IMG/VR virus record: IMGVR_UViG_3300009093_000005
Reading direction: 5' to 3' (one strand)
Length of the DNA stretch: 64,000 nucleotides
DNA from: a virus
The notes below the pieces were generated by a model, which had not been told where the DNA came from, did no database searches, and saw only the letters and a program-made list of their open reading frames with translations. Positions 1 to 64,000 of the stretch are shown here, in pieces. A program made the translations under genes and the position numbers. Position 1 is the stretch's first letter. Each line of letters begins with the position of its first letter.

Positions 1-96
1 GAGGAGCCATATCGATGAAGCTGCAGTCTTTATGTGCCCGATCGGTTGGCCGTCTATTATCATGGCGACCAAGACGGCGCACAAAATCGACTCCAT
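1..96 (-). CDS. Hypothetical protein, 5' part only (runs off left edge)
   Basis: ATG at 96 with GGAG upstream; open to position 1 (MESILCAVLVAMIIDG...); co-oriented with neighbours. Confidence 0.4.
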   Translation of the reverse strand, partial: MESILCAVLVAMIIDGQPIGHIKTAASSIWLL

Positions 97-152
97 GAAA
101 ACTCCATCGCTTGGACACCGAAAGTTTACTGGACTTCCGGTGTCTGATGTCC

Positions 153-341
153 TCAATGGAAGCGATTGAAAAGTAAGATGGTTGCCGCGCCGATGCAAAA
201 ACCGATCATGGCTGATATGATCAGATTTACCACAGAAGCGATTTCCAAGCTTCTGTGGTATCTGTCCAATTGGTGAAAAGGAACCTCGGCAATCCGATGC
301 CGTTGGGCTTCAGGCGTATCAATGAATGGGACACGTTTCAT
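153..341 (-). CDS. Small membrane protein, hypothetical
   Basis: 62 aa, C-terminal hydrophobic stretch (IASVVNLIISAMIGFCIGAATILLF); 4-bp overlap with upstream gene. Confidence 0.6.
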   Translation of the reverse strand: MKRVPFIDTPEAQRHRIAEVPFHQLDRYHRSLEIASVVNLIISAMIGFCIGAATILLFNRFH

Positions 342-952
342 ATCTCTAAGGCCTCTTGAGCAGAGTCTATGGTTGAGCAGGCCTTGTCGATCGATTTGGC
401 GAGCGCATCGCGACTTCGCTCCGCAACGGTGTTGATGCCGGCCTTCTCGTCTCGACTCGGATCATATCGACCGAGGATGAAATCAGGGCGGCGCTGATTC
501 GGTTGCGGGCACGCGGCAATGATCTTCCACCCTTGGTCCAGATGCGTTTGCAACGCGTCCGTGCAGGCGTCCTCTGCCAGCATAACACTGTTGAAAAGCA
601 TCAGCCCCATTCCAGGCGTATAGACTTCGACGCGCTCGTTGAAGTGGGCATTGCCTGTTGCGCCAAATGAGCTTGCGAAAGTCTCCATCTTCGCCGCAAG
701 GTGCTCCATTCGCTCCAGAGTTCGAATGTAGTGATCTTCGGTGATGAACGCCTCCGATACGACCTTGCCCTCTTCGCCAGACAGAACCCAGGTTATGTAC
801 TGGTCTCCTGTCATCGTGATGTTTGTCATATTCACATCTGTGGCGTCTTGCACCTTGATGCCAAGGTCGCGCAACTTCTGCTTCCTTTTGGAAATCTTCT
901 CTTCGCCTTCGGAGGCGTAAATGTACCCCAACTGAACAGTGAGAACTCTCAT
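338..952 (-). CDS. Hypothetical phage protein
   Basis: 204-aa ORF tightly packed in the leftward cluster. Confidence 0.75.
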   Translation of the reverse strand: MRVLTVQLGYIYASEGEEKISKRKQKLRDLGIKVQDATDVNMTNITMTGDQYITWVLSGEEGKVVSEAFITEDHYIRTLERMEHLAAKMETFASSFGATGNAHFNERVEVYTPGMGLMLFNSVMLAEDACTDALQTHLDQGWKIIAACPQPNQRRPDFILGRYDPSRDEKAGINTVAERSRDALAKSIDKACSTIDSAQEALEI

Positions 953-955
953 GAT

Positions 956-1735
956 TTAGTCATCCAAGCGTTTGGTGATTTCGATTGATTGGCCGGCGCG
1001 ATATCCGGCCTCCTTAGCGCGCTGCATATGAACATAGTCATCGATCGAGCCAGGCGCTGATACGGATCGAGATTTGCTCTGGTATTTCACTGACCCGAAC
1101 TCCTCGTCGACCTGCGCCGCCTTGGCCACAACGAGAGAAGTTCCGGTGCCGTGGTAGGTGATCTTCTCTCGTTCGGTCATCATCTCATCGAACTTGATTC
1201 GCAACGCCCTTGCAGCGTTAGTTTTGAACTCGGACCCTAGGCGAACGTTGTATCGGCCTGGGTGGTTCTCCTGCATGTACTTCTTACAAAGATGGTCGAT
1301 ATTGTTCAGAAGTCTTTCCAGCATCTGCTTGGCCAACTCGACATCATTCTTGTAGCCTCTGAAGACAACCCTCTTGCCTGTGCTCTTCGTGAATCCTCCG
1401 CCAACTTTAGCGTTCTGATTGGCCTTGGATTGCATCTTGTAATCCATCGTCGCCCACTCGCTGACGGCGTGGCAATCGTTGTACTGCGCGATGGCGACAG
1501 AAAGGATATCGATGTGGTAAGGCATGGCGCTAAAGGCTCGCGTAACAGCCTCTCTAGCGAACTCCTGGGGCGCCGCTTCGGACACATCATACTCGTCCAG
1601 CTGGTGCTTGTCCATAAGCGCCCGTGCACGCTGCGCGGCGATCGCGGCCTCGTTCGGGCTGGAGGCGTCCTGCGCCATGGCCAGAAGCTTAGCGATACGT
1701 TCTTTGATCTTGTCGAGATTTTCGCGGGATTCCAT
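956..1735 (-). CDS. DUF2786-family protein
   Basis: N-terminal IKERIAKLLAMA...NEAAIAAQRARALMDKH matches the DUF2786 pattern; start reassigned to ATG 1735 (AAGGA RBS). Confidence 0.75.
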   Translation of the reverse strand: MESRENLDKIKERIAKLLAMAQDASSPNEAAIAAQRARALMDKHQLDEYDVSEAAPQEFAREAVTRAFSAMPYHIDILSVAIAQYNDCHAVSEWATMDYKMQSKANQNAKVGGGFTKSTGKRVVFRGYKNDVELAKQMLERLLNNIDHLCKKYMQENHPGRYNVRLGSEFKTNAARALRIKFDEMMTEREKITYHGTGTSLVVAKAAQVDEEFGSVKYQSKSRSVSAPGSIDDYVHMQRAKEAGYRAGQSIEITKRLDD

Positions 1736-1790
1736 TTCTTGTTCCTTTCTGAGAAAGCTGACGGAATTCTCCGCCAGCTTTGTGGAGCGA

Positions 1791-2726
1791 TCAACCGAAA
1801 AAGTTGTCAGCGCAAACTGGACCAATGCCGCGAGCCACGCTATCCGGATCAGTCAGATCACGGCCGCAGCAAGAGCACACACCGAACTTCTTGCCGAAAG
1901 CTATCGCAGAGTTCTCCGGATCGGCGCAAGCCGCTTCCACCGCATGCTTCATGTCGCCATCGCACTCGCGACTGGCAAAGAACTTTCCATCGGCGATCTT
2001 TCCGAGGTAGGTGCCGTCATTCGTCGAATGCTTAACGTACACAGCACCAGCATTCTTGCCGTGATCCGGCGCGCGAGAGAAGCAAAGCTTTACCGCCCCG
2101 CCCAACAGGTACATCTTCGGGAATCGCAACCCCTTCGACTTGGCGCGAGCGAACGCGTCCAGGATAGGTTGGATATTCACCGGCGCGGCTGCAGCAACTT
2201 GCGCCTCTCGCTGGAGTTCGAGCGCCTTCTGGGCGTCGCCGAATTTCTGCGCGCACTTGAGTGCAGCGGTGATTTGCCCTGGCGTCAACGATCCAAATTT
2301 GCGCGCCTTCTCCCGGAGATCGATGGCGAATTGAAACGTGCTGTCTTTCCACCACGCGGCGATGGCTGGATACTCTGACTCGACCTTCGCTAAGTTCTCC
2401 TCCAGCTTCCGTTCCTTGCGCTCGGCGGATTTGATCTTGTTGGCGTCGCGCACCGCCTTGGGCGTCTTGAATGTCAAAACTCCTTTTCCGTTGCAAGCGA
2501 AGCACTCAGAGCCGTAGTTGGAATACCCGCGATAGGTTCCGGTTCCACCGCACTTACGGCAAGGCTCGCTGTACAGTGTCTCAGCGCGATCGGTCGGCAT
2601 CCTCTTTTCGAAGCGAGAAGGCTTCTTTCCGACGCGCTCGGCGCCGACTTCACCGACATCGTCGTCTTCCATGTCAGAGAAGAAGTCCGAGGACGAGCGA
2701 TCGTCTTTACGGGTTGCGAGTTCCAT
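1791..2726 (-). CDS. Zn-binding protein with DnaJ-like CxxCxGxG pair and C-terminal DUF6011-like CxxC domain
   Basis: CRKCGGTG...CFACNGKG; C-terminal CSCCGRDLTDPDSVARGIGPVCA. Confidence 0.75.
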   Translation of the reverse strand: MELATRKDDRSSSDFFSDMEDDDVGEVGAERVGKKPSRFEKRMPTDRAETLYSEPCRKCGGTGTYRGYSNYGSECFACNGKGVLTFKTPKAVRDANKIKSAERKERKLEENLAKVESEYPAIAAWWKDSTFQFAIDLREKARKFGSLTPGQITAALKCAQKFGDAQKALELQREAQVAAAAPVNIQPILDAFARAKSKGLRFPKMYLLGGAVKLCFSRAPDHGKNAGAVYVKHSTNDGTYLGKIADGKFFASRECDGDMKHAVEAACADPENSAIAFGKKFGVCSCCGRDLTDPDSVARGIGPVCADNFFG

Positions 2727-2747
2727 GGCGTTTAGCTCCTTTGTGGA

Positions 2748-2942
2748 TCAAGCGACTACATTGAAGTAAAAGTGGACCTGCTTGTCGATGGCTCGTTGCC
2801 CGACTGCCACCGGGAAGAACCGTCCACCCTTCGTCATCATGACGAAGTAGCGCACGTCCGAGAACTTCTTGTCGAAGGCCTTCTTGGCGTTCTCTTCGGT
2901 CGCGTAGGTTTTGGACGGCTGGATTTCAAAGAAGTGGTTCAT
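2748..2942 (-). CDS. Small hypothetical early protein
   Basis: Starts at the repeat ATG (MNHFFEIQ...), 64 aa. Confidence 0.75.
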   Translation of the reverse strand: MNHFFEIQPSKTYATEENAKKAFDKKFSDVRYFVMMTKGGRFFPVAVGQRAIDKQVHFYFNVVA

Positions 2943-2984
2943 GGCGTTTAGCTCCAATGGGGCCGGGTCGCCCCGGCGTGAAGA

Positions 2985-3209
2985 TCAGTGGGTTTGACCG
3001 GCCCAACGCGTGATGCACTCAGCGCGCCAATCATACGAGTCCTTTGCGACATCGTATTGGCTCGGCTCGTAACGACCGACCATCCTCCATTCGCGGTCAA
3101 TGCGCACTTCCACGAAATAGTGGCTGAGTTGGAAATCGCCGTTGACCGCAACCAGACGTACCAAGTTGCCGTTGCTTGCGACCGTCTTCTCTAATGTGGT
3201 GCTGTTCAT
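2985..3209 (-). CDS. Small hypothetical early protein
   Basis: Starts at the repeat ATG (MNSTTLEK...), 74 aa. Confidence 0.75.
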   Translation of the reverse strand: MNSTTLEKTVASNGNLVRLVAVNGDFQLSHYFVEVRIDREWRMVGRYEPSQYDVAKDSYDWRAECITRWAGQTH

Positions 3210-3237
3210 GGCGTTTAGCTCCGTAAATTCGCGTTGC

Positions 3238-3477
3238 TCAGATGACGAGTTTCTTAATGGTCGGAAGAGCCGATACCGGCGTTCTGTACGAGGGGCTGAA
3301 GGTAAACGAATTTCCGTTCTGCTTTACTACTATTATGTAATTGCTGCCGACTTGAATGCTGACCGTATCTGTAATCTTTACTTCGCCGTCCTCTGACTGA
3401 TTTGCCTCGGATACGGAAATGGCCTTGATACCTTGCAGTTCGAGGAATTTGGCGACTTGCGCGGCTTTGAAATTCAT
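3238..3477 (-). CDS. Small hypothetical early protein
   Basis: Starts at the repeat ATG (MNFKAAQV...), 79 aa. Confidence 0.75.
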   Translation of the reverse strand: MNFKAAQVAKFLELQGIKAISVSEANQSEDGEVKITDTVSIQVGSNYIIVVKQNGNSFTFSPSYRTPVSALPTIKKLVI

Positions 3478-3524
3478 GGCGTTTAGCTCCGGTTCGTACT
3501 TCGTTTCATCACATCTGAGACTCA

Positions 3525-3553
3525 ATTCTGATCCATCTTTCTGGCGCCGTCAA
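3525..3553 (-). promoter_or_regulatory. Sigma70-like leftward early promoter TTGACG-N17-CAGAAT
   Basis: -35 at 3548-3553, -10 at 3525-3530, exact 17-nt spacer, about 45 nt upstream of the first repeat-started gene. Confidence 0.6.
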
Positions 3554-3682
3554 CAACTTTGCGACACTATTTTCAACTTTCTGAGTTTCTTCAACGATAT
3601 CAACAGTTTACTGACTGTCAGGTACATGACTGTGGCCGTACAATACGCGCGATCACACCATATCCCGCGCGCCATGCTCCCA

Positions 3683-6052
3683 ATGATTCTCAAGAAACTG
3701 TTCTCGCGCTCGAAGGCGCCCGAAGCCAAGCCGAACGAGGAGCAGCGCCGCGAAGCAATGGCCGTGGACCCATTGGACCCTGTGGCCCGGAGGAGCGGTT
3801 CCATGTCGCTTTCCGACTGGGACAGGAAAGAGCCACAGTTTCATGAGATAAGACTCAGAGCGGCCAACGAGTTCCCTGTGTTTGATGGCCTGCCCGGTGA
3901 CGAAGTCGGTGTGACGACACAAAAGGCGATCGGCGATGCGGCCATGAAGATTCACAACATGGCAATGGACGACGATACCGGAATGCTCAAGCAAGGGCCG
4001 TCCGAGTACGCGGTGCCGGCCGGCTTGCAGGCTTGGTACATGTCCCAGTCGTTCATCGGATATCAGGCCTGCGCCATCATCGCGCAGCACTGGCTCGTCG
4101 ATAAAGCTTGCACGATGGCTGGCGAGGATGCCGCGCGCAATGGCTGGGCGATCAAGGCGCGCGGCGGCGACGATCTTACCGAGGACCAGCACGAAGAGGT
4201 GATGGAGGCCGACAAGGCATTCAAGGTAAAGGACAACTTGATCGAGCTCAACCGCTTCAAGAACATCTTCGGCATCCGCGTTGCGATCTTCCAGGTGGAA
4301 TCTGACGATCCGCTGTATTACGAGAAGCCGTTCAACATCGATGGCGTCGCAAAAGGCTCATACAAAGGCATCTCACAGGTTGACCCGTACTGGATGATGC
4401 CTGTGATGACATCCAAGGGCACTAGCGATCCGTCCAGCAAGGACTTCTATGACCCTGAGTTTTGGACGATCAGCGGAAAGAAGTACCACAAGAGTCATCT
4501 GGTGATCGTTCGCGGTCCGCAACCTGCCGACATTCTCAAGCCCACTTATATCTTCGGCGGCGTGCCTCTTACGCAACGCATATACGAGCGTGTCTACGCC
4601 GCTGAGCGGACCGCGAACGAGGCGCCCTTGATGGCGTTGTCCAAGCGGACGATGGCCATTCACACAGACATGGACCGCGTTGTCGCCAACCAAACGGCAT
4701 TCGAAAATCGCCTGATGACCTGGATTCGCTATCGCGACAACCATGGCATCAAGGTGCTGGGCAAGGAAGAAGCGATGGAGCAGTTCGACATCAATATGTC
4801 GGACTTCGACAGCATCATCATGAACCAGTATCAGCTGGTCGCAGCCATCGCGCGTGTGCCTGCCACCAAGCTCCTTGGGACATCGCCGAAAGGGTTCAAC
4901 GCCACTGGCGAGTTCGAGATGCGCTCGTATCATGAGGAGCTTGAGAGCATTCAAGAGCACATCATGATGCCGCTGTTGCAACGGCACTATGACCTGATGA
5001 TGCGTCACCTTGGCCTCGCGACTCAGGTGGAAGTCGTTTGCAACGAAGTCGACTCGATGACGGCGAAGGAGCGCGCTGAGCTCAACGATCTGAAGGCGAA
5101 GACGGCCGAAACGCTCATCAACAATGGGACAATTTCGCCTGATGAAGACCGCAAGCGCATTCGTGAGGACGATAAGAGCGGTTACAATCAGTTGACGGAC
5201 GCGGATGCCGAGACCAAGCCTGGACTCTCTCCCGAGAATCTTGCAGAATTCCAGAAGGCCGGCGCGCAGCAAGAGAAAGGGAACGCTGCGGAGTTAACGG
5301 CAGGAGAGAAGACGGGCGAACAGACCGCGCCAGTCACAAAAGACCCTGAAGAGGACACATTGGCTGGAGGCCAGACGGCCTCGCGATCGACGCTGCAAGC
5401 ATTGATCCCAGCCATCTTGCACGGTCTCATAAAAGGCAACGAGCAGGACCAACCGGCAGACCCGATTCAGGCTGCGCTTCTTCTGCTCCTCCATAGTATA
5501 ATCGGCAAGAAAGATCAAGAGGCTTTGGAGCACGTCGATCCTCCGATCAGAGGCACGGCCCCTGGGACGCGCGGCATCGATCCATCAGTCGGTGGGATTC
5601 ACAATGTTGTCGGAAAGGTCCAGGATTGGAACCCGGCAAAGCTGCCTAAGCTGCGCGTTGGCGGTCTGAATCTCGTCATCGAAAACCCACGCGGCACGAT
5701 CCGCAAGGGAATGGATATGGACGGCAAGGAATGGCGAGTTAAGATGCCGCACCATTATGGATTCATCAAAGGGTACGATGGCGCAGACGGTGATGAGGTG
5801 GACTGCTTCGTTGGCCCGAATCCGAGATCGAGCAGCGTATTCGTCGTGAGCCAAAACGATTCACAAGGCGAGTTTGACGAGTACAAGTGCATGCTCGGAT
5901 TCGACACCGAAGAAGAGGCAAAAAGGGCATATGATGAATCGTTCACACGCGATTGGGACGGATTTGGATCGATCCAGAGTATGTCCATGGACGACTTCAA
6001 GAATTGGCTCGAAGCCGGAGAGGCAGCGCGTGCCGCTGAACAAGTGAAGTGA
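3683..6052 (+). CDS. Portal protein (DUF1073/HI1409-type) with C-terminal inorganic-pyrophosphatase-like (InPase) domain
   Basis: Portal motifs (QSFIGYQACAIIAQHWLVDKAC, ARVPATKLLGTSPKGFNATGE); C-terminal IENPRGTIRKG...HYGFIKG..GADGDEVDCFVG; first gene of head cluster; start could be 3626, 3674 or 3683. Confidence 0.85.
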   Translation: MILKKLFSRSKAPEAKPNEEQRREAMAVDPLDPVARRSGSMSLSDWDRKEPQFHEIRLRAANEFPVFDGLPGDEVGVTTQKAIGDAAMKIHNMAMDDDTGMLKQGPSEYAVPAGLQAWYMSQSFIGYQACAIIAQHWLVDKACTMAGEDAARNGWAIKARGGDDLTEDQHEEVMEADKAFKVKDNLIELNRFKNIFGIRVAIFQVESDDPLYYEKPFNIDGVAKGSYKGISQVDPYWMMPVMTSKGTSDPSSKDFYDPEFWTISGKKYHKSHLVIVRGPQPADILKPTYIFGGVPLTQRIYERVYAAERTANEAPLMALSKRTMAIHTDMDRVVANQTAFENRLMTWIRYRDNHGIKVLGKEEAMEQFDINMSDFDSIIMNQYQLVAAIARVPATKLLGTSPKGFNATGEFEMRSYHEELESIQEHIMMPLLQRHYDLMMRHLGLATQVEVVCNEVDSMTAKERAELNDLKAKTAETLINNGTISPDEDRKRIREDDKSGYNQLTDADAETKPGLSPENLAEFQKAGAQQEKGNAAELTAGEKTGEQTAPVTKDPEEDTLAGGQTASRSTLQALIPAILHGLIKGNEQDQPADPIQAALLLLLHSIIGKKDQEALEHVDPPIRGTAPGTRGIDPSVGGIHNVVGKVQDWNPAKLPKLRVGGLNLVIENPRGTIRKGMDMDGKEWRVKMPHHYGFIKGYDGADGDEVDCFVGPNPRSSSVFVVSQNDSQGEFDEYKCMLGFDTEEEAKRAYDESFTRDWDGFGSIQSMSMDDFKNWLEAGEAARAAEQVK

Positions 6053-6351
6053 ATATGATCACCAAATACATAGCAGTCGCCATTGTGGCCGTCGCCCCGC
6101 TTTCTTCCCATGCCGAATCAGGGCTGTGCGATTACATCTTGAAGACGGCCGACATGGCCATTCGAGATAGGAACGCGGGCGTGCCGTTGGCCACGGAATT
6201 GAATCGGTTCGCGTTGTATGACGGCGGAATGCTTCGCCTGCCCATGGACATCGTTCAAATGGATCAGGAAGTGATCCGAAAAGTCTATCGGCAAGAGTCC
6301 GACGACGTAACGATTAAGCGAGATATCATTCAATCTTGCATGGAGGCGTGA
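6049..6351 (+). CDS. Small exported protein with signal peptide
   Basis: MITKYIAVAIVAVAPLSSHA|E resembles a Sec signal with an SHA cleavage site. Confidence 0.65.
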   Translation: MNMITKYIAVAIVAVAPLSSHAESGLCDYILKTADMAIRDRNAGVPLATELNRFALYDGGMLRLPMDIVQMDQEVIRKVYRQESDDVTIKRDIIQSCMEA

Positions 6352-6352
6352 G

Positions 6353-6850
6353 ATGCCACTCTCCAAAGGGACCGGAAAAGAGGCGTTCAGCAAGAACGTC
6401 GAGACCGAAATGGCGGCAGGGAAACCTCAAAAGCAGGCCGTCGCCATCGCTTATTCAAAGCAAAGGAAGAATCGAATGAACAAGGATACCGCAAAGCAAG
6501 CAATGACCTTGATCCATGCGCTCGACAAGGCCCTTGATGCATGGAATGAGTCATCGCACAAACGCGCAGCCAACGGCCAGTTTGGCTCCGGTGGAGGCAG
6601 CAGCGGCAAGTCGGCGCCCAATGCTGGAAAGCAGCCAGATCACTCTTATGTGTCTCCAACAAAGGAGCACAAAAAGGCCATTGAATCGATGTTCACCAAG
6701 AATTATCAGAAAGCTCAAAATTCTTCTGGTGAAGGAAATGCTTGGCACCGCGCAGTATCGATGACGGTGAGCCAACTTCGCAAAGCTAATCCTGAGCTCA
6801 AAGAAGAACACGCATATCGGCAAGTAAAAGAGACTGTTTCTGACGAGTAA
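6353..6850 (+). CDS. Probable minor head-associated protein
   Basis: N-terminal MPLSKG...GKPQKQAVAIAYS micro-motif plus ALDAWNESSHKRAANGQFGSGGG motif, both seen in phage head clusters; possible internal start at 6476. Confidence 0.65.
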   Translation: MPLSKGTGKEAFSKNVETEMAAGKPQKQAVAIAYSKQRKNRMNKDTAKQAMTLIHALDKALDAWNESSHKRAANGQFGSGGGSSGKSAPNAGKQPDHSYVSPTKEHKKAIESMFTKNYQKAQNSSGEGNAWHRAVSMTVSQLRKANPELKEEHAYRQVKETVSDE

Positions 6851-7710
6851 TGGCCTTCCAAGCATCCAAGAAACGCGAACGTCGCGCCCGACAACCGCTC
6901 GCGCTCGGAAAGCCGATCGGCCCGAGTGCGGCCGTTCGCGTTTGGGCCGAGTCGCAGGTCAACAGCGTCGTAGCCGCGATGCTGGAGGATTATCGCGCTG
7001 AGATCAAGAAGGCGCTAGAGAATCCGGAAGTCCAAGAGCACTTCGCCGCCGACGCGGCCGAAACTTCCGTATTCCAGGCCGTACTGAGACGGCTACAGCG
7101 CAAGTGGGGAGAAGTGTTTCGAGGATTCAGCGCAAAGTACTCGGAGGAGTTTGTAGAGAAGGTCGACGAACACGCCAAGTCATCCACTTGGTACAGCCTG
7201 TCAGCCGCTGGCGTAACGCAGCCCAGATCGACTTACAGCGCGAACGTCGCCAACACGATTCAAGCCGCGAAAGACTTGAACTTTACGTTGGTGACGCGCG
7301 TACAGGAAGAAGTACACGAGAAAATCTACACAGCGGTGATGCTTTCGCTCACTTCTCCGAATCCGGAAGAGCAAGGCGCATCCGGCATCCAGAATGCACT
7401 GAAAGAAGTCGGAATCACAGCAAAAAAACGCGTTGAGCTAATCACGCGAGATCAGACCAGCAAGATGTACTCCTCTTTGGCTAGCGAACGTCTTCGCCAA
7501 AATGGATGCACTCATTTCAAATGGCTCCACTCCAGCGCCGGAAAGACGCCGAGAGAAAGCCATTTAGAAAAGGATGGTGAGATTTTTGAAATCGACGATC
7601 CGCGCTTATGGGAAGGCCCGAAAGGTGACCAAGGCCCTCCTGGATGGGCGATCAACTGTCGGTGCAGAATGACGCCTGTATTCGGCTATGCCGATGAGGA
7701 TGAAGAATAA
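6850..7710 (+). CDS. MuF-like minor head protein
   Basis: ITRDQTSK, WLHS...PRESHLEKDGEIF, PPGWAINCRC motifs; follows portal. Confidence 0.85.
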   Translation: MAFQASKKRERRARQPLALGKPIGPSAAVRVWAESQVNSVVAAMLEDYRAEIKKALENPEVQEHFAADAAETSVFQAVLRRLQRKWGEVFRGFSAKYSEEFVEKVDEHAKSSTWYSLSAAGVTQPRSTYSANVANTIQAAKDLNFTLVTRVQEEVHEKIYTAVMLSLTSPNPEEQGASGIQNALKEVGITAKKRVELITRDQTSKMYSSLASERLRQNGCTHFKWLHSSAGKTPRESHLEKDGEIFEIDDPRLWEGPKGDQGPPGWAINCRCRMTPVFGYADEDEE

Positions 7711-7914
7711 ATGGGAATGAAAGAGACCAACGGGGCCAATCAACCATTATGGAGCATCAAATTGGAACAAGCCAACTCCGTTGCCAGCACAAAGGTCGAT
7801 GTAATCCGTGAACGGCTAATCGAGGCCATCGAATTCATCGAGGAACTTCCATTCATGAGGCCGCAGTGGTGGTCGCTGGACATCGCGCTCATTCTACTGT
7901 TCGTGTGTTTTTGA
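7711..7914 (+). CDS. Small hypothetical protein with C-terminal hydrophobic tail
   Basis: 67 aa, abuts the MuF stop. Confidence 0.45.
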   Translation: MGMKETNGANQPLWSIKLEQANSVASTKVDVIRERLIEAIEFIEELPFMRPQWWSLDIALILLFVCF

Positions 7915-7920
7915 TGTGCG

Positions 7921-8019
7921 AGTTGGGGGAATTGAGTCAATTGCGGTATTTTCTATTCTCCCTACCTCTCTTCTCTTACTTCTCCTATTTAGAGTTGTAA
8001 ATAATAGTCAACTACAACT
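7921..8019 (+). promoter_or_regulatory. Conserved non-coding element copy 1 (candidate late promoter)
   Basis: AGTTGGGGGAATTGAGTC box, about 60-nt pyrimidine tract, TGTAAATAATAGTCAACTA; same architecture at 58048-58151. Confidence 0.55.
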
Positions 8020-8182
8020 TTCGGTGTTAGAAGTCTTGCGCGGCAAGCCGCACGCTCGGTGGGTTTGAAGTTGGCGCGGCAAAGACATAGGCCCAAACCG
8101 CAATTGGACCACGGTGAGTGAATTCGTACACAGAACAAACACACAATACACGCGAAGCACATTTACATCACCGAATCCAGGA

Positions 8183-9673
8183 ATGCCCCAAAGCGCTCGC
8201 CAACAAGATCAGAATGGATACCTCCTAATCAGAGGCTGTCCGATTTCGACTTTCGGCATTTTTCAATACAGCGCTGCACAAGTAGGGTTGCCAGGCGATC
8301 CAAACCGGATCGTCAACGTATATCGTCCGGAAGCGGCAGTAAGCGATCCTGAGTATGTGAATTCATTCCAAGTCGTGCCGTTGATAAACGACCACGAAAT
8401 GTTGAGTGGATTCCAAGGCGATGAGAGCGCGACGGCCCCGGAAGAATACGGCATCGACGGCGTTCTTTACGACGTTGGCTACAAGCAGCCTTGGACTCGC
8501 GGTGATCTGAAGATTTTCTCGCGTTCGATGCAAGCCGATTTGAACGCTGGTAAGAAGGATTTGTCGCTTGGATACACATGCGACTTCGTTTTGGAATCGG
8601 GCACGTTCGATGGTCAGGATTATGAAGTGATCCAGACCAATATGCGCGGCAACCACATCGCGCTCGTTGATATCGGCAGAGTGCCCGGTGCGAAGGTCTT
8701 GGACGGAAAGCGTCTTTGCTTTGATAGTCTGAGTTTCTCCACATTTTCTACCAACGGAGGGGCAATCATGCCTAAACCTCGCAGGGCGCTGGACAGCACC
8801 GTCGTCCAGCAATTGCAAGCCCAGCTGAAGGCACTGTTGCCCACCTTCGAACAGTTTCTGAGTGAGGAGGCCAGCGAGCCTGCCCATCAGGGCGGCGAGG
8901 GTGGTGCTGGTGCCGAAGCTGGTGCAGCAAACGCCGCAGCCAGCGGTGAAGAGCAATCGGCCGTGAATGCAGGCGGCGAAGAAGGCTCGAATGAAACAGG
9001 CATCGCCGCCGATCCGAACGCTGCTGAGGCAGGCGGCGAGATGAACGAAGGCGAAGAGGACGGCGAAAACGAAGCCGCCCTGATGGATGCTCTCAAGCAG
9101 GTGCAAGATATCTGCGCGAAACTGATGTCCCAGATGGGCGGCGCGCAAGCCGGCGCAGGCGGGGATGAAGGTGGCGAGGGCGGCGAGGGCGGCGCTGAAG
9201 GCGGGGAATCGAATGGTGCCGAAGGAACCACGGAGGACACCGTTGAAGGCCTGGCAGGCACGGCCCGCGAAGGTGAGGACGGCGAAGAAGGCGCCGCGCT
9301 CGGAGAGGGCGGACAAGGCAGCGCGTCGGAAGGTCCGGCAGCAGGAAAGCACAAAGGTGCTGACGCTGCGCTTCGTTCTTTCTATGCTGACGCTGCTCGT
9401 AAGAATCGCCTCTACGACCGGCTGTCTCGTGTGGTTGGAGCATTTGACGGGGCAGTGGATGTCGCGGCTGCAACACATGCTGACATCGCTTCTTACGGGG
9501 TGAAGAAACTCGGCATCAAGTGCGCCAAGGGAACTGAGGCGATTGCGCTGGACGCCTATCTCACCGGTGTCGAGAAAGCCTGCAAGTCGAACGCGGTCAC
9601 CACAACGAAACAACGCGCGCAAGACGCCGCCGCAGCTGCGGTGCCGGTCATCGAAGCGTACTTCAAGGAGTAA
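8183..9673 (+). CDS. Prohead protease/scaffold (DUF2213 family)
   Basis: D.NGYLLI...G.FQY, V.RPE, LSLGYTCDF, RGNHIALVD.GR motifs; long acidic Gly/Glu linker; upstream GTG 8114 is an alternative start. Confidence 0.85.
   Translation: MPQSARQQDQNGYLLIRGCPISTFGIFQYSAAQVGLPGDPNRIVNVYRPEAAVSDPEYVNSFQVVPLINDHEMLSGFQGDESATAPEEYGIDGVLYDVGYKQPWTRGDLKIFSRSMQADLNAGKKDLSLGYTCDFVLESGTFDGQDYEVIQTNMRGNHIALVDIGRVPGAKVLDGKRLCFDSLSFSTFSTNGGAIMPKPRRALDSTVVQQLQAQLKALLPTFEQFLSEEASEPAHQGGEGGAGAEAGAANAAASGEEQSAVNAGGEEGSNETGIAADPNAAEAGGEMNEGEEDGENEAALMDALKQVQDICAKLMSQMGGAQAGAGGDEGGEGGEGGAEGGESNGAEGTTEDTVEGLAGTAREGEDGEEGAALGEGGQGSASEGPAAGKHKGADAALRSFYADAARKNRLYDRLSRVVGAFDGAVDVAAATHADIASYGVKKLGIKCAKGTEAIALDAYLTGVEKACKSNAVTTTKQRAQDAAAAAVPVIEAYFKE
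8768..9673 (+). CDS. Putative nested in-frame scaffold protein
   Basis: GGAGG at 8756-8760 then ATG 8768 (MPKPRRALDS...) directly after the protease domain. Confidence 0.5.
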   Translation: MPKPRRALDSTVVQQLQAQLKALLPTFEQFLSEEASEPAHQGGEGGAGAEAGAANAAASGEEQSAVNAGGEEGSNETGIAADPNAAEAGGEMNEGEEDGENEAALMDALKQVQDICAKLMSQMGGAQAGAGGDEGGEGGEGGAEGGESNGAEGTTEDTVEGLAGTAREGEDGEEGAALGEGGQGSASEGPAAGKHKGADAALRSFYADAARKNRLYDRLSRVVGAFDGAVDVAAATHADIASYGVKKLGIKCAKGTEAIALDAYLTGVEKACKSNAVTTTKQRAQDAAAAAVPVIEAYFKE

Positions 9674-9679
9674 TTCGCC

Positions 9680-10303
9680 ATGTTGCAAACCACAGTCAAT
9701 CGCGCTTACACGACCGGCTTCCAAGGTCAAATCGTGCGCGAAGGTCCGACGCGCGGCAAGGTGGCGCGCATTGCTTCGGCCACGATCGGAACCGATCCGG
9801 CCGCGTCAACCAACCGCATGTCGCGTGCGTTCGGTTACAGCGCTGACATCAGCATTCCTGGCGGCACGACCGTCGCGGCGCAAGAGGCCTCGGTTGTCGT
9901 CGGAGGCCCCACGTTCTTCGGCATCCTCGGTCACCCGGAGCGCTACGCCCTGTTCGGTAGCGCAAGTAGCTCGCTGTCGCCCAGTCTTGATCTTCCGCTC
10001 GGCTCTGAAGGCGAGTTCTTCGACATGACCACGGGCATGGTGATCGAGTGCTTCAACAGCACAACCGGCTCGTACACGGCCAACTTCGGCGACCAGCTGT
10101 GCTTTTGCCCCGCTGGCGTGTCGACGGCGAACAACCCGCAAGCCATGCCGTACGGTGCGCTGTTCAGCATCGCGGCAGGCGCAGCGGTTCCGACCGGCAT
10201 GGTCCTGATTCCGAATGCGCGGATCATTAAGACCGTGACGATCGGCGCCTCGTCGGTTGGCTCGCCTGTTTCGGCGCTGACCATCGTTCAACTCACGCAG
10301 TAA
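9680..10303 (+). CDS. Head decoration/cement protein
   Basis: MLQTTVNRAYTTGFQGQIVREGP N-terminus; position between scaffold and capsid. Confidence 0.75.
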   Translation: MLQTTVNRAYTTGFQGQIVREGPTRGKVARIASATIGTDPAASTNRMSRAFGYSADISIPGGTTVAAQEASVVVGGPTFFGILGHPERYALFGSASSSLSPSLDLPLGSEGEFFDMTTGMVIECFNSTTGSYTANFGDQLCFCPAGVSTANNPQAMPYGALFSIAAGAAVPTGMVLIPNARIIKTVTIGASSVGSPVSALTIVQLTQ

Positions 10304-10333
10304 TCTGCGGCGGACAAAAGGAGTCCTTTAACC

Positions 10334-11476
10334 ATGTTGCAACCTACCAAGGCCCGATCGTTCATCGCCGCACGCAAAATGCGTCCGTTGTCGATGGACA
10401 GCAAGGACATCACAGCAGCTGCTGTGAAAGAACTCGCTGCCAAGTTTGGTATCGTTTTCGATCACTCCGTCGTGCTGGAACAGGTCCGACTCTTGAACGA
10501 AGTCCAGCCGGGTTCCGGCATGGATGCTGCGTTCGTCGCTCCTGCCACCAGCGCATCGCTGCCGACGCCTGTCCAGTTTCTGCAAACCTGGCTCCCAGGG
10601 TTCATCAAAGTGATGACGGCCGCACGCAAGATCGACGACATCATCGGCGTGAAGACGATCGGAAGCTGGGAAGATCAGGAAATCGTACAAGGCATCGTCG
10701 AGCCGGCAGCGACGGCGACCGAGTACGGCGACTTCACGAACATTCCGCTGGCACTCTGGAATACGAACTTCATCAAGCGTACGATCGTGCGCGGTGAGCT
10801 CGGTATCCAGGTCGGTTTGCTGGAAGAAGGTCGCAGCGCAGCGATGCGCCTGTCGTCCGCCGAAACGAAGCGCCAAGGCAGCGCAGTTGGCCTGGAAATC
10901 TTCCGCAATGCGGTCGGTTTCTATGGCTGGAACTCCGGCAACAACCTGACGTATGGCTTCTTGAACGATCCGAACCTCCCGGCGTTCATCTCGTCGTCCG
11001 TGACGGGCGGCTGGGGTTCGGCCAACGGCACGTTCCAAGCGATCACCGGTGACATCCGTATGGCGATCGTCCAACTCCGCACGCAGTCGCAAGACCAGAT
11101 CGATCCGGAAAAGGTCGAAATGACGCTGGCGCTGCCCACGGACAAGGTCGATTACCTGTCGGTGACCACCGACTTCGGCGTGTCTGTTCGCGACTGGCTG
11201 GAGCAAACGTACGGCAAGATTCGTGTTGTGTCGGCCCCTGAACTCGGCGCCGCCAACTCCGGATCGGACGTTTTCTACCTGTTCGCGGAAGAGATCGACA
11301 GCGCGATTGACGGCAGCACGGATGGCGGCGAGACGTTCGCGCAGCTGGTCCAAACGAAGTTCGTCACGCTTGGCGTCGAAAAGCGGGCCAAGTCGTACAT
11401 CGAAGATTATTCGAACGGCACGGCAGGCACGCTTTGCAAACGGCCCTGGGCCGTGGTGCGCGTCACCGGCATCTAA
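10334..11476 (+). CDS. Major capsid protein (DUF2184-type)
   Basis: 380 aa, highly biased codons, FYGWN...[10 protein letters not shown], followed by a terminator hairpin. Confidence 0.85.
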
Positions 11477-11499
11477 CTCGTCGCAGACACGACGAACCC

Positions 11500-11536
11500 G
11501 AAAGGGGCCGTGCGGAAACGTCCGGCCCCTTTCTCA
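11500..11536 (+). terminator. Intrinsic terminator after major capsid gene
   Basis: gaaaggggccg / cggcccctttc 11-bp stem with inner GAAA loop; short U tract. Confidence 0.6.
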
Positions 11537-11594
11537 CCATCGATTCCATAGGCTTCAGGGGCCGAACGGAACGTAACTACAAGGACTGAGCACC

Positions 11595-12059
11595 ATGAGC
11601 AATGTATACATCCTCTCCACGATGACCAACTCGGTCTCGTATCGTGTCTACCGCACGATTGGCGATTCGCAACCCAGCAAAGGTCCGCGAATTGTTGCGC
11701 CGATCAACGAAGAGACGATCACGATCCGTGGTGGCGCCAATCGGCCCAGCACGAAGTCAGGCTTCGGAGATCGCACCGAGGACATCAATGGAAATGTCCT
11801 TTGGCACGCTCGCGGCGTGATCACGCCAGTTACCGATGAGCAGTATGAGAAGCTGAAAGAACACTGGTTGTTCCAGAAACACGTCAAAGGCGGATTCCTG
11901 GAAGTCGTTGGCGCTCGTGATGCTGGCAGCCATGAGGCCATCAAGAAGGTTACGTCAGCGATGAACAACCAAGACCCGCACGCCCAGCTGACCAAGGACA
12001 CCGTTGCCCAGCGCATCAAGGTGAAGACGCCTGCCAAGGACATTGCTCAGGAGTGGTAA
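11595..12059 (+). CDS. Virion-associated hypothetical protein
   Basis: 154 aa between capsid and adaptor. Confidence 0.7.
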   Translation: MSNVYILSTMTNSVSYRVYRTIGDSQPSKGPRIVAPINEETITIRGGANRPSTKSGFGDRTEDINGNVLWHARGVITPVTDEQYEKLKEHWLFQKHVKGGFLEVVGARDAGSHEAIKKVTSAMNNQDPHAQLTKDTVAQRIKVKTPAKDIAQEW

Positions 12060-12062
12060 TCC

Positions 12063-12527
12063 ATGCCAGCTTACAATGACGCGAACTTCCGTCAGCTGTT
12101 TGTCGCGTTCGCTGATACCACCAAATATCCGACAGCCACTCTTCAGATGTATTGGAACGTCGCGTCGGATTATATCAGCACGGACGACAGCGCTTGCAAT
12201 ATGTTGAACGGCGCGTCATTGCAGCTGGCACTCGATTGCCTTTGCGCGCATCTGGCCACACTATTCTCGCAAGACGCGACGAACGTGGCCGCTGGTGACG
12301 CGCCTGGGCAATCGGACGGAATCGAGACGTCATCCTCCATCGGCGCGATCAGCGTGTCGCAGCTGCCTCCGCCGATCGACAACGACCCATGGAAGTACTG
12401 GCTGAACCAGACTTCCTATGGGCAGCAGCTGCTTGCGCTTTTGCGCATCAAGTCTGTTGGCGGATTTTACGTTGGAGGCCTCGCCGAGCGCGAAGGATTC
12501 CGCAAGGCCGGTGGAGTGTTTTGGTAA
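12063..12527 (+). CDS. Head-tail adaptor (DUF4054 family)
   Basis: FRQLF.AF.D..KYP, AHLATL, WLNQTSYGQQLLALL motifs. Confidence 0.85.
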   Translation: MPAYNDANFRQLFVAFADTTKYPTATLQMYWNVASDYISTDDSACNMLNGASLQLALDCLCAHLATLFSQDATNVAAGDAPGQSDGIETSSSIGAISVSQLPPPIDNDPWKYWLNQTSYGQQLLALLRIKSVGGFYVGGLAEREGFRKAGGVFW

Positions 12528-12910
12528 TGACTACGCCTGGCTCCAATCTCTACCGTCGCGCATCGAAGCTCATACGACAAGGAACGGTGCAATATTACCC
12601 GTTCCTGTCGCGCCAGCTGAACGCAGCGCGGCAATGGGCTCCGACTTTCGACACGCCATTCCCGCTGCGATGCAATGTGCAGGCCGTGCCGCGCAATTCG
12701 TACTCGGACATGGGGTTGGACTTCAACGCGTTTTATGTGCAGATTTACGCTTCATTGAACATCGTTGATCTTCAGCGCGACTCGTCCGGTGATCGTTTCA
12801 TTTGGAATGGCGATTGGTATCAAATGAAGGACGGAGAAAGCTGGTTTGAACAAGATGGCTGGGCAACGGCTTTGGCCGTTCGTGTCAAACAAAACGCGTC
12901 AGGAGTGTAA
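12527..12910 (+). CDS. Head closure/neck protein
   Basis: TAATG-coupled start (MTTPGSNL...), DLQRDSSGDRFIWNG, W.EQDGW. Confidence 0.75.
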   Translation: MTTPGSNLYRRASKLIRQGTVQYYPFLSRQLNAARQWAPTFDTPFPLRCNVQAVPRNSYSDMGLDFNAFYVQIYASLNIVDLQRDSSGDRFIWNGDWYQMKDGESWFEQDGWATALAVRVKQNASGV

Positions 12911-13513
12911 ATGACGCAAATTGCGCTCACCGACAATCAAGTCATCAACGTCCTTGCGACTTCGCTAGAGACGGCCAGTGCGCAGCTTACTGCGCAATTC
13001 GCGGCGATGAATCCGCCAGTCGCGTGGAGCGCAATCACGCTTCAGAAAGATCAACCGAGCCAGCAAGGCGCGCCGACCGGCCCTGCGATCTATTTCGAGA
13101 AGCTTTTTGATATGGCGTACGGCTTCCCCATGGTTAGCCGCGTGCATGTCGCTGCTGTCCCTCCGTCGACACAAGGAACGTTTTCATCGACAGAGGCGCA
13201 GTGGACTGAAACGACTTTTCAAATATCCGCCCAAGCCATACAAGACCCTGAAAACCTGAGTGTCCCAACGGCATCGGACATAGTAAACTACATGAAGTTG
13301 TACATGAGCAGCCGTCCGAATCTGGCTTATCTCAAGGGGCAAGGAATCGGCATTCTGAGACCGGTGCAAATCAGAAACCCGTCTTTTAAAGACGATCGGA
13401 ATGTTTTCGAATTCAATCCGAGCTTCGATATCGTACTGCAGTACTTGCGCTCAATAACGGCCGTGATTGGCGCCACGAACATTGTGCAAGATCAAGGCCT
13501 TTATCCAATTTGA
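12911..13513 (+). CDS. Tail terminator/gateway protein
   Basis: TTFQISA, IRNPSF.DDR..FEFNPSFDIVL; neck position. Confidence 0.7.
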   Translation: MTQIALTDNQVINVLATSLETASAQLTAQFAAMNPPVAWSAITLQKDQPSQQGAPTGPAIYFEKLFDMAYGFPMVSRVHVAAVPPSTQGTFSSTEAQWTETTFQISAQAIQDPENLSVPTASDIVNYMKLYMSSRPNLAYLKGQGIGILRPVQIRNPSFKDDRNVFEFNPSFDIVLQYLRSITAVIGATNIVQDQGLYPI

Positions 13514-13515
13514 TC

Positions 13516-14025
13516 ATGGCTCGCGCTAAGACGCTCGTTGAACGGCACATCGAAGCGCTGAAGGCGTTAAAGGGCAAGTCCGTTGAGGCCGGTTGGTTCG
13601 AGACGAATCGATACAAGGCCGGCAAGAAGGGAAATGGCGATGAGATTTCTGAGAAGCTTATCGGCCAGCCAATCGCGAAGATCGCGCGCATACAGGAGTT
13701 TGGCGCAACGATAAAGCGTGGCAAAAAGAGCATCGTAATTCCAGCAAGGCCGTTCATGAGATTAGCGCACTCGAACTTCATGAAAAATCGCGCTGGGATT
13801 CAAAAGAAAATCGCTCGCGATTTGGTGAGCGGAAAAATTAAACCGGAGCAGGCATTAGGCCAAATCGGCCTCGCCCTGGAAGGTTGCATTGTGGACAGCA
13901 TCAGGAATGGCGGTTGGGAGCCTAACGCCGAGTCCACGGTGAAAAATAAAGGCTTCGATAAGCCGCTGATTGACTCCTCGCAAATGTGGCAAGGCGTCAC
14001 CAGCCAAGTGGTTTCTTCAACCTGA
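13516..14025 (+). CDS. Neck/tail completion protein
   Basis: IARIQEFGA, IPARPFMR, PNAESTVKNKGFDKPLIDSSQM motifs. Confidence 0.75.
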   Translation: MARAKTLVERHIEALKALKGKSVEAGWFETNRYKAGKKGNGDEISEKLIGQPIAKIARIQEFGATIKRGKKSIVIPARPFMRLAHSNFMKNRAGIQKKIARDLVSGKIKPEQALGQIGLALEGCIVDSIRNGGWEPNAESTVKNKGFDKPLIDSSQMWQGVTSQVVSST

Positions 14026-14037
14026 TGGAGTCCTAAC

Positions 14038-15570
14038 GTGATTTCTCAAAGCCGTTACGTCGATATCGTATCGGGCGTGGGTGCTGGCGCGGCGGTGGCG
14101 CAACGGCAGCTGATTCTGCGCTTGATCACCCAAAGCAACCTGTTGCCTCCCGGCCTGGTCGCGCAGTTCGCAAATGCCACTTCAGTCGGCGCATACTTCG
14201 GAACGAGTTCTGAAGAATACTTCCGGGCCGTGGCATACTTCTCGTTCATCTCCAAGAACATCACCGCACCGCAACTGATCAGCTTTGCCCGCTGGGTATC
14301 CACGGCAATCGCTCCGATGATCGTTGGCGACACGACGACGAACGCAGCATCGAACGCGTTGGCAAACCTCGCAGCGATCACGGCAGGCACGATCACGATC
14401 AACGATGGCGCGACGCCGATTCAGTTGACCGGCATCAACCTTTCGACTGCCACCACGCTGACGCAAGTCGCATCGCTGCTCCAAACGGCCTTCCGGCTCA
14501 ACGCCGATCCGCAGTTGGCCAGTTGCTCGGTCTCGTTCAACACGAACACCAACCAGTTCGTCCTTACCGGGTCGACGCCTGGCAGCGGTACGCTCTCGGC
14601 GACGCCTTCCGGCCTCTCCACGGACATCGCGCCGCTTCTGGGCTGGACGACAGGCGGCACGGTCACCGTCGCAGGGCAAGCGGCCGATACGCCCGACGTT
14701 GCAGTGTCCAAATCGGTGGCAATCAGCAACAACTTCGGGTCGTTCGCGTATTGCACGCCGAGCACGCCGCTCACCAATACGCAAATCGCGACGATCTCCG
14801 CTTGGACCGACAGCCAGAACAACCAGTATATGTACTCTCTGGCCACTCCGCTGTCGAACCTCCAAACGCTCTATGCTCTGATCAAAGGCTACAGCGGCGT
14901 CGCGATCAACATTCTGTCGACGACTCAGGCCAACGATTACATCGAGCAATCGCCTTGCGAAATCCTCGCGGCGACGAACTACAACAATCCGGCCGCGTCG
15001 CAGAACTACATGTTCTATCAGTTTGCGAAGCGCAACATCACCGTTACGGATGACACAACTGCTGATACGGTGGACGCGTCGCGTGGAAACTACATCGGCG
15101 TGACACAAAGTGCCGGACAGCAACTGGCATTTTACCAGCGTGGCGTGCTGTGTGGCGGATCGCAAGCAGCGGTGGACATGAACACGTTTGCGAACGAGAT
15201 GTGGCTCAAGTCTTCGTTCAGCACCGCGTTCCTTTCGCTGTTCTTGAATGTTCCTGAAGTGCCTGCTGATCCGGAAGGCGCGGCGATGCTTCTGGGCCAG
15301 ATGCAGCCGACGATCGAGTTGGCAAAAACCAACGGCGTCATCGCAAAAGGCAAGGCCCTGACCCAGACGCAACAAACGACGATCTCCCAGATCACCGGCG
15401 ATCCGACTGCATGGCGCCAAGTCCAGACGTTGGGCTACTGGGTGAACATCACCTTCACGCAGCAAACGAACGCGAACAGCGGCTTGCAAGAATATGTCGC
15501 CAATTACCAGTTCGTCTATGCGAAGTCGGACGCGATCCGCCAAGTAATCGGCAGCGACGTGATGATCTAA
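14038..15570 (+). CDS. Tail sheath protein (DUF3383 family)
   Basis: MISQSRYVDIVSGV N-terminus, S.EY..A..YFS, NEMWLKS; 510 aa; implies contractile tail. Confidence 0.85.
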   Translation: MISQSRYVDIVSGVGAGAAVAQRQLILRLITQSNLLPPGLVAQFANATSVGAYFGTSSEEYFRAVAYFSFISKNITAPQLISFARWVSTAIAPMIVGDTTTNAASNALANLAAITAGTITINDGATPIQLTGINLSTATTLTQVASLLQTAFRLNADPQLASCSVSFNTNTNQFVLTGSTPGSGTLSATPSGLSTDIAPLLGWTTGGTVTVAGQAADTPDVAVSKSVAISNNFGSFAYCTPSTPLTNTQIATISAWTDSQNNQYMYSLATPLSNLQTLYALIKGYSGVAINILSTTQANDYIEQSPCEILAATNYNNPAASQNYMFYQFAKRNITVTDDTTADTVDASRGNYIGVTQSAGQQLAFYQRGVLCGGSQAAVDMNTFANEMWLKSSFSTAFLSLFLNVPEVPADPEGAAMLLGQMQPTIELAKTNGVIAKGKALTQTQQTTISQITGDPTAWRQVQTLGYWVNITFTQQTNANSGLQEYVANYQFVYAKSDAIRQVIGSDVMI

Positions 15571-15576
15571 GCCGGC

Positions 15577-15618
15577 AGCGCGGCAGGAGCCTTGAGTGTA
15601 TGAGACACCTGCCGCGCT
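15577..15618 (+). other. 11-bp stem-loop between sheath and tube genes
   Basis: agcgcggcagg (15577-15587) pairs with cctgccgcgct (15608-15618); no U tract. Confidence 0.6.
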
Positions 15619-15649
15619 AGTAAAATCAGGACATTCTTTGGAGCGATAA

Positions 15650-16111
15650 ATGTCGCAAGATATTTCAGTCTTTGGCTTGCAAGGAAACATCGTTGCAAGC
15701 AAAACGTTTCCGAATGGATTCACCGTTTCTGCATTCGCAGACGATGCTGATCCGCTCGATTCGCCCGACATCGATCTTGCCGACATGGCAATCGGGCCGA
15801 ATGGCGACACGACTTGCTGGTCGCGTCCGCAACTGATCGAGATCGTCATCAATGTGATCCCGCAATCGCAAGATGATCTGAACCTGACCGCTTTGGCCGA
15901 TGCCAACCGCGTCGCCAAGAATAAGTCATCGGCTCGCGATTCGATCACGATCATCTGGACGTATCCGAATGGGATGACTGTGACGGCATCGGACGGAAAG
16001 TTGGTGACCGGAAACGTTGTTCAGTCCGGCAACTCCGCAGGCAAAACGAAGTCGAAGCGGTATGCATTCCGATTCGGTCAAGTTACGCGACGCACGCCGC
16101 AGGCAACCTAA
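15650..16111 (+). CDS. Tail tube protein
   Basis: Follows sheath; DIS.FG, FADDADPLD, K.Y.F.F motifs. Confidence 0.8.
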   Translation: MSQDISVFGLQGNIVASKTFPNGFTVSAFADDADPLDSPDIDLADMAIGPNGDTTCWSRPQLIEIVINVIPQSQDDLNLTALADANRVAKNKSSARDSITIIWTYPNGMTVTASDGKLVTGNVVQSGNSAGKTKSKRYAFRFGQVTRRTPQAT

Positions 16112-16470
16112 TGCTCGCAATTCCGCTATCGCAAATAGCGAATCAGTCGGTTGAGTTCAATGCAGACGGAGTGCTCTGGTCCATTAAAGTGTACCAGAGC
16201 ATAAATTTTGTCTGCGCTGACGTAAGCCGTTCCATCCTTCCGTCCGATCCAGACGGAACGACAGGCCCTGTGCCTCTCGTGAATGGAATTCGATGCTTTG
16301 GCGGAATTCCTCTTTTGCAATACGCTTGGCAGTATGAGCCGAACTTGGGCAACTTCATTTTCGACTCGGACGCTGATTGGACTAACTTCGGCGCCACTTG
16401 CCAGTTGTATTACCTTGAGCAGGATGAGATTTCTGAATTCTTGGCGGCGCTGCAAGCGGGAGTTATTTGA
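16111..16470 (+). CDS. Baseplate-associated protein
   Basis: IPL....NQSV.F, DWTNFGATCQLYYL. Confidence 0.7.
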   Translation: MLAIPLSQIANQSVEFNADGVLWSIKVYQSINFVCADVSRSILPSDPDGTTGPVPLVNGIRCFGGIPLLQYAWQYEPNLGNFIFDSDADWTNFGATCQLYYLEQDEISEFLAALQAGVI

Positions 16471-16832
16471 TGGCCACGCAAACGCTTCAATGCAACGAGA
16501 ACAATGATCTTTACTTGCCTGACGGCCGGAATCTTGTGATGCTGTCGGGCGCGGCTGCATGCGCTCAGAACTTAACTCAAAAAGCATTGATGCGACTGGG
16601 CGAGAATCAATACAACGTCAACGATGGAGTTGATTATTTCGGAACGATTTTCACGCCGCAGGCGGATTACGATGCTGCGCGGAAATCGCTTTCGACAAAT
16701 CTTCTTGAGTGCCCTGACACCGTCATGATCGAATCGCTTACGATAACGATTGATGGCGACTCATTTAACTATGAGGCGGACATTCACACGGTTTATGGAC
16801 CGATCAACACTAATGGAGCCTCCAATGCTTGA
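16467..16832 (+). CDS. Baseplate wedge/sheath initiator (gp25-like)
   Basis: NDLYL..G.NL, L..GE..YN...GVDYFGTIF, IHTVYG. Confidence 0.7.
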   Translation: MMATQTLQCNENNDLYLPDGRNLVMLSGAAACAQNLTQKALMRLGENQYNVNDGVDYFGTIFTPQADYDAARKSLSTNLLECPDTVMIESLTITIDGDSFNYEADIHTVYGPINTNGASNA

Positions 16833-17040
16833 TGGAACCAAAGTGGCGCACGGCGTCATCCACTTCGAAGTCAGCAAAAAGCAGCCGCAACCGTCGTCCA
16901 TCTTCGTCTCGCCCGTGGACAATCCGGCCAATTACGTCCGACACGTATCTATGGGCATCGAGCCTCCGCCCCCTGTCGTTCAATACGATACATCGACTGC
17001 TCCGGCTGAATCGGAGCAAAAAGAAAGCGAACAAGAGTAA
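16825..17040 (+). CDS. Small hypothetical protein
   Basis: GGAG-ATG 16825, 71 aa, fills the gap. Confidence 0.55.
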   Translation: MLDGTKVAHGVIHFEVSKKQPQPSSIFVSPVDNPANYVRHVSMGIEPPPPVVQYDTSTAPAESEQKESEQE

Positions 17041-17049
17041 GGCTCGTCC

Positions 17050-17547
17050 ATGATCGACATCAGCGCATTTGGGACTGGGATAAACATAGTGGCGACCACG
17101 AGTTTCCCCTATGGGTTTCCATTGTCTCAATTCGCTGATGACGAAGACCCGATTTCGATCGAAGACCTGGAGGTAAGCGGATTCGAGAAGCTTTACGATG
17201 GAAGCATCTTCACGTTTGACAAAACGTCACCAGTGCTGCTGTCCGTAGGCGTAATGCCGAATACGGACGACGATGCAAACCTGAAGATACTTATGCAGAT
17301 GCGGAAGAGTTCGCAGCACGTTCTGCCGCTCCCTGACACAACTTCGATGGTCATAACGTATCCGGACGGCGGGCGCGTCATCCTGTCGAATGGCACCATT
17401 CTGAAGGGCGCCATTGCGGACTCAATCACCGCACAAGGACGAAAAAAGGGCAACGTCTATCATTTCGTATTCGGCACATTTGCCGGTGCCCAATCCGCTT
17501 CGCAAGTCGCGGCCGGCATAGTCCAAAATCTACTCAGCGTGATATAA
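17050..17547 (+). CDS. Tail-tube paralogue (tube initiator-like structural protein)
   Basis: Aligns by eye with 15650-16111 (DISAFG/DISVFG, FADDEDP/FADDADP, YPDG/YPNG). Confidence 0.75.
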   Translation: MIDISAFGTGINIVATTSFPYGFPLSQFADDEDPISIEDLEVSGFEKLYDGSIFTFDKTSPVLLSVGVMPNTDDDANLKILMQMRKSSQHVLPLPDTTSMVITYPDGGRVILSNGTILKGAIADSITAQGRKKGNVYHFVFGTFAGAQSASQVAAGIVQNLLSVI

Positions 17548-17550
17548 ACG

Positions 17551-18099
17551 ATGGCGCAGACGATCCTCTCCAGTCTGCTATCGCCGTCCTCTCTGTCGAT
17601 AGTCAGTTCCAACTCTGATTTAAGCTTGGACATAGCGTCCAGCTTGAAAGTCGCTCGCGTTGGCATTCGCTTGTGCAGCTATGTAATGCGCCACATGAGG
17701 GAGGACGGGAACACGATCGTGGATGCGCGCATCATTCAGCCGACAAAGATAGAGATTGACGTTTTTTGCCAGTCCATCGATGATTTGGCGATGGTCAATT
17801 CAGTCATGCTGGACAGAAACAGCACATACACCATTAAGTCGAGAGGCCTTATTTTCGACAATATGATGATGGACCGGGAGGAGATCAGACAGTCTCCAGA
17901 AGTCATTTCTGCAAGCCCTGTGAGAATGTCTTTCAAACAGCTGCTTGTGCCGGGGATTGCGATCGGCCCGAACGTCGCCCAGGCGGCTGACTCCTCCCTT
18001 GTCGATCACGGCCTTCAGGACATTAAAGCGATAGTGTCTGGTGCCGTCACGAACGCGCAGCAACTCGCCCAACAGATCATCTCCAAGACGGGTTTGTAA
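17551..18099 (+). CDS. Virion structural protein (baseplate-proximal)
   Basis: IIQPTKIEI motif shared with next gene; tail module position. Confidence 0.7.
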   Translation: MAQTILSSLLSPSSLSIVSSNSDLSLDIASSLKVARVGIRLCSYVMRHMREDGNTIVDARIIQPTKIEIDVFCQSIDDLAMVNSVMLDRNSTYTIKSRGLIFDNMMMDREEIRQSPEVISASPVRMSFKQLLVPGIAIGPNVAQAADSSLVDHGLQDIKAIVSGAVTNAQQLAQQIISKTGL

Positions 18100-18737
18100 T
18101 GGCCAACACCATCCTGTCCACGATTTTTGGAAAGCCTTCTTTCACGGCGACGAATGAGAATACCGGCTCTGTAGTCTGGTCATCGCTAGCAATTGTCGAC
18201 GTTGAGGTTGATAGCTATAGCGCAAATACAGACGCTCCATTTTTTGTGGATGATTCTACAGACGATGGCACGTTCCAAAGCGTTTTTAGTGACAACATTC
18301 AAACGCTCAAAATAATCCAGCCATCCAGGCTTCGCGTTACGGCGCTTTGTTCTGACTTGTCGACGATCGAGAATGTGATTGCCACGTTCATGGACGACAC
18401 CGTTACAATTTCGATCAATACTAAGTCAATAATCACATCGTTTTTGGTCCTCAGCGATGTCGAAATAGAACAGACTGGAGAGATGATATCCGCATCGAAA
18501 GTTGTAATGACTTTCGAGCAGGCCCAACCTCCTGAGAACTCTGGATATGCGCCGGAACAAGCCGCTGATGACAAAGTGTATGGATTCAGCCTTCAGAGTC
18601 CTCCGTCCGTTGTTCCTTTGGCGACGCTGACCAAGGCAGTGAGCAGCGCGACATTCATAGCGACACAATTCGTCAGCGGCGCACTCATCGATCTAGCCGG
18701 TGGCCCATTCATTCTTGATTCGAGCGCCTTAGCATGA
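18099..18737 (+). CDS. Virion structural protein, paralogue of 17551-18099
   Basis: IIQPSRLRV..LCSDL vs IIQPTKIEI..FCQSIDDL. Confidence 0.7.
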   Translation: MANTILSTIFGKPSFTATNENTGSVVWSSLAIVDVEVDSYSANTDAPFFVDDSTDDGTFQSVFSDNIQTLKIIQPSRLRVTALCSDLSTIENVIATFMDDTVTISINTKSIITSFLVLSDVEIEQTGEMISASKVVMTFEQAQPPENSGYAPEQAADDKVYGFSLQSPPSVVPLATLTKAVSSATFIATQFVSGALIDLAGGPFILDSSALA

Positions 18738-21700
18738 CCACTGCAAATTATCAACCTGGCCAGATTCTTACCGCAGCGTCGCTGAATGCGCTTTTCAATT
18801 CTAAAGTCGACTCGGCGAGCGCAAACATCACTGGCGGGCAAATTGCCGGCGTCACCTTTGTCCAAGTGACCGGGTTGCAAGATTCCACGTCGCCGACGAC
18901 TGGCGCACTGACGGTCGCAGGCGGCGCTGGGATCGGATTGAATCTGCAGGTTGGAGCGAATGCAACGATTGGCGGAGCGCTCTTTGTCAGCAGCGCTGCC
19001 GCGTCGACTAGCACGACCACTGGAGCAGTCGTCGTCACTGGCGGCGCGGGCATTGGGGGAAACGCCAACGTCGGCGGATCGGTCAACGTCGGCGGATCAG
19101 TCTCGGCGCAAGCAATCGAAGCGCAAGCGGCGACCGATTCGACCAACACAACGACTGGCGCACTTATCGTCATTGGAGGAGTAGGCATCGGCAAGTCTGT
19201 GAATGTCGGCGGAAACGCTGCCGTCACAGGAAACTTGTCTGCTGCCGGAACTGTAGGCTTTACTAATGTCACAGACTCCACCAGCACAACGACTGGCGCT
19301 GTCGTTATCTCTGGCGGCGCCGGAGTCGCGAAGAATCTCCAAGTTGGGCAAATGGTCACAGCAGGAACGGCCGTCAGCGCGCCGGCCGTCAGCGCGACGG
19401 GAACGACCAATTCGACTTCGACGACGACCGGAGTTGTGATCGTTTCTGGGGGCGTAGGCATCGCCAAGGATGTGTTCATTGGCGGCAAAATCAACGTGGC
19501 TGGCACGAGTACGCTACAAGCCGCAACGAGCATAACGGACACAACGGCCAGCACCAGCAAGACAACCGGCGCACTCGTCGTAAGCGGTGGAGTAGGCGTA
19601 GGCGGAAACGCGAACATCGGCGGATCGGCGACGGTCGCCAGCACGACGGCCTCCACGAGCACAACCACCGGGGCTTTGGTCGTCACAGGCGGCGTCGGAA
19701 TTGGTGGAAATGCCAACGTAGGTGGGTCGGCATCGGTGGCGAGCGCTACCGCGTCGACCAGCACCACGACTGGCGCGCTGGTGGTTACGGGTGGCGTAGG
19801 TGTAGGCGGAAATTCCAATTTCGGCGGAACGCTCGGCGTGACCGGCGCCGTGACGGTCTCTAGCGCGGCAGCTTCATCGTCGTCCACTACAGGCGCCCTG
19901 GTTGTGACTGGTGGCGTCGGCGTCGGCGGAAATGCCAACATCGCTGGCTCCGCATCAGTGTCCAGTGCAACGGCGTCGACTAGCACCACGACTGGCGCTT
20001 TGGTGGTTACAGGCGGCGTAGGCGTAGGTGGCGCATTGAATGTCGGAGCCGGGGTTGCAGCGACCACAGGCGCGCTGTCGTCCACGACCGATTCGTCATC
20101 CACGACGACTGGCGCCCTAACGGTTGCCGGTGGCGTCGGCATAAGCAAGTCGCTTAATGTTGGATCGAACGCTGCAGTTAGTGGGACATTGGCCGTAACC
20201 GGGGCGACAACGCTGACGGGCGGCATCGCAAATAACCTGTCAATCGCAGGGTTGATCTCGGCGATCTGGAATCCAAACCTGCTGTACAATAGCTCTGGTG
20301 AGCTCGGTAATCAGGGGTGGGGCTCAAGCAACTTTGCGTCCGGAACTGATGCCACGAACGCTTATGGAACATGGTTCGAGAATACAGGCTCGCTCGCTGC
20401 TGCCGCGTCCGACACTTCGAACAACATAAGCGTTGGCGCCGCAGTAACGCTTTCGCTTTCTGCGTGGCTGTCCGCGTCTGGCGTTACGGCAGGGACTCTG
20501 TCGGTAACGGTCAACGCTTACAACGCCTCGAATACGCTTCTCGGCGCAGTCTGCTCGTTGACGGCCACCAACGGAACTGGATGGACGAAATCCACAACAT
20601 CCGGAACGACGCCGACTGGCACGACGTATGTCCAAGTAGTCAAAGCGATCACTGGAGGCACCGTAACGGTTTCGGCCGCTGGGGCCGGATTCCGCCGAAT
20701 CAAGCTGGAGCAAGGCGCCTTTGCCACGATGTACTCGCAAGAGGCCTCGTTGGCGGCCACGTCGGCGCTGTCCACGACGAATCCAACGATCGCGAGCGGT
20801 CCGATTACGTTCGCGGATGGAACGAAGCAGGGCACCAGCGCGGCAGGGAAAAACAAGCTCATCAACGGGTCGATGGCGATCGATCAACGCAATGGCGGCG
20901 CGACGCAAACGTTCACGGCCGGTGCCGCGTTGGCGTATTCGGTTGATCGTTGGTATGGGTATTGCACCGGCGCGAACGTGACTGGCAAGCAAGTTGCCGG
21001 CTCCAGCCGCTCTCGGTTCAGGTACCAGTTCACCGGCGCGGCGAGCGTCACTGGGATTGGTTTTGGGCAGCGCATCGAATCCGCGAACTGCTATGATTTT
21101 AATGGGCAGACTGTAACCCTTTCTGTCGATCTCGCGAATAGCCTTCTGACATCAGTCACATGGACAGCTTATTACGCAAACACCACCGACTCATTCGGAA
21201 CTCTCGCATCTCCGACTAGGACGCAGATTGCAACTGGAACATTCACCGTCAATTCGACGGTGACCAGATACAACACGCAAATTTCTGTTCCTTCGGCCGC
21301 CACGACAGGCATTGAAGTTGTGTTTTCTGTCGGTGCGCAAACGTCTGGAACATGGACCATTGGCGACGTTCAACTAGAATATGGATCGACTTCGACCACG
21401 TTTGAGCGTCTGCCTTGGACGGCAGAGTTTTTGAATTGCCAGAGATATCTTTTCAAAATTGGATCAGGCAGCGGTGCAGGAGCAGAGCCGGTTGGCGCTG
21501 GAATCATTCAAAATTCGACACAAATCTTGGCCGTTGTTGATCTTCCGACGAAGATGCGCACCAAGACGCAGTCATTGCTCACCCTTAATATGAATGGAAC
21601 GAGCGCGACATTGGCTGTGGCCGGATCATCACAAGCAATAACTTGGCCTGGGGATACAAAAATTGCATACCAGCTGACTTGCATCGGGGCCACTTGGACA

Positions 21701-21763
21701 GCCGGGCAGGCCGGCATCGTCTATTCTAACAATGGCTGGTTCCAATTGGATGCAGAACTATGA
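18734..21763 (+). CDS. Long repeat-containing fibre/receptor-binding protein (1009 aa)
   Basis: 11 copies of STxTTTGA[LV]xVxGG[VA]G[IV] repeat, then NLLYNSSGE...W domain and C-terminal NKLINGSMAIDQR...YSVDRW fibre-tip module; followed by chaperone. Confidence 0.8.
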   Translation: MTTANYQPGQILTAASLNALFNSKVDSASANITGGQIAGVTFVQVTGLQDSTSPTTGALTVAGGAGIGLNLQVGANATIGGALFVSSAAASTSTTTGAVVVTGGAGIGGNANVGGSVNVGGSVSAQAIEAQAATDSTNTTTGALIVIGGVGIGKSVNVGGNAAVTGNLSAAGTVGFTNVTDSTSTTTGAVVISGGAGVAKNLQVGQMVTAGTAVSAPAVSATGTTNSTSTTTGVVIVSGGVGIAKDVFIGGKINVAGTSTLQAATSITDTTASTSKTTGALVVSGGVGVGGNANIGGSATVASTTASTSTTTGALVVTGGVGIGGNANVGGSASVASATASTSTTTGALVVTGGVGVGGNSNFGGTLGVTGAVTVSSAAASSSSTTGALVVTGGVGVGGNANIAGSASVSSATASTSTTTGALVVTGGVGVGGALNVGAGVAATTGALSSTTDSSSTTTGALTVAGGVGISKSLNVGSNAAVSGTLAVTGATTLTGGIANNLSIAGLISAIWNPNLLYNSSGELGNQGWGSSNFASGTDATNAYGTWFENTGSLAAAASDTSNNISVGAAVTLSLSAWLSASGVTAGTLSVTVNAYNASNTLLGAVCSLTATNGTGWTKSTTSGTTPTGTTYVQVVKAITGGTVTVSAAGAGFRRIKLEQGAFATMYSQEASLAATSALSTTNPTIASGPITFADGTKQGTSAAGKNKLINGSMAIDQRNGGATQTFTAGAALAYSVDRWYGYCTGANVTGKQVAGSSRSRFRYQFTGAASVTGIGFGQRIESANCYDFNGQTVTLSVDLANSLLTSVTWTAYYANTTDSFGTLASPTRTQIATGTFTVNSTVTRYNTQISVPSAATTGIEVVFSVGAQTSGTWTIGDVQLEYGSTSTTFERLPWTAEFLNCQRYLFKIGSGSGAGAEPVGAGIIQNSTQILAVVDLPTKMRTKTQSLLTLNMNGTSATLAVAGSSQAITWPGDTKIAYQLTCIGATWTAGQAGIVYSNNGWFQLDAEL
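18880..20150 (+). repeat. Coding tandem repeat, 11 units of about 30-45 aa
   Basis: Repeats counted in the translation from DSTSPTTGALTVAGGAGIG to DSSSTTTGALTVAGGVGIS; boundaries approximate. Confidence 0.85.
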
Positions 21764-22272
21764 GCTATGCAATTAATCAAGACGGCACTATAACGCGATC
21801 GGATGGCTGCATAATTCATCCGGACAAATCGAACATTGACTACCTGAATTATCTCGATTGGGTCGCTGCTGGGAATACAGCAACTCCATATGAGCCATCA
21901 CTTGCCGAAGCGCAATCAAAGCAAATCGAGATCAACAGCGCGGCTTGCAGCGACGCGATAACGTCCGGGTTCCAATCGTCGGCACTCGGCAGCGCGCACA
22001 CGTATCCGTCCAAAGTAACGGACCAACAGAACCTGACAGCGTCTGTTGTCGCATCGCTCGTGCCAGGGAACCCGTCGAATTGGAGCACGCCATTTTGGTG
22101 CCAGGACGAGAATGGGGCTTGGAGTTATGTGAACCATTCAGAAGCGCAGATACAGCAGGTCGGACAAGATGGAAAAGCCGCGATCCTCGCCGCGCTGAGC
22201 AAAAATGCTACGCTGCAAGCTCAAGTGATGGCGGCGACTTCCGTTTCTGCCGTTCAAGCCATCACTTGGTGA
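21760..22272 (+). CDS. Tail fibre assembly chaperone (DUF4376-type)
   Basis: P...NIDY..YL.WVAAGN, I..GF.SSALGS.H.YPS..TDQ.NL, AQIQQVG, V.AITW. Confidence 0.8.
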   Translation: MSYAINQDGTITRSDGCIIHPDKSNIDYLNYLDWVAAGNTATPYEPSLAEAQSKQIEINSAACSDAITSGFQSSALGSAHTYPSKVTDQQNLTASVVASLVPGNPSNWSTPFWCQDENGAWSYVNHSEAQIQQVGQDGKAAILAALSKNATLQAQVMAATSVSAVQAITW

Positions 22273-22279
22273 GGATATA

Positions 22280-22585
22280 ATGAACAGGACCAAGCTTATC
22301 ATCTTGTGGGCGGCTTGCACCGCTGTGATGCCAATCCTATCGGTAGCAATGTTCTGCCATGCGACATTTGGGTCGGAAGAGCGCGCGAAGTCCATGGCGG
22401 TTGCACAAGATGAGTGCGGCAATGCCCTGTTCGGTGGACCGCCACAGCAAACCATCAGCACAAGAGTCGGAAACGGACTCATCGATGGGAAGTGCTGGGC
22501 CAAGGTTGTCGCGCCGTTCATCGACTTCTTTTTCGGAGAAGGCCATTGCCTCTCCAACGCCACAATAACCGATACGAATCAATGA
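22280..22585 (+). CDS. Small Cys/His membrane-anchored protein of fibre loci
   Basis: N-terminal hydrophobic segment; QTISTRVG...CW....ID......HC pattern seen next to fibre genes. Confidence 0.65.
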   Translation: MNRTKLIILWAACTAVMPILSVAMFCHATFGSEERAKSMAVAQDECGNALFGGPPQQTISTRVGNGLIDGKCWAKVVAPFIDFFFGEGHCLSNATITDTNQ

Positions 22586-23001
22586 ATATCGAAATCACCA
22601 CGCCGAATGGCGAAGTTAAAACGATCGTCATCAATCAATTCCCTGCTTTGGACGGCTGGGACATTCAACAGCGGTTCGTCGAATTCGCCGCGAGCCATGA
22701 CAAGGAACTCCGCAAAGCTTTCACGCTGGAAGTCCTTGCCTATGCATCGGTGCAATTGGCGGCAGATCGATTCATGTCGCTGACTACTGCCGCGATCATC
22801 GACAACCACCTGTGCGACTGGAAGAATGTCCAGAAGGTCTTTGAGGAAACTCTGAAGCAAAATGGCATTGATCCAGCGACGCATGCGGATCAACCGATGT
22901 ATTGGGCGAAAGCCGGTGCCGAAATGGCCACATCATTCATCGCTGAGTGCTCCAACTTGCTCGGTCCTGCTCTCAAAATGATGGAAAGCAAAGCGGAATA
23001 A
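22582..23001 (+). CDS. Tail assembly chaperone
   Basis: I.QFPALDG motif; immediately upstream of tape measure; ATGA-coupled start. Confidence 0.7.
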   Translation: MNIEITTPNGEVKTIVINQFPALDGWDIQQRFVEFAASHDKELRKAFTLEVLAYASVQLAADRFMSLTTAAIIDNHLCDWKNVQKVFEETLKQNGIDPATHADQPMYWAKAGAEMATSFIAECSNLLGPALKMMESKAE

Positions 23002-23003
23002 TC

Positions 23004-25175
23004 ATGTCGGATGATCTGGACAAATTCGTTCTGCAGTATCAGGTTGACCTGAAAGATTCTGTCGCCAGGTTGGAAAAGCTACATGAGAAGATGGGGCGGG
23101 CGGGGAAGGCTGCGGACAAGTCCAAAGGTCAGGTTAAACAGTTCGCGGCCGACGCCTCCGGGGAGCTTGGAAAGCTCGTGCCCGGACTAAACGCTGTGTC
23201 CAGCGCGGTCAAAGCCATGGGCGCGGAGTTCGCTATAGCCGGCGCTGCGATAGGCGCCTTGGCGGTCGGAGTTAAGGCCGTCATCGACATGCGGAACCAG
23301 TACAACGCCCAGCGACTCCAGGGCATGGGCCTCGGCGTCTCATCACTTCGCATGGAGGACTATCAGCGCAAGTTCGTCCGAGAGTCTGGCGGATATGTAA
23401 CCAGGGACGCGACCGCAGAGGGCCTAAAGACATTCGGCGATATGGCCAACTCCGCCTATGCCGATCCATCTCGACTGGGGCGCGAGGCGCGAATCATGCG
23501 CATGCTGGGCGTCAATGTTGGCGAGCGCGGACAAACGCCAACTGGCCTGAACGACGAGTTACAGCAACTCGCAAAATATCTGCAAGGCAAAACGAAAGGC
23601 GAAGTGCAAGGCATCGCCAAGTCCACCGGAATGAACCAAGACTGGCTCTTGACGCTGCAAAAGCTCGGACCGACTATTGGCCACATAACCGAGTTGACGA
23701 ATGACGAGATTCAAAAGCGAACGAACGCAGAGCAGGCTCTGACTAAGTTCAATGACCAACTCGCGCAGCTGAAGGAAAAGTTCACTGAAGTGGCCAATGA
23801 ACTGGCCGAGCCGTTGTTGCCGGCTTTGACGAATCTGGTCGGGTTGATGAAGGAACTCGCTGACGCGATCCCGAAGACGGCCAATAAAACTGGCGGCCAT
23901 GCCGTTGGCGCAGCGGAAGCATTGACCGGAGTCGACCTAAAGACCGGTAAGTGGAACAAAGGATTATTCAGCATACTCAGCGGCGATGCATTTAAGCCAT
24001 CCGATAAGCCATGGTATCGGCAGGGCTTGCTGGGCATGATCACCGATCTCGCACTGCCGCCAGAAGTCGTTGAAAAGCACGCGCCGCCTAAGAAAGACTC
24101 AGCAGAAAAGGCAAAGAAGGAACAGGACGCACGCGATGCTGCTGTGAAGAAGATGGACGACATCAACAAGGAAGGAATTCAAACCGCAAACCAGATGTCG
24201 CTCGCGGTGAACATGTTCAGTGGCGCCGTCCAGTCTTTCTCCAGCGCAATCAATCTCCAGCAAGCGTGGGCAGCTTGGGCCGGCGAAATCGGCAAGGCCA
24301 ATGGCCTTCCTGGCTCCAGCACGAACAGTAAAGGGGGAATTAGTGGCGGAGGATCGGGCAATTGGCGCGGCAATCAATACGCCGACTTGATCAAGAAAGC
24401 CGCTGATAAAACCGGCGTCGATCCGCAAATGCTCCACTCGATCATGATGGTCGAATCGAAAGGCGTCAATGGCTTGTACAGCCCGACTGGGGCAGGCGGG
24501 CTGATGCAGGTCACAAGGGGCAATTGGAAGAAGCTCGGAAACGGCGCAGACGTAATGAGTCCAGAGGCCAATATCATGGTCGGCGCCCAGATATATGCCG
24601 ACTTCCTGAAGCGGAACAAGGGCGACACAGTTGCCGCGCTCAAAGGGTACAACGGGAACTCCGATCCGGATTATGTCAGCAAGGTGGCCAAGTACTATGG
24701 CGGATCAGCGAATGGATTGGGCGAATCCAAAGCCAAGATGAACATCAGGTCTGTGCAACAGCAAATCGCCGACTATCTGCACGTTCCGTTGGATCAGATT
24801 CAGCGCGGCGGAGTAAATCAAGGCGATGCGCAATGGGCCGTTCGGCAGCTGGAAGCCGGTATGGCCAACAACCTGTACAGCCTTCAGCAAAAAGCATCCG
24901 TTGCAGGCCTCCCGGCTCAGGATTATGCGAAGCTGAAGATGGAAATGCGCGATCAGTCGCGCGGATACGACTTGATGAGGCAATATGCCGATAGCGTCGC
25001 CGATTCGCAACAAAAAGGCGGTCGTGAGCGGACGATCAATGAGCAACCGATTATCATGAATGTCAACATAAATGGCGTGACTGACCCGAAAGCGGTAGCG
25101 GATGAAGTGAATCGGCAAATCAAGAAAGGCATGAATGAGGCGCTGATGTATTATGCGACTGGGGAGAAAGGCTGA
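23004..25175 (+). CDS. Tape measure protein with lytic transglycosylase (SLT) domain
   Basis: Helical N-terminus; YADLIKKAADKTGVD...VES...GAGGLMQV...ALKGYNG SLT motifs; start reassigned to ATG 23004. Confidence 0.85.
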   Translation: MSDDLDKFVLQYQVDLKDSVARLEKLHEKMGRAGKAADKSKGQVKQFAADASGELGKLVPGLNAVSSAVKAMGAEFAIAGAAIGALAVGVKAVIDMRNQYNAQRLQGMGLGVSSLRMEDYQRKFVRESGGYVTRDATAEGLKTFGDMANSAYADPSRLGREARIMRMLGVNVGERGQTPTGLNDELQQLAKYLQGKTKGEVQGIAKSTGMNQDWLLTLQKLGPTIGHITELTNDEIQKRTNAEQALTKFNDQLAQLKEKFTEVANELAEPLLPALTNLVGLMKELADAIPKTANKTGGHAVGAAEALTGVDLKTGKWNKGLFSILSGDAFKPSDKPWYRQGLLGMITDLALPPEVVEKHAPPKKDSAEKAKKEQDARDAAVKKMDDINKEGIQTANQMSLAVNMFSGAVQSFSSAINLQQAWAAWAGEIGKANGLPGSSTNSKGGISGGGSGNWRGNQYADLIKKAADKTGVDPQMLHSIMMVESKGVNGLYSPTGAGGLMQVTRGNWKKLGNGADVMSPEANIMVGAQIYADFLKRNKGDTVAALKGYNGNSDPDYVSKVAKYYGGSANGLGESKAKMNIRSVQQQIADYLHVPLDQIQRGGVNQGDAQWAVRQLEAGMANNLYSLQQKASVAGLPAQDYAKLKMEMRDQSRGYDLMRQYADSVADSQQKGGRERTINEQPIIMNVNINGVTDPKAVADEVNRQIKKGMNEALMYYATGEKG

Positions 25176-26053
25176 TGCCGCTCGGTGAACGCGTACTCCA
25201 AGTCGATATCGATCTGCCGAGTGGGCTGGTATCGCTCAATCAGAATCTAGAGCTTCACGTGGTGATCCACAAGGACGCTTTGGCCATCCAGAATACTTGC
25301 GACATTGAAGTGTTCAATTTGCCGCAGGCCCAACGCGAATCACTGCTAACCAGATTCACTGCATGGAACAAGAGAAACCTGGAGACGGGCCAGCCAGGCT
25401 ATGAGGCCAGCTATGTGAATGTCACAGTCACAGCAGGATACAACAATGGCGCGAAGAATCAAACAACCGTGATATTCACCGGACAGATCGTTCAGACGGA
25501 GCCGATCGGCGCCCCTCCAATGTTGGGGGTGGCCATTAAGTGCTATAGCCAGCAGCTGAATAAACTGGCTTGGGTCACTGGCTTCGCGCCTCCGACTGCG
25601 ACTTTTAAGCAATATGTCGAATGGGCCGGTGAACAAATGGGCGTGACCAGGATCGTCTGCGAAACCTCGTACAACGACCAGGTTATAAGCAGTCCATTCG
25701 CCAGGACGCACATTGTCGGCAACCTCATCGTTGACATCCAGGACGCTTACAAACCAAACGTCGCGGCATACATCGACAACAATGTTCTATATGTCAAGGA
25801 CATCAATGCTGTCATCAGCACCTCCCAACAAGTCACGGTGGACGAATTCATCGGAACTCCGATGTGGACCGAGTGGGGCGTTTGCTTCCAGGCGCTCTTC
25901 GATCCTCAGATTCAGTTGGCCGGCGCGGCGACGCTGAATAGCAAGATGAATCCATCGCTCAACAAGACGTTTGTGATCACATCGTTGGACTATGATCTCG
26001 CGAGCCGTGCGCACAACTTCTATGTGAAAGCAACGGCATCACCACCGGCTTAA
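25175..26053 (+). CDS. Baseplate hub protein
   Basis: NTCDIEVFNL, V.VTAGY, IFTGQI; follows tape measure. Confidence 0.75.
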   Translation: MPLGERVLQVDIDLPSGLVSLNQNLELHVVIHKDALAIQNTCDIEVFNLPQAQRESLLTRFTAWNKRNLETGQPGYEASYVNVTVTAGYNNGAKNQTTVIFTGQIVQTEPIGAPPMLGVAIKCYSQQLNKLAWVTGFAPPTATFKQYVEWAGEQMGVTRIVCETSYNDQVISSPFARTHIVGNLIVDIQDAYKPNVAAYIDNNVLYVKDINAVISTSQQVTVDEFIGTPMWTEWGVCFQALFDPQIQLAGAATLNSKMNPSLNKTFVITSLDYDLASRAHNFYVKATASPPA

Positions 26054-26054
26054 A

Positions 26055-26567
26055 ATGGCAACGAAAACTAAGAACTTCAGTTTGTTCGGAGTGAATTACC
26101 GGACAACTCAATTCACCGCAGTCGACGCGCTGGCGATAATGGATTCGCCTGCGACTCATCCGATTGAAAATCTTCGCCTGACGCAAGCTCTCGATGCCTC
26201 TGAAGGGTGGCTGTCGCTGGATTCGAAGCAAGCAATAAATCGGCTAGTCGTCGACGCTTCCATGATTGTTCCACCGCGAATTGTTTTGCAAAAACTTCTC
26301 TATGAAGTGAATAACTTTTCATTCGGATTCACAAACGGATGGAAAGGCGTGAAGATACCGGCTAGATTTAGGTCTGGCGTAGACTCGCCCAAGTCATCGT
26401 CTCATCTTGACCCGATGATCGCGCAGCTAATCCAGGATGGCGTGGCAAAGCTAAAAGAATTGGAAGAGTATTACAGCCTTGAGGACGCATTTGCTATGTT
26501 TGATATTATGGTTGCAAAAGGCGTCAATGAGGCGTTGGCCAATGAGGCGGCATCGAAAAAGCGCTGA
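26055..26567 (+). CDS. Tail-assembly-chaperone-like protein (G/GT-like)
   Basis: N-terminal Y.TTQF.A.D resembles 22582-23001; C-terminal A.LKELEEYYSLED resembles chaperone extensions. Confidence 0.55.
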   Translation: MATKTKNFSLFGVNYRTTQFTAVDALAIMDSPATHPIENLRLTQALDASEGWLSLDSKQAINRLVVDASMIVPPRIVLQKLLYEVNNFSFGFTNGWKGVKIPARFRSGVDSPKSSSHLDPMIAQLIQDGVAKLKELEEYYSLEDAFAMFDIMVAKGVNEALANEAASKKR

Positions 26568-26642
26568 TGTACAAATGAGGTGACGCTGCGTTGGCCACTT
26601 CGAACGTCCATAATAAGGTGCCCGAATTGCCATGCCACCTAA

Positions 26643-27401
26643 ATGTCCGATCTCGCCAACAAGCCACTTGTAAATGTCTCTCCGAACGAGACAATGCACT
26701 GGCCAAGCGCATTGGTCGCGGCAATGCGCCTTCACGGGATGAGCATCAACAAGCTCATTCCCGCAACAATTCTGGAGTTTGATCGGAACAAAAACCTAGC
26801 GTCCGTGCAGCCGCAGATAATGATCTTGGACGTTTCGGATAACACCAGGGCACGGCAACCGATTGCAAACGTTCCAGTGCTATCTCTCGGTGGTGGCGGG
26901 TTTCACATCAGCTTTCCGCTCAAAGCGGGCGATTTCGGATGGATTCTCGCGGCAGATCGCGACATATCTCAATTCACGCAAAATCTGAAGAGCGCGCCGC
27001 CGAATACGCTGCGGAATCACTCTTTTGCAGACTCGTGGTTTATTCCTGATGTATTTAGGAATTACACAGTCAATTCGAGTGATTCAAACGCGATGGTTAT
27101 CCAGAGCGTGGATGGAACGACAAGGATCAGCATTAGCGAAGGGCAAGTGAATATCTTTGCTCCATCGTCTGTCACCGTGACCACGCCACAAGCGACGTTC
27201 ACGCAAAATGTATCCATCGGCGGAACGCTGACCGTAGCAGGTCTGACGACAGTCAATGGCGGATTCACAGCGCTCGGCACAGGTGGAAACCAGCCGTGCA
27301 CCTTGCCGCAGTCGACGACCATCGGCGGCATCGCAGTCTATGGCCACGGCCATATAAGCTCCAACCCTGGCACTCGGACTTCTGGCGGGATGATCTCATA
27401 A
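26643..27401 (+). CDS. Baseplate central spike (Gp138 N-terminal type)
   Basis: P.TILEFD, VQP.I, NVPV..LGGGGF..SFPLK.GD.G...ADRDI, R.HSF.D; C-terminal HGH iron-binding tip. Confidence 0.85.
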   Translation: MSDLANKPLVNVSPNETMHWPSALVAAMRLHGMSINKLIPATILEFDRNKNLASVQPQIMILDVSDNTRARQPIANVPVLSLGGGGFHISFPLKAGDFGWILAADRDISQFTQNLKSAPPNTLRNHSFADSWFIPDVFRNYTVNSSDSNAMVIQSVDGTTRISISEGQVNIFAPSSVTVTTPQATFTQNVSIGGTLTVAGLTTVNGGFTALGTGGNQPCTLPQSTTIGGIAVYGHGHISSNPGTRTSGGMIS

Positions 27402-28664
27402 ATGAGCGCTTCATATACGTATATTCTGAGCACCGGAACCATCTCCATCGACACCACGTCTTTGCTATCGGACGTGGAGAGTGAATGGCAAGCGGCATTC
27501 GGAGCAACGCTTAACACAGACGCATCGACGCCGCAAGGGACGATGATCGCAGCTGAAACGACAGCGCGTGCATCTGTGATGAAGAATAACGCCGATTTGG
27601 CGAATATGCAAAATCCAAATCTCACCTACGGGATATATTTGGATTCGATCTGTTCGCTTCTCGGAATCAGCCGTGGCACGAATAAATCGACTGTCGCCAC
27701 CGGCGTGCAAATCACCGGAAATGGCGGAACAACGATCAACGCAGGCAGCAGGATTCAAACGCCCAATGGCGATATATTCTCGCTGCTAACGGCCGTCACG
27801 ATTCCGAGTGGTGGAACGACGACCGGCACGTTTCAATCGCAAGCGTATGGCTCAATTGCATTTCCTGTCGGATCGATGTCGATATTGGATGGAACGATTG
27901 GCTGGGGCGCCGTCGCTTGCGTCAATACGACCACGGTAACGCCAGGCGCCTCGCAGAATACCGATCCGCAGTTGAAGAATAAGCGGAATCAGCAGCTGGC
28001 CATTCAAGGGACTGCGAGCACAGCGGCAATCTACGCCAACCTCCTGGAAGTCCCAAATGTAACCAGCTGCCAGGTGGTTGAGAACAACACTGGCACCATA
28101 ACGACCGTCAACGGCGTCACATTCACAAAACCCAGCGCGATCTGGGTTTGCGTCGCAGGAACGGCCTCAGCCTCGGCGATCGCAGCAGCGCTGTATGCCG
28201 CGCACAACGGAGGGTGTCCCTGGGACTACGGCGCGACTGGGATGGGCAACCCTGTCAACTCGCCCAACGGAACCATCGTCAACGATCCTATCACTGGCCT
28301 GCCCTACGCCGTGCTGCACACAACGCCGATTCTGCACGATGTGTACATCAATATCAGCGTGCACCAGTCTGCCGCGCAGTCGCCTGGTCAATCGGCAATT
28401 CAAAAGGCCATTTTGGCCTATGCCCAGGGGCAAGAGGAAGGCGAGCCTGGGTTCGTCGTCAGCGCCAGCGTATCGGCTTTCGAGATATCCGGAACCGTCG
28501 CGCGTCAGTATCCTGGCGTGTACGTAAAGACATGCCAAATTGCCGTTGTGGCAGCTGGCGCGCCGGCCCCATCATTCCCGTCCGGATATTCTTATGAGTG
28601 GGTGGCCGGCCAGTTCGATCAAGCTCAACTCCAAATCGGCAACATTACGGTGAACTTAGTATGA
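27402..28664 (+). CDS. Baseplate wedge protein (J-like)
   Basis: L.TDASTPQGTMI, A.LANMQNPN..YG.YLDSIC.LLGI.R. Confidence 0.85.
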   Translation: MSASYTYILSTGTISIDTTSLLSDVESEWQAAFGATLNTDASTPQGTMIAAETTARASVMKNNADLANMQNPNLTYGIYLDSICSLLGISRGTNKSTVATGVQITGNGGTTINAGSRIQTPNGDIFSLLTAVTIPSGGTTTGTFQSQAYGSIAFPVGSMSILDGTIGWGAVACVNTTTVTPGASQNTDPQLKNKRNQQLAIQGTASTAAIYANLLEVPNVTSCQVVENNTGTITTVNGVTFTKPSAIWVCVAGTASASAIAAALYAAHNGGCPWDYGATGMGNPVNSPNGTIVNDPITGLPYAVLHTTPILHDVYINISVHQSAAQSPGQSAIQKAILAYAQGQEEGEPGFVVSASVSAFEISGTVARQYPGVYVKTCQIAVVAAGAPAPSFPSGYSYEWVAGQFDQAQLQIGNITVNLV

Positions 28665-30388
28665 CGATGAAGCCATACAACACCGATTTTACTCGGTCGC
28701 TGAAGTGGATGCACAACAAGGCGCCGAATCTTCAGTCGATCATAAATCAGAAGGCGGCGTGGTACCAAAAGTACCACGCGCAATTTTGGTCTAACTGGGA
28801 AGCAAACGTATTCGATATCCGGACGGCTAACGCATTTGGTCTTCTGGTTTGGTGCATCATCCTGGGACTTCCTCTCGACATATTCGATTTTGAGCCGATA
28901 ACGAACGCATTCGCATTTGGATCACAGCGCGGCAATTATCTCGATTCAGGCGAGCACGTCGCGCCAATCAATTTCGTTAGTGGCCCGAACATATTCAGCG
29001 ATGGCGTTGCGGTTTCGTCCTCTGATTGGACTCTTGACCCGACTACAGATCAAATCACATTTACAACGCCGCCAGCGAACGGTGCTGCGCTCACTTGGAC
29101 CGGCACCGTCCAGAACGAGAAAGGCACGCAACTCGTCATTCAGCAACCGAAGCAGTTTGGGACGGGGAATGGATCGATTGTAACGTTCAATATGACGCCG
29201 TCCGACTCGGCGAACTACAACGAAGTCGGCTTCAACTTCTATGGCGGCGGAGCGGATTCTGTAGCGTCCTTGAACGAGATTCGGCAAGCTTGCCAACTTC
29301 GCTATGTTGCGCTCGTCTCGAATGGAAGGCAGCAATGGATAAACCAGATGCTGCAGTACATCTTCAATCAAGGGAACCCTTGGGATTTCCCTGGGAAGAA
29401 GTACTTCTATTTGACTGACTCGACGCTCTCGCCGCAGCCGGTGACAGGGGCGAAAATTTGGCGGTCCGACTGGGAAGGCAATGAACTGCTTTATACCACG
29501 TCGCGACAGAATATTTGCCCGAATTCTAGCGTCATATCGACTGCCAATAACTGGTCGACGACAAATGCATCGATCGCGAACAGTGCGGGACCGGACGGCG
29601 CGACCAACGGAACTGCACTAATCACGCCATCCAGCGCGGCGGCAGCTTATGTAAGAGATACGGCGTCGCAAAGCGGCTTGTCTCTGAACACCGTATTCTC
29701 CATATCCGCGTTCGTTAAGGCCGGCACAGCAACGCAATCTGCCATCGCGGTGATGGATAGCGGATACGCGACCGCGTTGTGCTCAATCGGAATCACGTGG
29801 GGCGGTGGGGCGCCATCGGTGGCAGGCAGCGGTTCCGGATACGTAGCCGGCTCGGCGTCCGTCGCGGCTGCAGGCGTCGCGGGCTGGTATCGTGTCCAGG
29901 CGTCCTTCAACAACGGCACCAACGTAGCGGTTGGAACCCAAATAACGCCAGATGCGACAAACGGAACTGGCACGCTCAACACCGCCTATCCGCAACTCGA
30001 ACTAGGGCCTGTCGCCACCAGCTATATCCCGACCAGTGGCTCTGCCGCAACGGTGGCAACCGACTACACGTTAAATACGTCCACCGGCGCCGTCACGATG
30101 ACTTCTGCGCCAGCGACTGGAGCAACATTGACTTGGACAGGAACGTGGAATTGGGTCACTTGGACGACGCCGAGCCAGTTCGGCACAGGCGATGGATCGA
30201 GCGTCAACTTCACATTGACGCCGCCTCCAGGGTCCGCTGCGCCGATCTCGCGAAGCTATTATATGGAGTATCGGATTGGCGCCAATCTTAAATTATCGTC
30301 ACAGTTTTTAACATTGCTGAATAACCCGGCATACGGCATCATGCCGACTTGCGCCGGAATTGGATATGCAGTAGTTCAGGAGTCATAA
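28661..30388 (+). CDS. Baseplate wedge (DUF2612-type) with inserted duplicated and lectin-like domains
   Basis: W.HN.APNLQS...K..WY, D..TAN.FGL.VW..ILG; two copies of D.TL..TT..IT.T..PA.GA.LTWTG...QFGTG.GS; insert ending GWYRV...QLELGPVATSYIPT. Confidence 0.75.
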   Translation: MTMKPYNTDFTRSLKWMHNKAPNLQSIINQKAAWYQKYHAQFWSNWEANVFDIRTANAFGLLVWCIILGLPLDIFDFEPITNAFAFGSQRGNYLDSGEHVAPINFVSGPNIFSDGVAVSSSDWTLDPTTDQITFTTPPANGAALTWTGTVQNEKGTQLVIQQPKQFGTGNGSIVTFNMTPSDSANYNEVGFNFYGGGADSVASLNEIRQACQLRYVALVSNGRQQWINQMLQYIFNQGNPWDFPGKKYFYLTDSTLSPQPVTGAKIWRSDWEGNELLYTTSRQNICPNSSVISTANNWSTTNASIANSAGPDGATNGTALITPSSAAAAYVRDTASQSGLSLNTVFSISAFVKAGTATQSAIAVMDSGYATALCSIGITWGGGAPSVAGSGSGYVAGSASVAAAGVAGWYRVQASFNNGTNVAVGTQITPDATNGTGTLNTAYPQLELGPVATSYIPTSGSAATVATDYTLNTSTGAVTMTSAPATGATLTWTGTWNWVTWTTPSQFGTGDGSSVNFTLTPPPGSAAPISRSYYMEYRIGANLKLSSQFLTLLNNPAYGIMPTCAGIGYAVVQES

Positions 30389-31738
30389 ATGGCCAACCAA
30401 ACGCCACCGCTCATTACAATTCCTTTCGCGTCGCAAGGCGACCAATCTGTCATTCCGAGCACCGATCCGAATGGATTTGTGAATTACACAACAGGCTATA
30501 CGCCTGATTACGAGATCAACCTTGCGGCCGGCGATCCTGCGGCAAAGGCGGTGGAGCGCGGGATTCAGAACTACCTGTTCTGGGCGCTCACGACAGGCAT
30601 GCAGTCTTGGCAAACTGCTGCGCGTCCGCCTTGGTATAGCGCAATGCCTGGTGGATACGCGAAGTACGCCGAAGTGGTCGTGCCGGACTCCGGCGGAAAC
30701 CCTGTGCCGTATCGGTCGAAGATATCTGGCAACGTTTCGGCTCCTGGTCCGAGCGCGACCAACTGGGAATACATCGAAAGCACGAGCGAGATGATCGCTA
30801 ACGTTCCGATGCCGTCCGGTGGCCCGTCCGGTCCTGGATCGATGCTGGTGAGTTCGTCAACCGACTTCAATACATTCACCAACGCAGGGTCGTTCAACTT
30901 CTCGACTGACGCTGTTGTTCTGGGTTCGCCCCACACGCCATCCAACGGAGGGCAGCAAGCCGGCGCCGGCCTCCTGGAGGTCATGACTTGGAGCGATGGC
31001 GGATCGAACACGTTCATATCGCAGTTCTTCAGAGACAGGAACGGCCTCGGATTTATGCGCGGCGCGACGAACGGAAGTTGGACGGCGTGGAAAATATGGG
31101 CCAACGCGCACCAGTTCGTCGTTGGCGAAGTCCGTATGTGGAGCGGAACCGCCACAGAGGCGGCAGTGCAGGCCGCATGGGGTCCGGGCTGGCACCTTTG
31201 CAATGGCTTGAACGGCACACCAAACCTGCAGGACAAGTTCATTGTTGGAGCGGGCAATACGTATGCACTCGGCGCGACGGGCGGATCAACAACTGCTTCC
31301 CTGGTGACCGCAAACCTGCCGGCGCACAACCACTCTGTGACGATCACCGATCCTGGTCACGTACACGGAACGACGCAATCGGCGCACGCACACGGCATCT
31401 CTGACGCAGGGCATGCGCACGGAGTGTATGATCCTGGTCACGTGCACTCGCTGACGGTTCCAACGGCCCTTAACCAGGGAACCGAGCCGACCAATGGCGC
31501 TGAGTGGACATTCGCGAACGCTGGGACGGCATCTGTCAATGTCAACGTGGCAGGAACCGGCATCGGCATCTACGCGAATGGAACAGGAATTGCAATTCTA
31601 GGCGCTACAATTCCGATCTCGGTCAACAGCGCGGCGACCGGCATCACGGCGACGACTGCGAACACAGGCAGCGGAAGCTCGTTCGGAATCTTGCCGCCAT
31701 ACTATGCGTTGTGCTATGTGATGTATACTGGCGCATAA
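30389..31738 (+). CDS. Tail fibre with tail-collar and HxH metal-binding tip
   Basis: IPFASQGD..IP N-terminus; VGEVRMWSG, GWHLCNG..GTPNLQDKFIVGAG; five HxH motifs; ILPPYYALCYVM end. Confidence 0.85.
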   Translation: MANQTPPLITIPFASQGDQSVIPSTDPNGFVNYTTGYTPDYEINLAAGDPAAKAVERGIQNYLFWALTTGMQSWQTAARPPWYSAMPGGYAKYAEVVVPDSGGNPVPYRSKISGNVSAPGPSATNWEYIESTSEMIANVPMPSGGPSGPGSMLVSSSTDFNTFTNAGSFNFSTDAVVLGSPHTPSNGGQQAGAGLLEVMTWSDGGSNTFISQFFRDRNGLGFMRGATNGSWTAWKIWANAHQFVVGEVRMWSGTATEAAVQAAWGPGWHLCNGLNGTPNLQDKFIVGAGNTYALGATGGSTTASLVTANLPAHNHSVTITDPGHVHGTTQSAHAHGISDAGHAHGVYDPGHVHSLTVPTALNQGTEPTNGAEWTFANAGTASVNVNVAGTGIGIYANGTGIAILGATIPISVNSAATGITATTANTGSGSSFGILPPYYALCYVMYTGA

Positions 31739-31755
31739 ACAAGAAGGAGAGTTGA

Positions 31756-32532
31756 ATGAAATTGACTGCCGAAATTTTGATGAAAGGAACCGGCTGCACG
31801 GCGGATGTGGCCGGAATTTGGCTGGCGCCGATGCAAGCCGCGTGCGACAAGTTCGGCATCACGACTGCTAAGAGTGTCGCAGCATTTTTGGCCAACGTCG
31901 GCGTGGAGTCGAATGGTCTGACCAATCTCGTTGAGAATGTGAATTACAGCGCATCGCGGTTGGCCGTTGTTTGGCCGCATCGATATGCGTTGAATGCTTT
32001 TTCGGTCAACAAAGTTCCGAATGAGACAGCGCTGAGAATTGGCGGCAATCCGGTCCTGGTCGCATCGAACGTCTATGCAGACCGCCTCGGAAACGGCCCG
32101 GAATACACGCAAGACGGCTACAAGTATCGTGGGCAAGGCCCGATTCAGCTGACGGGGAAGGCGAAGATTCAGACATTCTTCACGGCGAGCGGACTGTCTG
32201 CAGACTCCGATCCTTCGCAGCTTCAGAAGCCTGAGTTGGGCGCCATGTCTGCCGCGTGGTTTTTCGCGAATTCTGGGGCGCTCGATTTCGCCGACCAAGG
32301 CAATTTCGATATGACGGTTTGCCGCGTCAACGGCCAGGCGCCTTGCCCTGCGAACCAGGGAGATCGGCGGCGCGCCCTGTACAACTCTGCCCTGCCTCTT
32401 TGCACGGCGGCTGAGACGCCTTTGAAGCCGGCGCCGGTTGCTCCTGCAAAAACGACTGCATCGAAGGCGTCTCAGCCTGCGGCGAGCAATACGAAAGCAG
32501 CCACGTCAGACCAGCAAACAACGAAGCCCTGA
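31756..32532 (+). CDS. Endolysin, glycoside hydrolase family 19
   Basis: A.FLAN.GVES.GL..L.EN.NYS, DGYKYRGQGPIQLTGK, MSAAWFF, VNG; Ala/Pro/Thr/Lys-rich C-terminal tail. Confidence 0.85.
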   Translation: MKLTAEILMKGTGCTADVAGIWLAPMQAACDKFGITTAKSVAAFLANVGVESNGLTNLVENVNYSASRLAVVWPHRYALNAFSVNKVPNETALRIGGNPVLVASNVYADRLGNGPEYTQDGYKYRGQGPIQLTGKAKIQTFFTASGLSADSDPSQLQKPELGAMSAAWFFANSGALDFADQGNFDMTVCRVNGQAPCPANQGDRRRALYNSALPLCTAAETPLKPAPVAPAKTTASKASQPAASNTKAATSDQQTTKP

Positions 32533-32587
32533 CGAAACGGTCTTTAACGTTTCTGCCGATAATTTTAATTGCGAAGTCGGCCAAAGC

Positions 32588-32626
32588 GCCCGCCAATTCA
32601 GGATCGAATTTGGCGGGCTTTTCTTT
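32588..32626 (+). terminator. Intrinsic terminator of the late operon
   Basis: gcccgccaa / ttggcgggc stem followed by ttttcttt. Confidence 0.85.
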
Positions 32627-32761
32627 GCGTGATCGAACAGGCTTAAACCGTCCTAGACAGGGCTTTTGCTCCAAAATCCCACCTTTTCGTACACATTAAT
32701 ACACCCGATCGAAAAGCGCCTTGTACTACGCTCCACGACCGGGACTGAGTGCCACCTGTAT

Positions 32762-33676
32762 TTACAGGTCTTCTTCGCCGCGAATCGCCTCAAATACTCC
32801 ATGGCGCGGCACGTCCACAACACCATGCGGAAAGTACTTGAAGCGGGCCAGCTTCTGGCCATACATGGAGTTGAAATTCAGGTAAGCCTCCCGTCGCTCT
32901 TCGTGCGAGAGTGAAGTGGCACTTATATTGAATGGCTTCGGCCACTTGCTAGATTCTACGATGAACGCAGCGATCATTCCTGTGCTGCGAAGCATGTCTT
33001 TATCTTGGGCCTTCTTCGACCGTCCGAGTTCATCGATGAAAGATTCATTCAAATTTTCCATCTGCTCAACATAGCCGGTAATCACAGCCTCTTCAGTGAT
33101 GAATCGCTTAACCTTGAGCAGGTAATTCTCTGCCAGCGTCGATCGGCCGAACTTATACGGCCCTTCTGGGGACCGGAGCATGACGCCTTCGAATCCGGAC
33201 GCGATGGCGGAACGCTCGAACTCCAGAAGGTCTTCGAGCGTAAGGACCATTTGCTGAAACAAGGATTCGATTCGGTTCGAGTCTGGGAGAATCTTGTGCC
33301 CTTTTGCTTGCTCCACGCGACGACAAGCATCCTGCGATCGGTTGACAAATGTGTCAGATGGGCGCGTCCGATCATCGAAGATGTACCACCGGACATCTGG
33401 CTCTCCATTAACTCGACGGACTGGACCGGAAGTATTCCAAAATGCACGCTTATCGTTGTACCCTCCAACGATCAATTCGCCATCTAGGCCGTTGAATTCT
33501 GGACGGCCGAAAAGATATTGCGTGTATTCATTGGATACAGGCTTGCCGCTGCTGGTGAGAAGAACGCCGTCCTCGACAAACGCCCGATACCCGTCCAACT
33601 TGACGCTGGCGAAGTAAGGGAACACCAATTTTTCTTGCACAAAATCTTCTGCCTTCATCGGCTTACGAATTGCCAT
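32762..33676 (-). CDS. ATP-dependent DNA ligase
   Basis: SVKLDGYR (motif I), LDGEL, EGVMLR, LLKVKRF. Confidence 0.9.
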   Translation of the reverse strand: MAIRKPMKAEDFVQEKLVFPYFASVKLDGYRAFVEDGVLLTSSGKPVSNEYTQYLFGRPEFNGLDGELIVGGYNDKRAFWNTSGPVRRVNGEPDVRWYIFDDRTRPSDTFVNRSQDACRRVEQAKGHKILPDSNRIESLFQQMVLTLEDLLEFERSAIASGFEGVMLRSPEGPYKFGRSTLAENYLLKVKRFITEEAVITGYVEQMENLNESFIDELGRSKKAQDKDMLRSTGMIAAFIVESSKWPKPFNISATSLSHEERREAYLNFNSMYGQKLARFKYFPHGVVDVPRHGVFEAIRGEEDL

Positions 33677-33738
33677 GTCTACCTCAGATGTGAATAAGGG
33701 GCCTTTAAGCCCCTGTAGGATAACTCAGCGTGATGTGC

Positions 33739-34455
33739 TTATTGGACCAAATCGGCCTCAAGATTCACATTTGCCAACACAATGTTGGACCAGTTCTCCA
33801 TCGATCCTTCGCCCCTGCTCGCGGCGAGATGGACATCAACGAGGCCAACTGTGGAAAGTTCCTCCTCCAGCGTATAGGGCTCGAATCCGGCCGGAATCTC
33901 CATGGCGAAGACGAATCCATAGTGCACCCTTCCAACCTCATTGGACCGATCATTGATCAACCCTTTGAATTTAGGAAATGGTGATACTTCGCCGCGCACG
34001 TGGTGAATCGTCTTTCTGAGATCATCAAATGTGCCAGTTTTCTCTGCATCCGTGGACAGCCTAAAGCCAATCTCTTCATTCATCTCACGAGACAGCGCAG
34101 CAGCAAGAGTTGCCACAACGTCGATAACAGAGCCGTCCGTCAGCGAAACGTCAGCCAAGTCGATATGGCCGCCGATTCCTACCGAAAGGGCGCCTGCTAA
34201 GCGCTCCTCTCCGACCGTCTTCATGCGCTGATAGACGAACACCTTTGGGCCTATCGGCGTTCGCTGCCAAAGGACGACGTATGGAAGAATTTGACCGAAT
34301 CGTTCATCAGCCTCCAACTCGTGGCGGCGACCGATGAACAGCGATTTGCCGATTGCCTCGAACATATCCTTTGAATTCATGTCGATCCAACCAGTCAACG
34401 GCTCGATGCCAAACGCCGCTTTGTCGACGGCGAGGATGTGCTGGCGATGTTTCAT
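33739..34455 (-). CDS. NUDIX-fold phosphoesterase (COG4112-like)
   Basis: E.D..F.QILPYVV, GEERL.G..SVGIGGHID, REMNEEIG, GLIND.SNEVG.VH.G. Confidence 0.8.
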   Translation of the reverse strand: MKHRQHILAVDKAAFGIEPLTGWIDMNSKDMFEAIGKSLFIGRRHELEADERFGQILPYVVLWQRTPIGPKVFVYQRMKTVGEERLAGALSVGIGGHIDLADVSLTDGSVIDVVATLAAALSREMNEEIGFRLSTDAEKTGTFDDLRKTIHHVRGEVSPFPKFKGLINDRSNEVGRVHYGFVFAMEIPAGFEPYTLEEELSTVGLVDVHLAASRGEGSMENWSNIVLANVNLEADLVQ

Positions 34456-35051
34456 TGAGCACCGCCCGTCGTGACTGCACCAGGGGAAACGGCAAAATTG
34501 GCAATCGTCTTCGCCGTCTCGCTCGCATCCTTCGTCGCGCCGAAGTAGAACGCCAGCGCGGCTTGAAGCTCCTTGAACCAGTAGCCAATGAGCATGCCGA
34601 TCATGCCGGTGGCGGTCGGGTCTTTGATCACATCACGTGTGCCAGGAAGGAACATTAGCACGAGGATGGCGATTGCGCCTGCAGTAAGCAAAAAAACGAT
34701 GGACGGACGAATCCACCAATCTGGCGCATTTTGCATCGCGCGAGCGCTCTTCCGGTCGTCAACTTCGGCCTGGAATGTGGCCAAATCGCTGGCCATCTGT
34801 GCCTGGGCAGCTTGCGCCTGGAGTCGCTGAAGCTCGACCTTCGCATTCAACTGCGCCTCGGCCAGCTTTTCCGCAGCGGCCGGATCGGTTGCGATCGCGT
34901 TGTTGATCGCCTCCGGAGTGTTATCGCACCCCAGCGCGGCCGATACGATCGCACCTACAGCCGCGCCTGCCGGACCGCCCAAAAGCGTGCCCAAGATTGG
35001 CGCTGCTTTGCCTACAACGTCCTTAATGGACGACCAATTCAAACCGCTCAT
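34452..35051 (-). CDS. Holin (3TM GTA-holin-like family)
   Basis: AP.LGT.LGGP.G, DRKSAR, two C-terminal TM segments, FYFG. Confidence 0.7.
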   Translation of the reverse strand: MSGLNWSSIKDVVGKAAPILGTLLGGPAGAAVGAIVSAALGCDNTPEAINNAIATDPAAAEKLAEAQLNAKVELQRLQAQAAQAQMASDLATFQAEVDDRKSARAMQNAPDWWIRPSIVFLLTAGAIAILVLMFLPGTRDVIKDPTATGMIGMLIGYWFKELQAALAFYFGATKDASETAKTIANFAVSPGAVTTGGAQ

Positions 35052-35068
35052 GGTTCATTCTCCAAATT

Positions 35069-35097
35069 GAAAGGGCCATCACTCGGACGGCCCTTTC
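35069..35097 (-). terminator. Terminator-like hairpin upstream of holin
   Basis: gaaagggcc / ggccctttc 9-bp stem; U-containing runs on both sides. Confidence 0.55.
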
Positions 35098-35130
35098 TTG
35101 TTCACTCAACGGGCGATTCCTCGCCGCCGA

Positions 35131-35388
35131 TCAGTTTGCTTTGTCGTTTTCCGTGCGAGGGCCGGTGGCCGGACCATCCGAGTCTTCTTTCGGAGCGGCG
35201 TTTGCATCGGCAGTCGGCTCCGTGCTGCTCGGCGCTGCGCCAGACTGGTCTTCGCCGAAGACCGCGTCAACGACTTCCTTCGCCGCTTCTTCTACTTCAT
35301 AGATTACGTGATTCACGGCCTCTTCGGCCCGCTGGATGATGCCCATGTCGCTATCACTCCTGTGGACAGCTTTGTTGAAATGGCCCAT
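35131..35388 (-). CDS. Small acidic hypothetical protein
   Basis: 85 aa, Glu/Asp/Ala-rich, GGAA RBS. Confidence 0.6.
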   Translation of the reverse strand: MGHFNKAVHRSDSDMGIIQRAEEAVNHVIYEVEEAAKEVVDAVFGEDQSGAAPSSTEPTADANAAPKEDSDGPATGPRTENDKAN

Positions 35389-35417
35389 TGCTGGGCCGGC
35401 GGAATGCCCGAAGGCCG

Positions 35418-36287
35418 TTAGAAGCCTTCTGCTTGCTGCGGTGCCGACGACACATCCCCTGCGGCCGCGTCGCCGCCTGCCTTGGAGTAGTCCGCCTTCA
35501 CTTCGCCCGCGTTGATGGCGCGGTAGAACTCCTTTGCCTCGGTGAACAGCGCCGCGTCCGTCACCAACCCGTCCAATTCAAACTTGGCCACCGACCAGCT
35601 GCCTTTCTCGTTGGACTGACCGACCGTGGAGAACTTCACCAAGTTGGCGAACGTCGGCGGCGTACGCTTCACACCGCCATGATCCACCTTCTTGTTCTGG
35701 AGCGCCGTCATCAACATCTTGCTGGACTTGATCTGCGTCGATGCCAGCGAGATGATACAAGGCATCGTGTCGCCCGTGTCCGGATCAATCACGATGACGT
35801 AGTGCGAGCGGGTGTCGGAATAGTAGTCCGACTTCTTCGGGTTGACTTCACCCTTCTCATCCTTCACCAGCAGCTTGCCATCGACGTTCTCGACTTCGCC
35901 GCGCGCCTCGATCGCGTCCATCTCTTCTGGCGTCACTTCGCCCTTGAATCCGCCGTCGCCATCACGCGCGCCCCAGAGAATGAAGCTGCGCTTGTAAGCA
36001 CAAGGAACGAACAGGAGCGGCTTTTCGCGAACATCGTACAACTGCTGCGTTACGGTGTTGAAGAGCATACCCGACTTCGCGCCTTCCAGACGCTTCGGCG
36101 AGTCCTCATCGACCAGCGGCGACATCTTCTGGAGGATTTGGATGAACGGAATCGCATACGAATCCTTGTCCGCGCCTTCGAAGCCTCCGCCGAAGTCCTC
36201 TGCGCCGAGGAATTCCGGCGCGAGTGTCAGAGCGCCTTTCTTCACTTCAGCCACTTCGGTTCCTGTCTTGCCTGCTGCCTTGCTCAT
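35418..36287 (-). CDS. Probable single-stranded DNA-binding protein
   Basis: GFEGAD.D..AIPF..ILQ.MSP motif, acidic/aromatic C-terminus (..AEGF), highly expressed codon bias. Confidence 0.6.
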   Translation of the reverse strand: MSKAAGKTGTEVAEVKKGALTLAPEFLGAEDFGGGFEGADKDSYAIPFIQILQKMSPLVDEDSPKRLEGAKSGMLFNTVTQQLYDVREKPLLFVPCAYKRSFILWGARDGDGGFKGEVTPEEMDAIEARGEVENVDGKLLVKDEKGEVNPKKSDYYSDTRSHYVIVIDPDTGDTMPCIISLASTQIKSSKMLMTALQNKKVDHGGVKRTPPTFANLVKFSTVGQSNEKGSWSVAKFELDGLVTDAALFTEAKEFYRAINAGEVKADYSKAGGDAAAGDVSSAPQQAEGF

Positions 36288-36341
36288 GGTTTCTATTCCT
36301 TTCTGGAAAGATGGTTGTACTGCGGTGGGTTGAATACTGCC

Positions 36342-36923
36342 TTACTTACGTGACTTCGGCAAAACGATCTTTGTCTGTTTGAACTCATAGACTCCGAACA
36401 CGTCGATTGGGATGTTATCCCCTGCCTCGATACGCTCCTTAACGAATGACTTGAGGGTGGCAGGGTGGACGGAGTCGCCGATTTGAGCATTGAACCCTGC
36501 GGCCGAAAGCACGTCCACGGCCTCTTTGGCTTGTTGCTCTTCGCCCTTTCCGAACGCCAGTGACACAGCGGTCTTTATGATGCCGCCATAGTCGTTTTCG
36601 CGCAACCAGGCGAACCCGGCCGGCTTTCGATCCTCGGACAGGCCGCACTTGATATCGGTCTTAACCAGCACCTTCGATCCATCGCTGAGCTTGAATTCCT
36701 CCATGCCCAGTCTGTCCATGACATCCGGAATGATCACGCCAGAAATCTTGTTGAGTCGGCCGTTGCGCTCGGCAAGCTCTCGCTCGATGTCCGCAATTTC
36801 CTTTTCCAGCGATTTCATCTCATTCGCGTATTTCACGAGAGATTCGAGCGTTGCTTCGGTTTGCTCAGGCGTTTCATTCGGCACATCGAAATAATCGATT
36901 GCCGCTGCATTCACTTCGCTCAC
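36342..36923 (-). CDS. Conserved phage replication-module protein
   Basis: IPD.MD.LG..EF.L.DGSKV, F.WLREN..GGIIK, VHPATLKSFVKE. Confidence 0.75.
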   Translation of the reverse strand: MSEVNAAAIDYFDVPNETPEQTEATLESLVKYANEMKSLEKEIADIERELAERNGRLNKISGVIIPDVMDRLGMEEFKLSDGSKVLVKTDIKCGLSEDRKPAGFAWLRENDYGGIIKTAVSLAFGKGEEQQAKEAVDVLSAAGFNAQIGDSVHPATLKSFVKERIEAGDNIPIDVFGVYEFKQTKIVLPKSRK

Positions 36924-37258
36924 AACTTAACCTCCAATGTAATGTAACGCGTCAGTTTCTTGTCCCACTTCAGCATTTTCATGGACGACTGCCGACGCAA
37001 AATGATCCCAGCGCAAACGGCCATCACAGACGGATCGCCTGCGGCAAGGAAGTAGTCGTCTGGGCCGAAATCGGTGAGCGATGCATCGATCTTCGGCATG
37101 TGCATCGTCAAAAACATCGGGTCGTCTTCGGGCGCCAGGATCGGAGTGAGTTGACCGAACGCAGCAGCCTCCGTGAAGTCGAACACTGGGACGCGACGCC
37201 CCATGGACTGATCGAAGCGCTCGACCAGCTGGGGAATGAATACGCGCGGCGTGCTCAT
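36920..37258 (-). CDS. Conserved hypothetical protein
   Basis: 112 aa; DF..A..FG, DYFL..GDP, LKWDK. Confidence 0.75.
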   Translation of the reverse strand: MSTPRVFIPQLVERFDQSMGRRVPVFDFTEAAAFGQLTPILAPEDDPMFLTMHMPKIDASLTDFGPDDYFLAAGDPSVMAVCAGIILRRQSSMKMLKWDKKLTRYITLEVKL

Positions 37259-37292
37259 AATCTTTCTGTGCCTTTCTGTTAAGAGTGCGATT

Positions 37293-37320
37293 ATTATCGC
37301 CGCTCCCGGTGGAGGATCAA
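37293..37320 (-). promoter_or_regulatory. Sigma70-like promoter TTGATC-N16-GATAAT
   Basis: -35 37315-37320, -10 37293-37298, upstream of the SSB-like gene group. Confidence 0.45.
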
Positions 37321-38828
37321 ACGGTCAAAGGTCGTCCGTCAATTACGTGATCAGCAATGGCATCCTTCATGGCCAAGTTAGCAATCACATCTTCGTCGAT
37401 CGTATCCTCTGCGATGATGTCGATGTATGTTACTTTGCTCGTCGTTCCGATCCGGTGGTTGCGGTCTTCGGACTGCGCTCGAATGTCGTTGTCGAAGTCG
37501 CAAGAATAATAAATGGAGTATGACGCCGCCGTCAGCGTCAAACCGGCATACGCGGCCTTGTTGCAAACGAACACGTCAGCGCGCCCTTCTTGCAAATCAT
37601 CCACAGCCCGGTCTCGATCGCTCTTGCCGTCCTTTCCTGGCTTGTCACTGACGCCGCCGTGGTACTCGACACACCGCAGCCCAAGTTCCGTCAGCGCGGC
37701 GACTATCTGGCGAATTTCCTCGCGGTAGATCGCCCAGACGATGAACGGGCCTTCGATATCGTCCACTACATCCAGGAAAAGTTCCATGCGCGGGTTCTTG
37801 TCCTGTGCAATGAGCTCAGGCTCGCCATACACGTTTACGAATCCGGATGTGACTTGCTTCATTTTCGAGCGTGCCGCGATGGCTTGCAGCGAGATGGAGC
37901 CGTGCGCCTTGCTGACGTACTCGTGCTCAGATTTGAGATTGTCGTAAATCTTGCGCGCCTCGTCAGTCAACTGAAACCGTTTTTGGACATAAATCTTCGG
38001 CGGAAGGTCCAAGCACTCATCCTTTCGAATTCGATAAATGTGCGGCTGTAGCATCTCCCGGAGCCGGTCCAAATTCTTGTATTTCTTGTTGCCGTTGTCA
38101 TCCGTCTCGATGATCTGAGCGAATGCCGCCTTTGGTCCCATTTTGCGAATCAACCCTTGCATCTTCGGAGAGCGCGGATCAAGCAACACAGCATATTCTG
38201 CGACAAAAGCTCGGTAAGACTTTGTGCCCAGCAGCCCTTCCTTCAGGAAGTCGAATTGACTGAACAGGTCCATTGGCGATTTCGTCAGCGGCTTGCCGGA
38301 CAAAATTCTTCGAGCCTCGGCGAATCGGCCAGACTTAATGACATATTTTGTCCGCTTCGAGTCCGGGTTGCCGATCTTCTTGGACTCGTCCACAGCTGCG
38401 ATGACCTTGAAGCCTTGTATGAACGCATCTGCCGTTTCCCGCCCGGCCTCCTGAAGCATCGCCTCGAAGTTCATCGTGAAGACGCGCAGCACGCGGCCGG
38501 TCCTAGATTCTGGCGCCATCAGCCGCGCCAACCCGTCCTTTTGCTTCTTGGTCTTCACCGGGCCTGACCAAGCGTACGCAACATACGGAACGTCCAGGTG
38601 CTTCGGAAGCTCGCGCAAAACCCAGTTCGTGTGCACGCCTTTGGGCGCCCAAATCATCAGCCCGTCAATCTTCCCGACCAACCAAGCTCGAACGGCATCG
38701 GCCAAAGTCATCCAAGACTTTCCAGTGCCTTGCTCGGCGAATATGGCGAAATTACGCTTTCCAAAAGACGCATCCAGATATGCCAATTGATGCGCCATGC
38801 CTTTTGTTTTAATTCCTGGTGTTTTCAT
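37317..38828 (-). CDS. SNF2/SF2 DNA helicase
   Basis: EQGTGKS, VDESKKI, LSGKP...PMDLFSQFDFL, GLTLTAA, QSEDRNHRIG. Confidence 0.9.
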   Translation of the reverse strand: MKTPGIKTKGMAHQLAYLDASFGKRNFAIFAEQGTGKSWMTLADAVRAWLVGKIDGLMIWAPKGVHTNWVLRELPKHLDVPYVAYAWSGPVKTKKQKDGLARLMAPESRTGRVLRVFTMNFEAMLQEAGRETADAFIQGFKVIAAVDESKKIGNPDSKRTKYVIKSGRFAEARRILSGKPLTKSPMDLFSQFDFLKEGLLGTKSYRAFVAEYAVLLDPRSPKMQGLIRKMGPKAAFAQIIETDDNGNKKYKNLDRLREMLQPHIYRIRKDECLDLPPKIYVQKRFQLTDEARKIYDNLKSEHEYVSKAHGSISLQAIAARSKMKQVTSGFVNVYGEPELIAQDKNPRMELFLDVVDDIEGPFIVWAIYREEIRQIVAALTELGLRCVEYHGGVSDKPGKDGKSDRDRAVDDLQEGRADVFVCNKAAYAGLTLTAASYSIYYSCDFDNDIRAQSEDRNHRIGTTSKVTYIDIIAEDTIDEDVIANLAMKDAIADHVIDGRPLTV

Positions 38829-39232
38829 CTGGATTCCAAATATCCAATGATCTCTTGTTTCCCGACTGAGACGGCCCCGGTCTCGATCTCGTCGCGCGTC
38901 AGGTCTTTCAAGTCACACGCGGGGTCAAGCAGGAAATAATCCAACCCGACACGGAGGAGAACGAATGCGTGACCTCCCCAATTGATCCAATCGCGACCGA
39001 ACGCCAACTGGCCGGCCTCGAAGGCCGTGCGCAGCGGCTTCGTCGTGGCACGAACCGGCCAGCAATCGAGCGCTTTGTTCTCGATCCAAATCGTTGCGCC
39101 GCGTCGATTTTGAACGATGACATCAGGAATGCCATCACTGTAAAGATTCTCTATGCGGATGCACTTGAGGCTCTTCGGATCGATCGCCTTTGAGAATGTG
39201 TCCCAGCTGCGCTGCTCTTTCGTCCTGGCCAT
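38825..39232 (-). CDS. VRR-NUC/PD-(D/E)xK nuclease (resolvase-like)
   Basis: RIEN...GIPDV.......WIENK. Confidence 0.75.
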   Translation of the reverse strand: MARTKEQRSWDTFSKAIDPKSLKCIRIENLYSDGIPDVIVQNRRGATIWIENKALDCWPVRATTKPLRTAFEAGQLAFGRDWINWGGHAFVLLRVGLDYFLLDPACDLKDLTRDEIETGAVSVGKQEIIGYLESR

Positions 39233-39474
39233 CAGTCCCTCTCCAGCGCATCCAGCAGCACGGCATACTTGTCCATCATGTCGATGTAGACGGTTAAGCC
39301 GCCCATAGCGAGGAGGACGGCGTATTTCTGGTGCACGTCGATGGCCAAATTGCGAAGCTCTTCATCCTCGCATCCAATGAAGAACCCGACGTTCTTTCCG
39401 ACCGTCTCCAAAGTCGATTTGGTCGAAGAGCGAAGAGCGCTATTCTGCTTGCGGAGTAATTCGCCGACTGTCAT
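39232..39474 (-). CDS. Hypothetical protein
   Basis: ATGA-coupled to polymerase stop; 80 aa. Confidence 0.6.
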   Translation of the reverse strand: MTVGELLRKQNSALRSSTKSTLETVGKNVGFFIGCEDEELRNLAIDVHQKYAVLLAMGGLTVYIDMMDKYAVLLDALERD

Positions 39475-42353
39475 TGCTGGCCCCTGTCGAGTCCGACGAT
39501 CTCGCCATCGCGAGTCACCGGCTGCCACTTGGTGATATTGACAATGTTCTTAACAATGAACATATCAATGCCTTGAATCTTCCAACCGCGAATCATAAAC
39601 CAATCGCCTGTCTGCGCTGTTTCAGCGATTGGTTTCCCCATTTCAAGGTACTTATCCGGGCGGATGCGGAATCGCATTGGGGAATCGGCAGAGTCATCGA
39701 CGCACATTAAATCGATGAATTGCGTTTGGCCTTTCATGACCTTTCCGCCACGCTTTTTGATCCGGATCGCTTCATTTTCGTCGGCGAGGATTTTCTTCGT
39801 CAGTTTGCCGAATATGACGCCTTCCTCCCGATCGGACACATCTTTCATGTTGTGAATTCGATCGCCAGGGCGCACCCCAATCAAGCGCGGCCGATCGTAT
39901 GCCCAACCCCATTTTGTGTGCGCTTCTTGCAAGTCGGCAAACTGGACTTCGGCGGCAGCGAGTTTGTCCTTTTCCTTTTGCGTCAGAGTGCCGGCTGCGC
40001 GCTTTTGGACGTAGGACAGGGCCTTTACAGCGCCATACCCCTTCGCATTCATGATGCCGCCGATCAGGCGTCCGTCCGCCACCGTCCAGTTCATCTCCGA
40101 ATGATCTGGATCGATCGGAGTGTAAGCGACACCTTCTTTCGCCAATTCCCGCAAGATGGCGATTGTTTGTTCATCATCCTTAGCCGCGCGGAGGCAAGCT
40201 GCCGCAAATTCGAGTTTGTGATAACGCTTGAGCCAGCACGTCCAATAAGTAACGACAGCGTAGCTGACTGAGTGAGACTTGTTGAAGCCCCACGAACCGA
40301 ACGTGACCATCTCCTGCCAGATTTTCTTCGCCTGGTCGACTGGAACTCCCTGACTCGTCGCGCCAGCAACGAAGTCCTCGCCCATTTTGTTGAAGTACTC
40401 CTCACCTTTTCTCCCTGACATGGCCTTTCGGACTGCCGAAGTCTTCACCCAATCGAACAGACCGATTTCCTTAACCACGGACATGATCTGCTCTTGGTAC
40501 AGGAAAACGCCGTAGGTGTCCTTTAGGTACTTCTCCAGCTGCGGCACATCGTACCTTACCGGCTCCGATCCGGAGGCCCGCGCGATGTATTTCTGTGCCA
40601 TTCCGGACGCTAACGGCCCTGGTCGCGCGAGTGCCGTTAGGTTGTCGATCTTCGAGAAGCGATCGACGGTCACCGAGCGCGTCACCGAGCGAACGGCATC
40701 GCCTTCGAACTGAAATATGCCAGAGACCTTGTCATCGTTCAGGACTTGGAACACTTCAGGATCGTCCAACCGAAGTGAGTAAAGCTCGTCGGCCGTAACG
40801 GCGTGGCAATCCTCGATGATGCCGAGCGTTCGCAGTCCGAGTGCATCGATCTTCAGCAAGTTGAGATATTCACTGTCAGGCTTGTCGATTTGCGCAACGC
40901 CTTCATCGGTCACCGTGCAGTAGTCAGAGACCGGATCATTACAAACAAGGATGCCGGCCGCGTGCACGCCTGTGTGCGACGGGTGGATTTCGAGATCACC
41001 CATGCACTTTGCTGCTTCCGGATAACGGTCACGGAACTCCTGCCCAGGAGTGGTGTTTGCAAACGTATCCTCCAGGCCCTTGCCGTAACGAGCATCACCT
41101 GAAGAGTATTCAATAAGAGCATTTCGAACCTTGGCGACTTCGTTGAATTCGATGCCGAACTTTTTGCGCACCTGCTCCATCACACTCGCGGCTTTGAGCG
41201 TGTTGATGTTGCCGAGCTTGGCCACATTTCGGATGCCGTACTTCTCACGCAGATATTCGAACACTAGGTGGCGCTTCGTGTCAGCAAAATCGATGTCGAT
41301 GTCCGGAAGATCAGCGCGACTGACGTCAATGAACCGCTGGAAAAGAAGATCGTGCGGCAAGGGGTCAACCTCGGTGATGCCCAGTAGATAGCACACCAAG
41401 GAACCGGCCGACGAGCCACGAGCCGGCCCGACCAGCATGTGCCTTTTTGCGTATTGGACAAGGTCAGCCACAACCAGAAAGTAAGAGTCAAACTTTTTCG
41501 CTTGAATCTGTTCAATCTCCATGTTGAACCGATCTTCATAGGTCTGAGTCCATTCATTAATATGGCCGCGCTGAAGACGACTAACCTGGCCTTCTCTGGC
41601 TAGCGCGACAAGATCGCCTTCCAGGTGGATGAGCGGAGCCTTTTGGAGCGTGACTTGTTCCAGAGAAACTGCAACGCTGTGAGTATTATCGCAGGCCGAG
41701 TCAAATTCTGTCCGCGTCATCACGTGCCGAAGCACGCTCCAAAGTTCAGGCTCACTCGCTATATGTCGCATTCCAACTGAATCGCGAACCTCCCAAGCAT
41801 AGGCGAACGGTCGATGCTTAACATCAGGGAGATCGTTGTAGCTGGTGATGACCATCGGCTTCTCGACGCGACGAGCCAATTCAACTGATCTCGACGCGTG
41901 CAAGAATGAAGACGGGTTCACGTCCACGAAATCGTACGCTTCCGGTGGCAAGGAGAGCGCGCCTCCTGCGAAACGATACACTCCGTTTCCTTCGCCTGCG
42001 GCCGCGAGTTCGCTCGCGTCCAGGCCTCCGCGCTGTACGCACCGGGTCGTCAGGTTGTAGAACTTACGCGTGTCCTTAGCGAGCAGCCAGGCGACGGGTT
42101 TGGTCTTGTTCGGTTGCCCATCCTCGCCGTAGCTGATCACCGGAACTTCCATTCCGAACATCGGCTTGAGGCTCTTCTTTAGCATCGCCTGATCCCAGCG
42201 GCAATGCCCCCAAGTCCCACGGTCGACGAGCGCGGCCGATTGGACTCCGAGCTCAACCAGCCGGTCGATGATTTCGTTGTGCCGGCCGTACGCCTCGCGA
42301 TAGCTGTATCCAGACCGAACACGCAGCTGCGGAATCGTATTATTCTGGCTCAT
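39471..42353 (-). CDS. dnaE: DNA polymerase III alpha-like (family C) polymerase
   Basis: GPARGSSAGSLVCY.LGIT.VDP, RADLPDIDIDF, HAAG, LLKIDALGL, IFQFEG, YQEQIM, GFNKSHS. Confidence 0.95.
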   Translation of the reverse strand: MSQNNTIPQLRVRSGYSYREAYGRHNEIIDRLVELGVQSAALVDRGTWGHCRWDQAMLKKSLKPMFGMEVPVISYGEDGQPNKTKPVAWLLAKDTRKFYNLTTRCVQRGGLDASELAAAGEGNGVYRFAGGALSLPPEAYDFVDVNPSSFLHASRSVELARRVEKPMVITSYNDLPDVKHRPFAYAWEVRDSVGMRHIASEPELWSVLRHVMTRTEFDSACDNTHSVAVSLEQVTLQKAPLIHLEGDLVALAREGQVSRLQRGHINEWTQTYEDRFNMEIEQIQAKKFDSYFLVVADLVQYAKRHMLVGPARGSSAGSLVCYLLGITEVDPLPHDLLFQRFIDVSRADLPDIDIDFADTKRHLVFEYLREKYGIRNVAKLGNINTLKAASVMEQVRKKFGIEFNEVAKVRNALIEYSSGDARYGKGLEDTFANTTPGQEFRDRYPEAAKCMGDLEIHPSHTGVHAAGILVCNDPVSDYCTVTDEGVAQIDKPDSEYLNLLKIDALGLRTLGIIEDCHAVTADELYSLRLDDPEVFQVLNDDKVSGIFQFEGDAVRSVTRSVTVDRFSKIDNLTALARPGPLASGMAQKYIARASGSEPVRYDVPQLEKYLKDTYGVFLYQEQIMSVVKEIGLFDWVKTSAVRKAMSGRKGEEYFNKMGEDFVAGATSQGVPVDQAKKIWQEMVTFGSWGFNKSHSVSYAVVTYWTCWLKRYHKLEFAAACLRAAKDDEQTIAILRELAKEGVAYTPIDPDHSEMNWTVADGRLIGGIMNAKGYGAVKALSYVQKRAAGTLTQKEKDKLAAAEVQFADLQEAHTKWGWAYDRPRLIGVRPGDRIHNMKDVSDREEGVIFGKLTKKILADENEAIRIKKRGGKVMKGQTQFIDLMCVDDSADSPMRFRIRPDKYLEMGKPIAETAQTGDWFMIRGWKIQGIDMFIVKNIVNITKWQPVTRDGEIVGLDRGQQ

Positions 42354-42928
42354 TCAGACTCCTTGAATATCTCATAGATGCGAAGCTCTTGGCAGATTTC
42401 ATGCAGCAACTTCACGTCGTCCAGCGCTCTGTGCTTTTGCACGTACGGGCCTCGAAGCCTCGTGTATAAGTCCTGCAAACGTTGACGCTTATTGAACTCG
42501 TGGAACGTTTGCTCAACCGTGCAAATCTCGATTGCCGCACACTCATTGAAGTTGCCACGTTTCACGCACCAATCAATGTCGGACAACGTCAACCCGATTC
42601 GCTTCAAATCGAATTCGAGCATGCCTTTATCGAAAGAAAGATTGTGTGCGATTCTGCCCACTGCTCGACTAAAGAACATCTGCAGGCCGTTTGCGAATGC
42701 GGAGAAGGGCGGCTTGTCCACTAAATCCTCATTCCTCAGACCGGTGATATCGGTGATGATCTGCTCGATCTGGACGCCTGGGTTGCAAATGAACTCTAGC
42801 GTGTCGATGATCTCTACACCGTCCGTGATCAACCCGCCAAATTCAATGATCCTGGGCTGGGAATCGAGCGGCGCGTCCGGATGGAATGGGAGCCCTGTGG
42901 TTTCCGTATCGAACACAGCAAATAGCAT
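42350..42928 (-). CDS. DEDDh 3'-5' exonuclease (epsilon-like)
   Basis: VFDTETTG, IAHNLSFD, HRALDD; overlaps the polymerase start. Confidence 0.9.
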   Translation of the reverse strand: MLFAVFDTETTGLPFHPDAPLDSQPRIIEFGGLITDGVEIIDTLEFICNPGVQIEQIITDITGLRNEDLVDKPPFSAFANGLQMFFSRAVGRIAHNLSFDKGMLEFDLKRIGLTLSDIDWCVKRGNFNECAAIEICTVEQTFHEFNKRQRLQDLYTRLRGPYVQKHRALDDVKLLHEICQELRIYEIFKESE

Positions 42929-43197
42929 CAACGACTCCTGTTTATCGATCGGTTTATCTGGCGAACGCTGCGAGAGATTCGATTGCTGGAGTTCTTCACT
43001 TGCAGCACGAGCTTCGAATCATCTGCATAGTCTTGCCATTTCTTGAACCACTGCCGATTGGCTCTTCTGAGGCTCCTTATGCACACCTTCTTTCCAATCG
43101 GATCGCCATAAGAATTGATTATTCCAATGGATTCGCCAAACTGTTCACCATCAGTGTAATCACGGCGCAATGCCCTGCGCTCCAATGCCTTTCTCAT
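42928..43197 (-). CDS. Hypothetical basic protein
   Basis: GGAG-ATG 43197; TGATG coupling to the exonuclease. Confidence 0.55.
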   Translation of the reverse strand: MRKALERRALRRDYTDGEQFGESIGIINSYGDPIGKKVCIRSLRRANRQWFKKWQDYADDSKLVLQVKNSSNRISRSVRQINRSINRSR

Positions 43198-43216
43198 TTC
43201 TTTCTCCGATATGAAT

Positions 43217-43350
43217 ACGCCGCGACGAGCGCGGCGTGCAAACGGGTTACGGCCGAGTGCCAAGGCCAGACCTACAACGGACGGTCGGCTTTTGGCTTGT
43301 CCACTCTTGTAGGTTGCGCCCCTTGGCTGTCTTTAAGAGACGGGGCGCCC
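43217..43350 (-). other. Structured intergenic RNA segment
   Basis: Nested stems 43259-65/43321-27, 43270-77/43307-14, 43279-82/43299-302 plus hairpin 43217-24/43230-37. Confidence 0.55.
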
Positions 43351-43355
43351 CTATT

Positions 43356-43901
43356 TTATGCGTTGCCGTTGTACGGAAGTCGCACAATGAACTTCAGGTC
43401 CACTCCGATGAGATGTCGCGTGTCATAGATGACATACTTGTATCGGCGCGAATCCTTGATTACCGGATTGGTGTGCGAAGTGGTATGAACGCGCTGCGCG
43501 ATCGGAATCTGGAATTCACGCATAACGACATCGAACTCTTGAAGCTGCTCTTCGGTCACGTGCATTCCGAGATGGCTGACTGCACCTTCAGAGGCCACAG
43601 CACCTTCCTCGATTTGCTCGTCCATCCAGTTCGGGCCATCCGTGTAAGCCAGAACCTCAAGCTCCAGCGGCTTGTATCCCAACGCCATGTTCGTTGGACC
43701 GCTGGCGAAGAACTCGCCATTGCCGGCCTGATAGTTGAACGCCAGGTGCGCCTCGTTCTCACCAGGCTCTCCGAAGACTTCCCCATGGGCTTTCACGGTG
43801 TCGTGGTGCCACTCGTTCAAGCCGAGCTTGGCGAGAAATGACCGCGCTGTCGATCCGTTGACAGGGTAAAGCGCGATTTGTTCGATTTTGAATTGCAGCA
43901 T
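43356..43901 (-). CDS. VOC/glyoxalase (epimerase-like) fold protein
   Basis: IEQIAL, LELEVL, SHLGMHV, Y..YDT...IG..L.FI metal-ligand pattern of the VOC superfamily. Confidence 0.6.
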   Translation of the reverse strand: MLQFKIEQIALYPVNGSTARSFLAKLGLNEWHHDTVKAHGEVFGEPGENEAHLAFNYQAGNGEFFASGPTNMALGYKPLELEVLAYTDGPNWMDEQIEEGAVASEGAVSHLGMHVTEEQLQEFDVVMREFQIPIAQRVHTTSHTNPVIKDSRRYKYVIYDTRHLIGVDLKFIVRLPYNGNA

Positions 43902-43930
43902 GCTATTCCTTTAACTGTGATACGAAATGT

Positions 43931-44146
43931 TTACTCGCCCGCGTCAGGGTCCGGTTCGTGTTGCACGGCGTCTTCCGATTCGACCATCGCCTGACCAAGC
44001 AGCCAAGTCAACGACGCGGCCGATTGCGTCTTCGAGTCGGCATTCACCAACTCAAGGAATCGCAGGATAACAACAGCCGCATTCGGATCGGAGATGGCCA
44101 AATCGGTTGCCGCGTCCTTCAGGTCTTCGATTTGTTCGGAGTTCAT
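43931..44146 (-). CDS. Small acidic hypothetical protein
   Basis: 71 aa between SDR and VOC genes. Confidence 0.6.
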   Translation of the reverse strand: MNSEQIEDLKDAATDLAISDPNAAVVILRFLELVNADSKTQSAASLTWLLGQAMVESEDAVQHEPDPDAGE

Positions 44147-44152
44147 CCGTGG

Positions 44153-44833
44153 TTACTTCCCGAAAGGAATATCACAACCAGACATATACTTGTACTGTCC
44201 AGTTGTGACTAGGTTGGAAATGAAGTTGGCCACGTCGCGCGGTTCCGTTTCAAGACCGTGCATGAGAGCCTTCTTTTGGTACTCGGCGGCGTACTCCGGC
44301 GTCCAGCCGCGAACGCGGACAACGTCCGACTCGATTTGCCTGGACATATTCGTGCCGCGAAGCTTGTTCGGCGACACACTGAGGACGGTGATGCCGTGCC
44401 TCGGCGTAAGCTCATGGGCCATTTGCTTCGTGATCATCAACGCAGCCGCCTTGCTGGCATTATAAGCCAAGCTCGCAGTCATCGGAATGTGCGCAGCGTT
44501 GGACACGATGTTGATGACGAATCCTTTCGACTTCTTGAGGCCTTCCAAGACGCCTTGAGTCATGTAGACAAAGCTAAATGCGTTCGTAGTCATGACTTGT
44601 TGAAGCTTGAACGGGCTGATGTCCTCGAACCAAGCGTTGTGGTTGATTCCGGCGCAGTTGATCAAACCGTCCAACCCTTTTTCAGAGACTGCGCGCAAGT
44701 ATTCGAAGTCAGGGTCGCAGACATCTTGCTTGAGCGCTTTGTCGAACGGAATTACATCGTGTCCATCTTTGCTGAGTGAATGGGCGATGGCTAATCCGAG
44801 ACCGCTGTTCGAGCCAGTGACGAGGATTCGCAT
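44153..44833 (-). CDS. Short-chain dehydrogenase/reductase (SDR)
   Basis: TGSNSGLG Rossmann motif, LINCAGI, catalytic S and YNASK. Confidence 0.9.
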   Translation of the reverse strand: MRILVTGSNSGLGLAIAHSLSKDGHDVIPFDKALKQDVCDPDFEYLRAVSEKGLDGLINCAGINHNAWFEDISPFKLQQVMTTNAFSFVYMTQGVLEGLKKSKGFVINIVSNAAHIPMTASLAYNASKAAALMITKQMAHELTPRHGITVLSVSPNKLRGTNMSRQIESDVVRVRGWTPEYAAEYQKKALMHGLETEPRDVANFISNLVTTGQYKYMSGCDIPFGK

Positions 44834-45198
44834 CAGTGCACCTCAATGTTGTGGTTTGCGATTACGTTCTCGCACATCGCGGCATACACAGCCGCGTCGC
44901 GAATCGAATCGACGTGCTTCAGACCGCTGTTGGCGAACCGCGTCAGCTTCACCACCAAAAGCTCGAACAGGTGATAGAAGTGGTGATCGGACTCGGTCCG
45001 GATCGTTACGCCGTCCGGGAAGAAGGCGCGCATTACGTCACCTACGTTCCTTGCGTTGTCCTTGTAGACGGCGTTGCGCTCCTCGAACAGCCGCGCCGCG
45101 TCTGTCAGGATGTGCGCAGCGGTCTTCGGTTGCTGGAGCGTGCCGAAGCATTCGCCACTTACAATGGTTGGACCGGACGGGCTGTAACTGAAAGGCAA
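44833..45198 (-). CDS. Nmad1/DUF6378-like all-alpha nucleotide pyrophosphatase-type protein
   Basis: EERNAVY, VKLTRF, HVDSIRDAAVYAAM; start codon uncertain (TTG). Confidence 0.6.
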   Translation of the reverse strand: MPFSYSPSGPTIVSGECFGTLQQPKTAAHILTDAARLFEERNAVYKDNARNVGDVMRAFFPDGVTIRTESDHHFYHLFELLVVKLTRFANSGLKHVDSIRDAAVYAAMCENVIANHNIEVH

Positions 45199-45705
45199 TT
45201 AATATAATAGCACACCTTCAGAGTTGAGCAAGTAAGACTGATAACCCTCGCCATGCCACATAGCAGCAATGTCAATTCTGTCGTCACAAGCTGATACGAC
45301 TTTACGCCCAGACTCCTTGGAGTATTGACGAACGAATGCAGCCTGTTCTTTTTTGACATCCAGCGCGCTACGGTTGTCGCCGTCTTGCCTCATGATCAGG
45401 AGGTAATCATCTTGCGCTTGAATGCCGAAATACTTGCTGATCCAAGCGACCGTTTTATCGGCCACCTTGAATGGACGAGCGGTGCAAAAGATGATGAATC
45501 TGCCTTCATCGATGTGGCCATTTAGGTTCGCTTGACCGATGGGGAGAGGAACATCATTGCCGCACGCATCGTGATAGGCGGCGTATTGGGCGCTGTCGCT
45601 CGCCCCTTCGGGAACCATGGACCGTCTGAGCCTATCATCGCTGACGCATCCGTCAAGATCGAAGATGGCGATTTCATCGATCAAGGACCGTTTATTTTTG
45701 CTCAT
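45199..45705 (-). CDS. HAD-superfamily phosphatase
   Basis: IFDLDG, TARP, MR..GD, DDR; start reassigned to GGAG-ATG 45705. Confidence 0.8.
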   Translation of the reverse strand: MSKNKRSLIDEIAIFDLDGCVSDDRLRRSMVPEGASDSAQYAAYHDACGNDVPLPIGQANLNGHIDEGRFIIFCTARPFKVADKTVAWISKYFGIQAQDDYLLIMRQDGDNRSALDVKKEQAAFVRQYSKESGRKVVSACDDRIDIAAMWHGEGYQSYLLNSEGVLLY

Positions 45706-45733
45706 TGAATTTAACTCCAGATTGATACAACTA

Positions 45734-46579
45734 TTACATTGACTTCCCGTTCTTTGCGACCGGATTGGCCTGCGCGATCTCCTCTCGACTCCAAAATGAA
45801 ATTCGAAGCGCTTCCTTCTGTTTAGACAAGTCCATCCATGGACGGAAGTGAGGGCATTGGTGAATAGCGAATCCGTTCGCATCTTCGATCTCAGCGCCGC
45901 CCCAACGCGGAAAAGCGCACTGACCGGTTGCGACGCACGCGACTTGCAGAAGAGGATCGGCCCAAGGATGGACTTCTAAGACGGCCTCGCGGATCAGGCG
46001 AAACACTTGCTGGTATTCGCCCTGAGTTCTGGCGCAAAGCCGCACCTTGGCCATATCCGAAAGCGTTCGAAGGTTGAACTTCGCATCAATCGTCGTTGGC
46101 ATGTTGGTCGGAAGGATTGCGCGAGCGTCTTGGAGCGCGGCGCCAGCAGTGATCAATTCTTGATACGCAGCGTTCGCGCCTGCAATCGCATCATCCCAGG
46201 TCTCTGCCAGCCGAACCTGGACGCGATCATCCTCATTCATACCGAGCGTGCTTCCGTTCCAGTGATCAGGATATGAAAGCGCTTCAGGCCGAATCGTCTC
46301 GAACACATTCACTTCCAGCGCGCGGCTTGTCTCTTGCTGATACGCGCCGGTCCTAGTGCGGACGAGTTGGTGTGTGAAGTTCTTGCTGACGCCTTCGATG
46401 TGAAAGATGTAGTCGACGAACTCGAACGGCGACTTGATCGTGTCGAGCATGTACTGAAAATGCTCATACAGTTCGGCGTCCGACATCTCTTCAGGCGACT
46501 TGCCGCGCATGCGCGTGGTCTTCGTTCCGACAAGAAGCTCCAGAGCGTTCGGAGTGTGTCGGATAAGCGTTACTTTCAT
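45734..46579 (-). CDS. thyX: ThyX-like flavin-dependent thymidylate synthase homologue with altered active-site motif
   Basis: PFEF....F.IEGVS..FTHQLVR, DARAILP, NLR.L; signature RTR-x7-T instead of RHR-x7-S. Confidence 0.8.
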   Translation of the reverse strand: MKVTLIRHTPNALELLVGTKTTRMRGKSPEEMSDAELYEHFQYMLDTIKSPFEFVDYIFHIEGVSKNFTHQLVRTRTGAYQQETSRALEVNVFETIRPEALSYPDHWNGSTLGMNEDDRVQVRLAETWDDAIAGANAAYQELITAGAALQDARAILPTNMPTTIDAKFNLRTLSDMAKVRLCARTQGEYQQVFRLIREAVLEVHPWADPLLQVACVATGQCAFPRWGGAEIEDANGFAIHQCPHFRPWMDLSKQKEALRISFWSREEIAQANPVAKNGKSM

Positions 46580-46617
46580 TCTGATTCCTTTCTGTGCGAG
46601 GCGAATTCGGAGCGCCT

Positions 46618-46626
46618 ATATTAGCA
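46618..46626 (-). promoter_or_regulatory. Possible extended -10 promoter TGCTAATAT upstream of the ThyX-like gene
   Basis: TGn plus TAATAT in the 70-nt intergenic gap; no convincing -35. Confidence 0.3.
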
Positions 46627-46649
46627 CGCTCTCTTGTGCAAAAAGACGA

Positions 46650-47042
46650 TCACTCAACTTTAATTTCCCGCCAGAAACCATCCATGACTGCAGGATCAGC
46701 ACTTGTCGCGCTGTTGTCGATTCTGTCTTTGCACAGAATCGACAACAAATGCTCCAGACGATCGAGGCGCTCATAGAATGATAGCTCACGAACTGGCGGC
46801 GCGGCTTTCGGCAGCGTCTCGCTGAATGCCGCGAGGCGTGTTTTAATATGATCGACGTTGAGCTTGTCGATGTGGGGAAGCGCGATTTTGGCTTGCTCGA
46901 AGATTTCCGGAGCGCTCTCGCCCCAAGTCGGCGTTCGAGTGTGCATCCAATCGGTCAACTCGTAATCTTCACGAAGATTGAGCACCGAACGCGGGCCACG
47001 CGCTTTGTTCTTGTTGAACTCAACAACGCTCTTTTCTTCCAT
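46650..47042 (-). CDS. Hypothetical protein
   Basis: AAGGAG-ATG 47042 (MEEKSVVE...), 130 aa. Confidence 0.65.
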   Translation of the reverse strand: MEEKSVVEFNKNKARGPRSVLNLREDYELTDWMHTRTPTWGESAPEIFEQAKIALPHIDKLNVDHIKTRLAAFSETLPKAAPPVRELSFYERLDRLEHLLSILCKDRIDNSATSADPAVMDGFWREIKVE

Positions 47043-47070
47043 TCTTTCTTCTCCTTTCTGGGTTAAATCG

Positions 47071-47382
47071 TCAATCGAGGTTTTTGTACATCGCAAGTCT
47101 TTCGTCCTCTTCACGCTCCACCTTGAGGCAATTGTGGAACCATTCAGGCGTACCTTCAACACAACTATCTCGCGTGCTGTTGGCGATACGTCGCTGGATT
47201 GCAAGGCCGACACTGGCAGCGGTCGGGCGCCCGGTGACTCCCAGCCTGGCGTATGAGCCGACAACCACCTGATGCACACGCGCCGTAGAAAGGCCATACT
47301 TGGCTCCGAGTTCTGCGAAAGTACGGCCTTCCGCTAAGTGCTCTAGTGTAATACGAAAGTGCTGCTCAAGAGGATCGTTCAT
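47071..47382 (-). CDS. Small HTH protein, sigma-70 region-4-like
   Basis: GRTFAELGAKYGLSTARVHQ resembles the T..E.G..FGVS.ERVRQ HTH. Confidence 0.6.
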   Translation of the reverse strand: MNDPLEQHFRITLEHLAEGRTFAELGAKYGLSTARVHQVVVGSYARLGVTGRPTAASVGLAIQRRIANSTRDSCVEGTPEWFHNCLKVEREEDERLAMYKNLD

Positions 47383-47405
47383 TGTTGCTCACTGCTGAAT
47401 GCAAA

Positions 47406-48002
47406 TCAAAAATCTCCGCGCGCCACCTGAAAGCAGGCGACCTTCTCGCCGCGCCACATATCGACGACCTTGTTGCGATCGTCGAACACAGCACAAAGGC
47501 GAGAGCGCTCATTGGGCGAAAGCGCGTTAAGCCACTTCCGCTTCAGAACGTGGTCCTCGGTCGTGTCTCCAGTCGGGCGCATCAGCAGAATCTGTTCGAG
47601 CTTAATGAGCGGAATCTTTGTGAACTGGTGCAGCCAAAGAAGCGTCTTTCCGCGCACCGAATCCTCGCGGCCGGACCAAATCCGAATGTCGCACGCGATC
47701 GAATACAGCTGCAAGAACGTCCCCACCACCGGCCAGTTCGGCTGATCGCCTTCACAAGCGTTGTAGAACTTTTGCCAATCTTCGCTTGTGATCTTGCGCT
47801 TTTTCTTTCCGAGACCGTTGCAGCTGGAGCACTTACGGAGATTGCCGCTGTCGGCCTTAATGGCGGCGTCGAACGTATCCCCACCACACCCTTCGCACAC
47901 CACGTGTCCTTCAACAAAATGGCGGCGATGATCGATCAAGGCCAACGTTCCGTCCAAATCGAAAATGTACAACGGGAAGCGGCTTTGTCCTTCGGTAAAC
48001 AT
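47406..48002 (-). CDS. HAD phosphatase of T4 PNKP 3'-phosphatase type with inserted Zn finger
   Basis: FDLDGTLA..HR, SGR, MR..GD..D..LK, FDDR..VV.MWR...CFQVA.GDF; insert CEGCGG...CSSCNG. Confidence 0.85.
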   Translation of the reverse strand: MFTEGQSRFPLYIFDLDGTLALIDHRRHFVEGHVVCEGCGGDTFDAAIKADSGNLRKCSSCNGLGKKKRKITSEDWQKFYNACEGDQPNWPVVGTFLQLYSIACDIRIWSGREDSVRGKTLLWLHQFTKIPLIKLEQILLMRPTGDTTEDHVLKRKWLNALSPNERSRLCAVFDDRNKVVDMWRGEKVACFQVARGDF

Positions 48003-48046
48003 AGTCACAGATGACTCCTTCTTTGGAAACGGTTCATACGGATGCA

Positions 48047-49042
48047 TCATCGGCTCGCTAAGACCAGTTCGCGCCCGTAAGTGGACGAGGCCATCAATCG
48101 CGAGACGATCTCGACATCTTTCACAACGTCGTCCAGCAAGATGTTTCGCCACGTGGCGAAGCGCCCTATACTGAAGACGTTGAAGTCGCGCGTTAGCTCA
48201 TAGAGTATCGCTTCACGTTGTGCGCGAGGAATAGCCACAATCTTTCCGTAACGCTGATCGACTCTTTCGATCTCGTCCACGTCAGTGTGGTAATCCAGGC
48301 CGAACGCGCCGCAAACCATCTCCAACTCCACGTCCTCCGGAAGCTTCCAACCGAAGCACCAGTTTGTCTCTCTAACGCACTCGATGATCAGCAAATCGCC
48401 TGTGATGCTGGCCCTGTATGTGCGAATGTCTGGCTCAGGGAAGTACACCGTCTGGTATACGTCTGTGCCCTTCGGCAATCGGAACCGCAGCACATCAATC
48501 GGCATCGAAGAGAATTCATCATTCGATTTAAGCGCGCCGGTATTCAAGCCGCATGCTGCCATAATTACCGGAAGAGGCGTGGTGTTGACGATTTGGTGAC
48601 TGCGCTGGCCGCGCGCAATTTCATTCGCGCCGATTGAAGATTGCCAATCGATCCTTGAACCGAAGCGATGGACCAACCGCATGTAGAAGTCTTCCGGAGC
48701 AACGAAGCGGCGAACCGTGTCGAGATTCCAGACGCTGCGGTCACCGGATATCGAGCCGGTGACCTTGCGAGCGTATGCATTGGCGAACATCGGGTTGCAA
48801 GCAGCATGGTGCGCCTCGTCCCAAAAGATTGACTTGTGGACTGTGACTCCACGGAACGGAATTCCGGTGGCGTGCGACACGGACTCGTCACGAAAGCGCA
48901 ACAACGCTTTGTGGTTCTCTGTCGGCCCATTGGAGGCCTCCCATATCTCGGCGTTGGTGATCTTACAGGCGGCGATGAGTCCGGCCAGACCTGCTCCAAC
49001 AATGATTGGCCGTTCGAATTCGACAGTCATTTTGATGTTCAC
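48047..49042 (-). CDS. FAD-dependent oxidoreductase (UDP-galactopyranose-mutase-like family)
   Basis: IVGAGLAGL..A....E dinucleotide fold; C-terminal SIGRFATWR...DDV like Glf GRL..Y.Y..M; no kinase motif. Confidence 0.65.
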   Translation of the reverse strand: MNIKMTVEFERPIIVGAGLAGLIAACKITNAEIWEASNGPTENHKALLRFRDESVSHATGIPFRGVTVHKSIFWDEAHHAACNPMFANAYARKVTGSISGDRSVWNLDTVRRFVAPEDFYMRLVHRFGSRIDWQSSIGANEIARGQRSHQIVNTTPLPVIMAACGLNTGALKSNDEFSSMPIDVLRFRLPKGTDVYQTVYFPEPDIRTYRASITGDLLIIECVRETNWCFGWKLPEDVELEMVCGAFGLDYHTDVDEIERVDQRYGKIVAIPRAQREAILYELTRDFNVFSIGRFATWRNILLDDVVKDVEIVSRLMASSTYGRELVLASR

Positions 49043-49054
49043 TTTCTTAAAGTT

Positions 49055-49084
49055 GAAGAAAAGCCCGCACGTGGCGGGCTTCTC
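49055..49084 (-). terminator. Intrinsic terminator after the Lys/Ala/Glu-rich gene
   Basis: aagcccgc / gcgggctt stem; minus strand followed by ttttcttc. Confidence 0.8.
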
Positions 49085-49113
49085 GTTGTCGCGAGTCCGT
49101 CTTATCGCACGGA

Positions 49114-49923
49114 TTACGCGGCTTGCTCTTCGGGCTGCTGCTCGGCCTCGCCGATCACGAAGTCCAGGTGGCCACGCTCTTCGAGCTTCGAGAGGTAGCT
49201 GCGCACGCTCGCGCCATACAGGAACGGCTTGCAGCCCTTCGCCAGGTCTTCGATCGCGATCATCGAGCCGACTTCGAAGTGGTCCTTGATGTACTCCAGG
49301 ACCTTGCCGCGCGTCGACACGTTTTGCGGCGTGGAAAAGCCGTTGCCCGTGTAGATGACGTGCGTGGCCTTGCTGCGACGCTCGCCATTCACCTTCGTCT
49401 CGGCGCGACGCTGCTCGACCAACTCAGCGCGGCGCGCGACGGCCGCAGCGCGCTCTTCCTTCTTCGCAGCCTTGGCGGCTTCACGTTCGGCCTTCTTCGC
49501 TTCGGCCTCGGCTTCGCGCTGAGCCTTCGCTGCGGCCTTAGCGGCTTCACGTTCGGCCTTCTTCGCTTCCGAGTCCACGCCCTTCGAAGCCTCACGTTCG
49601 GCCTTCTTCGCTTCGCGCGCAGCAGCGGCCTCGGCTTTCTTCGCGTCACGAGCAGCTTGCGCTTCGGCCTTCTTCGCTTCACGCTCGGCAGCGGCAGCGG
49701 CCTTCTTCGCTTCGCGTTCATCGGCCTTGCGTTGGCGCTCTGCTTCGGCAGCGGCACGCTTTTCTTCACGCTCGCGTTCGAGTTGCGCTTTCTTCGCTGC
49801 CTTCTCTGCTTCCGCCTTTTCGGCCTCAGTCGGCTCCGGTGTCGGGTTCACCTGCGTGGCCACGTCACCATCGTCGTCCGAATGATGCTCGTGATTGTGA
49901 TGATGACCATGTGCGTGCGACAT
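49114..49923 (-). CDS. His-tailed, Lys/Ala/Glu-repeat protein with C-terminal winged-helix-like domain (putative DNA-binding)
   Basis: MSHAHGHHHNHEHH; repeated EAKKAE; C-terminal RGKVLEYI...VRSYLSKLEERGHL; strong RBS and terminator. Confidence 0.8.
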   Translation of the reverse strand: MSHAHGHHHNHEHHSDDDGDVATQVNPTPEPTEAEKAEAEKAAKKAQLEREREEKRAAAEAERQRKADEREAKKAAAAAEREAKKAEAQAARDAKKAEAAAAREAKKAEREASKGVDSEAKKAEREAAKAAAKAQREAEAEAKKAEREAAKAAKKEERAAAVARRAELVEQRRAETKVNGERRSKATHVIYTGNGFSTPQNVSTRGKVLEYIKDHFEVGSMIAIEDLAKGCKPFLYGASVRSYLSKLEERGHLDFVIGEAEQQPEEQAA

Positions 49924-49979
49924 TGTTTGTTCTCCTGTAAAGATGAATTAGGATTTAACCAAATAACAAGTGTGATTCG

Positions 49980-49985
49980 ATTATA
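49980..49985 (-). promoter_or_regulatory. Perfect -10 (TATAAT) without recognisable -35
   Basis: In AT-rich gap about 55 nt upstream of ATG 49923. Confidence 0.4.
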
Positions 49986-50116
49986 CGTGCGCCGCGCAGG
50001 ATATTAGTGTTCAGTTATTCTTCTTTGCGCTGATCCTCTTCTCGCTTGCGCAAGACATTGAAAGGATTCACAAGCCATTGGCCGAATATCAAAAGCCACA
50101 CCGTAAAAGGCGTCAT

Positions 50117-50617
50117 TTACACAGTTCCTTGGTCATCGTCAATTGTTCCATTAAATATGACGGTTTTTGAATAAGCATCAGAGTAATATTTGTGATTGAA
50201 TTCTTCATCCGGATCATCGTGCAGCCGTATGTACTCATCGAAATGCACGGTTTGGCCAGGGCGAATCACGAGCGCTTGCCCGACCATGAAGAAGTATGGT
50301 TCGGCCACTTTTACGCCATCCGTCCGGTGCACTTGCACGGTGATATAGATCGTCGCAGGATAGCGGCACGTGTTGGTGATCTCGCCGCTGTACTTCGCGA
50401 ATCCTCCGGACGCTAGGATGGTCAGTTCGGTGTCGCCCCAGCGTGACTCATCGCCACGGCACCAGCGCTTAGGCTTAGCAGGGTGAACATCGCTCCATGC
50501 TGCCTCGTCCGAGCGCTTGCTGGTATCGATCAGCGAGGTTAGGACGTAGGTGGCCAGGAAGAGAAATACCGCCACGAATAACCCAACGGCCAGATGCCTA
50601 AGACTTGCTTTTCTCAT
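50117..50617 (-). CDS. Membrane-anchored protein with small beta-sandwich (FxLYD-like) domain
   Basis: N-terminal TM (LAVGLFVAVFLFLATYVL); GEITN.C, V.V...DG, PGQTV.F; GAGGAGG RBS. Confidence 0.65.
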   Translation of the reverse strand: MRKASLRHLAVGLFVAVFLFLATYVLTSLIDTSKRSDEAAWSDVHPAKPKRWCRGDESRWGDTELTILASGGFAKYSGEITNTCRYPATIYITVQVHRTDGVKVAEPYFFMVGQALVIRPGQTVHFDEYIRLHDDPDEEFNHKYYSDAYSKTVIFNGTIDDDQGTV

Positions 50618-50768
50618 TTTTGGCCTCCTCGATTCGCGCCAATAGTGAGCGCGCAATACGTTCGTCCTCCGGATAGAAAACCGGTGATCCGAGCATTGTG
50701 ATGATGCGCTTCAGAGCGAATATTTCATTTTGGTTTAGGCCAATTACGAGAAGATCAGGCGTGGTCAT
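50598..50768 (-). CDS. Small hypothetical protein (56 aa, below the ORF-track cutoff)
   Basis: ATGA-coupled to the upstream stop; MTTPDLLVIG...EKSKS. Confidence 0.55.
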   Translation of the reverse strand: MTTPDLLVIGLNQNEIFALKRIITMLGSPVFYPEDERIARSLLARIEEAKNEKSKS

Positions 50769-51346
50769 TTTGAATCCTTGGCCGACGAACGAGCGAGCAG
50801 GGCACGCGAAAATTCCACAATTAGCGGCGCGTTATCCAAGTCGTAAGAATTCGCTATCGCGCGTATGTCAGTCGGCGTCAACTCCACCCGCTTGCTCTCG
50901 GCTGGCTGCGCCATTTCAAGCAACCGCTCACGAAACCCGGCCATGTCCTTTTCTACTGCTTTGCGGGCTTGGGCAAAAACGGCTTCCGTGCCACTCTTGG
51001 CTGGCTGCGCGTCAAACGACACCGTATCGGCATCACCGGGCTCGGGCCAGATAACGCCAATGGGGGCGGCGTAGATTGTCGCTCCATCGGCCCATCCGCG
51101 TCCGTGCTCGTCGTAAGCAGTTTCCAGCACAGCGAACGGATGATTGCAAATATCAATCTTTATGTGACCAATGACACGCCCCGTCGCGCCGGCAGACTGG
51201 CGGGCGGCTTGACATCCGAGCGCGGAGAACCATGCCTCCACGGGCGTCGGCGATCTCGATGCTCGATCAGTGAATTCCTTAACCCACTGAGCGGCGGCCT
51301 TTCCTGCTTCTTTCATTGCATCCGTGTTTTCTCGTTCATTGCTCAT
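50765..51346 (-). CDS. Mosaic accessory protein
   Basis: Start at GGGGAAAGCG-ATG 51346; contains WPEPGDADTVSFDA. Confidence 0.7.
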   Translation of the reverse strand: MSNERENTDAMKEAGKAAAQWVKEFTDRASRSPTPVEAWFSALGCQAARQSAGATGRVIGHIKIDICNHPFAVLETAYDEHGRGWADGATIYAAPIGVIWPEPGDADTVSFDAQPAKSGTEAVFAQARKAVEKDMAGFRERLLEMAQPAESKRVELTPTDIRAIANSYDLDNAPLIVEFSRALLARSSAKDSK

Positions 51347-51521
51347 CGCTTTCCCCGCGTTGTTTAAGCCAAAGGGCATCACCTGTCCCGAGGCAGTACG
51401 GACAATATCGGCGATCAAGATGGGTTGGATCGTCGCATCGGTCGCCGTTGCAGCAGTGGTCGCATCGGTCGCCGCCCCATACACGCCAACCTTGCTTGGG
51501 TTCGCGATTACTACTGCTCAT
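51336..51521 (-). CDS. Small Cys-rich protein
   Basis: GDRCDHCCNGDRCDD...CPYCLGTG; same RBS/start as 51346. Confidence 0.65.
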   Translation of the reverse strand: MSSSNREPKQGWRVWGGDRCDHCCNGDRCDDPTHLDRRYCPYCLGTGDALWLKQRGESDEQ

Positions 51522-51531
51522 CGCTTTCCCC
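51340..51531 (-). repeat. 17-bp gene-junction direct repeat GGGGAAAGCGATGAGCA
   Basis: tgctcatcgctttcccc at 51340-51356 and 51515-51531. Confidence 0.9.
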
Positions 51532-51801
51532 TTTCCCAGCGGCGCGGTTATCTGTGAACAGTCTATTGAGCGCTCTCATGAACTCCGTGCACAATTCCTC
51601 ACTACCGAACCCAAGCGTTACATACGATTGATTGGCATGCGCTCTGTGTGTGCTGACGGGGCCGATTACGCGCGAAAATTTCGTCGCATCGTCCGTCGTA
51701 GAAGCAGTCTGTTCAAGCGCAGCAATGCGCTGATGCAAGTCTGCAACCACGTCCTCGATAAAAAGGCGCTTGCCGCGATAGTCCTCTATCAAAATGGTCA
51801 C
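51511..51801 (-). CDS. Hypothetical accessory protein
   Basis: 96 aa; ends GESDEQ like the downstream gene. Confidence 0.65.
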   Translation of the reverse strand: MTILIEDYRGKRLFIEDVVADLHQRIAALEQTASTTDDATKFSRVIGPVSTHRAHANQSYVTLGFGSEELCTEFMRALNRLFTDNRAAGKGESDEQ

Positions 51802-52298
51802 GATTTATTCTCCTTCGCAGCGGCGCGGTCGATGCGTTCGAATCGACCGTCGTAGAACTCGCCATAAGGACGCGTCCAAGTCTCACCTGTATTGATATTG
51901 CGATATGTCACGACGACAGCCTTCGGGTCGCGCTCCATTCTTGACTCGGCCACGAAGCTATAAACGCCGCCTGTCTTTTTATGGCGCCAAAGCACATCCC
52001 GCGCCGCCTCGCTCATTGTCGGGGCAGTGGCGAGGGCGGCAGGGCGTAGCCAGTCGCGCGGTTGTATGTCTTCGACTTTCAGTGTCTTGACCGAACCGTC
52101 GCTCATCAAGAAGTCGGAGAATCCCGTCGTGCCCCCAGACGCATACAGTGACGCGATCTTCGCCTCCCGCCCCTCAGCAGGCGCAGGGCTGGCGGCGAGC
52201 ATTTCACGTAGAATCTGTGCCGTTTCGTCACCAACTAAATAATACTCTGATAGCTTAATTGCCGATTCAAGTGCATGTCGTTGCTTTTCAGTCAGCAT
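51798..52298 (-). CDS. Accessory protein with C-terminal DUF1653-like domain
   Basis: WRHKKTGGVY...E......V.Y......W.RPY.EF..GRFE; AAGGAG-ATG 52298. Confidence 0.7.
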   Translation of the reverse strand: MLTEKQRHALESAIKLSEYYLVGDETAQILREMLAASPAPAEGREAKIASLYASGGTTGFSDFLMSDGSVKTLKVEDIQPRDWLRPAALATAPTMSEAARDVLWRHKKTGGVYSFVAESRMERDPKAVVVTYRNINTGETWTRPYGEFYDGRFERIDRAAAKENKS

Positions 52299-53046
52299 GA
52301 CCGTCTCCTTTGGCGGCGGCGAGGACTTGCATCGCAATGCGCTGGACTGTGGCACGCGATGGAATGCCGTCGATACCGGAAAATGAGTCACGGATTGCAT
52401 CGATTTGTTCGGTACTCAGCCCGCGCGCCGCTTGCTGCCCGCTATCAATGCGATCCAAAACTTGCTCCACTTCCGACGGAGTGGTTGCAACGTAGTCTTG
52501 CCGCTCGCCGTCATAGCACTGCGTACATTGCGCAAAGTCGCACTCGGGCGGGCATTGCTGATCGCTGGCGGGTTGCGTGGCGGCGTCGAATGACACCGTA
52601 CCGGTATCACCGGGCTCGGGCCATATCGCATTCCAACTGGCGGGCGCTGCCGTCTGAGCGGGTTGCGGGGCGATGGCGAAGCCGCGATGCCAAAGCATCA
52701 TGCAGAAATTCGCCACGTCGCACGGATCGCCTTTCTCGACGTGCTCACTAAGCATCCGAGATAGGTCGGCTGAATTACATCCTTCCCAGCCGCCACGGCC
52801 TTTCTCGCGTGCCTGCGCCATCTTCTCTTTCATCGCACGGGCGAACGTGTCCACGGCAATATCATCATTGTGAACGGACTCATACTTGAACTCGTGCATC
52901 GTCGGAATCGCCCGAATGAGCCAATCACGAATAGGCTTGAGTTTTTGCACTGCCTTGTGACTCTCGCACAAGAAGCTCAAAAATATAAGTGATCCCATCT
53001 GCTCATCATCCAAAACTCCAACAAACTTTGGCCAATCTATTTTCAT
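52288..53046 (-). CDS. Mosaic accessory protein (KGDPxDVANFxMM domain)
   Basis: DDIAVD.FA.AMK.K.A.AR.KGRGGW...HVEKGDP.DVANFCMMLW domain common in prophage accessory genes; second WPEPGD copy. Confidence 0.7.
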   Translation of the reverse strand: MKIDWPKFVGVLDDEQMGSLIFLSFLCESHKAVQKLKPIRDWLIRAIPTMHEFKYESVHNDDIAVDTFARAMKEKMAQAREKGRGGWEGCNSADLSRMLSEHVEKGDPCDVANFCMMLWHRGFAIAPQPAQTAAPASWNAIWPEPGDTGTVSFDAATQPASDQQCPPECDFAQCTQCYDGERQDYVATTPSEVEQVLDRIDSGQQAARGLSTEQIDAIRDSFSGIDGIPSRATVQRIAMQVLAAAKGDGHAD

Positions 53047-53336
53047 CTCTCCACTCCTGTTCCGTCACAACTGGGGCACTCTCTATCAGTGCCGATATCC
53101 GGGTCCCAAACTTCTCTTCCACTGCCGCAGCAAGCGCCACACTCTCCTGGCGTTTCTTCCTCGTGCTTGCGCTCTTGGTCGCCGCGCAGCCAGCCGTCGA
53201 AGTAATCGACGTTCGTGGTGTCGGCGCAAACACTCCCAGATCGCCCGTCGTCGAAACCGCGCTTCCAATCCGGAGTCGTAACGTCGGTCTTAAAAGGGAG
53301 CCGGTAATCGCGCCCCCGCTTCGCAACTGCACACAT
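53043..53336 (-). CDS. Small protein with CxxCxGxG zinc motifs
   Basis: CGACCGSG...CPSCDGTG. Confidence 0.6.
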   Translation of the reverse strand: MCAVAKRGRDYRLPFKTDVTTPDWKRGFDDGRSGSVCADTTNVDYFDGWLRGDQERKHEEETPGECGACCGSGREVWDPDIGTDRECPSCDGTGVER

Positions 53337-53353
53337 ATCTATACACTCCGAAG

Positions 53354-54481
53354 TTACGGCCGGTAGATTGTAAGGCGTTGCGCGGCACGCGTCGCCCCTG
53401 TGTACATCAGCTTCGCGTAATCGCCCATTGGCTCCTCGATCAGCAGCACGTTAGGCCACTCGCTGCCTTGCGACTTATGGATTGTGATGCAATATCCATA
53501 CTGGAACCCACCAGGCGCTTTAAGGGCCTCCTTCTGGAGATCGGCATCATCGCTGAACGAGAGAGGGTTGAACTTCACGCGCCGCTCCTTACCGTCCGTC
53601 AGCGAGCGAATCCGAACCATGAGCATCTCAGGAGGCTCATCGTCGTCTCGCTCCTCATGGTCGACTGAATCATAATCGAGAACAGTGCCTTGCTCACCGT
53701 TCATGAAGTTGTGACTGTGTTGATTGAACCAGCAAATGATCTTCTCGCCCTTTTGCGGAATCGGGCCTGAGTGGCCGAGAGCCTTGCGAATGTCCTCGTT
53801 GACGGTCGCACGTGTCTTGTTATACGAGCAAAGAATTTGGGCCTCTTCGGTCGAATGCGCCAGCAGCTGCATCATCGGCGGCTTCCCCTCGCGCACGCGA
53901 ACGTCCTCATACTCGCGCAAAGGTAAGCGCTTTCCAGAGCGAAGAAAGCTGGCGGCGCGGATGATATTTGAATCGGCATCTTGTCGCATGATCTCGGTGA
54001 GCTCGTGATCGACTTGATCCGGCGTGAGAGACTGCGGCGCGTTCACAGGCAGCAGCTGGCCTAGGTCGCCGAGCGCGAGTACAGGAATGCCATGGCGCAA
54101 CAACGATTGCATGTCGTATTGGCCCACCATCGAGCCTTCGTCCAGCACCACCAAGCGTGGCTTCTCGTCCAAGTATGCCTTATCCTGGAAAATCGGATCG
54201 CCGTCCTCGTCCTCGCCGCGCACGTTGTAGATGAATTGGTGCATCGTCTTCGCGCCCTTGCAGCCTTTTTGGCGCAACCGGCTCGCCGCCTTCCCGGTCG
54301 GTGCGATGTAGACGACTTGATATGGAGAGAGACCTAGCGCTTCGACGGCACCTTGCGCGAAGCTCGTCTTACCGGTGCCGGCTTGTCCGGTGACGAAGAA
54401 GACTTGTTTGTGCGGACGGCCTTTATTAAACCATGCGGTGATCTTACGGATGCCTTCCAGCTGACCTTCATTGAAGTTCAT
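53354..54481 (-). CDS. SF1 helicase, RecD/Dda-like
   Basis: GQAGTGKT, APTGKAA, DEGSMV, GDLGQL.PV, YCITIHKSQGSEW, YTGATRA. Confidence 0.9.
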   Translation of the reverse strand: MNFNEGQLEGIRKITAWFNKGRPHKQVFFVTGQAGTGKTSFAQGAVEALGLSPYQVVYIAPTGKAASRLRQKGCKGAKTMHQFIYNVRGEDEDGDPIFQDKAYLDEKPRLVVLDEGSMVGQYDMQSLLRHGIPVLALGDLGQLLPVNAPQSLTPDQVDHELTEIMRQDADSNIIRAASFLRSGKRLPLREYEDVRVREGKPPMMQLLAHSTEEAQILCSYNKTRATVNEDIRKALGHSGPIPQKGEKIICWFNQHSHNFMNGEQGTVLDYDSVDHEERDDDEPPEMLMVRIRSLTDGKERRVKFNPLSFSDDADLQKEALKAPGGFQYGYCITIHKSQGSEWPNVLLIEEPMGDYAKLMYTGATRAAQRLTIYRP

Positions 54482-54724
54482 TATCGCTCCTGATGTACAT
54501 CGGCTTGGTGTCCGAGTCAGTCACCATAACTGACAGAGGTGAGTATAACGCACAATAAGTGGCGCAATTGGCTCAATAAACAGGTAGAAACTACCGTCTC
54601 TTTTCGGCAACGCGTAAAGCCACCCGGAGTCCAGATTTCGTAGGCAGAATCCGTTTCTGCGCTTTCCGAGTTGAGCGCAACAGCATCAATAACCCAACTC
54701 GCTCAGAGACCAAGAAGGACCGGC

Positions 54725-55864
54725 ATGGACTATAAAGAACGCCTCAAGGCGGTTGAACTCTTCTTAAACGAACTCGGACGGGGCATACCGGAAGATGAAC
54801 GCGTGATGGTCGGCTATGCCTCAGAAGCCACCGTGCAAACCGACGCATCCGGAAAGAAGCTCAACGCTGGTTGGTGGCCCGCTCCACATCGCGACGGCAA
54901 AAATATTAAGACCGAGGACAACTGCTATGTCTGCATCTCTTCCTCCAAGAAAACCCCCAACCCTAAGACTGGTGAGCTGCGGTACTGGCGCGGAGATGAA
55001 AGCTTCGGGCACGGACTCGCGCTCATGGTGGATGACATTGGCACAGGCCGTGGATCAAAAGGACTCCTGCATCTGGATCAATTCACGGCTCGCCTTGAGC
55101 CAACAACAGTGGTGGAAACTTCACCAGGAAATCATCAACTCTGGTACTTCCTGGATGCCCCGGAACCGAATCGAAAACGATTTAAAGCTTTCCTCGTGGG
55201 ATTTGTATCTACAGTCCTGGTTGATAAAGGCGGCGATGGCACAATTCGAGACATCAGTCGATATGGCCGGATGCCTGCAGGAATCAATAACAAACGTGAT
55301 AAAGAAAACGAACTCAAGTATGCTGACGAACGCGGCAAGCCGTTTCGTGTCGGACTCGCTGGAGAGCCCAGATACGATCGCCGATACAGCATGGATGCAA
55401 TCGCTAGTGCGTTCGGCTTTCGAGTCGATGACTTCCTGCCTGCCGAAGTAAAACTGACGCCAGAGCAAATCGCCAATCGAGACCAGGAGTTTAAGTGCGA
55501 TGCGATTTGGCTAAGATATGCCGTTCACATTCTGAGCGCGGCCAAGCAAGGCGAAGGGTCCGGTGGTGATGTATCACAGAACATGTCCGGGAAGTATCGT
55601 ATCCGGTGCCCTTGGGGCGATGAACACACCAACGGCGATTCATACGGCGCCTATTTTCGCGGGCCTATTCCAGGCGCAGAATACGAGCATGTTTTCGGTT
55701 GCGGGCACGATACTTGCCGCAAGGAGAAGAAGCGCACCTGGTCGCCATTCATAGACAAAATCGTCATGCCTGCAATCATTGAGGCAATCGAAAATAACAA
55801 CCGTCGTTATGCAGACGGTGATATGGCCAATGTTGAAGTCACTGAGTTCAAGGAACACAAATGA
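54725..55864 (+). CDS. Primase-polymerase (RepB-like primase domain)
   Basis: LMVDDIG, ETSPGNHQLWYFL, R.GRMPAG.N.K, CPWGDEH...CGHDTC; TTG 54671 is an alternative start. Confidence 0.75.
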   Translation: MDYKERLKAVELFLNELGRGIPEDERVMVGYASEATVQTDASGKKLNAGWWPAPHRDGKNIKTEDNCYVCISSSKKTPNPKTGELRYWRGDESFGHGLALMVDDIGTGRGSKGLLHLDQFTARLEPTTVVETSPGNHQLWYFLDAPEPNRKRFKAFLVGFVSTVLVDKGGDGTIRDISRYGRMPAGINNKRDKENELKYADERGKPFRVGLAGEPRYDRRYSMDAIASAFGFRVDDFLPAEVKLTPEQIANRDQEFKCDAIWLRYAVHILSAAKQGEGSGGDVSQNMSGKYRIRCPWGDEHTNGDSYGAYFRGPIPGAEYEHVFGCGHDTCRKEKKRTWSPFIDKIVMPAIIEAIENNNRRYADGDMANVEVTEFKEHK

Positions 55865-56166
55865 GCAAACAACTCTCGGCGTTTGTCGTAAGGAAAGCGG
55901 GGCGGGTGGTGGATTGTATTAAGGCAAAGGACATTGGGTTGGCGATGCAAGAGGCGTTGGATAAGTGGGAGAAGTATTGTGTGAAGAAGGGGTGCACGTT
56001 GGCCGTGGATTTCGTTCCGGATGCTGCTGTTAAGCCGCTCGTGCTAATGCCAACGAAGCTGGAGGTGATGCAATACGGTCCAGTCGGGGCGCCTGACAAG
56101 TCTGTTGTTCCATCGATCAATCCGGTGTTTGCTGCTATTCACCAAAGCACACGTTCAACGGAATGA
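55861..56166 (+). CDS. Hypothetical protein
   Basis: 101 aa, 4-bp overlap with primase. Confidence 0.55.
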   Translation: MSKQLSAFVVRKAGRVVDCIKAKDIGLAMQEALDKWEKYCVKKGCTLAVDFVPDAAVKPLVLMPTKLEVMQYGPVGAPDKSVVPSINPVFAAIHQSTRSTE

Positions 56167-56172
56167 CGCGCC

Positions 56173-57762
56173 ATGATTGATTTGAATGATATCGCAGATG
56201 GTGCTGAAGAAGAGGCGCAGCGCAAGTTGGAAGGAGTGCAAGCTAGGCGCCTAGAGATCGCGGCCGAAGCGCAACAACGTGCCGAGTCAATGAGAAATGA
56301 AAGGGACATTGTGAAGCGGGCGAGGTTGTTGGCGTCCACGCAGCTGATCGATTTCCCGGATGTGAAGAAGGTGCGACAAGGCGACTCATTCATCACGCAG
56401 CCGTTGATGACGGATCAGAACAAGTGGCGTGTGTTGGATGCGCTGTTCGAAGGGCAAGACGAGCATATGCCGCACCGTGACCACTATCGCGGCCGGATCG
56501 TGGATCACGAGGGGAAGATCATCGATGATCACTATTCGGTCGTGCGCTGGGTCTCGGCGTTCTCGGCAGCAGGGCTGAAAGGGGTCGGCGCGAACGGCGC
56601 GCGTGACGCGATCCGGGAATGGGCGTTACAACACGAGCGCAACGACTTGATCAACAACGTCGAAAGCAACATGCCAGAGTGGGACGGTAAGGAGCGCATG
56701 CGACGGTTTCTGATCGAGTTCTTCGAGAGCCATGAGACGCCGCTGAACGAGGACTTCGGGCAGTACTTCTGGTTGAGTCTGTACAATCGTGTGATGATCC
56801 CAGGATCGTTGGCGCCGATGGTGCTCTCGCTGTTCGGTGCGCAAGGTTGCGGCAAGTCGCTGTTCGGCAAGAGGCTTTGTCAAATATTGACCGGGAATGA
56901 AGAGGCCGACTCGGTGCAGTTGAACCTGGACGGCGAGAAGCTGGAGTTCTTGCGCAACATCACAGGCAACAGCGTGATCGCTTCGGTCGGTGAAATGACG
57001 GGCTTCACACGTGGCGACTTGAACAAGATCAAGGACTTCATCACGCGCTCATCCGATCAAATGCACTACAAGTTCGAGGGCAATTTCACGCAGCTGCGGC
57101 AGTGGATCACAGTGATGGACGGCAATAAGTATGAAGGCCTCCAGCGTGATGACTCCGGGAATCGGCGCTTCTATCCGATGTTTTGCGGACAGCTGCCTGA
57201 TAAGTTGGGCAGACCGGATTGGCGGCCGGACTTTGTGGTGGAGGCCGATCGCTGGGCTTCGCTCGAAGGGGAAGTGTGGCAGATCATGGCGGAAGCCGCG
57301 AAGTGGATGGACGACAACGGCGAGCACCGCTACAACAAGTTCGTCTCATATGTGATCAATCAGGTTCGCGACTTCTCCAATGCCGAGATGGCTCGCGACT
57401 CTGGGACCATCCAGGATGATGTTTTTGATGTGTACCTGGTGCCGATGCTAAAGGAGGGGCCGAAGCTGATGTGGCGCCGCTCCAACGGCGAGGAGTGTGT
57501 GGGCGTTAAGGCCGGTGAGTTTAAGCGCTTCTTCCAGGACCGGAACAAGCACCTGAAGCCGAACTGGCGCCACCTTAAACACAAGATGTTGTCGTTGGGC
57601 GCGATCGAGCACGCGTTTTCGGGCGGCTATCCGGGATATTTATTCCCACAGTTCAAGAGTGTTTTGGACTTCGAGATGAAGATTGGGGAGAAAGAGTACA
57701 CTGATGATGGCTCTATCGTGTCGATTTCTGAGGCCATTGGTGGAGGGGGCGGAGGGTTTTGA
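56173..57762 (+). CDS. VapE/VirE-like P-loop ATPase (replicative helicase partner of primase)
   Basis: PEWDG..R, FGAQGCGKS, GEM, K.FIT...D..R/H.K, N....L..D.SGNRRF.P. Confidence 0.85.
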   Translation: MIDLNDIADGAEEEAQRKLEGVQARRLEIAAEAQQRAESMRNERDIVKRARLLASTQLIDFPDVKKVRQGDSFITQPLMTDQNKWRVLDALFEGQDEHMPHRDHYRGRIVDHEGKIIDDHYSVVRWVSAFSAAGLKGVGANGARDAIREWALQHERNDLINNVESNMPEWDGKERMRRFLIEFFESHETPLNEDFGQYFWLSLYNRVMIPGSLAPMVLSLFGAQGCGKSLFGKRLCQILTGNEEADSVQLNLDGEKLEFLRNITGNSVIASVGEMTGFTRGDLNKIKDFITRSSDQMHYKFEGNFTQLRQWITVMDGNKYEGLQRDDSGNRRFYPMFCGQLPDKLGRPDWRPDFVVEADRWASLEGEVWQIMAEAAKWMDDNGEHRYNKFVSYVINQVRDFSNAEMARDSGTIQDDVFDVYLVPMLKEGPKLMWRRSNGEECVGVKAGEFKRFFQDRNKHLKPNWRHLKHKMLSLGAIEHAFSGGYPGYLFPQFKSVLDFEMKIGEKEYTDDGSIVSISEAIGGGGGGF

Positions 57763-57806
57763 GGACTTTGTGTTTGGCTATTGATTCGATTATGTAGGGT
57801 GTTTGG

Positions 57807-57832
57807 CGGCCACTGATGTGGCCGTTTTGCTT
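57807..57832 (+). terminator. Intrinsic terminator of the primase operon
   Basis: cggccac-tgat-gtggccg followed by ttttgctt. Confidence 0.7.
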
Positions 57833-58047
57833 GGGAATGTGTTCATGGATTGTGGCTAATACGGAATGGGTCAGCAGAGCAAGTGGCTTGAACCCTGATA
57901 AGAAAAATATTTGTTGACGGATTTCGTGTTTTAAGCGTCGTGGATTCTTGGTGTACTGGCAGTGAACGGTTGGAAAACTTGGCCAACTGGCCTGGGCCAC
58001 TGGAGTGGCTTGTGTTGCACCATTTGTACACCGATGTGGCAGGCCTC

Positions 58048-58151
58048 AGTTGAGGAAATTGAGTCTTGAGCAGACTCCGCTATTCTCTATTCCTCTCTAT
58101 TTTCTATTTCTTCTATTTACTATTGATATAAATAAGTCAACTAGTCAACTA
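58048..58151 (+). promoter_or_regulatory. Conserved non-coding element copy 2 (candidate late promoter)
   Basis: AGTTGAGGAAATTGAGTC box, pyrimidine tract, TATAAATAAGTCAACTA(GTCAACTA); matches 7921-8019. Confidence 0.55.
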
Positions 58152-58445
58152 AGCCTTCTCCGGTTTGGGCCGGACACTGAGTGCAAGTCAGTTGGGCGCG
58201 GCTATTCCCAGGATTTGGTCAATCTGACTGTAATTTGGCGCACCTTGCGGCCGTGCCCGATGGTCACGAGCCGTCGCTCACTCGCAGGTCAAGGCGCGGC
58301 AATATCATCGGCCACAAACACAAGGCGCACCAGCAGTCAGCCCAACGCACCAATGCCGATCGCCCACGCAATCAAGGTGAAAGCGTCACGGCCACTATAT
58401 GTCCGTACAATCGCCCGCAAGCGACACTCACACAGCACAATCACC

Positions 58446-59090
58446 ATGGCACGCTCCAAGCGCACCTCAACGCGTAACAGCGAAGACGACCAAAGCACAT
58501 TTGACGACAACGGAAATCCGTTGGACATAGTCACATCTGCCATTCTGCCAGCGTACCACTTCCGTGACGAGGACTTTGCTCAGCGCAACTTGGTGGCAGT
58601 CGCCGAGTACGCTGGATACCGCGCTTTGGGTGTGAATGCCGAGCGGGCATTTCTGCGCACATTCGGAACCGACTATGCAGACCCGCATCTCACATCGAGA
58701 ATCGAAGCCCTAGAACACAACGTCATCTATCGCCGAGCTTTCCTGGAGGCATTCAGCAAAGTCAAAGTAGGTGAGATGTGGGATGTCAAGATGGCGGCGT
58801 GGGAATACCTCCAACTCGTCAACAATCCATTTGTGAAGGACTCCACACGCCTGTCCGCCATTAAGGAGCTCAACGTGCTCTTCGGCATCACCGTGGTGGA
58901 CGACACAGGCAGAACGCGCGCTGGGCGTGGACTCAAGGAGTTCTATGCCGACACAATTGACGCAGAGGCCGGCAGCGTGACACAGGCCACATCGGCCCCA
59001 GCGCGGCGACACCCTGATCCGGGAAGCGCGGACGCCGAAGCGAGAATCGAGGCTCGGAAGGCAGAGAAGGATGCAGCCAGGACACACTAG
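58446..59090 (+). CDS. Probable terminase small subunit
   Basis: 214 aa, lone rightward gene after primase block; helical core ending RLSAIKELNVL.GIT as in TerS-type proteins; weak RBS. Confidence 0.5.
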   Translation: MARSKRTSTRNSEDDQSTFDDNGNPLDIVTSAILPAYHFRDEDFAQRNLVAVAEYAGYRALGVNAERAFLRTFGTDYADPHLTSRIEALEHNVIYRRAFLEAFSKVKVGEMWDVKMAAWEYLQLVNNPFVKDSTRLSAIKELNVLFGITVVDDTGRTRAGRGLKEFYADTIDAEAGSVTQATSAPARRHPDPGSADAEARIEARKAEKDAARTH

Positions 59091-59179
59091 AACGTGGACG
59101 GCTGGCTCTGATCATGGCGGGATAGGGCGTAGGATAGGCGGACGATTCATAGGCCAGCGAACACCGGCCTAATGCGACA

Positions 59180-59383
59180 CTAGATAAGCTTCAACTTGGA
59201 CATTGCGTGATGCATTGCCATCCTTGCTTCAGGACTCGCTGGCTCTCCGTGAGTCCAAACGCTCTCCATCCGCATTGTTGATCCGACCGGAACGCACTTG
59301 CAAACGCGCATCGCCCGCGATCCATTCACATGGACTTCGTACCACCATCCACCGCGTTCAATTCTGACCCTATTAATGATCAT
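59180..59383 (-). CDS. Small hypothetical protein
   Basis: AGGAG-ATG; 67 aa. Confidence 0.55.
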   Translation of the reverse strand: MIINRVRIERGGWWYEVHVNGSRAMRVCKCVPVGSTMRMESVWTHGEPASPEARMAMHHAMSKLKLI

Positions 59384-59425
59384 GGCCGTGCTCCTGTCAA
59401 AGAGGCACGGCCATTCTATTTCTTC
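59382..59425 (+). terminator. Hairpin, possible + strand terminator, overlapping the RBS/start of 59180-59383
   Basis: atggccgtgc / gcacggccat 10-bp stem followed by tctatttcttc. Confidence 0.45.
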
Positions 59426-59493
59426 TTACCAATGATGCGAAGTAACGCACCGGTAACTCACGTAAGAATCGGTTTCGGCCATTGGCCGATATG

Positions 59494-59772
59494 TCAATCT
59501 CCGAAATGCACAGGGCCGGATGAAGGCACGAGCGCCGGCACCAGCCTCTCGGTCACAGCTGCGAGATACAAGTCATTCGCCGTATAGGCCATGTGACGAA
59601 TGTGACCTTGGACGGCGACCGCAGCCGGATAGCTGATCTGCGCGACTTTGCCTAAGCACTCGATGAGCGAATCATCGTTGTGGTTGATTCCGTCAGGCAG
59701 AGTCGATCCGAGCGAGACGCGCTCGATGAAGGCCAGCATCTTTTCTTGGAGCTCAAGAGACATTGGTTTCAT
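59494..59772 (-). CDS. Small hypothetical protein
   Basis: 92 aa, packed leftward cluster. Confidence 0.6.
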   Translation of the reverse strand: MKPMSLELQEKMLAFIERVSLGSTLPDGINHNDDSLIECLGKVAQISYPAAVAVQGHIRHMAYTANDLYLAAVTERLVPALVPSSGPVHFGD

Positions 59773-59775
59773 GAC

Positions 59776-60159
59776 TCAGACTCCAGCCAGGAAGACAAGG
59801 AACGCGCGGAGGCGATCGGCATCCTCGTCGACTGCGCGATTGATTTGCACCGAGCGGGCCGGCTTTCCATTGCCGTCGATGGTAATTCGTGCGACGAGTT
59901 CGGCCTCACGAATCCTGAATCTCGTGGCCTTCAGCGCATTCGGAGCGACGCGCGGATTTTGCGCCTTGATGAAGTTGCAATCACCATCCACTTTTACGTC
60001 GTAGATGAGCGGCAGACCGCTCTCGCTGATCACAACGTATCCATTCCCGGTCGCGCCTTCGCATTGGAATCCCTCCAACTCGGCGAGTTGGCTCTTGAGA
60101 ATGGCGATCGTATCGGCTTTGGCCTTCAACATCTCGCCTTCGGTGTATTGCTTAGTCAT
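59776..60159 (-). CDS. Hypothetical protein
   Basis: AGGAG-ATG 60159 (MTKQYTEG...), 127 aa. Confidence 0.7.
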   Translation of the reverse strand: MTKQYTEGEMLKAKADTIAILKSQLAELEGFQCEGATGNGYVVISESGLPLIYDVKVDGDCNFIKAQNPRVAPNALKATRFRIREAELVARITIDGNGKPARSVQINRAVDEDADRLRAFLVFLAGV

Positions 60160-60210
60160 ATCGGCTCCTGGTTGTTTCTGTTGCGTTTGACTTCGGATGA
60201 TGCGGAACCT

Positions 60211-60239
60211 ATTTTGAGTCAGAAGTGCGCCAGAGTCAA
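60211..60239 (-). promoter_or_regulatory. Sigma70-like promoter TTGACT-N17-CAAAAT
   Basis: -35 60234-60239, -10 60211-60216, 17-nt spacer, in the gap before 60159. Confidence 0.55.
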
Positions 60240-60260
60240 CGTACACTGGCGCTTTGATGA

Positions 60261-60506
60261 TCAGAACGAAAGACAAAGAGGCTTGCGCGCACGTCCTTCG
60301 GCAACGGCGAGTGACATGTCATTCTTCTGACGGTCGGTCATATCGCCTTTGAGACCGTGCGTCGCGAAGTAAGCCGGAACCCATTGATCGAGGACGACCT
60401 GACTCGTCTCGTACACACAAATGCCGGTGGCGCCGTTTTGCTTCATGTTGGCAACTTCCCAGTCCTGGATTCCCAGGCGGTACTGCTCCTCTTTGGTCAG
60501 CTTCAC
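60261..60506 (-). CDS. Small hypothetical protein
   Basis: AGGAG-GTG 60506. Confidence 0.6.
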   Translation of the reverse strand: MKLTKEEQYRLGIQDWEVANMKQNGATGICVYETSQVVLDQWVPAYFATHGLKGDMTDRQKNDMSLAVAEGRARKPLCLSF

Positions 60507-60520
60507 TGATGAATCTCCTA

Positions 60521-60730
60521 TCAAGGATAAACGAAATCGAACTGCCGGCCGTCCTCATAGAACTCACGGACGGTGACTGCGAAGTCGGACGCACGCCAGA
60601 TCGCGGCGATGCGCATTGCGGCTTGCCTGCAGCCGGAAGGGCCGTTGTGATCCGCAGCAGAGAACGTGCGCTTTTGCTCTTGCCCATTCTTCATGGCGTG
60701 GACGCGCACAGATGTGACGACGTTGCTCAT
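60521..60730 (-). CDS. Small hypothetical protein
   Basis: 69 aa, coupled to the upstream stop. Confidence 0.6.
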   Translation of the reverse strand: MSNVVTSVRVHAMKNGQEQKRTFSAADHNGPSGCRQAAMRIAAIWRASDFAVTVREFYEDGRQFDFVYP

Positions 60731-61005
60731 ACGGACACCTTTTCCATCGGGCAGGCCGTCTCAGGTTGCAGGCCCATGTGCGCCATTCCGCACACCACGG
60801 CTTTTCGGTCATAGTTCGATGCGAGCATCATGCCACACCGCTTGCAGCGCCAAGCCTCATCCAACTTCAGATCGATCGACATTGCATCATCGATCTCACG
60901 ACTTCCCAGATTGGCGATGGCGAACAGGATGGCGCAGGCCACAGCCATTCCTGCGAAGAATATCCCGAAGGCGAGCGCCAACGATCCAAGGTTCACCATT
61001 GTCAT
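60727..61005 (-). CDS. Small membrane protein with Cys motif
   Basis: N-terminal TM, CKRC...C...C. Confidence 0.6.
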   Translation of the reverse strand: MTMVNLGSLALAFGIFFAGMAVACAILFAIANLGSREIDDAMSIDLKLDEAWRCKRCGMMLASNYDRKAVVCGMAHMGLQPETACPMEKVSV

Positions 61006-61379
61006 ATGTCTAGCTCCAATTGTTCGATTGGCATATCAGGCCACTCCCAGCAGCCCTTTATGCTGTTTGCTTTCCAATGTGCCACCTGCATATTGTAATC
61101 GACGTGCAAGCCTGATACTACCTGGACACCGCCAATTTTGCCGATGAGCGGAACAACGTGGTCCACGACATGAAGCTCTCCGGTCTCTCGCGTTAGGCGC
61201 CTCGCCTCCTTGTACAGCGCGGCAATTGCCTTGCGGTCAGCCCAAGGTGGTGTCGCGCGACGCTCATGGCCCCGTCTTATAACGCCTTCCTTCCCCTTCG
61301 GACGGACCAAGCCTCGGCGCTTCTCCACAGGCGCGAAGAGCGGGCCGTGGCACCAGCCGCTGATGAGATCGAGGTTCAT
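61002..61379 (-). CDS. HNH endonuclease-like protein
   Basis: ATPPWAD...I...Y, HVVDHVVPL.G..V.GLHV.YN.Q......N..K. Confidence 0.75.
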   Translation of the reverse strand: MNLDLISGWCHGPLFAPVEKRRGLVRPKGKEGVIRRGHERRATPPWADRKAIAALYKEARRLTRETGELHVVDHVVPLIGKIGGVQVVSGLHVDYNMQVAHWKANSIKGCWEWPDMPIEQLELDI

Positions 61380-61382
61380 AGT

Positions 61383-61616
61383 TCAGCGGATTACCAGAGT
61401 CAGGTTGCGCTGCAGCCTTCCAGAGATCATATGGATCAGCGCCACAGCTTCGACCGCAGACAGGTCGATCCAAAGCTCGCCATCGTCACCGTAGAACTTC
61501 AACCGAACTCTGGCAAGACTTTCGCCTTCGCCAGCAGGAGCGAACGCCGCAGTAACATCAACATTGACCTGCTCCGACTTCTCAGGCCTCTTGCAAAAAC
61601 GCTTGTGGGCTTTCAT
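61383..61616 (-). CDS. Small hypothetical protein
   Basis: GAGAGG-ATG 61616 (MKAHKRFC...). Confidence 0.5.
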   Translation of the reverse strand: MKAHKRFCKRPEKSEQVNVDVTAAFAPAGEGESLARVRLKFYGDDGELWIDLSAVEAVALIHMISGRLQRNLTLVIR

Positions 61617-62040
61617 TCTCGAACCTCTCAATATCCGGATCAATCCAATAGTCATCGTCACCATACTCGCGCTTCGATCCGTCCACGCGATACCAGCAGC
61701 GCAACGAACCGCGCCGATGCATGGCACCAGTCATATTCCCAGCCCAGCTATACCCACAGCACATGCAACCGAGCGAACGATTCAGCGCCGTCCTCCGGTT
61801 CATCCATCCGTCGACGCGAAAGATTGGAACTCGCAGCCCGCGTATCGTCACATAGCGCTTGCCGCAGACTCTGCACTGTGGAACGATTTTATACGCGTCT
61901 GGATGTTGCGGCAGAACTCTGCGCGTATCGCAATGGCGGCAGCGGCAGTGAATTCTAGGCACGATGTTGTGCTGACTGATCTTTGTCTTGTCGCCCACCA
62001 GACGCGCACCATTGACCTGCCATGAATGGCGCAATGACAA
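61582..62040 (-). CDS. Cys-rich (zinc-binding) hypothetical protein
   Basis: CRCRHC, CRVCG, CMCCG, HRRGSLRCW; start uncertain. Confidence 0.6.
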   Translation of the reverse strand: MSLRHSWQVNGARLVGDKTKISQHNIVPRIHCRCRHCDTRRVLPQHPDAYKIVPQCRVCGKRYVTIRGLRVPIFRVDGWMNRRTALNRSLGCMCCGYSWAGNMTGAMHRRGSLRCWYRVDGSKREYGDDDYWIDPDIERFENESPQAFLQEA

Positions 62041-62064
62041 ACAGCAAGAACAAACGCCATTCCA

Positions 62065-62334
62065 TCACAACCTCCTCCACTTCACACATTCTTCCCAAAT
62101 GCGCCTGTCGAGTTCAGTGGCGTGGTGAATGGATCGGCTCCACCCATTGTCATGAATGAACGTGCATCCGCCCATGCACTGGATGCCGTGCCAGCCGCCT
62201 GCATGGGCGGATGTGATCTCGCACAAGGCAGTGGAGCCGTCATTGTAGCGCACGAGCGTGCCTGGGTGAAGTTCTTCGGCCGTCGCGCGCTCGCCTCGTA
62301 TCGGGTTGTTCACGTATTCATCTATCGCACTCAT
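62065..62334 (-). CDS. Small hypothetical protein
   Basis: 89 aa, coupled start. Confidence 0.6.
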   Translation of the reverse strand: MSAIDEYVNNPIRGERATAEELHPGTLVRYNDGSTALCEITSAHAGGWHGIQCMGGCTFIHDNGWSRSIHHATELDRRIWEECVKWRRL

Positions 62335-62543
62335 TTCTGATTCCTTTCTGATTGTTCAGGCCTGCGAACGAAATCTACCTCGTTTGGATGGACGAAAGAC
62401 GCACACAACGTGCGCTTGTTCATGATGAAGATAAGCGAACGCGCCGGGAAGACGCAAAGGACTTCGCACGGCGCGTCTTCATGCTTGACGATGTCGCCTG
62501 GGCGCAGGTCAGAACGGGATTGCTTCGTCATCGATAACAACAA
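62331..62543 (-). CDS. Small SH3/KOW-like hypothetical protein
   Basis: DLRPGDIV...EVL pattern. Confidence 0.5.
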   Translation of the reverse strand: MLLSMTKQSRSDLRPGDIVKHEDAPCEVLCVFPARSLIFIMNKRTLCASFVHPNEVDFVRRPEQSERNQK

Positions 62544-62973
62544 CTTCGCCGCCTGCCAGCTTCTCCGATCGTTCTAATAGCATGATGCCAGCCGAAACCC
62601 TGTCAGACACCAAGTTGAACTTCTCCATCACCGCTGCGCCCAGATCGATGCCGAGTTGCGACATGGCCAGATCGAGATAGATGATTGCGTCAGCGGCTTC
62701 GCGCTGAATCTTCAGCAGCACATCGTTCGGTAGATCGCGCAAGCGGCCTTCGTCCAGGCAATCCTTCACCTGCTGTCCATAGTCGCCGCGTGCTGCCTTC
62801 TTGAGCTCACCGGAGAGCTCACCGCACTCGCCATAGAACGCGTTCATCCAGCGATCGATGGACCAGTCTGACCCGTCCGGCTTGCTGTGCGCGATGTTTC
62901 CACGGCGATCACGGAAGCGCGGCAAACGCATCAAGTTCGCCTCGCGCAAAGCTGCGAATGTAAGCTTGTTCAT
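62509..62973 (-). CDS. mazG: MazG-like nucleotide pyrophosphohydrolase
   Basis: GECGEL....KK, E.AD..IYLDL.....GIDL..AV..KFN. Confidence 0.8.
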   Translation of the reverse strand: MNKLTFAALREANLMRLPRFRDRRGNIAHSKPDGSDWSIDRWMNAFYGECGELSGELKKAARGDYGQQVKDCLDEGRLRDLPNDVLLKIQREAADAIIYLDLAMSQLGIDLGAAVMEKFNLVSDRVSAGIMLLERSEKLAGGEVVVIDDEAIPF

Positions 62974-63206
62974 ACTGGTTGAATCTCCTTCAATGTCACA
63001 AACAGATCATACAGCGGAGGCCCGGTGAGCGATGAAGCTTGAACCAGGTTGTGTTTCACAGCCACCACGACGAATCTGCGATCGAGCAGCGTCACCGTAT
63101 CTGTGCCGCTTTTCAGCGCGACGATTGCGTCTTCACAATGATTCAAAGACACACGGCCGAAGTACACTGTAGCGAGGAGTGATTGCGTCCACATCATATT
63201 AATCAC
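62970..63206 (-). CDS. Small hypothetical protein
   Basis: 78 aa, coupled. Confidence 0.55.
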   Translation of the reverse strand: MINMMWTQSLLATVYFGRVSLNHCEDAIVALKSGTDTVTLLDRRFVVVAVKHNLVQASSLTGPPLYDLFVTLKEIQPV

Positions 63207-63433
63207 CGCTCCTCCAGCGAGAGCGCCGAGATCAGACCGTTGCTGAGCTTTTGCAGGTGGACGATTTCATTCTCAAGTGACTTGATGTACGACACGGCGT
63301 GGCGCAGAACACGCTTCTCGTCGCTGTTGGCGAAGTGCGGATCAGCAGCGAAGTCTGCAAGTGCCTTGCACACGTGCACCGGCTTCGCGAGATCAGGGTG
63401 CGGACAGTTCGCCTGATTGAAATCGAAGTTCAT
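63203..63433 (-). CDS. Small hypothetical protein
   Basis: ATGA-coupled start 63433 (MNFDFNQ...). Confidence 0.6.
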   Translation of the reverse strand: MNFDFNQANCPHPDLAKPVHVCKALADFAADPHFANSDEKRVLRHAVSYIKSLENEIVHLQKLSNGLISALSLEER

Positions 63434-63750
63434 CGGCCAATCTCCGGCACGCGGTTGTAGTTCTCCAGAACGCAATTGCTAAAGTCGTCCGCTGCCCATT
63501 GGGGTGGATTTTGAATGTTGACGTTGTGCGCCGTCTCACCGCGCTGATACGCCAACAACTCGTCCTCCAGGACGTTGATCGGGTTGCGATACCGAGGATC
63601 GTCGCTGATGTTCAGACGGTCGACCTTACGCGTAACAAGCAACTCCAAGATGTGGTGTTGCGGACCGTTTAGCGCATTGATCAACTGCACGAGAGCCGGA
63701 CCGCTTACGACGACTCGGTCAGGAATCGGATTCTTCAGATTATTCGACAT
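63430..63750 (-). CDS. Hypothetical protein
   Basis: AGGAG-ATG 63750 (MSNNLKNP...). Confidence 0.65.
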   Translation of the reverse strand: MSNNLKNPIPDRVVVSGPALVQLINALNGPQHHILELLVTRKVDRLNISDDPRYRNPINVLEDELLAYQRGETAHNVNIQNPPQWAADDFSNCVLENYNRVPEIGR

Positions 63751-63771
63751 CGATAGGACTCCTGCGGTTGA

Positions 63772-63813
63772 ATGTGAAAATGGCGCGCAATCCAGTGTAG
63801 GACGCGCGCCATT
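63772..63813 (-). terminator. Intrinsic terminator-like hairpin
   Basis: aatggcgcgc / gcgcgccatt 10-bp stem; minus strand followed by ttttcac. Confidence 0.55.
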
Positions 63814-63864
63814 CAAACGAACGGACTACGGGTTAAGTTTACCTCAGTGCTGTGGCCCCGTATG

Positions 63865-63999
63865 CTACACAGCACCGGACTCCCGCAAGATGTCATCTTC
63901 GCTTTTTAACTTGCCTTCGTGGTCGATCCACGCAACCTCCTCGCCTTTCTGGATGGACACGGCGCATCGTTTCGTCTTAACGTTCGCGACGATCGAGCG
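63865..63999 (-). CDS. Hypothetical protein, 3' part only (enters from right edge)
   Basis: Open frame ...RSIVANVKTK...RESGAV* ending at TAG 63865. Confidence 0.45.
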   Translation of the reverse strand, partial: RSIVANVKTKRCAVSIQKGEEVAWIDHEGKLKSEDDILRESGAV

Positions 64000-64000
64000 C

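Follow-up and report, generated by a model that had tools for sequence, protein, structure and literature searches.

The window, that is, the whole 64,000-nucleotide stretch of viral DNA analysed here, carries a non-coding module in two copies, A (7921–8082) and B (58048–58204). Our preferred reading, to which we assign a probability of about 0.5, is that A and B are two iteron replication origins, or one origin and a second cis-acting site as in P4 and SPP1, placed upstream of late promoters. The putative iteron is a word with the core AGTTG, more fully about A(G/A)TTG A(G/C)T, which recurs at a 9-bp pitch on one side of a ~60-bp AT-rich core and in reverse on the other side.

The duplication is genuine, and every feature that the earlier note had named in describing a ~95-bp tripartite element upstream of two late units is present where it was placed. 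A and B are significantly alike, with a Smith–Waterman local score of 54 versus 18.8 ± 2.3 (maximum 29) for shuffled B and 18.6 ± 2.3 (maximum 28) for random genomic windows. The 18-bp box occurs solely at 7921–7938 and 58048–58065, where the copies are identical at 16 of 18 positions, and a search allowing up to three mismatches returns the same number of matches, two, versus 0.12 expected. The pyrimidine/AT spacers span 61 nt in A and 59 nt in B (69–75% A+T, 71–72% pyrimidine on the + strand), AGTCAACTA forms the common 3′ end, and the neighbours are the prohead protease 3′ of A and the small terminase subunit TerS 3′ of B, as had been proposed. The duplication extends beyond the reported ~95 bp: AGTTGG(G)CGCGGC is found solely at 8069 and 58190, and a third common module, a −10-like CACAAT or TACAAT, lies 35–40 nt 5′ of each start codon. 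Two minor observations stand as sequence matches but carry little statistical weight. The 11-mer noted near both copies is exact at 8090 (+) and 58161 (−) but not clearly above chance (four matches with at most one mismatch versus 1.43 expected, as many being reached in 5 of 100 shuffles), and AATTGAGTC, which had been placed over an early −10 at 3519–3527 (−), is real but of weak significance (3 versus 0.77 expected, a count reached by 5 of 100 shuffles). The A and B boxes are very probably protein-binding sites.

Copy A opens with the upstream triplet AGTTG/AATTG/AATTG (7921–7943, + strand), which consists of the 18-bp box and one extra word and has a 9-bp pitch, its words starting at 7921, 7930 and 7939. 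The AT-/pyrimidine-rich core that follows (7947–8007; 69% A+T, 72% pyrimidine) is a candidate DNA unwinding element and contains the −10-like TTGTAAATAAT at 7995–8005. It is bordered by two inverted iterons (8008–8020, − strand; CAACT at 8009 and 8015), which face opposite to the upstream words. Further 3′, a conserved block GGTGTTAGAAG..CTTGCGCGGCAAG (8023–8047, + strand), whose TTAGAAG and first CGCGGC(A/T) box are common to Pbunavirus 14-1 and XcP1, is followed by a downstream iteron fused to a second GCGCGGC box (AGTTGGCGCGGCAA; 8069–8082, + strand), a pattern whose only other occurrence is in B. The module as a whole holds five strict AGTTG/CAACT words as well as AATTG variants. The gene downstream encodes the prohead protease/scaffold protein (8183–9673, + strand; phrog_3778, E 9.6e-139) and is the first of a 24-kb structural block; its true start is ATG 8183 rather than GTG 8114, because in relatives the conserved MPxSAR start is preceded by stop codons.

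Copy B has the same build. Its upstream iterons (58048–58065, + strand; AGTTG at 58048 and AATTG at 58057, 9-bp pitch) are preceded by outlying iteron-like words at 57968 (+) and 57984 (−) and are separated from the core by a perfect 6-bp dyad, GAGTCT..AGACTC (58061–58077), which resembles short dyads seen in several relatives. The core (58078–58136; 75% A+T), again a candidate DNA unwinding element, includes TGATATAAA at 58124–58132 and TATAAATA at 58127–58134, and two inverted iterons follow it (58137–58151, − strand; CAACT at 58138 and 58146). The downstream iteron fused to GCGCGGC (58190–58204) opens a + strand segment that reaches 58310 and holds further (T/G)GCGGC boxes at 58245 and 58294; the boxes at 58196, 58245 and 58294 have a 49-bp spacing. 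Five strict and three relaxed iteron words fall within 57968–58219. The terS gene lies at 58446–59090 (+ strand; phrog_4783) and matches the TerS decamer of Pbunavirus E217 (PDB 7UXE) by phmmer with an E of 1.3e-30.

The two cores stand out physically as well as in sequence. The B core is the least stable 60-bp duplex stretch of the window (−63.4) and the A core the second least stable (−68.1), the window mean being −89.2 with a standard deviation of 5.2. The A and B cores, or their equivalents, are the two weakest 60-bp stretches in five genomes, namely the window, the three complete relatives G001, G002 and G003, and Pbunavirus 14-1. A(G/A)TTG words occur at 0.42 per 100 bp genome-wide, and A and B are the top two 200-bp windows for AGTTG/CAACT density in the window and in three relatives, with a tie for second place in G001.

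The layout is conserved. The tandem words of A recur in 12 elements of 7 genomes, and the succession of direct words, AT core and inverted words also exists in G001–G004, L055, L056, L060, L069 and G006. Exactly two word clusters per genome are present in the window, G001–G003, 14-1 and G006. The word itself differs between clades: in 14-1 it is GGTAATT, with 8 of 10 copies within the two gaps, although the opposite-orientation rule is not clearly followed there; in G006 it is GGAAAGTA, of whose 18 copies 16 fall into two clusters (0+2 for the control); in Wifcevirus WFC it is of the GATACG type; and other clades place AACTGAGT, AATTGCGG or ATAGTT in the same layout. In most copies a −10-like TA(Y)AAT is fixed 2–3 nt from the inverted words. 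XcP1 keeps a B-type module but has only a simple protease leader, as would be predicted were B the essential site. Peptide patterns retrieved no TerS relatives from viral contigs, and whole records did yield them. Concerted evolution of A and B was considered and dropped, as A and B are 73–85% identical within genomes versus 67–85% between genomes, which gives no clear signal.

The genes beside B encode replication proteins. A RepB-type primase gene, pri (54671–55864, + strand; PF16793, E 1.9e-30; 62% identical to the 14-1 primase), is followed by rep, a VapE-like superfamily-3 helicase gene (56173–57762, + strand; PF05272), and the pri–rep–B order is kept in G001, G002, G003, 14-1, L069 and L070. 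The main cluster of B starts 286 bp 3′ of the rep stop codon, and the first iteron-like word is the one at 57968. The helicase matches Rep1, the initiator of SaPI1 (PDB 7PDS), with a phmmer E of 2.6e-10. Its predicted model (pLDDT 85.7) retrieves 7PDS by Foldseek with an E of 2.4e-16 (next match 1.8e-7) and aligns to it in VIA over 387 residues (Z 23.7, r.m.s.d. 5.0; next best Z 12.3), residues 56–506 of the model lying on residues 15–472 of the chain and the alignment running through the C-terminal domain. On the strength of this model we class the helicase as homologous in structure to SaPI1 Rep1 along its full length, and self-loading is predicted from the homology.

The C-terminal domain of the helicase (residues ~416–503) is putatively winged-helix-like, with H-E-E-H-H-E-E-H as its predicted order of elements and an alpha-beta-beta-alpha-alpha-beta-beta topology. 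Modelled alone, it has no Foldseek match in the PDB at E ≤ 0.001, and a wide VIA search returns middling scores (Z 4.3–6.0), almost all to winged-helix proteins (Cdt1, ORC, RFX, HSF, Fur). The last 90 residues are 51–72% identical within the AGTTG clade versus 16–20% to 14-1, whereas the ATPase core holds 53–68% identity and the primase undergoes no clade drop (62% to 14-1 versus 59–65% within the clade). The C-terminal domain thus appears to diverge in step with the iteron word, a correlation that is confounded by phylogeny.

The earlier note had stated that no late promoter was defined for this phage group; this is out of date, since the start sites of Pbunavirus 14-1 have been mapped (Putzeys et al. 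2024, PMC10914365; bioRxiv 10.1101/2023.10.13.562163 supplement). The 14-1 protease promoter P014 has the −10 TATAAT and a 6-nt discriminator before its mapped start at 13257, and the TerS promoter P041 has TACAAT, also with 6 nt, before its start at 59807. Their homologues in this phage lie 110–270 bp 3′ of the reported element, at the proximal −10 hexamers CACAAT (8142–8147) and TACAAT (58406–58411), which line up with the promoters mapped in 14-1 and are kept in all relatives. Taking a −10, a 6-nt discriminator and a start 30–90 nt 5′ of the start codon of the protease or TerS gene as the definition of a Pbunavirus proximal promoter, the predicted −35-less promoters at 8142–8154 (+ strand, start ~8154) and 58406–58418 (+ strand, start ~58418) fit the P014/P041 type, both starts being predicted from sequence. 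At the second of these sites, relative G003 has a full TTGACA-N15-TATAAT.

A third mapped start bears on the modules themselves. P040 of 14-1 starts at 59399, inside the B-equivalent module, 8 nt 5′ of the equivalent of CTTGCGGCA and 14 nt 3′ of the tandem words, and its transcript (TU045) reads through TerS; promoter function inside the module is real in at least this one relative. The 14-1 map has no start site inside either AT-rich core. In the window, a scan for sigma-70 promoters (−35/−10 with 16–18 bp spacing) gave no + strand match in 7600–8300 or 57600–58600, the matches in these intervals being on the minus strand only and at chance level. The 14-1 promoters assigned to an 'other motif' (supplement) are mostly intragenic and outside the A and B equivalents, and a search for all CTGGG sites of this motif was uninformative, with 174 sites.

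These data bear directly on the reading offered by the earlier note, of a phage-specific late promoter or an early/late switch operator, which we consider doubtful as the main function of the modules. The words would then be operators for a phage transcription factor that switches both late units on or off, the core would be bendable or UP-like, and a −35-less −10 would lie at the 3′ edge of the core (TGATATAAA in B, TGTAAATAA in A); the homologue of 14-1 gp12 (1791–2726, minus strand; 39% identity, E 7e-62) would perhaps act alongside, gp12 having been reported to bind the RNA polymerase alpha subunit (PMC10914365). Part of this reading survives, as the boxes are very probably bound by protein, both copies lie in promoter-bearing late-unit leaders, co-oriented with and upstream of the late units, and P040 with its TU045 transcript provides a mapped precedent inside the B-equivalent module. 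The B core also has an extended −10 match, TGnTATAAA, in most relatives the spacing between the −10-like hexamer and the inverted words is fixed, and for JG024 a sigma-70 promoter has been predicted by its authors within the corresponding AT-rich box (PMC3008698). Moreover, a terminator-like hairpin read from the sequence between rep and B (GGCCAC-TGAT-GTGGCC followed by GTTTTGCTT; 57808–57832, + strand), which a terminator scan did not call, would imply that TerS needs its own promoter. Other parts fail. TATAAATA, which had been likened to the T4 late-promoter consensus, is present in B only and is missing from A, which has TGTAAATAA, and from all relatives examined, which have TACAAT, TATAAT or TA runs. 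Neither A nor B has a + strand sigma-70-type match, neither 14-1 core has a called start and the protease and TerS promoters are the proximal elements, and words lying both at +1 to +15 and at +60 relative to the putative start would be odd for an activator. A late promoter also leaves unexplained the pri–rep neighbour, the opposite-facing iterons, their 9-bp pitch and the weakest cores in five genomes.

Two other explanations concern packaging and RNA. That B, and perhaps A, is seen by terminase or marks a concatemer cut or terminal repeats, with the words as TerS sites, is in our view improbable. SPP1-type pac sites have repeats that flank a cut site beside terS, and B is directly upstream of terS; in addition, the WFC record, with its direct terminal repeat of 3.8 kb, has position 1 within the AT core of the B equivalent, 360 nt before a terS-like gene. 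Yet A has the same build far from terS, with no known genome end there, the 14-1 record does not end at the equivalent of either A or B, and TerS is 43% identical to that of 14-1 versus 46–53% within the clade, unlike the helicase C-terminal domain. Published work points the same way, E217 TerS having bound DNA to no appreciable extent in vitro (PMC9611059) and the reads of Pbunavirus Banzai fitting headful packaging without fixed ends (PMC12390725). Least credible of all is a structured leader RNA (an attenuator, antiterminator or riboregulator) in both late leaders, with a closing stem built from the inverted words. Both leaders are long. CAACT and AGTTG are reverse complements, so that CAACTT (8015–8020) could pair with AAGTTG (8068–8073); in 14-1 a similar pairing could join GGTAATTTG to CAAATTACC, which lies 70 nt further 3′. 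Across six A-type leaders, RNAalifold nevertheless gave next to no consensus structure (−1.0 kcal/mol, 6 pairs, 1 compensatory), the direct repeats 5′ of the core are inexplicable by RNA pairing, and most of the module lies 5′ of every start mapped in 14-1.

The paired-origin reading is supported by the opposite-facing words around an AT core, the pri–rep neighbours, the weakness of the duplex and the word density, and further by the same layout with other words in other clades, the co-variation of helicase and word, and XcP1. We propose that the winged-helix-like C-terminal domain of the helicase reads the AGTTG word, that the helicase would form hexamers at the iterons and melt the core, and that replication would start there. 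B, with its pri–rep–ori layout, may be the primary origin, and A would be another origin or else a second cis-acting site comparable to crr in P4 and oriR in SPP1. The modules would sit within long late-unit leaders, the real promoters being separate and near 8154 and 58418, and an additional start inside the module is possible, as in 14-1. Several findings count against an origin: A is surrounded by head genes, with no rep beside it; both copies have a direction and are invariably 5′ of late genes, neither of which an origin alone needs; the −10-like TA(Y)AAT is fixed beside the inverted words and 14-1 has the P040 start in its module; the word orientation in 14-1 is not clearly that of an origin; the helicase C-terminal domain modelled alone scores only middling; and the deposited left end of the WFC genome inside the B-equivalent core could point to packaging. 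Cumulative GC skew was discarded as an origin signal, as it follows gene strand (minimum 54963, maximum 26594) and has no feature at A or B.

An extension of the paired-origin reading, which we regard as unlikely, is that the modules double as replication-coupled switches of late transcription. Helicase loading and core melting 110–270 bp upstream would license or enhance the two −35-less late promoters, possibly by way of the gp12-like binder of RNA polymerase alpha, so that head, tail and terminase genes would come on only after replication begins. The logic would be T4-like, with an origin-bound initiator in place of the sliding clamp. If true, such coupling would explain why a second origin copy with matching iterons stands before the protease–capsid–tail operon throughout the PB1 supergroup.

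The PB1/Pbunavirus–Wifcevirus–BcepF1 supergroup, which includes several therapy-candidate phages, so far has no defined replication origin. One paper that takes up the question reads cumulative GC skew alone (PMC12390725), and the long conserved non-coding gaps have been known since 2009–2010 as AT-rich boxes of unassigned function (PMC3008698). If correct, the paired-origin reading would explain these gaps, would provide a precise origin and a named initiator as a handle for engineering and replicon design, and would mean that a SaPI-type self-loading helicase/iteron system is used, in duplicate, by large virulent phages. With both copies before the two late units, a possible link between replication and late transcription is directly testable.

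Comparison with T4 late promoters, which depend on gp55, gp33 and the sliding clamp, reveals partial likeness: B likewise has TATAAATA, no −35 and late units downstream, but the octamer is missing from A and the relatives, and the flanking iterons have no T4 counterpart. Phage 14-1 shares with this phage the gene order, the leaders, the proximal −10 hexamers and the distances from −10 to start codon. The block TTAGAAG..CT(T/C)GCGGCA adjacent to P040 is common to 14-1 and module A, whereas B has no TTAGAAG; 14-1 differs in that its tandem words, GGTAATT, are 5′ of the P040 −10, the −10-like element here being 5′ of tandem words.

P4 (ori and crr, bound by alpha) and SPP1 (oriL and oriR, bound by G38P) both have one initiator for two sites, kilobases apart, that carry the same short repeats; the second origin site of SPP1 is in its late region, and P4 alpha has a C-terminal winged-helix origin-binding domain. 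As in these phages, a second cluster of the same iterons is found here kilobases from the first. The initiator family of SPP1 is unrelated to the helicase here, and that of P4 is only distantly related. Unlike in P4 and SPP1, the likeness between the copies described here covers the entire module, AT core included, and a late promoter follows each of them.

A close parallel to B is offered by the SaPI satellite islands, whose origins have penta- or hexanucleotide iterons directly downstream of rep and an AT-rich centre flanked on either side by two or more iterons, in opposite directions (PMC9371898), the origin length being ~300 bp and the pitch in SaPI5 9 bp (preprint 10.64898/2026.10.17.759575). 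The SaPI systems (Rep1, PriRep5) and B have in common the order of primase, SF3 helicase and origin, pentanucleotide iterons (here ~6–8 copies over ~250 bp at a 9-bp pitch) and an iteron sequence that varies between lineages. The differences are that this is a virulent myophage of ~70 kb rather than a satellite island, that the primase is RepB-type, that there are two modules per genome, the second without rep beside it, that the modules lie within promoter-carrying late-gene leaders, and that 286 bp, including a terminator-like hairpin, separate the main cluster from the rep stop. With six to twelve penta- or hexanucleotides taken as the SaPI iteron number, A has the iteron number and the AT-core layout but not the adjacent rep, and B, as read from its sequence, fits the published SaPI origin definition in layout, iteron number, AT core and helicase type.

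The window covers the larger part of the genome, about 70 kb long, of an uncultured myophage (contigs with its helicase reach 69,784 bp), which sequence comparison assigns to the PB1 supergroup. No close relatives were found in the phage collection searched; the prohead protease is 52–57% identical to proteases of Carpasinavirus (XcP1, MATE2), Wifcevirus, BcepF1-like and Myosmarvirus phages. Copy A of the duplicated non-coding element (about 7921–8082) lies between a 67-codon ORF (7711–7914) and the prohead protease gene, whose start we place at ATG 8183, because stop codons precede a conserved MPxSAR start in the relatives; the ORF call from GTG 8114 is too long by 8114–8182. Copy B (about 58048–58204) occupies the 683-bp non-coding gap between the helicase gene (56173–57762) and the next gene (corrected start, 58446). 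The product of the latter, previously a probable TerS, is a genuine small terminase matching PDB 7UXE (E 1.3e-30), the TerS decamer of Pbunavirus E217 (PMC9611059). The ORF at 63575–64000, which runs past the window end, probably represents the 5′ end of the gene for the large terminase, as judged by synteny with XcP1 and Pbunavirus 14-1, which would place terS and terL about 5 kb apart with leftward genes in between. The hairpin GGCCAC-TGAT-GTGGCC followed by GTTTTGCTT (57808–57832), unflagged by the terminator scan, is likely the terminator of the primase–helicase operon. The leftward early block includes a minus-strand gene (1791–2726) homologous to 14-1 gp12 (39% identity, E 7e-62), a DUF6011 protein that reportedly binds the alpha subunit of RNA polymerase (PMC10914365).

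The similarity between A and B is far above background, with a local alignment score of 54 against about 18.7 ± 2.3 for shuffles and random genomic windows. Within the window, the 18-bp box of the earlier note occurs at these two sites only, and its near-pure pyrimidine spacer is borne out (59–61 nt, 69–75% A+T, 71–72% pyrimidine). An 11-mer near both copies and a third AATTGAGTC at 3519 are present as described, but at frequencies near chance. The duplication extends beyond the claimed element: AGTTGG(G)CGCGGC follows downstream in A and B and nowhere else in the window, and both carry a –10-like hexamer 35–40 nt 5′ of the start codon.

The element recurs in relatives. Twelve elements, lined up at their first CAACT (both copies from the window and from relatives G001–G004, and two further A copies), share one plan: A(G/A)TTG occurs two or three times at a pitch of about 9 bp, often with a short dyad after it; then come a core rich in A+T and pyrimidine, a pair of CAACT words (AGTTG read on the other strand) 6–9 nt apart, and one or two further AGTTG words adjoining a GCGCGGC(A/T) box. 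The words start at 7921, 7930, 7939 (+), 8009, 8015 (–) and 8069 (+) in A, and at 58048, 58057 (+), 58138, 58146 (–) and 58190 (+) in B. Genome-wide, A and B are the top two 200-bp windows for word density in the window, G002 and G003, whereas the top window of G001 is A, with B sharing second place. The cores are the two weakest 60-bp duplexes of the 64 kb (B, –63.4, and A, –68.1 kcal/mol; mean –89.2, s.d. 5.2), as are their counterparts in G001, G002, G003 and 14-1. The element is a genuine one, conserved and of functional importance. The cores also hold the second and third longest TG/CA-free stretches in the window (A, 7943–7996, 54 nt; B, 58072–58124, 53 nt) and would remain unmodified on both strands if the phage makes TG-specific hypermodified thymidine.

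Across clades, motif comparison indicates that the whole family has the design, each clade with its own word. Phage 14-1 shares the two long gaps, before protease gp22 and before gp76 (its TerS), each with an AT-rich core and tandem words, here GGTAATT (8/10 copies in these two gaps). In G006, 16 of the 18 copies of GGAAAGTA form two clusters with tandem pairs face to face; AACTGAGT and AATTGCGG are the words of other relatives, in three copies at a 9-bp pitch, ATAGTT is that of another clade and GATACG that of Wifcevirus WFC. One block, TTAGAAG then CT(T/C)GCGGCA, is common to several clades. Carpasinavirus XcP1 keeps a B-type module and has only a simple protease leader.

GCGCGGC occurs 67 times in the window (44 on the + strand; for instance at 8038, 8074, 58196, 58245 and 58294) versus 34.9 expected under an order-2 model. 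The most over-represented 7-mers are (G/T)CGCGGC in G002 (125 versus 48.9) and TCGCGGC in 14-1 (81 versus 32). Leader CGCGGC(A/T) boxes are evenly spaced (A, 36 bp; B, 49/49 bp; 14-1, 58/58 bp) and kept in every clade, like the RepB-type primase; they are possibly a site for the primase or another conserved factor. The late leaders (8120–8182 and 58300–58445) are C/A-rich and G-poor, as in 14-1 and in XcP1, which has four tandem CCCCAGAACAA units, and could be rut-like or translation-enhancer regions. No Shine–Dalgarno at normal spacing precedes the protease gene or terS; a conserved ATCA(C/T)CATG precedes terS, and GGAATG or CGAATG the protease gene.

A and B are not T4-like late promoters. 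TATAAATA, which the earlier note took for the T4-type consensus, is not conserved across the elements compared. The promoter scan picked up no sigma-70 promoter on the + strand of A or B. Among the 50 start sites of the 14-1 ONT-cappable-seq supplement, three fall in leaders homologous to A/B, including P014 (13257, TATAAT plus 6 nt, upstream of the protease gene) and P041 (59807, TACAAT plus 6 nt, upstream of TerS) (bioRxiv 10.1101/2023.10.13.562163). Their –10 elements are conserved as CACAAT (8142–8147, +) and TACAAT (58406–58411, +), respectively. Since these proximal elements are mapped in 14-1 and conserved here, they are most probably the late units' promoters; they lie 110–270 bp downstream of the claimed element and would start transcription near 8154 and 58418. 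The motif is essentially confined to A and B, and one relative has a complete TTGACA-N15-TATAAT at this position. A third similar motif, GTATAATCG at 49986 (–), preceded by GCGCGGC and upstream of a minus-strand gene (49114–49923), is possibly the promoter of the replication/nucleotide block.

The two genes preceding B encode a RepB-type primase (54671–55864) and then a VapE-like helicase. The sole PDB match of the helicase by sequence is 7PDS, the SaPI1 Rep1–DNA complex (PMC9371898), which also leads all matches to its AlphaFold model (pLDDT 85.7) by far (Foldseek E 2.4e-16, next 1.8e-7; VIA Z 23.7 over 387 residues, model 56–506 and chain 15–472, next Z 12.3). Residues 416–503 have a predicted winged-helix-like topology; modelled alone, this C-terminal domain gives only middling scores, but its matches are nearly all winged-helix domains, including Cdt1 and ORC. 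Between the window and 14-1, the primase is 62% identical (59–65% within the AGTTG clade) and the helicase 38% (52–65%). The helicase loses identity mainly in its last 90 residues, which are 51–72% identical within the clade and 16–20% to 14-1 (ATPase core, 53–68%); TerS has no such drop (43% versus 46–53%). A relative with a 48% identical C-terminal region has the word AACTGAGT, one base from AATTGAGT, and another with 39% has AATTGCGG. Because identity of this domain falls with the change of word, while that of primase and TerS does not, the comparison, though confounded by phylogeny, points to it as the probable reader of the word.

We propose, at a probability of about 0.5, that A and B are an iteron origin of the SaPI/P4 kind, in two copies nested in late leaders, because the words face each other at a 9-bp pitch around the weakest duplexes, primase and helicase genes adjoin B, the words are clade-specific and B persists without A. 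This reading alone does not explain the constant place of the second copy before head genes. The third 14-1 start, P040 (59399), lies inside the B-equivalent module, 14 nt 3′ of the tandem words and 8 nt 5′ of CTTGCGGCA, and its transcript continues through TerS (bioRxiv 10.1101/2023.10.13.562163); by analogy, promoter activity inside the module is possible. P040, the directional element and the fixed place of the –10-like hexamer lend weight to a regulated late promoter or operator, close to what the earlier note proposed, which we nonetheless consider less likely given the empty sigma-70 scan and the fact that none of the 50 mapped 14-1 starts lies within either AT-rich core.

In WFC (Escherichia phage vB_EcoM_WFC, L072:2150–2300, NC_048195.1 about 68650–68800), a 3.8-kb direct terminal repeat starts at the deposited left end, and the first base falls mid-way in the AT-rich core of the B-equivalent module, 360 nt before a terS-like gene. 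That B, and perhaps A, is a packaging or genome-end site would accommodate this end but is improbable, as neither copy A nor the record ends of 14-1 fit, TerS is conserved across word clades and E217 TerS binds DNA poorly (PMC9611059). A structured RNA in both late leaders is unsupported and highly implausible.

The candidate origin resembles known systems. SaPI origins have penta- or hexanucleotide iterons directly 3′ of rep, at least two on each side of a central AT-rich region and in opposite directions, which are read by a winged helix in the Rep C-terminal domain (PMC9371898); they span about 300 bp, and SaPI5 iterons are two bases apart, giving a 9-bp pitch (preprint 10.64898/2026.10.17.759575). 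This description nearly matches B, with its pentanucleotide words, AT-rich centre, opposed words and rep upstream, and the SaPI5 pitch is that of the words of A and B. P4 (ori and crr) and SPP1 (oriL and oriR) each have two sites and one initiator, and are precedents for the arrangement proposed for A and B.
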